Shown piece after piece: positions 1 to 17,542 of a stretch of 17,542 nucleotides of DNA. The notes below the pieces were generated by a model. It saw nothing but the letters and a program-made list of their open reading frames with translations. It had not been told where the DNA came from and ran no database searches. This stretch comes from Myxococcota bacterium (GTDB taxonomy: Bacteria; Myxococcota; UBA4151): assembly GCA_036338695.1 (NCBI GenBank), contig JAYZBQ010000069.1, forward strand, positions 1 through 17,542, written 5' to 3'. Numbering within the stretch: the first letter of the stretch is position 1; the number at the start of each line of letters is the position of its first letter. Made by a program: the position numbers and the translations under genes.

Positions 1-68
1 AGCCAGAGGCTGACCTTGGTGAGTTGCTCGCTGCGGCGATCGCTGAGATGACAGGCGGGAAGCGCTGA
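1..68 (+). CDS. ruvA: 3' end of probable Holliday junction branch migration protein RuvA (partial)
   Basis: The frame starting at base 3 reads [21 protein letters not shown] (TGA 66-68), an amphipathic helix like the RuvA domain III C-terminus. It ends 1 nt before the ruvB ATG. Identity is mostly inferred from ruvAB synteny. Confidence 0.65.
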
Positions 69-69
69 G

Positions 70-1095
70 ATGTCGGATCAGATCCTTGCAGCGGAGCTCG
101 AAGGGGGCGCAGGGGGGCTTGAGAAGGCGCTTCGGCCGCGTGGGTTCGATGACTACATCGGCCAGCCAGAGATCAAGGAGAACCTCGGCGTCTTCGTCGA
201 CGCCGCTCGCCAGCGGCGCAGCGCGCTGTGTCATGTTTTGCTGCACGGTCCCCCTGGCCTCGGAAAGACGAGCCTCGCCCACGTCGTCGCACGCGAGATG
301 GAGGCGGAGCTGGTGGTCACCTCGGGCCCGTCGCTTGAGCGGCAGGGTGACCTGGCTGGTATCCTGACCGGCTTAGAGCACGGCTCGATCCTCTTTATCG
401 ACGAGATCCATCGCTTGAGTCCTGTGGTGGAGGAGAACCTCTATTCGGCGATGGAAGACTTCCGGTTTGACGTCGTCATCGGCGATGGGCCGGGCGCACG
501 CACGGTCCCGATCACGCTGGAGCCGTTCACGCTCATTGGCGCCACCACGCGCACCGGCTTGTTGACCGGTCCGCTACGAGATCGGTTCGGCTACACGGCT
601 CGACTCGAGTATTATGACGTCCCCGATCTGCAATTCATTATCGAGCGCGCAGCCGGGCTGCTGGGCGTCTCGATCGACCCTCAAGCGACGCAAGAGCTTG
701 CGACGCGTTCGCGCGGGACCCCCCGGATTGCGAACCGGCTTCTGCGGCGAGTTCGGGATTATGCCGAAGTGGTCGGCGGTGGCACGATCGACGTGGAGAT
801 CACGCGCCACGCCTTGACGCGACTCGGCGTGGATCCGCTCGGCTTGGACCGCCTGGATCTGAGTTATCTGGAGATGCTGATCGAGCAGTTCCGGGGTGGA
901 CCGGTGGGAATTGAGACGCTGGCGGCGGCGGTCGGTGAGCAGGCCGATACGCTCCAAGATGTCTGCGAGCCCTACCTCATGAAGCTCGGCTTTTTGCAGC
1001 GAACGCCGCGCGGGCGAATGGCGGCCGCGCGTGCGTTTGCGCACTTGGGTCATGATGCCTTAGCGCCCGATCAGGAAAAACTGCCCAATATTTAG
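70..1095 (+). CDS. ruvB: Holliday junction branch migration helicase RuvB
   Basis: LRP..F.DYIGQ N-terminus, Walker A GPPGLGKT, Walker [37 protein letters not shown] and RTPRGR motifs. Confidence 0.98.
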
Positions 1096-1165
1096 GCTGT
1101 TATATCGGGCGTTGATGTCCGACCCGACGCCTTTGCGGCGCAGAAGACGCCTTATTCCACAGTTT

Positions 1166-1178
1166 TATCAGCTTCTTA
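1166..1178. promoter_or_regulatory. Putative IHF binding site upstream of lpxC
   Basis: TATCAGCTTCTTA matches WATCARNNNNTTR. It lies in an AT-rich patch ~30 bp upstream of a sigma54-type motif. Confidence 0.45.
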
Positions 1179-1205
1179 GTGCGATTACGACGAATGACGT
1201 AGGCG

Positions 1206-1221
1206 CGGCACGAACCTTGCT
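1206..1221 (+). promoter_or_regulatory. Putative sigma54 (-24/-12) promoter for lpxC
   Basis: CGGCACGAACCTTGCT has GG(1207-1208)-N10-GC(1219-1220) and matches TGGCACG-N4-TTGCW except at the first base. It is intergenic and ~46 nt before the probable start codon. Confidence 0.6.
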
Positions 1222-1266
1222 GTCAAACGTGCCGAAGACAAGTGTGCGTTGTATGGGAGCTGCCCG

Positions 1267-2184
1267 GTGATTCGCCAAAAGACCATCAGTCGTTCGATCT
1301 CGGTGACAGGCATCGGCCTGCACTCGGGGCGTCCGATTACTCTGCGGATGACGCCCGCTGCGGTGGGCACCGGGATCGTGTTTCTGCGCAACGACCTTGA
1401 CCGCTCGCTACCGATCGAGGCGCGCTACGACCGCGTGGTCGACACCCGGATGTGCACATGCCTTGGACGTGACGGCGCCATCGTCAGCACAGTGGAGCAC
1501 CTCATGGCGGCGCTCTACGGTTTGGGCGTCGACAACCTGATGATCGATCTTGATGGGCCTGAGGTGCCGATTTTAGACGGTTCCTCTCAGGGGTGGGTTG
1601 ACCACCTTCTTGAGGCGGGGCTGGTCGAGCAGCGTCGAGCGCGCAAGGTGGTCGTCGTGCGGCGTCCGGTGGAGGCGCGTATGGGCGACGCTGTGGCGCG
1701 CCTCGAACCCAGCAGCCGCTTCCGAGTCACCGCCAGCATCGACTTTGACCATGCGTTGATCGCTCGGCAGGCTTACACCTTTGACTTTGGCGCGACCGGC
1801 TTTGTCCAAGAGATTAGCAAGGCGCGAACGTTCACCTTCAAGCGTGAGGTGGACTATCTGCGAAGCCAGGGGCTTGCCCAGGGTGGTAGCCTCGAGAACG
1901 CGATCGTCGTCGATGACTTCAACATCCTCAACCCCGAGGGGTTGCGCTATCGAGATGAGTTCGTACGGCATAAGATTCTGGACGCGATCGGTGACTTGGC
2001 GCTGAGCGGAGAGCAGGTGATCGGTCACCTGATCCTCGAGAAGAGCGGGCACGCGCTGAACAACCGTCTGGTGCACGAACTCTTCAGCGATGAGCGGAAC
2101 TTTCGGCGTATTCAAGCTGCTGAACCCTATGAGGTCGACAACGGCGCCAGCGCACTCCCGGTTTTGGCACCAAGCGCTTCTTGA
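1267..2184 (+). CDS. lpxC: UDP-3-O-acyl-N-acetylglucosamine deacetylase LpxC
   Basis: GIGLHSG, STVEHLMAAL, EVPILDGSS, ARTF, GGSLENA and EFVRHKILDAIGDL motifs. The start is moved from 1249 to GTG 1267 (MIRQKTI, like the typical LpxC N-terminus), with GGGAG SD at 1255-1259. Confidence 0.97.
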   Translation: MIRQKTISRSISVTGIGLHSGRPITLRMTPAAVGTGIVFLRNDLDRSLPIEARYDRVVDTRMCTCLGRDGAIVSTVEHLMAALYGLGVDNLMIDLDGPEVPILDGSSQGWVDHLLEAGLVEQRRARKVVVVRRPVEARMGDAVARLEPSSRFRVTASIDFDHALIARQAYTFDFGATGFVQEISKARTFTFKREVDYLRSQGLAQGGSLENAIVVDDFNILNPEGLRYRDEFVRHKILDAIGDLALSGEQVIGHLILEKSGHALNNRLVHELFSDERNFRRIQAAEPYEVDNGASALPVLAPSAS

Positions 2185-2321
2185 CCGACCCGGATGGGTC
2201 TGGCAGTGACGTCGTGACGGCACGTCAACCCGCCTCGAGGTGAGCGGCTGCCGTCTCCCCACAATCCATGTCGTTCTGGGCGGATGCCTTCAGAGCGCGC
2301 ACACCATAGAATGGGCAGTCC

Positions 2322-3977
2322 ATGTCAGAAGAGACCCCCGCGTCGCCTACCGTCGAGGTAGAAGCACCTGCTAAACCCAAGCGCCGCACGCGCTCCAAAA
2401 AGGGAGCTGCCGGTGAGGGGGCTTCCGAGGCGGCGCCCAAGCCAGAGGCTTCCGAGGCTTCCAGCAAGCGGACCGAGGCGGCGGCTACGCCCGATGCGGC
2501 AGCCGCGTCATCAGGCGACGGCGGGAAGAGTGAGTCGGATCAAGGCGCCTCGGAGGGCGGTCGAGACCGAAACCGTCGCCGCAGCCGAAACAACCGCAAC
2601 AACCGAAGCCATGAAGGCAACCGCCGAGGGCGTCGTCGCCGTCGTCGAGGGGGCGGATTGCCGGAGATGGAGGACATCCAGCCCGACGCCGACCTGCCCG
2701 AGGTCGTCGCCACTGCCTGCGGTGAGCAGGTGGTGATGGCGCAAGTGCTTCAGATGAAGACGCGTGAGTTGACCAAGATGGCGAAGGACCTGAAGGTGGA
2801 GGACCCCGACGATTACCGTTGGGCCGAGCTGGTCGCGGTGGTTCTTGAGTCGCACTACGAGGCTGGCGGCCGCATTGCAGCCGATTGCGTGGTGGAGGTG
2901 CTCCCGGAGCGCTACGGCATGCTCCGGTTTCATCACAACGACTACACGCGCAGCGACTGGGATATCTACGTCTCGCCGAGTATGGTGCGCCGCTACAACC
3001 TGAAAACGGGTGACTCCATTAAGGGGTTCATTCGGCCTCCGAAGGAGGGCGAAAAGCTCTGGGCTTTGCTCAAGATTGAGGCGGTCACCGGCGATGATCC
3101 GTTGAGTAACCGCTTCAAGCTCGGGTTTGATAACCTGACGCCGCTTTACCCGGAGGAGCGCCTCCACCTCGAGACGCTGCCGGACGCGATGGCGAGCCGA
3201 ATTATCGATCTGCTCGTACCCATTGGCAAAGGTCAGCGCGCGCTGGTCGTTGCCCCGCCGCGAGCGGGGAAGACCGTGCTGCTTCAAGATTTGGCGCGCA
3301 GCGTCGCAACCAACCATCCCGAGGCGCACTTGATCGTCTTGTTGGTTGATGAGCGTCCCGAAGAGGTGACGGACATGGTCCGGTCGGTCCGGGGTGAGGT
3401 GATCTCATCGACCTTCGATGAGCCGGCTGCGCGCCACGTCCAGGTGGCCGAGATGGTGATTCAAAAGGCCAAGCGGCTGGTGGAACACAAGCAGGACGTC
3501 GTGATCTTGTTGGATTCGATCACCCGGTTGGCTCGCGCGTACAACCAGGTCGTCCCAGCCTCTGGCAAGATCCTGACGGGCGGTGTGGACTCCAACGCGC
3601 TGCAGAAGCCCAAGCGCTTTTTCGGCGCCGCACGGAACATCGAAGAGGGTGGCTCCCTGACCATCATTGCGACGGCGTTGATCGACACGGGCTCACGCAT
3701 GGACGAGGTGATCTTTGAGGAGTTCAAAGGCACCGGGAACTCAGAGATTCATCTGGACCGCAAGCTCATGGAGAAGCGGATCTTCCCGTGTCTCGACATC
3801 AACAAGAGCGCCACGCGTAAAGAGGAGCTGCTCATCGACGAGGTCAGCTTGAACCGTGTGTGGATTCTGCGGCAGCTGCTTCACCCGCTCAACGTGATCG
3901 ACTCGATGGAGTTCCTGCTGAGCAAGCTCAAGAGCACGAAGTCCAACCGAGAGTTCTTGGATTCGATGAATGGTTAA
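2322..3977 (+). CDS. rho: Transcription termination factor Rho with N-terminal low-complexity extension
   Basis: DIYVSPS..RR..LKTGD RNA-binding domain, PIGKGQR, P-loop [40 protein letters not shown] and FEEFKGTGN motifs. Confidence 0.98.
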
Positions 3978-4026
3978 TGCCTAATTTTTGGGCGGTGTGT
4001 GGTCACTCGTGTCGCTTGGTGGGTTG

Positions 4027-4039
4027 TAAGTCATTGAAA
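4027..4039. promoter_or_regulatory. Putative IHF binding site
   Basis: TAAGTCATTGAAA matches the reverse complement of the IHF consensus (YAANNNNTTGATW) with one mismatch. It lies 20 bp upstream of a sigma54 motif, the usual location. Confidence 0.55.
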
Positions 4040-4057
4040 ACGAAGCTTCATAGCGCA

Positions 4058-4074
4058 TTGGCACAGGCGTTGCG
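4058..4074 (+). promoter_or_regulatory. Sigma54 (-24/-12) promoter
   Basis: TTGGCACAGGCGTTGCG = TGGCAC-N5-TTGC, with GG 4060-4061 and GC 4072-4073 exactly 10 nt apart. Predicted +1 is near 4083-4085. Confidence 0.75.
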
Positions 4075-4124
4075 ACTTCTTAAGGTGAAGCTCGGCACTT
4101 TACCTATTTCAAACGGACTCGGGT

Positions 4125-4140
4125 ACACACACACACACAC
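4125..4140 (+). repeat. (AC)8 dinucleotide tract
   Basis: ACACACACACACACAC read directly. It is the only long simple repeat noticed in the window. Confidence 0.95.
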
Positions 4141-4151
4141 CGCTGAACTTC

Positions 4152-4189
4152 GACACTTTGAACCGGGTGACCGGTTCTTAGTGTTTTTT
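4152..4189 (+). terminator. Intrinsic terminator
   Basis: ACACT-TT-GAACCGG-GTGA(GNRA loop)-CCGGTTC-TT-AGTGT, running into T6 (4184-4189). Confidence 0.7.
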
Positions 4190-4203
4190 GAGCGAGCTTC
4201 TCG

Positions 4204-5655
4204 ATGACGACGCGCATTGTGATCTCAACGATACCGGGTGAGATGCGCGTGGCGCAGCTTGAGGACGCTCGCACTGTGGATCTGCAGGTTGAGCGCCGTC
4301 ACGAGCGATCGGGTGTTGGTAACATCTATCTGGGCACCGTGGCGCGCGTGCTGCCGGGGATGCAGGCGGCGTTTGTGGACATCGGCCTCGCTAAGGCGGG
4401 CTTCCTTTACGTCGCCGATCTAGCCGGTGATCATGACGAGGAGACGCGCTCGCGCATCGAAGATGTGATCCAGCCGGGCGACACGCTCTTGGTCCAGGTT
4501 CAGAAGGCGCCGATCTCGACCAAGGGGGCGCGGCTGACCTGCCAGATCAGCCTGCCGGGACGTCATCTGGTGATGATGCCGACGAGTGATCACATCGGGA
4601 TCAGCAGGCGACTCGAGGACGAGGCGGAGCGTGATCGGCTGCGCGACCTGATCCTGACGCACCGCTCGACAGCGGCGACGGGCTACATCGCACGAACCGC
4701 AGCGGACGGAGCGGACGAGCAGGCGATCCGCCGGGACATCGTCTTCCTCGATCGCCTCTGGAGGGTGATCCGAGAGACCATGAAGACCGCTGCGGTCCCG
4801 AGCTTGATCTGGGAAGATCTACCTCTTCACCTCCGGACACTACGGGACATCAGCTCCGACGGGCCGGTCGAGATCCTCTGTGATGACCCTGAGCTCTGTG
4901 AGGAGGTGACCGCCTTTTTGGCGCGGCTGGAACCGGAGCAGTCGATCGACGTGCACCTCTGGCGTGGCCGCGAGTCGATCTGGGATCATTTTGGCGTCGG
5001 TGACGAGATGCGGCGCGCACTGGGGCGGAAGGTGTGGCTCAAGTCGGGTGGCTCGATCATCATCGACCAGGCCGAGGCCTTGACCGCGATCGACATCAAC
5101 ACCGGCTCCTACGTGGGGCAGTCCAACCCGGCGGAGACGATCCTTCGAACCAACCTCGAGGCGATCCCCGAGATCGTTCATCAGCTGCGCTTACGAAATC
5201 TCGGTGGGATGATCATCATCGATTTTATCGATATGGAGGCCGAGGCACACCGTACGATGGTGACGGACGCGCTTGAACAAGCCCTCAAGCGCGACCCGGG
5301 GCGCACGCAAGTGCACGCCATGACAGGCTTGGGGTTGGTTGAGCTGACCCGCAAGCGGGTGCGAGAGAGCCTCGGTCGACAGCTGTCGGAGCCGTGCTTT
5401 TATTGCGACGGTCGGGGTGTACTCCAGAGCCGGCTGACGACCGCCTTTGAGGTGTTCCGAGATTTTGCCGTGCGGAGCACCGTGACCGACGCACCGGCGC
5501 TGGTGGCGAATGTTCACCCAGAGGTCCATGACCTCATCTTGGATCAGCTGCCTGAGTCGCTAGCCGAGCTGTCGGAGCGCCTCGGCAAGGAGCTGAGGGT
5601 GCAACCCAAGGGAAGCTACCATCTCGAGCAGTTTGACGTGTATGCAGCAAAGTAA
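4204..5655 (+). CDS. rng: Ribonuclease G (Rne/Rng family)
   Basis: S1 domain GNIYLG.V.RVLPGMQAAFVDIG, KGARLT, catalytic AIDINTG and GGMIIIDFIDM, Zn-link C..C.G (CFYCDG). 483 aa, with no RNase E C-terminal scaffold. Confidence 0.93.
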   Translation: MTTRIVISTIPGEMRVAQLEDARTVDLQVERRHERSGVGNIYLGTVARVLPGMQAAFVDIGLAKAGFLYVADLAGDHDEETRSRIEDVIQPGDTLLVQVQKAPISTKGARLTCQISLPGRHLVMMPTSDHIGISRRLEDEAERDRLRDLILTHRSTAATGYIARTAADGADEQAIRRDIVFLDRLWRVIRETMKTAAVPSLIWEDLPLHLRTLRDISSDGPVEILCDDPELCEEVTAFLARLEPEQSIDVHLWRGRESIWDHFGVGDEMRRALGRKVWLKSGGSIIIDQAEALTAIDINTGSYVGQSNPAETILRTNLEAIPEIVHQLRLRNLGGMIIIDFIDMEAEAHRTMVTDALEQALKRDPGRTQVHAMTGLGLVELTRKRVRESLGRQLSEPCFYCDGRGVLQSRLTTAFEVFRDFAVRSTVTDAPALVANVHPEVHDLILDQLPESLAELSERLGKELRVQPKGSYHLEQFDVYAAK

Positions 5656-6838
5656 CGAGCCCGCAGCCTTGTTGACCATGTTCTCGCCGCTTCCCGGTAG
5701 TGGGGCATCGGCTCGCTCGCTTTACGCGCTGGCCCGGCTCATGCGGCGCTGGATGCACATCGACGTCATCGCGCCTCGGCGGCGCGGTCAGCGCTACACG
5801 GAGTCAAACGGTGAGGGGCGGGTCTACCGTGTCCCGCTCGGTGGGGTCGATTACGGTCCAGACGCTGAAGGGCGTTTTTTGCGCGCCGTCCAGCGGCAGC
5901 TTCGGGCGCAGCCCTATGACGTCGTGGTGGCAGGCGACCCGTTGAGCGTCTTGGCGGCTCGGCACGCCGGGGTGGATGATCTCAAGATCGTGTACTGCTT
6001 GCGCGAGCTGCGCTCAGCCGAGCTCACCGACTTTGGTCCGCGCCTGCGACAGGCGCTCGGCGTCGCCGACAAAATCGTCCTGCCGACGGAGGCGGCGCGC
6101 GATGCGCTCATCACCTCCGGTCTGGAGGCGTCCCGGCTGGAGGTCGTTCCACCTTATCTCGAGCTGCGTTCGTTGATCGCAACCGAGCGGCATCCGTTTC
6201 GTCAGCGGTTGGTGTTGTTAGGCGTCGATCGACCTCAGCGGCTCGTATCGGTCTCTGCTCAGCTGCTCGACGCGCTGCCGGCAGAGTGGTCTTTGATCGT
6301 GCCGAGCGATGGGGGTCAGACCCGAGAAGAATTGAAGATGTTGGGGGAGGGTTCCGAGCCCACTCGACTTCAGCTGCCCCTGGCGTGGCCACCGCAGCGT
6401 TGGGGGCGTCACCTCGCTCGAGGGGGGGTCGCGCTCGTGTTCGAGCGTGATGAGGCGAACATGGAGCTGGATTTGCCGTGTGGTGATCGTCTGCTCGCGC
6501 GCGCAGCCGGGCTACCGGTGGTGGTCGTGCCGGACGATGGGACCGCTGCGGACATCCTCGAGGCGGTCGGCGAGCATGAGCAGACCGACTCGCCTGAGCC
6601 GAGTGACCTCGGTACGTGGCCACGGCTGGCTGATCTTTTGGCGCAGTGGGCTGGGATTATGGGCGTCACGCCCGAGCTTCTGGATGAGGCGGTGAGTGAC
6701 GAAGCCACCGCGAGTGACTCGTACCGTGGTAGCGGGACGGCGACGCGCACGGACTGGGTGGAGACGGACTTGAGCCGGGCGGACTCGACCAGCAGCTCGT
6801 ATGAGCTCAGTCAGAACACCGGGGTGCACTCCGACTGA
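5642..6838 (+). CDS. GT4 (GT-B fold) glycosyltransferase-like protein, degenerate C-terminal domain, acidic Ser/Thr tail
   Basis: The N-terminal half resembles the GT4 N-domain (G.....ALAR...HIDVIAP, RVYRVP, YDVVV, ADKIVLPTEAARDAL...G...RLEVVPP), and an AAGLPVV motif follows. ATG 5642 is preferred over TTG 5633 and overlaps the rng stop. Confidence 0.6.
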   Translation: MQQSNEPAALLTMFSPLPGSGASARSLYALARLMRRWMHIDVIAPRRRGQRYTESNGEGRVYRVPLGGVDYGPDAEGRFLRAVQRQLRAQPYDVVVAGDPLSVLAARHAGVDDLKIVYCLRELRSAELTDFGPRLRQALGVADKIVLPTEAARDALITSGLEASRLEVVPPYLELRSLIATERHPFRQRLVLLGVDRPQRLVSVSAQLLDALPAEWSLIVPSDGGQTREELKMLGEGSEPTRLQLPLAWPPQRWGRHLARGGVALVFERDEANMELDLPCGDRLLARAAGLPVVVVPDDGTAADILEAVGEHEQTDSPEPSDLGTWPRLADLLAQWAGIMGVTPELLDEAVSDEATASDSYRGSGTATRTDWVETDLSRADSTSSSYELSQNTGVHSD

Positions 6839-8238
6839 TGGACGCCTATCCCTCCGAGAAGTTGCGCGCCCTTCGAGGAGCGCTCGTGCGCGCCAGCTTG
6901 GCGCAACCGATCGGCGCGCGGTCGAGCTACCGATGCCTCAGGCTAGGCCTTAACCTTGGACTCCTGCACCACACATGGATCGACGGTCAGCGCTGTGAGT
7001 TGCCGGCTCGCCCGCCCGTCGAGCCGTTGGTCGCCGAGCTCGACGCGCTCGGCGAGCGTGCGCTCAGCGAGCTGACACCGCAGGTCGCGCTGGCCATGAC
7101 GCGTCGTCACCTCCAGCTGATTGGCGACGCGGACCGCTGGGCGAAGCGGCGCTGGAACGCCGAGGCGGTCAACCGGGAGACGGGTGCAGCGAAGCTGGCC
7201 GTTGCCGTCGGTGGTGGGGGAGGCTCGGCCTTCATCGCCCTGGGCGCGATCGACCTGCTCGATGGCATGTTGATCCACCCCGCGCTGCTTGCGGGAGCCT
7301 CCATGGGTTCGATCCTGAGCGCCTTTCGTGCGCGCAGTCTCTCGTATCAGGTCGAGTCCGTCATCGAGGAGACGGCCGAGCTGACGCGCGAGCGAGTCTT
7401 TGGCGTCTCGACGCTCAAGAGTCGCTATTCGATCCCGGCGACCATACGCTTGACGCTGCAGAAGGGGTTGGGACCCTTCTTTCGCAATGAGGACGGGTTC
7501 GGGATGCGCTTAGGTGATACGGCGATCCCCTTGAGGATCGTCGTCTCTGGGCTGGTGGGCGCACCGCCGCGCGATCTCGAGTTCTATCAATACTTGCTCG
7601 ACAAGAGCTGGACCGGCCGCTCGGTGCGTCGCTTAGTGTTTAACTTCACCCGCCTCGCCTCAGAGTTTGTCTTTGGCGACCAGGCGCTCAAGACCATCGT
7701 CATGGGCGGCGACGAGTTAACGGATGGCTTGAGCATCGTGGACGCCATCGGTTTTTCGAGCTCGATCCCTGGGGTGATCCACTATGACGTCGAGCGGCAT
7801 GACGATGACACCCACCGACGCTTGACCGAGCTGATGCACCATCACGGAGTCAGCCGTCTCTTGGACGGTGGCTTCAGCGAGAACGTCCCGACCGTTTCGT
7901 GCCGCGAAGCGATCGAGCAGGGCGTGACCGGTCAGATGCATACGCTGGTGCTCGGGCTCGATGGTTTTGCGCCCAATCTGCTCAAGTCGCCGTTGTGGGT
8001 TCCGGCGCAACAACTGCTCAGAGGGCAGATTGCGCGCGCCAAACGCACAGCGGACCATTGGCACGCGTTCAAGCAACCTCTGAGCCCGCTGCGGGTCGTG
8101 CCGAGCACCGCTGCGATGCGTACGATTCTGCAGACAGGGCGTGAGGAGTTCGCCGATCGAGCGAGTGAGCTGCGCGAGGCGCTCGTGGATGTTCGACCAG
8201 ACTACAGCACGCTCAAGCGCCGCTTGACACGGGCGTGA
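6838..8238 (+). CDS. Patatin-like phospholipase family protein
   Basis: Gly-rich oxyanion loop VGGGGG, nucleophile elbow GASMG (GxSxG) and catalytic DGG (LLDGGFSENVP). TGATG overlap with the upstream gene. Confidence 0.88.
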   Translation: MDAYPSEKLRALRGALVRASLAQPIGARSSYRCLRLGLNLGLLHHTWIDGQRCELPARPPVEPLVAELDALGERALSELTPQVALAMTRRHLQLIGDADRWAKRRWNAEAVNRETGAAKLAVAVGGGGGSAFIALGAIDLLDGMLIHPALLAGASMGSILSAFRARSLSYQVESVIEETAELTRERVFGVSTLKSRYSIPATIRLTLQKGLGPFFRNEDGFGMRLGDTAIPLRIVVSGLVGAPPRDLEFYQYLLDKSWTGRSVRRLVFNFTRLASEFVFGDQALKTIVMGGDELTDGLSIVDAIGFSSSIPGVIHYDVERHDDDTHRRLTELMHHHGVSRLLDGGFSENVPTVSCREAIEQGVTGQMHTLVLGLDGFAPNLLKSPLWVPAQQLLRGQIARAKRTADHWHAFKQPLSPLRVVPSTAAMRTILQTGREEFADRASELREALVDVRPDYSTLKRRLTRA

Positions 8239-8278
8239 ACCGTCCCTAGAGACTGGCCCGTCTGTTAAGGATGGATCC

Positions 8279-9043
8279 ATGGCTGTAAATTTTCGCCCGC
8301 ACTATCGTCGTATCGACGACCTCACTGACAACCTCTTGGCGATGATTGACCCAGAGGGCTACGAGCTCCCGGAGCGGGTCCAAAAACGCATCGGCCGGCT
8401 CAAGCAGCAGTTGGAGTTGGCTTGGATCTTTCATGACTCCGGGCTGGACGGTACGGTCGTGACCTTTCATGAGATGCAGGCGGCGCTGAGTCGTCGCGTG
8501 GTCACGGACTCTTCATTGATGCCGCTGTATCAAGAGATCTGTAACCATCAAGAGGCGATTCACTACGGTCGCAAGGCGGCTGAGTCAGGGCGCCAGATCG
8601 ATCTCGAGTACGTGCGCGAGCTGCACCACATCCTGTGTCGCGACCTTCCGAACGTCCAGCCGGGGCGTTACCGCACCGAGATCATGCTGCACCGGGTTTA
8701 TCTCCATGACATCCACCGACCCGATCGCATCAGCTACCACCTCAACAAGCTGGTGCGCGACCTCTACGGTGAGGTGATGCAGAGCTACCACCCGATCAAG
8801 CGAGCGTGCAGCTTTCACCGCAGCTTTATGCACATCTTCCCGTTTCATCAGATGACCGGGAAGCTCGGTCGTTTGCTCATGAACCATATCCTGATCAGCA
8901 ACGATTACTTTCCGTGCGTGATGCACGTCAAAGATCGGCAGCGCTATTATCAGGCGCTGCGCGACTCGCTGGATGATGTGCGCCTGCTCGCCGTCGAGAG
9001 CATGGAGAACACGTTGCGGCACTCGGCGGAGAGCATCTCGTGA
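8279..9043 (+). CDS. Fic/DOC (Fido) fold protein with degenerate active-site motif
   Basis: Fic-like segments: WIFHDSGLDG, EI.NH.EA, VRELHHIL, PGRYR, HPI.RA..FH..F.HI, and RQRYYQAL. The signature reads FPFHQMTGKLGR instead of HPFxDGNGRxxR. Confidence 0.8.
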   Translation: MAVNFRPHYRRIDDLTDNLLAMIDPEGYELPERVQKRIGRLKQQLELAWIFHDSGLDGTVVTFHEMQAALSRRVVTDSSLMPLYQEICNHQEAIHYGRKAAESGRQIDLEYVRELHHILCRDLPNVQPGRYRTEIMLHRVYLHDIHRPDRISYHLNKLVRDLYGEVMQSYHPIKRACSFHRSFMHIFPFHQMTGKLGRLLMNHILISNDYFPCVMHVKDRQRYYQALRDSLDDVRLLAVESMENTLRHSAESIS

Positions 9044-9873
9044 TCCTAGGCGCTCACGCGAGCACTGAGGGTGGGTTACACACGGTCTTTGAGCGTGCCC
9101 AGGCTGACGGCGCAAAGTGCCTCCAGCTCTTCTCCAAGCCGAGCCAACGCTGGACGGTGCCGGCGCTCACAGCCGAAGAGGTCGAGCGGTTTCGGTCCGC
9201 TCGTGCCGCCGCCGGCGATCCGCCGGTGCTGGTCCATGACTCGTACCTCATTAATCTGGCGAGCCCGGATCAAGATAAGCTCGAGCGGAGCATTGAAGCG
9301 TATGCTCAAGAGCTGACACGCTGCGCAGCCCTCGGCATTGAAGATCTCAACATGCACCCGGGCGCCGCGACGGACGGTGATGAGGAGGCGGGTCTTGCTC
9401 GCTGTGCGGACGCGTTCCTTGAGGCGTATCTACGGGCGGGTGACCCGCCGGTGCGGACCATTATCGAGGCGACCGCAGGGCAAGGAAAGAACCTCGGTTA
9501 CCGGTTCGAGCATTTACGTGATCTCCTGGCGCGCGTCTGGGACCCGAGCCGATTCGCCGTTTGTATCGACACCTGCCACATCTTTGCAGCCGGGTATGAC
9601 TGGAGCACGCCGGAAGGCTACGCACAGACTTGGGACGAGCTGGACCAACTGGTGGGTCTTGATCAGCTCGCCTGGTTCCACCTCAACGACTCGAAAAAGC
9701 CGCTCGGGAGTCGCGTCGATCGCCACGCTGAGATTGGGCTGGGTGAGGTAGGCCTTGAGCCGTTTCGCTGGCTGGTCAACGACGACCGCTTCGCCGACGT
9801 ACCCGCCGTCCTCGAGACACCGAACGGGCGGATGCGAGAGAACTTAGAGACGCTGCGCAGCTTAGTGGCTTAG
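9040..9873 (+). CDS. nfo: Endonuclease IV (AP endonuclease family 2)
   Basis: LGAH.S..GG, HDSYLINLAS, HPG, E.TAGQG, CIDTCHIFAAGYD, HLNDSK..LGSRVDRH and LETP Zn-ligand motifs. GTGA overlap with the Fic gene. Confidence 0.96.
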   Translation: MILGAHASTEGGLHTVFERAQADGAKCLQLFSKPSQRWTVPALTAEEVERFRSARAAAGDPPVLVHDSYLINLASPDQDKLERSIEAYAQELTRCAALGIEDLNMHPGAATDGDEEAGLARCADAFLEAYLRAGDPPVRTIIEATAGQGKNLGYRFEHLRDLLARVWDPSRFAVCIDTCHIFAAGYDWSTPEGYAQTWDELDQLVGLDQLAWFHLNDSKKPLGSRVDRHAEIGLGEVGLEPFRWLVNDDRFADVPAVLETPNGRMRENLETLRSLVA

Positions 9874-11240
9874 GAGCCAAACCGATAGCGCAGAGCCAAA
9901 GCTGCGCTGAAGCCGGTCTGCCCGATTTCGCCTTGGATCAACCCGGGCGCCTCGACGACCTGCCCGGCGCTCGCCTCGACGCGGGCGTGAGCGCCCAGCG
10001 TTAGCGAGGAGCTCAAGCCCAGCTCGACCCCGGCGCCGACGCCGCCCGCAAGCCCGCTACCGTCTGAGGCGACGTTGACGCTCGGGCTCACCGAGCCCGT
10101 GATCATCCCCAAAGCGGTCTGTCCGCTGCGGACGTGCCAGCCCGCTTGAGCCTCTGCGAAGAGGGTCAGCGCAGCGCCTGCGAGCGAGGTGCGCACAGGG
10201 CGCGCTCGGAGGGTCACGCCTACGGGGATCTCATTCGTCTGCTGCGCCACCACCAGCGGAAGCGCGACGCCAGCGCCCGTGCGCAGGACACCGGAGCGCT
10301 GCGTCGGAGCGTAGCCGACGTAGAAGGCGGCTGCCATCAGCCGGTCGGTGCCCGGGATGTCGACCTCAAGCTCGACCTGCCCGCCCATGCGATCAGCGCG
10401 GCCGTGTGCCAGCCCTGCGAGGCTGAACCCGAGCTCGAGGTCACTGAGCCGTTCAAGCAGCGTCGGTCCGGCGGGCGCCGCCGGCCTAACCGCTGGCTTC
10501 GGCTTGGGCTGGGCTTGAGCGATCACCACCTCGCCCTGTTCTTCCACAGGCGGAAGGCCGGTGATGGGGCGGTCGATCACTGCCGGGCCCTGTTGATCCT
10601 TCTTCTTCGCATCTGCCTTGTTCATGGCGTCCGCCGCACGCGCCAGGCGATCACCTTTCTTGGCGAGCTTGAGCGCATTACGCTTACGCTCTTGCGCACT
10701 GCCCAGCGCGACGAGTCCAGGTTTCGGCTTGGCTTTTGGTGTGGGTTTTACCAGGGGCGCTAAGCCCACCAAGCCGGGGACCGAAGTCTCCTCTTTGGGC
10801 GGCCCCATCAAGCCCACCAAGCCGGGCGTTGCAGCCTCGGGCTGCTCAAAGGCGAGCGCCCCGGCAGGGGTCAGCAGGGACACGGCGACCCAAGCGCGCC
10901 CCCGCGGGACCTCGACCCGGAAGATCTCGCCGCCACTCGGCACAGGCACGCGCAGGAGCGCCGCCGGACCCGTCTTCTGACCGGGGAGGACCGCCTCGCT
11001 GCCACGCGCTAGCGGCTCTTTGGCGATCACGTCGCCTGCCGCACGGACGCGTAGCTCTTTCGCTCCCGCTGAGCGCGCAAGGATCTGAAGTTGACCGGCC
11101 TTGGGTGCGTGAAGCACCAGCACCTTTTTGGAGCGGATCAGCATCCACGCACGGTTCTCGCCGTCGCGCACCTGCTTGTGACTCGTCGTCGGAGCCAGGG
11201 CGGTGAGGATCAGAGTGGTCAAGCAGAGCGCAGCGTTCAT
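9870..11240 (-). CDS. Hypothetical secreted protein, probable C-terminal outer-membrane beta-barrel
   Basis: Hydrophobic N-terminal signal-like segment, a Pro/Lys/Ala-rich linker, and a Gly/Ala-rich C-terminal region of alternating beta strands ending ALALRYRFGS (beta-signal-like). It fills the gap between nfo and the desulfurase. Confidence 0.65.
   Translation of the reverse strand: MNAALCLTTLILTALAPTTSHKQVRDGENRAWMLIRSKKVLVLHAPKAGQLQILARSAGAKELRVRAAGDVIAKEPLARGSEAVLPGQKTGPAALLRVPVPSGGEIFRVEVPRGRAWVAVSLLTPAGALAFEQPEAATPGLVGLMGPPKEETSVPGLVGLAPLVKPTPKAKPKPGLVALGSAQERKRNALKLAKKGDRLARAADAMNKADAKKKDQQGPAVIDRPITGLPPVEEQGEVVIAQAQPKPKPAVRPAAPAGPTLLERLSDLELGFSLAGLAHGRADRMGGQVELEVDIPGTDRLMAAAFYVGYAPTQRSGVLRTGAGVALPLVVAQQTNEIPVGVTLRARPVRTSLAGAALTLFAEAQAGWHVRSGQTALGMITGSVSPSVNVASDGSGLAGGVGAGVELGLSSSLTLGAHARVEASAGQVVEAPGLIQGEIGQTGFSAALALRYRFGS
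10762..10826. repeat. 17-bp exact direct repeat encoding PGLVGL twice
   Basis: AAGCCCACCAAGCCGGG occurs at 10762-10778 and 10810-10826. A third, degenerate peptide copy (PGLVAL) lies near 10705-10722. Confidence 0.85.
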
Positions 11241-11325
11241 GGTGTCGCATCTTGAACTGTCTTGATGCGCTCGACAAGCGTGTATGGCTCACTCTAGAGA
11301 CGCTGACAGGAAGAGGTGAGAGCTC

Positions 11326-12492
11326 GTGATCTATTTGGATCATCATGCGACGACGCCCATCGCCGATGAGGTGGTGGTCGCCATGGCGGAGGCGCTGCAG
11401 CATCTGAGCGGTAACCCGGGCAGCGTACACGCGGCCGGGCGCGCTGCGCGTGCAGCCATCGATCAGGCCCGCCGTCAGGTGGCGCGCCTGGTCGGCAGCC
11501 GCGAGCGCGAGGTGGTCTTTACGTCGGGCGGGACCGAGGCGAACAACCTGGCGCTGAGGTCCGGTTTTGCGGCTCAAGTCGCTAAAGGGCGAGCGCGTAT
11601 TATCAGCAGCACGGTCGAGCACCCGTCGGTCCTCAACACGCTCGCCGATTTGGAGCGTCAGGGGGCGCAGGTCGTGCGCGTCGGGGTCTCGAGCGATGGC
11701 GCCTTGGATGAGCGCGCCTTTGAAGAGGCGCTCGACGATCAGGTAGGCGTGGTGAGCCTCATGTGGGCGAACAACGAAACGGGCGTGGTGTTTCCTATCG
11801 AGCGGCTCGGCGCTCAGGCGCAGGCGGCTGGTGCTTTGGTGCATGTCGACGCGATCCAATGGGTTGGCAAGGTAGCGACCGACTTTGAGGCCGCCCCGGT
11901 CGACCTCATGAGCGTTAGCGCGCACAAGTTTCAGGGGCCCAAAGGGGTGGGCGCGCTGATCGTTCGCAAGGGCTTGGAGCTTGCGCCTGCGCAGACCGGC
12001 GGGAATCAAGAGCGCGGCCTGCGCTCTGGGACCGAGAACACCGCTGGGATCGTCGGCTTTGGCGTGGCCGCCGAGCGGGCGCAGGGCGTCCTGCTGTCCA
12101 ACGAAGGGCGCCTGTCGGCGCTGCGTGATCGCTTCGAGCGGCGCGTGCTCGAGCAGGTCGAGGGTGCGCGCGTCAACGGCGCCACGCAGCCACGTTTGCC
12201 GACCGTGACCAATCTAGAATTCGATGCGCTCGAGGGGGAGGCGGCGCTCTTGGCGCTCGATATGCGCGGGATCTGCGCCTCGTCTGGGTCGGCCTGTGCC
12301 TCTGGGAGCCTGGAGCCCAGCCATGTCCTGTTGGCGATGGGGCGATCGGCCGAGCAGGCGCACGGCTCGCTGCGATTTAGCCTGGGTCCGGAGATCACCG
12401 AGGAGGCGCTGGATCAAGTCGTCGCTGTGCTCGCTGAGCAGATTCCAAACCTGCGCTCGCTGTTGCAGCTTGAGGCGGGCGCTACCTGGTGA
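11326..12492 (+). CDS. Cysteine desulfurase, group I (IscS/NifS-like)
   Basis: IYLDHHATTP, GNP.S.H, FTSGGTEANN, EHPSV, ANNETG, HVDA.Q, PLP-lysine SAHKFQGPKG, RSGTEN and catalytic SSGSAC motifs. Confidence 0.96.
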   Translation: MIYLDHHATTPIADEVVVAMAEALQHLSGNPGSVHAAGRAARAAIDQARRQVARLVGSREREVVFTSGGTEANNLALRSGFAAQVAKGRARIISSTVEHPSVLNTLADLERQGAQVVRVGVSSDGALDERAFEEALDDQVGVVSLMWANNETGVVFPIERLGAQAQAAGALVHVDAIQWVGKVATDFEAAPVDLMSVSAHKFQGPKGVGALIVRKGLELAPAQTGGNQERGLRSGTENTAGIVGFGVAAERAQGVLLSNEGRLSALRDRFERRVLEQVEGARVNGATQPRLPTVTNLEFDALEGEAALLALDMRGICASSGSACASGSLEPSHVLLAMGRSAEQAHGSLRFSLGPEITEEALDQVVAVLAEQIPNLRSLLQLEAGATW

Positions 12493-12548
12493 GGGGAGAT
12501 GACCACGACGCCGGCGTGTGGTAACACGTGGGGGGACAGGGGACGGAC

Positions 12549-14405
12549 ATGCGACTGGTGAGATTGAGCTTTACGGCGCTGATGATGATGGCGGTCGGCT
12601 GTTCTTGCGAAGATGAGACGGTGATTCCGATCCAGATCTGTGATCTCCGCACGGAGTGTGGGGATTCAGAGGCGCTTCGCCACGGGTCGTGCATTCGCGA
12701 GCGTTGCGCCAGCGACGACGACTGCTGCGCAGGTCAGCGTTGCAGCGGGAGCGGAAAGTGCAGCCCCATCGAGGACCGCTGCAGCAGCGATGAAGACTGC
12801 TCGGAGGCGGGGTTCTTTTGCATCGAAGAGGGGGGGCGTGCGCGCTGCCTGAGGCCTCGCTGTGAGACGACGGCGGACTGCGCGCTCGGGAGCTGCTTTG
12901 AGCGTCGCTGCGTCGTGGAGCCGCCGTGCCTTGAAGACTGTGAAGCGGGGACCTTCTGCGATGTTCAGTCGAACCGGTGTTTGCCCGTGCCCCGAGGGGC
13001 GAGCGGCTGCGACCAGAAATGCGGTCTGGGGCAGCGTCTGATGCTCGAAGACACCCAGACCATGCGCGGTGACATCTGCTGCGAGGCGACCTGTGTCTGC
13101 CGCGACCTCCCAGACATCGCCCCTCGGGACATTGGGCTCTATCTCGACGCGCAAGCCGAGGACGAGACCATCGCCGTCGCGGCGTACGAGCGACACTTTG
13201 GCGACCTCGTGTTCATGCGCCTCGGCTCGAACGGGAGCATCCAACTCCTCGAGTTTGTCGATGGTTTTCCGCAGTCCGAGAGCGTCGCAGGGCGCGTGGA
13301 CGGACCGCGGGGTGGCGCGCTCGAAGCCGGGCTCGATGTCGGTCGTTATCCCTCCCTTGCGCTGTTCGAAGGCGAGCCTCAGGTGGCGTATCAGCGCGCC
13401 GATGATGGCGCGTTGATGTTCGCATGGCGTCGGCAGGGTGCTTGGACCAAGGTGACGGTTGACGCCGGAGGCGGTACCGGGTTCGAGCCCGACCTTGTGA
13501 TCGACGCGCAAGGGCGTCCACACATCGCCTATCGGACGCGGCTGTCGAACGGTCAAACCGCGCTGCGCTACGCCGTGGCAGATCGCAGCAAGCCTGATCA
13601 CCCGAACCATTTCGTGTTGGTCAGCGTGGTGGCGGTCGACAGTTGCATCGACGGCTGCGCCGACGGGCAAACCTGCGTCCGAGATGACGCAGGCGAGCGC
13701 TGTTTGGCGGACGCGCAGGGCTGCTCGCCCTGCGCAGGCGGGACGATCTGCGTCCAGGCGGACGAGCCGGTTTGCCGTGCCCCAGCGCACCGCGCCGGCG
13801 AGGTCAGCGAGCGGTTGGTCGGTCGGGCGCCGGAGTTGCTTTTGCGCCCCGATGGGGCGGTTATCGTGTTCGGTGATACGCAGCAGGGGACACTGCGCGT
13901 GGCGCAGGTGGTCGGCGGGCGCACGGCGGGTGTGTTCACCATCGATGGTGACGGCGCCGGCGAGGACCGAGCGGACGGAACGCTCGGTCGCAGCCTCGCC
14001 GCGGCCTACAACGCGCAAGGTCAGCTGGTTATTTTCTATCGCGATGAAGAGACTCAGGCGATCCGTCGTTACATCGGTGCAATCGATGGCCAGGGGGAGC
14101 GCACGGTGGTGGATACGGGGCGGACGCAGAGCGACGAGCGCGGCGGCTTAGATCGCGTTCAAGGATCAGACCTCAGCCTCGTGATCGAGGCCGATCAAGA
14201 GCTCGTCGTGTTCCAGGATCAGAGCATGGGGGATGTCTCAGCCCTGATCGCCGGTGAGCGGCGCCTGGTCCGCTCGCAGCTGCTCGACGGCTTCTCGGCG
14301 CGACTGGTTCGGCTCGGCGGACAGCCGCTCGCCGTGCATGGCGCGGTCCGTACCGACCGCGACGGGGTCTCGCGCTTTGGTGTTGTGGTCGTCGGTCTGC
14401 AGTAA
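12549..14405 (+). CDS. Cysteine-rich putative lipoprotein with repeated beta-rich C-terminal region
   Basis: MRLVRLSFTALMMMAVGC is a signal peptide ending in a lipobox-like Cys (ATG 12549 preferred over 12528). About 28 Cys fall in the first ~185 aa as C-x-x-D-x-D-C-type repeats, with a second 8-Cys insert later. Repeats of G....LA....P.IAY type resemble propeller blades. Confidence 0.75.
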   Translation: MRLVRLSFTALMMMAVGCSCEDETVIPIQICDLRTECGDSEALRHGSCIRERCASDDDCCAGQRCSGSGKCSPIEDRCSSDEDCSEAGFFCIEEGGRARCLRPRCETTADCALGSCFERRCVVEPPCLEDCEAGTFCDVQSNRCLPVPRGASGCDQKCGLGQRLMLEDTQTMRGDICCEATCVCRDLPDIAPRDIGLYLDAQAEDETIAVAAYERHFGDLVFMRLGSNGSIQLLEFVDGFPQSESVAGRVDGPRGGALEAGLDVGRYPSLALFEGEPQVAYQRADDGALMFAWRRQGAWTKVTVDAGGGTGFEPDLVIDAQGRPHIAYRTRLSNGQTALRYAVADRSKPDHPNHFVLVSVVAVDSCIDGCADGQTCVRDDAGERCLADAQGCSPCAGGTICVQADEPVCRAPAHRAGEVSERLVGRAPELLLRPDGAVIVFGDTQQGTLRVAQVVGGRTAGVFTIDGDGAGEDRADGTLGRSLAAAYNAQGQLVIFYRDEETQAIRRYIGAIDGQGERTVVDTGRTQSDERGGLDRVQGSDLSLVIEADQELVVFQDQSMGDVSALIAGERRLVRSQLLDGFSARLVRLGGQPLAVHGAVRTDRDGVSRFGVVVVGLQ

Positions 14406-16861
14406 TGCGGCTCCTCCTTAGCGGGTGGTGTGGTCTCGCCCTAGCGGTCTTTGGCTCACAGCCTGCGCACGCAGCCAAACCCAAACCGCTGCCTGTCCCC
14501 AAAGACCCGCTGGCGCTCGCAACACCGACATGGACAGCCGGCCCTGCCGCTCGTGGGCGCGTTGCTTCGCAGCCTGGCAAGGGGTTGCGCCTCGGCGCCG
14601 TCTACCCGGCGCCTCCAACGCATAAGCACCCGCAGCCCGCCGAGGCGATCTCGCTCTTCAACGCATCACCCGAACCTATCAAGCTCTCGGGGTTGCGGGT
14701 TGAGGTCGTGAGCTACAAGCGTGGTCAAGAGAAGCGCCGGTCGATGACGGTCTCGGGGCGGGGCGTGGTCGAGCCAGGCGAGGAGCTCTGGCTGGCGGCG
14801 GACGCGGCTCAGTTCGGGCGGCAGTTTGGACGGCTGCCGACGATGGCTGCTTCAGGAGCCGGTGGTGAGGTCGTGAGCTTGGGCGATCGCTGGGCGCCTC
14901 TCCCGGACAGCAAAGGGCTGGTGCGGCTGTATCAGCCGGGTGTGGATCATGTGGACACGGTCGCCTACAACCTGACGCGCACGCCGTGGACGCCTCAAGG
15001 CGACGCGCTGTGGATCGGACCGGCCGTGGCGCCGATCCAGAACTCATCGGTGACCGGCAAGCGTCAGCTGATTCGAAGAGACCGTGATGCGCTGGGGGGT
15101 CTGCTGCCCGAGTTTGACGGCGCCAAAGACTATGACTCGTGTTCTTGGCACAGCGGGCTCGGCGACGATCCCGTTCACCGCTGCTTTCTGGCAGGGCAGT
15201 CCGACTTCCGCCCGAGGCGGCATGAGGGGGTGGCGGAGGTCGTGGCCACGTCCGCGCCGGACAACAACTTTAAAGGCTTGGTGCGGCGTTTTGACAGCGC
15301 ACAGCGCGAGATCTTGGTGAGCATTTATCATTTCACGGGTCGGCAGATCGCCGACTCGCTCGCACGGGCGGCGCAGCGTGGCGTCTCGGTCCATATCTAC
15401 GCAGAGGGCGTCCCGGTCGGCGGTTTGCCGGACAAGACCCTGCGCTTGTTTCGTCGGTTGATCCGCAGCGGCGTCACCGTGAGCATCCTGCGCGGTGACA
15501 AAGACAAGCAGAACCTCACGCGGTTCCGATACGACCACTCCAAGTATGCGATCATCGACCGAGAGTGGGTGGTGATCGGGACGGAGAATTACGGCACCAC
15601 TGGGCATCCGATCGACACGCGCTACGGCAACCGTGGCTGGGAGATCCAGATCAAGAACCCGGACCTCGTCGCCGACCTACTGAAGGTCTGGCGCTGGGAT
15701 ACCGGTCGCTCCAACCTTGACGTCGTGCTCGGGGATGAGCGCTTGCGAGTCGATGGAGGCGGCGCGGAGCAGGCGCCTGAGCTGGTCGGTCCCTCGAAGT
15801 CCAAATCTAAGCCGAAGCGCTTGGGCACGTACCTGAACCCAGCGGTGCCCTTATCGAGCCAAGGCGAGATGGCGCTGCAGCTGGTCTTGAGCCCGGACAA
15901 CAGCCTGTCGGAGCGCGGCGCCATCATCGGGATGGTGAACGCAGCGCAGCGCGAGCTGCTCGTGTTGCAGAACTCGATGCCCACCCGATGGGGTCGAGGG
16001 CGCAAAAAAGTCGCCTCACCGCTCGTGAGCGCCGTGGTGGCTGCGGCGCGCCGCGGGGTCAAGACGCGGGTGCTGCTCGACGCCGTCTTTTATCAGCTCG
16101 ACCCGCTCAAGCCCGATGGCAACGACGACACGGTCCGCTACCTCAACGCGCTCGCCAAAAAGGAGGGCTTGGACCTCAAGGCGCGCATCATCGACCTAGA
16201 GACCATCGGTCTGTCAAAGATCCACGCTAAGGGGGTGCTGGTCGACGGCGATAAGACCTTCGTCGGGAGTCAGAATTGGAGCGAGAACTCGTTTCGCGGC
16301 AACCGCGAGGTCGGCGTGGTCATCGAATCCAAAGCGGTGAATGGATACTACCGGCGCCTCTTTTGGAGGGACTGGCGGTACAGCCCATCGAGCCGACATC
16401 CGCTGATCAAGGCGGCTCGGGTTGGCAAGCGCACGGTGCCCGCCGGGGGATTCGTCGATCTGGTTGCGCGTCAGGGTGCGCGCTGTACGGTGCGCCGGCG
16501 CGCCCATGAAGGTCAGATCCCGTGCGAGCAGTTGGGTGTGCGCCACCTGTCTGCGAGTCAGACCTACGTGGAGGGTCCGGGGCCGGCGGTCGTCAGGGGC
16601 CGGGTGCGCAAGGTGCATCGGGCTAAAAACTTCGTCTACCTCAACTTTGGCGAGTTCTGGCGTCAGGACTATTCGGTCCAGATCCCGCTGAGCGTCGTTG
16701 AGACGCTGGCGGGACGGGGCGTTAACGTGTCGAGCCTGGCCGGTCAGGCGGTCCAAGTTCGTGGGCGCCTTGGGCGCTACAACGGACCCTCGCTGCGCGT
16801 GGAGCGAGCCGAAGACTTTGAGGTGCTGGGGCTTCGTAAAGGTTCGAGTCCGTGGCCCTAA
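14405..16861 (+). CDS. Secreted phospholipase D superfamily protein (lamin-tail-like domain, 2x HKD, C-terminal OB-like domain)
   Basis: Signal peptide ending AHA. EAISLFN....I.LSG.RV is lamin-tail-like. HSKYAIID..GTEN at 15536-15559 and HAKGVLVD..GSQN at 16223-16246 are the two HKD motifs. The C-terminal V.G.V..V....VYLNFG...D.SV.I...LAGQ.V.VRG.L..Y.G segment is OB-like. TAATG overlap with the lipoprotein gene. Confidence 0.85.
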   Translation: MRLLLSGWCGLALAVFGSQPAHAAKPKPLPVPKDPLALATPTWTAGPAARGRVASQPGKGLRLGAVYPAPPTHKHPQPAEAISLFNASPEPIKLSGLRVEVVSYKRGQEKRRSMTVSGRGVVEPGEELWLAADAAQFGRQFGRLPTMAASGAGGEVVSLGDRWAPLPDSKGLVRLYQPGVDHVDTVAYNLTRTPWTPQGDALWIGPAVAPIQNSSVTGKRQLIRRDRDALGGLLPEFDGAKDYDSCSWHSGLGDDPVHRCFLAGQSDFRPRRHEGVAEVVATSAPDNNFKGLVRRFDSAQREILVSIYHFTGRQIADSLARAAQRGVSVHIYAEGVPVGGLPDKTLRLFRRLIRSGVTVSILRGDKDKQNLTRFRYDHSKYAIIDREWVVIGTENYGTTGHPIDTRYGNRGWEIQIKNPDLVADLLKVWRWDTGRSNLDVVLGDERLRVDGGGAEQAPELVGPSKSKSKPKRLGTYLNPAVPLSSQGEMALQLVLSPDNSLSERGAIIGMVNAAQRELLVLQNSMPTRWGRGRKKVASPLVSAVVAAARRGVKTRVLLDAVFYQLDPLKPDGNDDTVRYLNALAKKEGLDLKARIIDLETIGLSKIHAKGVLVDGDKTFVGSQNWSENSFRGNREVGVVIESKAVNGYYRRLFWRDWRYSPSSRHPLIKAARVGKRTVPAGGFVDLVARQGARCTVRRRAHEGQIPCEQLGVRHLSASQTYVEGPGPAVVRGRVRKVHRAKNFVYLNFGEFWRQDYSVQIPLSVVETLAGRGVNVSSLAGQAVQVRGRLGRYNGPSLRVERAEDFEVLGLRKGSSPWP

Positions 16862-16892
16862 ACAGGAAGCGTCCAAACCATCAAAAGGGCCG

Positions 16893-16928
16893 TTGACACC
16901 GCATTTCGCCATCCCTATAAGCCGCCTC
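16893..16928 (+). promoter_or_regulatory. Sigma70 promoter of the tRNA-tuf operon with GC-rich discriminator
   Basis: TTGACA (16893-16898), a 17-nt spacer, TATAAG (16916-16921), then CCGCCTC. This is typical of stringently controlled stable-RNA promoters. Confidence 0.8.
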
Positions 16929-16946
16929 GCTCAGCCACTGAGTGAT

Positions 16947-17019
<73 letters not shown>

Positions 17020-17045
17020 CAAAATGATGGAGAAGCAATACTTTA

Positions 17046-17131
17046 GGAGGGGTACCCAAGCGGTCAACGGGAGCAGACTGTAAATCTGCCGTCTTTCGAC
17101 TACGTAGGTTCGAGTCCTACCCCCTCCACCA
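17046..17131 (+). tRNA. tRNA-Tyr (GTA)
   Basis: Acceptor GGAGGGG/CCCCTCC, anticodon arm GCAGA-CTGTAAA-TCTGC, long variable arm, TTCGAGT T-loop, encoded CCA. Confidence 0.97.
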
Positions 17132-17190
17132 TATTGTTTTGGAAGGAACACCACCGGGATAAACAGGTCGCAAAATACAATACATGGGCC

Positions 17191-17263
17191 GCGGGAGTAG
17201 CTCAGTTGGTAGAGCATCAGCCTTCCAAGCTGAATGTCGCGGGTTCGAGGCCCGTCTCCCGCT
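17191..17263 (+). tRNA. tRNA-Gly (TCC)
   Basis: Acceptor GCGGGAG/CTCCCGC, anticodon arm TCAGC-CTTCCAA-GCTGA and U73 discriminator. Followed by only CC before the next tRNA. Confidence 0.96.
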
Positions 17264-17265
17264 CC

Positions 17266-17341
<76 letters not shown>

Positions 17342-17402
17342 GCATTAGCACCCATCGTGGGTAGAAAAAGCGATCTGTCATCCCCCATTAGGAGGCCAAG
17401 AA

Positions 17403-17542
17403 ATGGCTAAAGAAAAGTTTGATCGTTCCAAGCCGCACTGCAACATCGGCACGATCGGTCACGTCGATCACGGCAAGACCACCCTGACTGCGGCGATCAC
17501 CCGCGTGCTGGCTGACGCTGGCTCGGCTGATTTCCAAGCCTT
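17403..17542 (+). CDS. tuf: Elongation factor Tu (5' part, runs off window)
   Basis: [33 protein letters not shown], with AGGAGG SD at 17390-17395. It follows the Thr-Tyr-Gly-Thr tRNA cluster as in tufB operons. Confidence 0.98.

Follow-up and report, generated by a model that had tools for sequence, protein, structure and literature searches.

Organization of the rho-rng spacer

The window analysed here, i.e., the whole stretch of 17,542 nt that makes up positions 1-17542 of contig JAYZBQ010000069.1 (C69 of the source genome, G000), contains a 226-nt spacer bounded on one side by rho and on the other by a gene of the RNase E/G family (rng; Table 1). The N-terminal extension of Rho (encoded by 2322-2740) is of low complexity, spans ~140 aa, and includes an Arg/Asn/Gly-rich stretch. 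Downstream of rng (5633-9043) lie glycosyltransferase-family, patatin-like, and Fic-domain genes followed by nfo, and four tRNA genes are clustered at 16947-17338.

The source organism belongs to a Myxococcota family that was sampled with six genomes from two genera and is known here from assembled genomes alone. One protein of the source genome has a near homologue, 84% identical, that carries a Myxococcota label. Eight orthologous sequences were compared, namely those of the six family genomes (G002 contributing the promoter-RNA-rng portion only) and two metagenome loci, L064 and L068. The latter came from a metagenome scan in which four of 23 loci were true orthologues and 19 were discarded as chance matches; of the other two orthologues, L075 duplicated L064 and L065 was truncated. 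The order rho-spacer-rng was found in 5/30 rho loci, every one within the family. A scan of genome contigs for rng yielded 80 distant loci, none of which had rho, a sigma54 box, or an AC tract upstream.

Table 1. Features of the rho-rng locus (positions in the 17,542-nt window).
Feature	Position	Strand	Remarks
Second palindrome copy (1082-1098) and sigma54-like box (1206-1220)	1082-1220	+	Upstream of lpxC-rho
rho, long N-terminal extension	2322-3977	+	TIGR00767, 644.8 bits, above cut-off
17-bp palindrome, predicted sigma54-activator (bEBP) site	3978-3994		81 bp 5' of the -24 box
Arm of the rod proposed in the initial annotation	3992-4024	+	Complementarity to sRNA loop confined to this genome; 32/32 pairs
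IHF-like site	4027-4039		Between enhancer and promoter
Predicted sigma54 -24/-12 promoter	4059-4073	+	TGGCAY-N5-TTGC, 12-13 nt 5' of a conserved GAAG; 8/8 sequences
Predicted sRNA, ~103 nt, 5' end inferred	4087-4189	+	Genus-wide identity, 81%
Closing stem P1 (4087-4096 with 4142-4151), ~45-nt loop	4087-4151	+	100% of cells paired, 8 sequences
Pairing region (GGACUCGGG, AC tract, start of P1 3' strand)	4113-4145	+	Complementary to the sigma-factor leader
Intrinsic terminator	4152-4189	+	Double changes at 5/11 pairs
RNase E/G family gene (rng-like)	4204-5655	+	TIGR00757 above cut-off; Pfam RNase_E_G; RNase G model scores best, short of its cut-off

The initial annotation, made from this sequence alone, treated the beginning of the spacer as a rho 3' UTR and assumed a sigma54-initiated transcript downstream of it. 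The promoter assumption was supported by the recurrence of the -24/-12 motif in all eight orthologous sequences, and 4059-4073 is one of eight strict sigma54 sites in the genome. rpoN was present in 5/5 genomes and seven bEBPs were counted in G000. Upstream of the box stands the 17-bp palindrome, which by its likeness to the consensus we take to be a bEBP site; its distance to the -24 box is kept in relatives (80-81 bp), and in 4/4 DNA runs a strain SNP, 3990 G>A, makes the palindrome more perfect. The segment between them, which we presume from its consensus to be IHF-like, is 83% identical across the genus at 4026-4038, and the sister genus has an A-rich site that was read by eye as having the opposite orientation. 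Judged by these motifs, the "rho 3' UTR" is mainly a putative sigma54 enhancer region, made up of palindrome, IHF-like site, and -24/-12 box.

The second palindrome lies at the ruvB end, 124 bp 5' of its sigma54-like box, and both elements recur in the loci of G003, G004, and G005. One activator may drive both lpxC-rho and the sRNA; we can only speculate that the signal it would answer to comes from the envelope. Elsewhere in G000 the palindrome recurs in near-perfect form at C74:1258, C38:4522, and C30:20932. The first of these precedes ~350 nt of AT-rich non-coding DNA and has no sigma54 box within 250 nt.

No terminator-like site was detected on the + strand between 1000 and 4160, the part that follows the rho stop codon included, in agreement with the earlier premise of a rho read-through transcript. 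The rho mRNA is thus predicted to end at the sRNA terminator, which would be common to the sRNA and to rho read-through RNA. Since rng starts 14 nt past the terminator U tract, it would depend on read-through of this same terminator. In one RNA run, available at contig level, contigs covered part of rho and 4205-4474 and none covered 3974-4204, so that the run is uninformative on the sRNA; the contig that begins at 4205 is a weak hint of read-through into rng.

A conserved element with the features of a small RNA

The initial annotation placed a candidate sRNA with an exposed AC tract downstream of the rho 3' UTR, and this prediction gained support from the conserved element at 4087-4189. A model of it (R1) matched 6/6 family genomes at E <= 1.6e-22, with a single copy per genome. 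In the consensus structure, 96.3% of 160 cells were paired (slid controls, 31-49%) and 7/20 pairs had double changes; within P1, changes on both sides were seen at 2/9 pairs. P1, and not the earlier "5' hairpin" at 4083-4105, is the conserved 5' structure. The loop that P1 closes holds CUCGGG and an (AC)n repeat, the only tract of at least five AC units in the genome. Four DNA runs of close strains had listed differences at 3990, 4018, 4042, and 4083 and none in 4087-4189, in a comparison in which two contigs carried one further, unlisted difference and one run left 4045-4133 uncovered. Ten differences, only part of them listed, were counted in a more distant contig that spans 4084-4553, and one contig had a 2-nt deletion near 4145.

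The element appears confined to the family. An Rfam search of the whole window at E <= 5 had no match in the spacer, the DsrA, RprA, and ArcZ families included. Outside the family, R1 had no true match among 145 genomes; the weak matches there (6/145; E 3e-4 to 0.14), along with a second match in G002, proved on inspection to be terminators or coding DNA. A combined promoter-plus-AC pattern was found in 5/401 genomes, all in the family, and in none of the 395 genomes outside it; G003 escaped the pattern because its AC tract is interrupted. A 15-mer search with one mismatch was discarded: it matched 203/401 genomes, its reversed control also matched often, and the 30 loci fetched were without sigma54 box, rho, or rng. 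A literature search that covered few subscription papers returned no paper on this RNA. Taken as a whole, the sequence comparison makes it likely that 4087-4189 is a small RNA gene with a predicted sigma54 promoter.

The leader of a group 2 sigma factor as predicted target

When the loop was scanned against 2722 start regions of G000, with gene starts from a rough in-house gene caller, the leader of G000:C56:35931-37118(-) ranked first at -44.5 kcal/mol (background mean -15.0, SD 3.5; runner-up -33.9). Among 3381 seeded windows, too, no other non-self site scored better. The protein encoded there has Pfam sigma-70 regions 1.2, 2, 3, and 4 and no region 1.1; it scored 240.9 bits against the RpoS model TIGR02394 (cut-off 378.7) and also missed the RpoD cut-off, and RpoD is encoded by a separate gene. 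By domain content, the target gene is a group 2 sigma-70 factor. Two second-tier complements of the loop were noted in C48 of G000, one in the groES upstream region (409044-409066; -28.0) and one at about 139830-139850, just 5' of the SD of a 214-aa gene (139175-139819; -33.3).

Orthologues of the sigma-factor gene were found in G001, G002, G004, and G005; it was not found in G003, which is 59% complete. In the five genomes with the gene, which are kin from two genera, the sRNA is predicted to pair over ~30 nt at about -49 to -18 of the leader, with energies of -38.5 to -52.4 kcal/mol that were equalled by 0/300 leader shuffles in each genome. The leaders of seven other sigma genes, their start codons guessed, gave -8.4 to -18.5 kcal/mol. 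Changes on the two RNAs compensate each other: one seed position is G-C in G000, G-U in G001, and A-U in G002 and G004; two adjacent C-G pairs of G000 are U-A and A-U in G001; and compensated changes occur at both ends of the duplex. The cognate matching of sRNAs to leaders ranked second of 120 permutations. In the sister genus net binding was modest (-9.8 and -11.2), and the seed of G005 has an internal loop. For 16 distantly related sigma factors (40-46% identity), nothing comparable to the site was found up to 400 nt from the match (-13.6 to -27.2), a distance beyond which the true leader of several may lie. The three sigma-gene loci searched against Rfam at gathering score had no match. 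We infer that the leader is ~75 nt long and transcribed across the pairing site. Upstream of the sigma-factor gene, which follows anmK, a TGTGA-N6-TCAC site (about 4220-4236 of locus L202) is invariant in 5/5 leaders; it is presumably CRP/FNR-family-like.

The position of the site bears on the direction of regulation. Folding of the individual leaders, and of their consensus, always predicted a hairpin over the GGAGG SD, and the site overlaps its 5' (anti-SD) strand in 5/5 genomes. Since the site ends 5-8 nt 5' of the SD, the SD itself is left uncovered. With the site occupied, the cost of opening SD-AUG was predicted to drop by 2.8, 2.8, 8.5, 6.8, and 4.7 kcal/mol in the five genomes, to a residual 5.8-9.5 kcal/mol, and the unpaired fraction from SD to AUG went up in 5/5 cofolds. 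The unpaired probability of GGAGG alone went up only in G004 and G005 (from 0.20 to 0.54 and 0.47) and went slightly down in G000 (0.58 to 0.51), G001 (0.48 to 0.34), and G002 (0.41 to 0.34). Because GGAGG alone rises in two of five, the case for activation rests on the wider SD-to-AUG window.

These results suggest the following model. A bEBP bound at 3978-3994 would activate sigma54 polymerase at 4059-4073, and the resulting RNA would nucleate through its single-stranded AC loop on the GU-rich leader. The duplex would then grow through CUCGGG into the 3' strand of P1, capturing the anti-SD strand of the leader hairpin, so that SD-AUG would be freed and the sigma factor translated. Hfq was found in 0/5 genomes checked (85-94% complete; G002, 85%), and a duplex of this length would dispense with a chaperone. 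It is very probable that the RNA exists and pairs with the sigma-factor leader, and probable that it activates the sigma factor. The whole proposal, in which a sigma54-transcribed sRNA pairs with the leader of a group 2 sigma-70 mRNA and activates its translation by opening the RBS hairpin, is the reading that we favour with reasonable confidence.

Complementarity between the rho tail and the sRNA core

The initial annotation centred on another pairing, in which the rho tail, from 3992 onward, would fold onto the sRNA core as a ~150-nt rod, giving one locus two mutually exclusive RNA folds. As a description of the G000 sequence, the complementarity was confirmed. Position 3992 lies 15 nt past the rho stop (3975-3977), the segments named sit where they were placed, and 32/32 pairs are standard pairs. 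The MFE structure of 3978-4195 contained the helices 4005-4013/4116-4124, 4016-4019/4109-4112, and 4020-4024/4102-4106 and most of 3992-4001/4134-4143; it lacked the inner helix 4028-4032/4074-4078, 4028-4031 pairing with 4096-4099 instead. The segment 3978-4195, terminator included, folded better than shuffles (z = -4.12), as did the rod alone at 3991-4144 (z = -2.08; 4/200), the reverse complement of which gave z = -2.49. The 48 nt that follow the rho stop paired with the RNA core at -37.0 kcal/mol, equalled by 0/300 GC-matched genomic windows. The arm-core complementarity in G000 therefore exceeds naive chance, though it was picked after the fact.

Conservation of the rod in this register did not hold up. 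The four genus relatives retain 13-16 of the 32 pairs, and identity across the genus is 37% for the arm (3992-4024) and 28% for its strand 3992-4001, versus 89% for the core with which it pairs; on these values a conserved two-fold switch in this register is not supported, and the conservation check that the initial annotation had set for its own proposal turned out negative. In the alignment, the 3992-4001/4134-4143 helix was paired in 52% of cells, G000 included, and the rod as a whole in 58%, again including the genome from which it was drawn. The z-score of arm against core was -4.4 in G000 and at background (-0.7 to +1.1) in 7/7 other orthologues. A strain SNP, 4018 G>A, disrupts one rod pair.

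Pairing in trans between the sRNA and rho mRNA, which had been offered as the alternative, is improbable as a function: rho ranked 12th of 2751 gene ends by its 3' end (-25.2 vs -44.5 for the sigma-factor leader), and the rho pairing is not conserved. That the arm of G000 resembles the target site follows from their complementarity to one and the same sRNA loop.

A reduced form of the switch fits alongside activation as a modifier. In it, rho read-through RNA of this genus would fold back and mask the sRNA loop, while the short, sigma54-initiated form would be fully active. For the long form of G000, the predicted accessibility of the seed fell from 0.72 to 0.35, and in 4/5 genus sequences it fell from about 0.7 to 0.31-0.36; these accessibilities, however, lie inside the shuffle range (2, 6, 1, 2, 8 of 20). 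The whole upstream region paired with the core better than genomic windows in 5/5 genus sequences (1, 0, 2, 3, and 6 of 300) and better than shuffles (2, 0, 2, 2, and 3 of 150), and cognate matching of upstream region to core ranked first of 24 permutations. In part, this genus signal comes from one common element, the IHF-like TTGAWA against TWTCAA, and three sister-genus sequences that likewise follow rho without a terminator had no excess (107, 259, and 231 of 300). Binding by the long form in G000 was weaker than in 12/12 shuffled controls, but masking cost no more than about 3 kcal/mol in either G000 or G001 and nothing in G002. On the genus alignment the rod had five pairs with double changes, and just 3-27 of 500 shuffles reached its measures; against this stand the 58% of cells paired and a register that is not fixed, the upstream segments used differing by species. 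Template switching at a quasi-palindrome could also yield species-specific complementarity. Finally, the 51 nt available upstream of the enhancer in G002 (end of C31; L084), where the contig stops, do not encode the C-terminus of Rho, and a search of this genome, which is 85% complete, found no rho. We consider such masking unlikely. Most likely, the arm in the rho tail is restricted to this lineage and at most weakens target binding by read-through RNA.

Other readings of the element

The leader pairing could also repress, if RNase III or RNase E/G cleaved the ~30-bp duplex or if the duplex blocked a ribosome standby site. The length of the duplex, the adjoining RNase E/G gene, and the three of five cofolds without a rise in SD-only unpaired probability would suit such an outcome. 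Repression is nevertheless improbable, given that in 5/5 leaders the site stops short of the SD, lies partly over the anti-SD strand, and lowers the opening cost when occupied.

In another reading, the element serves chiefly in cis, as a leader or attenuator of rng that is transcribed from the sigma54 promoter. In its favour are the place of the element next to rng in 6/6 family genomes, including G002 where no rho was seen upstream, and the lack of room for a separate rng promoter in the 14 nt past the U tract. We give this reading little credence, as no conserved antiterminator was apparent by eye and the distant leader, with its covariation, accounts for the conserved loop; the roles of rng leader and sRNA could coexist.

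A protein decoy, in which the AC loop would bind CsrA, a single RRM protein, or Rho itself, is very improbable. CsrA and an RRM protein are encoded in 5/5 genomes and the C-rich loop lies beside rho, but the loop has at most one GGA, lost in G002, rather than the several conserved GGA motifs of the CsrB/RsmZ type, and covariation with an mRNA leader indicates base pairing. The idea that the rod is a 6S RNA, prompted by its predicted ~150-nt irregular shape, can be dismissed, the rod not being conserved and RF00013 having no match in the window at E <= 5. Elsewhere in G000, C57:6965-7145 resembles 6S RNA weakly over its full length (29.3 bits, short of the cut-off), as does a weak match in G001.

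Comparison with known systems

DapZ and MicL are 3'-end sRNAs that have their own promoter and a terminator in common with the mRNA. The present candidate resembles them in that its promoter lies just past the upstream gene and its terminator would be common with the mRNA of that gene; unlike theirs, its promoter is of the sigma54 type and lies entirely within the spacer. GlmY and CrcZ are sRNAs driven by sigma54 and a bEBP from an architecture of enhancer, IHF-like site, and -24/-12 box. The same is described for Qrr (PMC13501541). The predicted elements of the spacer are arranged alike, whereas the sRNA is unrelated in sequence to Qrr, GlmY, or CrcZ (no Rfam match), and those RNAs are Hfq-dependent or protein decoys.

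Closest in mode of action are DsrA, RprA, and ArcZ of E. coli, trans-acting sRNAs that pair in the rpoS 5' leader and open the stem-loop at its RBS (PMC6537650; PMC13501541). The predicted pairing likewise falls in the leader of a non-primary sigma-70 mRNA and would open an RBS hairpin. Unlike those sRNAs, the candidate has no Rfam match and a predicted sigma54 promoter, Hfq was not found, the leader is short (presumably ~75 nt) with a local hairpin, and it is an AC repeat in a stem-closed loop that pairs; unlike rpoS, the target falls below the RpoS cut-off. By this analogy, the sRNA likely works like DsrA and RprA on rpoS and is not a member of those families.

Within the Myxococcota, Pxr of Myxococcus xanthus is described as an RNA of ~100 nt with three stem-loops, located downstream of nla19, with a predicted sigma54 promoter and enhancer and an intrinsic terminator (PMC5568312). 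The candidate shares with Pxr the phylum, size, promoter type, and terminator type; it differs from Pxr in having one closing stem with a large loop and a rho-rng location, and model R1 had no match in 21 genomes of the largest family sampled. A preprint on the M. xanthus interactome states that this species lacks Hfq and names targets of Pxr and MXnc1 that lie near SD sequences (10.1101/2025.09.11.675593).

Implications

The analysis adds a new candidate sRNA, with a target backed by covariation, in a Myxococcota family in which Hfq was not found. The rod is of lesser weight, being a lead for lineage-specific self-masking and no conserved switch. A broader and rather doubtful extension would combine all of these elements into a chaperone-free sigma cascade: one bEBP would act through sigma54 on both lpxC-rho and the sRNA, the sRNA would act on an alternative sigma-70 by an AC-nucleated duplex of ~30 bp, and the rho tail of one genus would have evolved independent, target-mimicking arms for self-masking, such that only promoter-born RNA signals.

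The sRNA-leader pair is small and self-contained and therefore open to reporter assays in a laboratory strain. If the proposed activation is true, sRNAs came to unlock the translation of a non-primary sigma factor a further time, outside the enterobacteria, and the pair would be a natural case for how long duplexes stand in for a chaperone. For these bacteria, it would mean that sigma54 signalling is tied to a sigma-70 regulon.

Follow-up and report, generated by a model that had tools for sequence, protein, structure and literature searches.

The DNA analyzed here, referred to as the window, is a stretch of 17,542 nucleotides from the genome of a Myxococcota bacterium (3.36 Mb; G000), which we compared with 60 relatives, five of them from the same family (G001-G005) and 55 sharing only the phylum. 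Its forward strand carries rho (2322-3977; above the cut-off of TIGR00767), followed by a gene for a ribonuclease of the Rne/Rng family (rng; 4204-5655) that scores above the cut-off of TIGR00757 and below that of the ribonuclease G model NF008689. Genes were called with a simple model, which yielded 2,791 genes in G000 and misplaced some starts, among them those of rho and rng. The Rho protein possesses a long low-complexity extension at its N-terminus (2322-2700), rich in Ala, Glu and Ser and then in Arg, Asn and Gly, reminiscent of insertion domains in Rho proteins that have been connected with phase separation. Four tRNA genes of ordinary appearance are clustered at the end of the contig (16947-17338).

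Our in silico analysis indicates that the spacer between rho and rng very probably holds a genuine gene for a small RNA (sRNA). The predicted transcript of about 105 nt (4085-4189, forward strand; 98-107 nt in the full-length homologs) has its 5' end placed by the spacing of a σ54-type promoter. A previous sequence-only reading had proposed such a σ54-driven gene here, and all the motifs that it had listed for the spacer were recovered. The -24/-12 promoter box TGGCAC-N5-TTGC (4059-4073, forward strand) occurs once in the window against 0.03 matches expected, and TGGCA-N6-TTGC was found to be constant in 8/8 aligned homologs although the spacer bases vary, so that the conservation of the motif, which the reading had left to be checked, was borne out. 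The reading had also placed an IHF-like site at 4027-4039 (reverse strand), which matches 8/9 positions of the consensus WATCAANNNNTTR. What stands is its placement: the site lies at the same offset in all four genomes of genus g1, with 8/9 or 9/9 matches, and genus g2 has a 7-8/9 site closer to the promoter. By itself the match is not significant, as the window contains six such sites against 2.4 expected and that at 4027-4039 alone is not beyond chance. The rpoN gene is encoded in all six family genomes, and G000 encodes seven full σ54 enhancer-binding proteins and four IHF/HU proteins; together with the conservation and covariation of the locus, these genes support the proposal of a stand-alone σ54-type sRNA gene outside Rfam.

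Upstream of these elements lies a palindrome of the type TGCCT-N7-AGGCA (3978-3994), a candidate site for a σ54 activator that was absent from the sequence-only reading. It is positioned 80-81 nt ahead of the -24 box in 7/7 homologs examined and is degenerate in G002, where the bases preceding it differ from the 3' end of rho. In a genome-wide scan of G000 with a matrix trained on the sRNA and lpxC sites, the palindrome at 3978-3994 ranked third. A separate matrix scan of G000 had uncovered a second palindrome upstream of lpxC (1082-1098), present in 6/6 family genomes, together with a σ54-type box GGCAY-N5-TTGC (1206-1220, forward strand), read from the sequences of all six genomes, and an accompanying IHF-like site (1166-1178). 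Judged by these shared elements, lpxC and the sRNA gene are likely to be under one common enhancer-binding protein and may be co-induced. Within the lpxC upstream region (1082-1220), several family genomes also possess an inverted repeat resembling GGACA...TGTCC after the palindrome. A third copy of the palindrome (G000:C74:1258-1274; L112) is found in four genomes near cutA and a glutamate-synthase-like gene, both named from their translations. No σ54 box was detected within 320 nt downstream of it on either strand, and hence the palindrome may not serve as a σ54 enhancer only. This copy is the best-scoring one and opens an AT-rich spacer of 300-400 nt near cutA (L112, L113, L121, L123) that has common short motifs and an IHF-like match, and no σ54 box, tRNA or Rfam match. 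At the 3' end of a gene for a GAF-domain σ54 activator on contig C30, we noted a weaker palindrome in G000 and G002, which is weak or absent in G004 and G005; in G001, the contig ends within this region. This weaker palindrome (G000:C30:20932, L128; also L226) precedes a σ54-like box by 93 nt in G000 and G002.

The region 4083-4189 folds with a z-score of -3.6, and we found no conserved small open reading frame or leader peptide across the homologs. Its fold is organized by a long-range stem, P1, in which positions 4087-4096 pair with 4142-4151; it begins 13-14 nt after the C of the -12 element in 9/9 homologs. All of the 72 cells of its nine pairs are paired across eight homologs (100%), three of the nine pairs change on both sides, none of 500 shuffles scored as high, and slid controls scored far lower. 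An unstructured middle part had been proposed for this RNA; the AC tract is indeed mostly unpaired, but the middle is closed by P1. The 8-bp hairpin that the reading had started at the predicted +1 (4083-4105) fared less well. It forms in the centroid fold of G000, but only 43.8% of its cells are paired in the eight homologs, a share that slid controls match, and it starts two bases ahead of the predicted +1 at about 4085. The intrinsic terminator (4152-4189; inner stem 4160-4177, T6 at 4184-4189) has 87.5% of its cells paired in the eight homologs, and 5 of its 13 pairs change on both sides; its stem is conserved and covaries, but the GNRA loop attributed to it varies among homologs. A search for stem covariation had been suggested for this locus, and the newly found P1 and the terminator display it; the 5' hairpin is not conserved. 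Since the eight sequences are few and kin, these counts are support, not a probability. As the single terminator-like site within 3900-4300, with a pair probability of 1.0 for its core stem in 6/6 read-through folds, the sRNA terminator probably also ends rho transcripts. The locus thus has the features by which trans-encoded sRNA genes are generally recognized: a promoter of its own and an intrinsic terminator, both situated in a spacer and kept in relatives, and a conserved covarying structure without a conserved open reading frame, the latter seen in eight related sequences.

Within the loop closed by P1 lies the predicted pairing region (4114-4141, forward strand), composed of the seed CGGACUCGGG and an (AC)8 tract at 4125-4140. 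The latter is the sole AC run of at least 10 nt in the 3.36-Mb genome. In 9/9 homologs, the AC tract measures 10-17 nt and is largely unpaired; even copies that are nearly identical otherwise differ in its length, which is 12 nt in G005 but 10 nt in L072, and 15 nt in G001 but 17 nt in L068. The eight aligned homologs are invariant in the σ54 box, in ACUCGGG, in the cores of P1 and of the terminator, and in most of the AC tract. The invariant CUCGGG (4118-4123) is self-complementary when G-U pairs are permitted, which makes loop-loop dimerization conceivable.

The σ54 box, the AC core, and the terminator are found upstream of rng in all six genomes of one Myxococcota family, i.e., G000 and 5/5 relatives. 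A covariance model, with which 25 candidates were scored per genome in 151 genomes, returned no full sRNA match outside the family; three weak non-family matches (E 0.001-0.26) were without AC core and σ54 box, and a second weak match in G000 (E 0.46) was terminator-like only. A strict promoter-plus-core pattern matched four times in 185,579 species genomes, each time before rng and in metagenome-assembled genomes titled Myxococcota or Myxococcales; these matches repeat known family sequences and therefore add no independent count. With a looser pattern, 20 metagenome matches were obtained. Four adjoin rho and/or rng; the other 16 lack such a context, and we took them as chance. A 15-nt pattern with one mismatch matched 147 of 301 genomes, yet control patterns also match many, and the promoter and terminator context was found in 0/30 inspected loci of this kind; we did not adopt these loci as a wider family. 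Rfam searches of the whole window at gathering score recovered tRNAs only, the region 3900-4300 gave no match at E<=10, and 11 loci, including five homolog loci, gave a single irrelevant snoRNA match (E 0.14). The covariance-model check that the reading had called for thus left the spacer outside the families of Rfam. We found no description of this RNA in the open-access literature, a search that mostly excludes subscription papers. Pieces approximately 96-99% identical to the window are present in one seawater RNA run, which provides weak evidence for a marine habitat of the lineage. In four RNA runs, 0 contigs extended over 3966-4204, which carries little information on expression, as the organism is present in one run at a depth of only about 2-6.

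The sequence-only reading had suggested that the exposed AC tract might be a seed for GU-rich RNAs, and our analysis supports this idea and points to a specific predicted partner: the leader of an alternative sigma factor gene, which we regard as the target of the sRNA with a confidence only slightly below that placed in the sRNA gene itself. The site in question (G000:C56:37136-37163, minus strand) spans -45 to -18 relative to the start codon. When a 24-nt core was screened against 2,749 predicted leaders of G000, the sigma leader came first at -33.7 kcal/mol, followed by the next leader at -29.2; six base-shuffled cores reached -29.6 to -33.2 kcal/mol on their own best leaders. The core was extended by 5 nt to 29 nt after the target had been seen. 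For G000, the resulting -44.5 kcal/mol is therefore a post hoc value; the next leader reached -32.6. Genome-wide and on both strands, the sigma leader was the best of 15,012 scored windows (of 15,022) for the 29-nt core once the antisense of the sRNA itself was excluded, with the next at -34.8. Corrected for accessibility, its energy amounted to -25.4 kcal/mol against -19.0 for the next among 2,525 scored leaders (198 were unscored).

Orthologs of the sigma factor (63-90% identity) are present in G001, G002, G004, and G005, and 4/4 of their leaders carry a GU tract and then the seed match; none was found in G003, whose assembly is 59% complete. Complementarity between the sRNA core and the sigma leader is therefore seen in 5/5 genomes holding both genes. 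The cognate duplexes of G001, G002, G004, and G005 attain -30.8, -31.4, -29.7, and -31.0 kcal/mol and are equalled by 0, 0, 1, and 0 leaders in a background of 1,707, which consists of a sample of 1,200 leaders of G000 together with 323 found in 400 kb of G004 and 184 in 241 kb of G001; as an independent test, these comparisons have small margins (e.g., -30.8 versus -30.7), mostly G000 backgrounds, and genomes that are kin. Dinucleotide shuffles reached the observed energies in 0-9 of 400 cases for the core and in 0-3 of 400 for the leader. One column is trans-compensatory: sRNA position 4116 and its partner form G-C in G000, G-U in G001, and A-U in G002 and G004. The duplex of G005 uses a shifted pairing register. 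Weak points of the pairing are a net energy of only -11.8 kcal/mol in G001 and of about +1 for the longest G004 duplex. The site was found in 0/25 leaders of more distant sigma orthologs, and it has the same range as the sRNA, neither being seen outside the family in these 25 loci and the 151 genomes. Counts of a short target pattern were not above those of controls.

Other potential targets are less well conserved. The functional link of the sRNA to rho or rng that its position had suggested is not borne out by pairing, as the duplexes predicted between the core and the leaders of these two genes are weak (-12.8 and -13.0 kcal/mol). The start region of a gene for a Clp-type ATPase pairs in G000 and G003, more weakly in G001, and not in G002, G004, and G005; the leader of C19:9653 pairs in G000 and G001 only. 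We rejected both as conserved targets, the conservation of these runners-up being confined to genus g1. Ortholog pairs within the top 5% of both genomes numbered 2/121 for G001 and 1/217 for G004. G000:C19:9653 (L261, L267) encodes a predicted exported protein. Its leader reaches about -27 kcal/mol with the sRNA in both G000 and G001 but does not pair in genus g2, and is a possible second target at the level of the genus. Upstream of the Clp-type ATPase gene (L260, L262-L266), 6/6 genomes have a hairpin and, after it, a U-tract at a distance of about 20-50 nt from the start codon, with a sequence that changes between genera; this hairpin could be a leader terminator or a thermosensor. Upstream of the main site, at about -80 to -45 (L134-L138), the sigma leader itself has another GU tract and a small hairpin, and some duplexes span both GU tracts.

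The σ70-family sigma factor gene (G000:C56:35931-37118, minus strand) encodes regions 1.2, 2, 3, and 4, and a domain search gave no match to region 1.1. Its product lies below the cut-offs of the RpoD and RpoS models (TIGR02394, 241 bits against a cut-off of 379) and resembles solved chains of RpoD and of RpoS to about the same degree. In region 3.0, it has an Asp at a position that is occupied by Lys in RpoS and by Glu in RpoD. Alongside it, the genome encodes a long RpoD-like and an RpoH-sized paralog. Among its closest homologs, identity falls from at least 61% to about 40-46% outside a small cluster, and a search of viral contigs returned distant relatives only. From these sequence comparisons, we consider the protein a group-2-like sigma factor and do not call it RpoS. 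Upstream of the gene, no σ54 box or strong enhancer was found. A CRP/FNR-type site, TGTGA-N6-TCACT, is present at about -116 to -123 from the start codon in 5/5 genomes (L134-L138); the sigma gene may thus integrate a second signal at the level of transcription. In G004, the gene for the GAF-domain σ54 activator described above lies about 10 kb from the sigma gene on the same contig.

In all five sigma leaders, a hairpin covers the Shine-Dalgarno (SD) sequence GGAGG, at an opening cost of 5.7-10.0 kcal/mol compared to a median of 3.7 kcal/mol for 364 ordinary leaders. The sRNA seed overlaps the 5' arm of this hairpin and, in the best duplexes, reaches no further downstream than -18. Upon co-folding with the sRNA, the cost of opening the SD dropped in 5/5 genomes (7.2 to 2.5, 6.3 to 3.9, 9.1 to 4.3, 10.0 to 4.1, and 5.7 to 3.9 kcal/mol), to values near the median of the ordinary leaders. 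The RNAalifold covariation term for the sigma leader is unfavorable (+1.88). We searched five genomes, 85-94% complete, for Hfq, ProQ, and KhpA/B and found none, which would fit a long duplex formed without a chaperone. On these models, we lean towards a σ54-type sRNA that activates translation of the group-2-like sigma factor by opening the SD hairpin. An enhancer-binding protein, likely common to lpxC, would induce the sRNA; its exposed AC tract would start the pairing at the GU tract of the sigma leader, which is single-stranded; the CGRACUCGG seed, which resembles the SD-side strand of the mRNA itself, would then displace the SD hairpin by anti-antisense pairing, and translation of the sigma factor from the freed ribosome-binding site would rise. 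The length of the duplex would make an Hfq-type chaperone unnecessary.

The main alternative concerns the direction of this regulation: the same pairing might repress the sigma factor, either because a ribosome standby site in the GU tract becomes covered or because the long duplex is cleaved. All of the pairing evidence applies equally to such an outcome, and the GU tract is the single-stranded stretch beside the occluded SD. Moreover, weak additional pairing takes the full-loop duplexes of genus g1 onto the SD side, for a further -3.5 to -4.3 kcal/mol or so, and RepG of Helicobacter pylori can repress or activate via a leader repeat (PMC8295292). The folding calculations depend on the leader chosen. 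With a leader starting at -90, SD unpairing falls on binding in G000, G001, and G002, and merely blocking the site hardly lowers the SD-to-AUG cost in a cruder calculation (7.9 to 7.3 kcal/mol in G000 and 8.3 to 7.4 in G001); the predicted direction therefore hinges on the 5' end of the sigma mRNA. Repression is nevertheless at odds with a seed that enters the anti-SD arm in 5/5 leaders and stops short of the SD in the best duplexes, and with opening costs of both SD and footprint that drop on co-folding in all five. Weighing the co-folding gain against the counter-calculations, we clearly favor activation and consider repression unlikely.

Explanations that dispense with a target are less probable still. 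The element could act in cis as a leader or attenuator, with a terminator that ends rho transcripts and a σ54 promoter whose main role is to drive rng via read-through. It is situated directly upstream of rng in 6/6 genomes, with no other terminator between rho and rng, and the rng start codon follows the T-tract by 14 nt in the window and by 14-25 nt across the family, which leaves scant space for a promoter of its own; rng may accordingly be expressed via read-through or from a promoter overlapping the sRNA terminator. The folds, however, contain no antiterminator to compete with the terminator core in any of the six genomes, there is no conserved leader peptide, and such a role would not explain why the best complementarity in the genome is to the leader of a distant sigma gene. 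We therefore judge a purely cis-acting role improbable, while some read-through into rng may accompany sRNA-mediated activation. Slightly less credit still can be given to the decoy that had been proposed for the AC tract, which we took as titrating an RNA-binding protein in the manner of CsrB, CrcZ, or GlmY, or Rho itself. The tract is exposed in 9/9 homologs, csrA is present in 5/5 genomes searched, and the gene adjoins rho. Decoys of the CsrB/RsmZ type carry multiple conserved GGA motifs in loops; the sRNA lacks these, as the number of GGA motifs in each RNA ranges from 0 to 4 and that of ANGGA does not exceed one, with none in G002. A CrcZ-type decoy was rejected because Hfq, the protein to be titrated, was found in 0/5 genomes; ProQ and KhpA/B were likewise not found. 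Furthermore, a decoy has no need to change in step with an mRNA leader. That the tract is a chance microsatellite next to an ordinary terminator is hardly credible: its variation between 10 and 17 nt is what slippage would give, but it is the only such AC run in the genome, the promoter and seed are invariant, P1 covaries, and the strict pattern is confined to its four occurrences before rng.

Activation by the sRNA might form part of a larger circuit, a chaperone-free RNA relay from σ54 to σ70 in which one enhancer-binding protein couples lpxC, the committed step of lipid A synthesis, to translation of the sigma factor, and slippage of the (AC)n tract on the sRNA tunes the gain, as in a mirror image of RepG. 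We regard this extended scheme as doubtful, and against the tuning stands the observation that the shorter tract of L072 pairs as well with the G005 leader as its longer counterpart does (-32.0 versus -31.0 kcal/mol).

If the activation model is correct, translational activation of an alternative sigma factor by an sRNA would have arisen again independently, in a deep Myxococcota lineage in which Hfq, ProQ, and KhpA/B were not found, with a σ54 enhancer in common with lpxC and a dinucleotide repeat as the toehold for pairing. In Myxococcota, targets have been assigned to few sRNAs. The impact is limited by the narrow range of six species-level genomes in one family. Since the pair of sRNA and leader is small and self-contained, it would be testable in Escherichia coli without culturing the organism.

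Several known systems share individual features with the one described here. In Borrelia, a transcriptional cascade connects σ54 to σS (PMC11109971). Other targets are reported for the candidate sRNA MXnc1 of Myxococcus xanthus in a preprint, which also describes M. xanthus as lacking Hfq (bioRxiv 10.1101/2025.09.11.675593). Closer at first sight is Pxr of M. xanthus (RF01812), a σ54-type sRNA of about 109 nt (PMC5684412; PMC11928866), which resembles the sRNA studied here in promoter type (by motif only), size, and phylum. Unlike Pxr, with its three stem-loops, our sRNA has one long-range stem and a terminator, and the adjacent pxrR and pxrK genes are absent; in five genomes, the RF01812 model gave no match at the sRNA locus and at best 19.3 bits elsewhere against a threshold of 80 bits. 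A σ54 activator also drives an sRNA tied to envelope synthesis in the QseF and GlmY/GlmZ system, where GlmZ activates by base-pairing (PMC6075780; PMC2267818). Compared with that system, the RNA studied here is without an Rfam match, has another target, and would combine the σ54-type promoter and the pairing in a single molecule. The σ54 regulator DVU2934 of Desulfovibrio vulgaris has lpxC as its only reported target and acts via a palindromic site (PMC3333781; PMC4641369). There too, in a bacterium of the delta group, lpxC combines a σ54 promoter and a palindrome for the activator; the palindrome described here differs from it in sequence. RepG resembles our sRNA in pairing with a leader via a simple repeat, with an outcome that is possibly dependent on repeat length (PMC8295292). 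Unlike with RepG, the length-variable repeat here is on the sRNA, is a dinucleotide, lies in an internal loop rather than a terminator loop, and is directed at a sigma factor.

The closest parallel in function is offered by DsrA, RprA, and ArcZ, which activate rpoS in E. coli (PMC10948607; PMC6537650; PMC2831331). Like them, the sRNA is trans-encoded and of similar size, and by prediction it pairs with the arm of a sigma factor leader that is inhibitory and thereby frees the ribosome-binding site. Unlike them, it has no Rfam similarity and a σ54-type promoter, occurs in genomes in which Hfq and ProQ were not found, and would pair over 22-28 nt built on a dinucleotide repeat; its target scores below the cut-off of the RpoS model and has a predicted leader of only about 60-70 nt, compared to 567 nt for rpoS. 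The sRNA is thus predicted to work as DsrA, RprA, and ArcZ do on rpoS, yet from outside those families.
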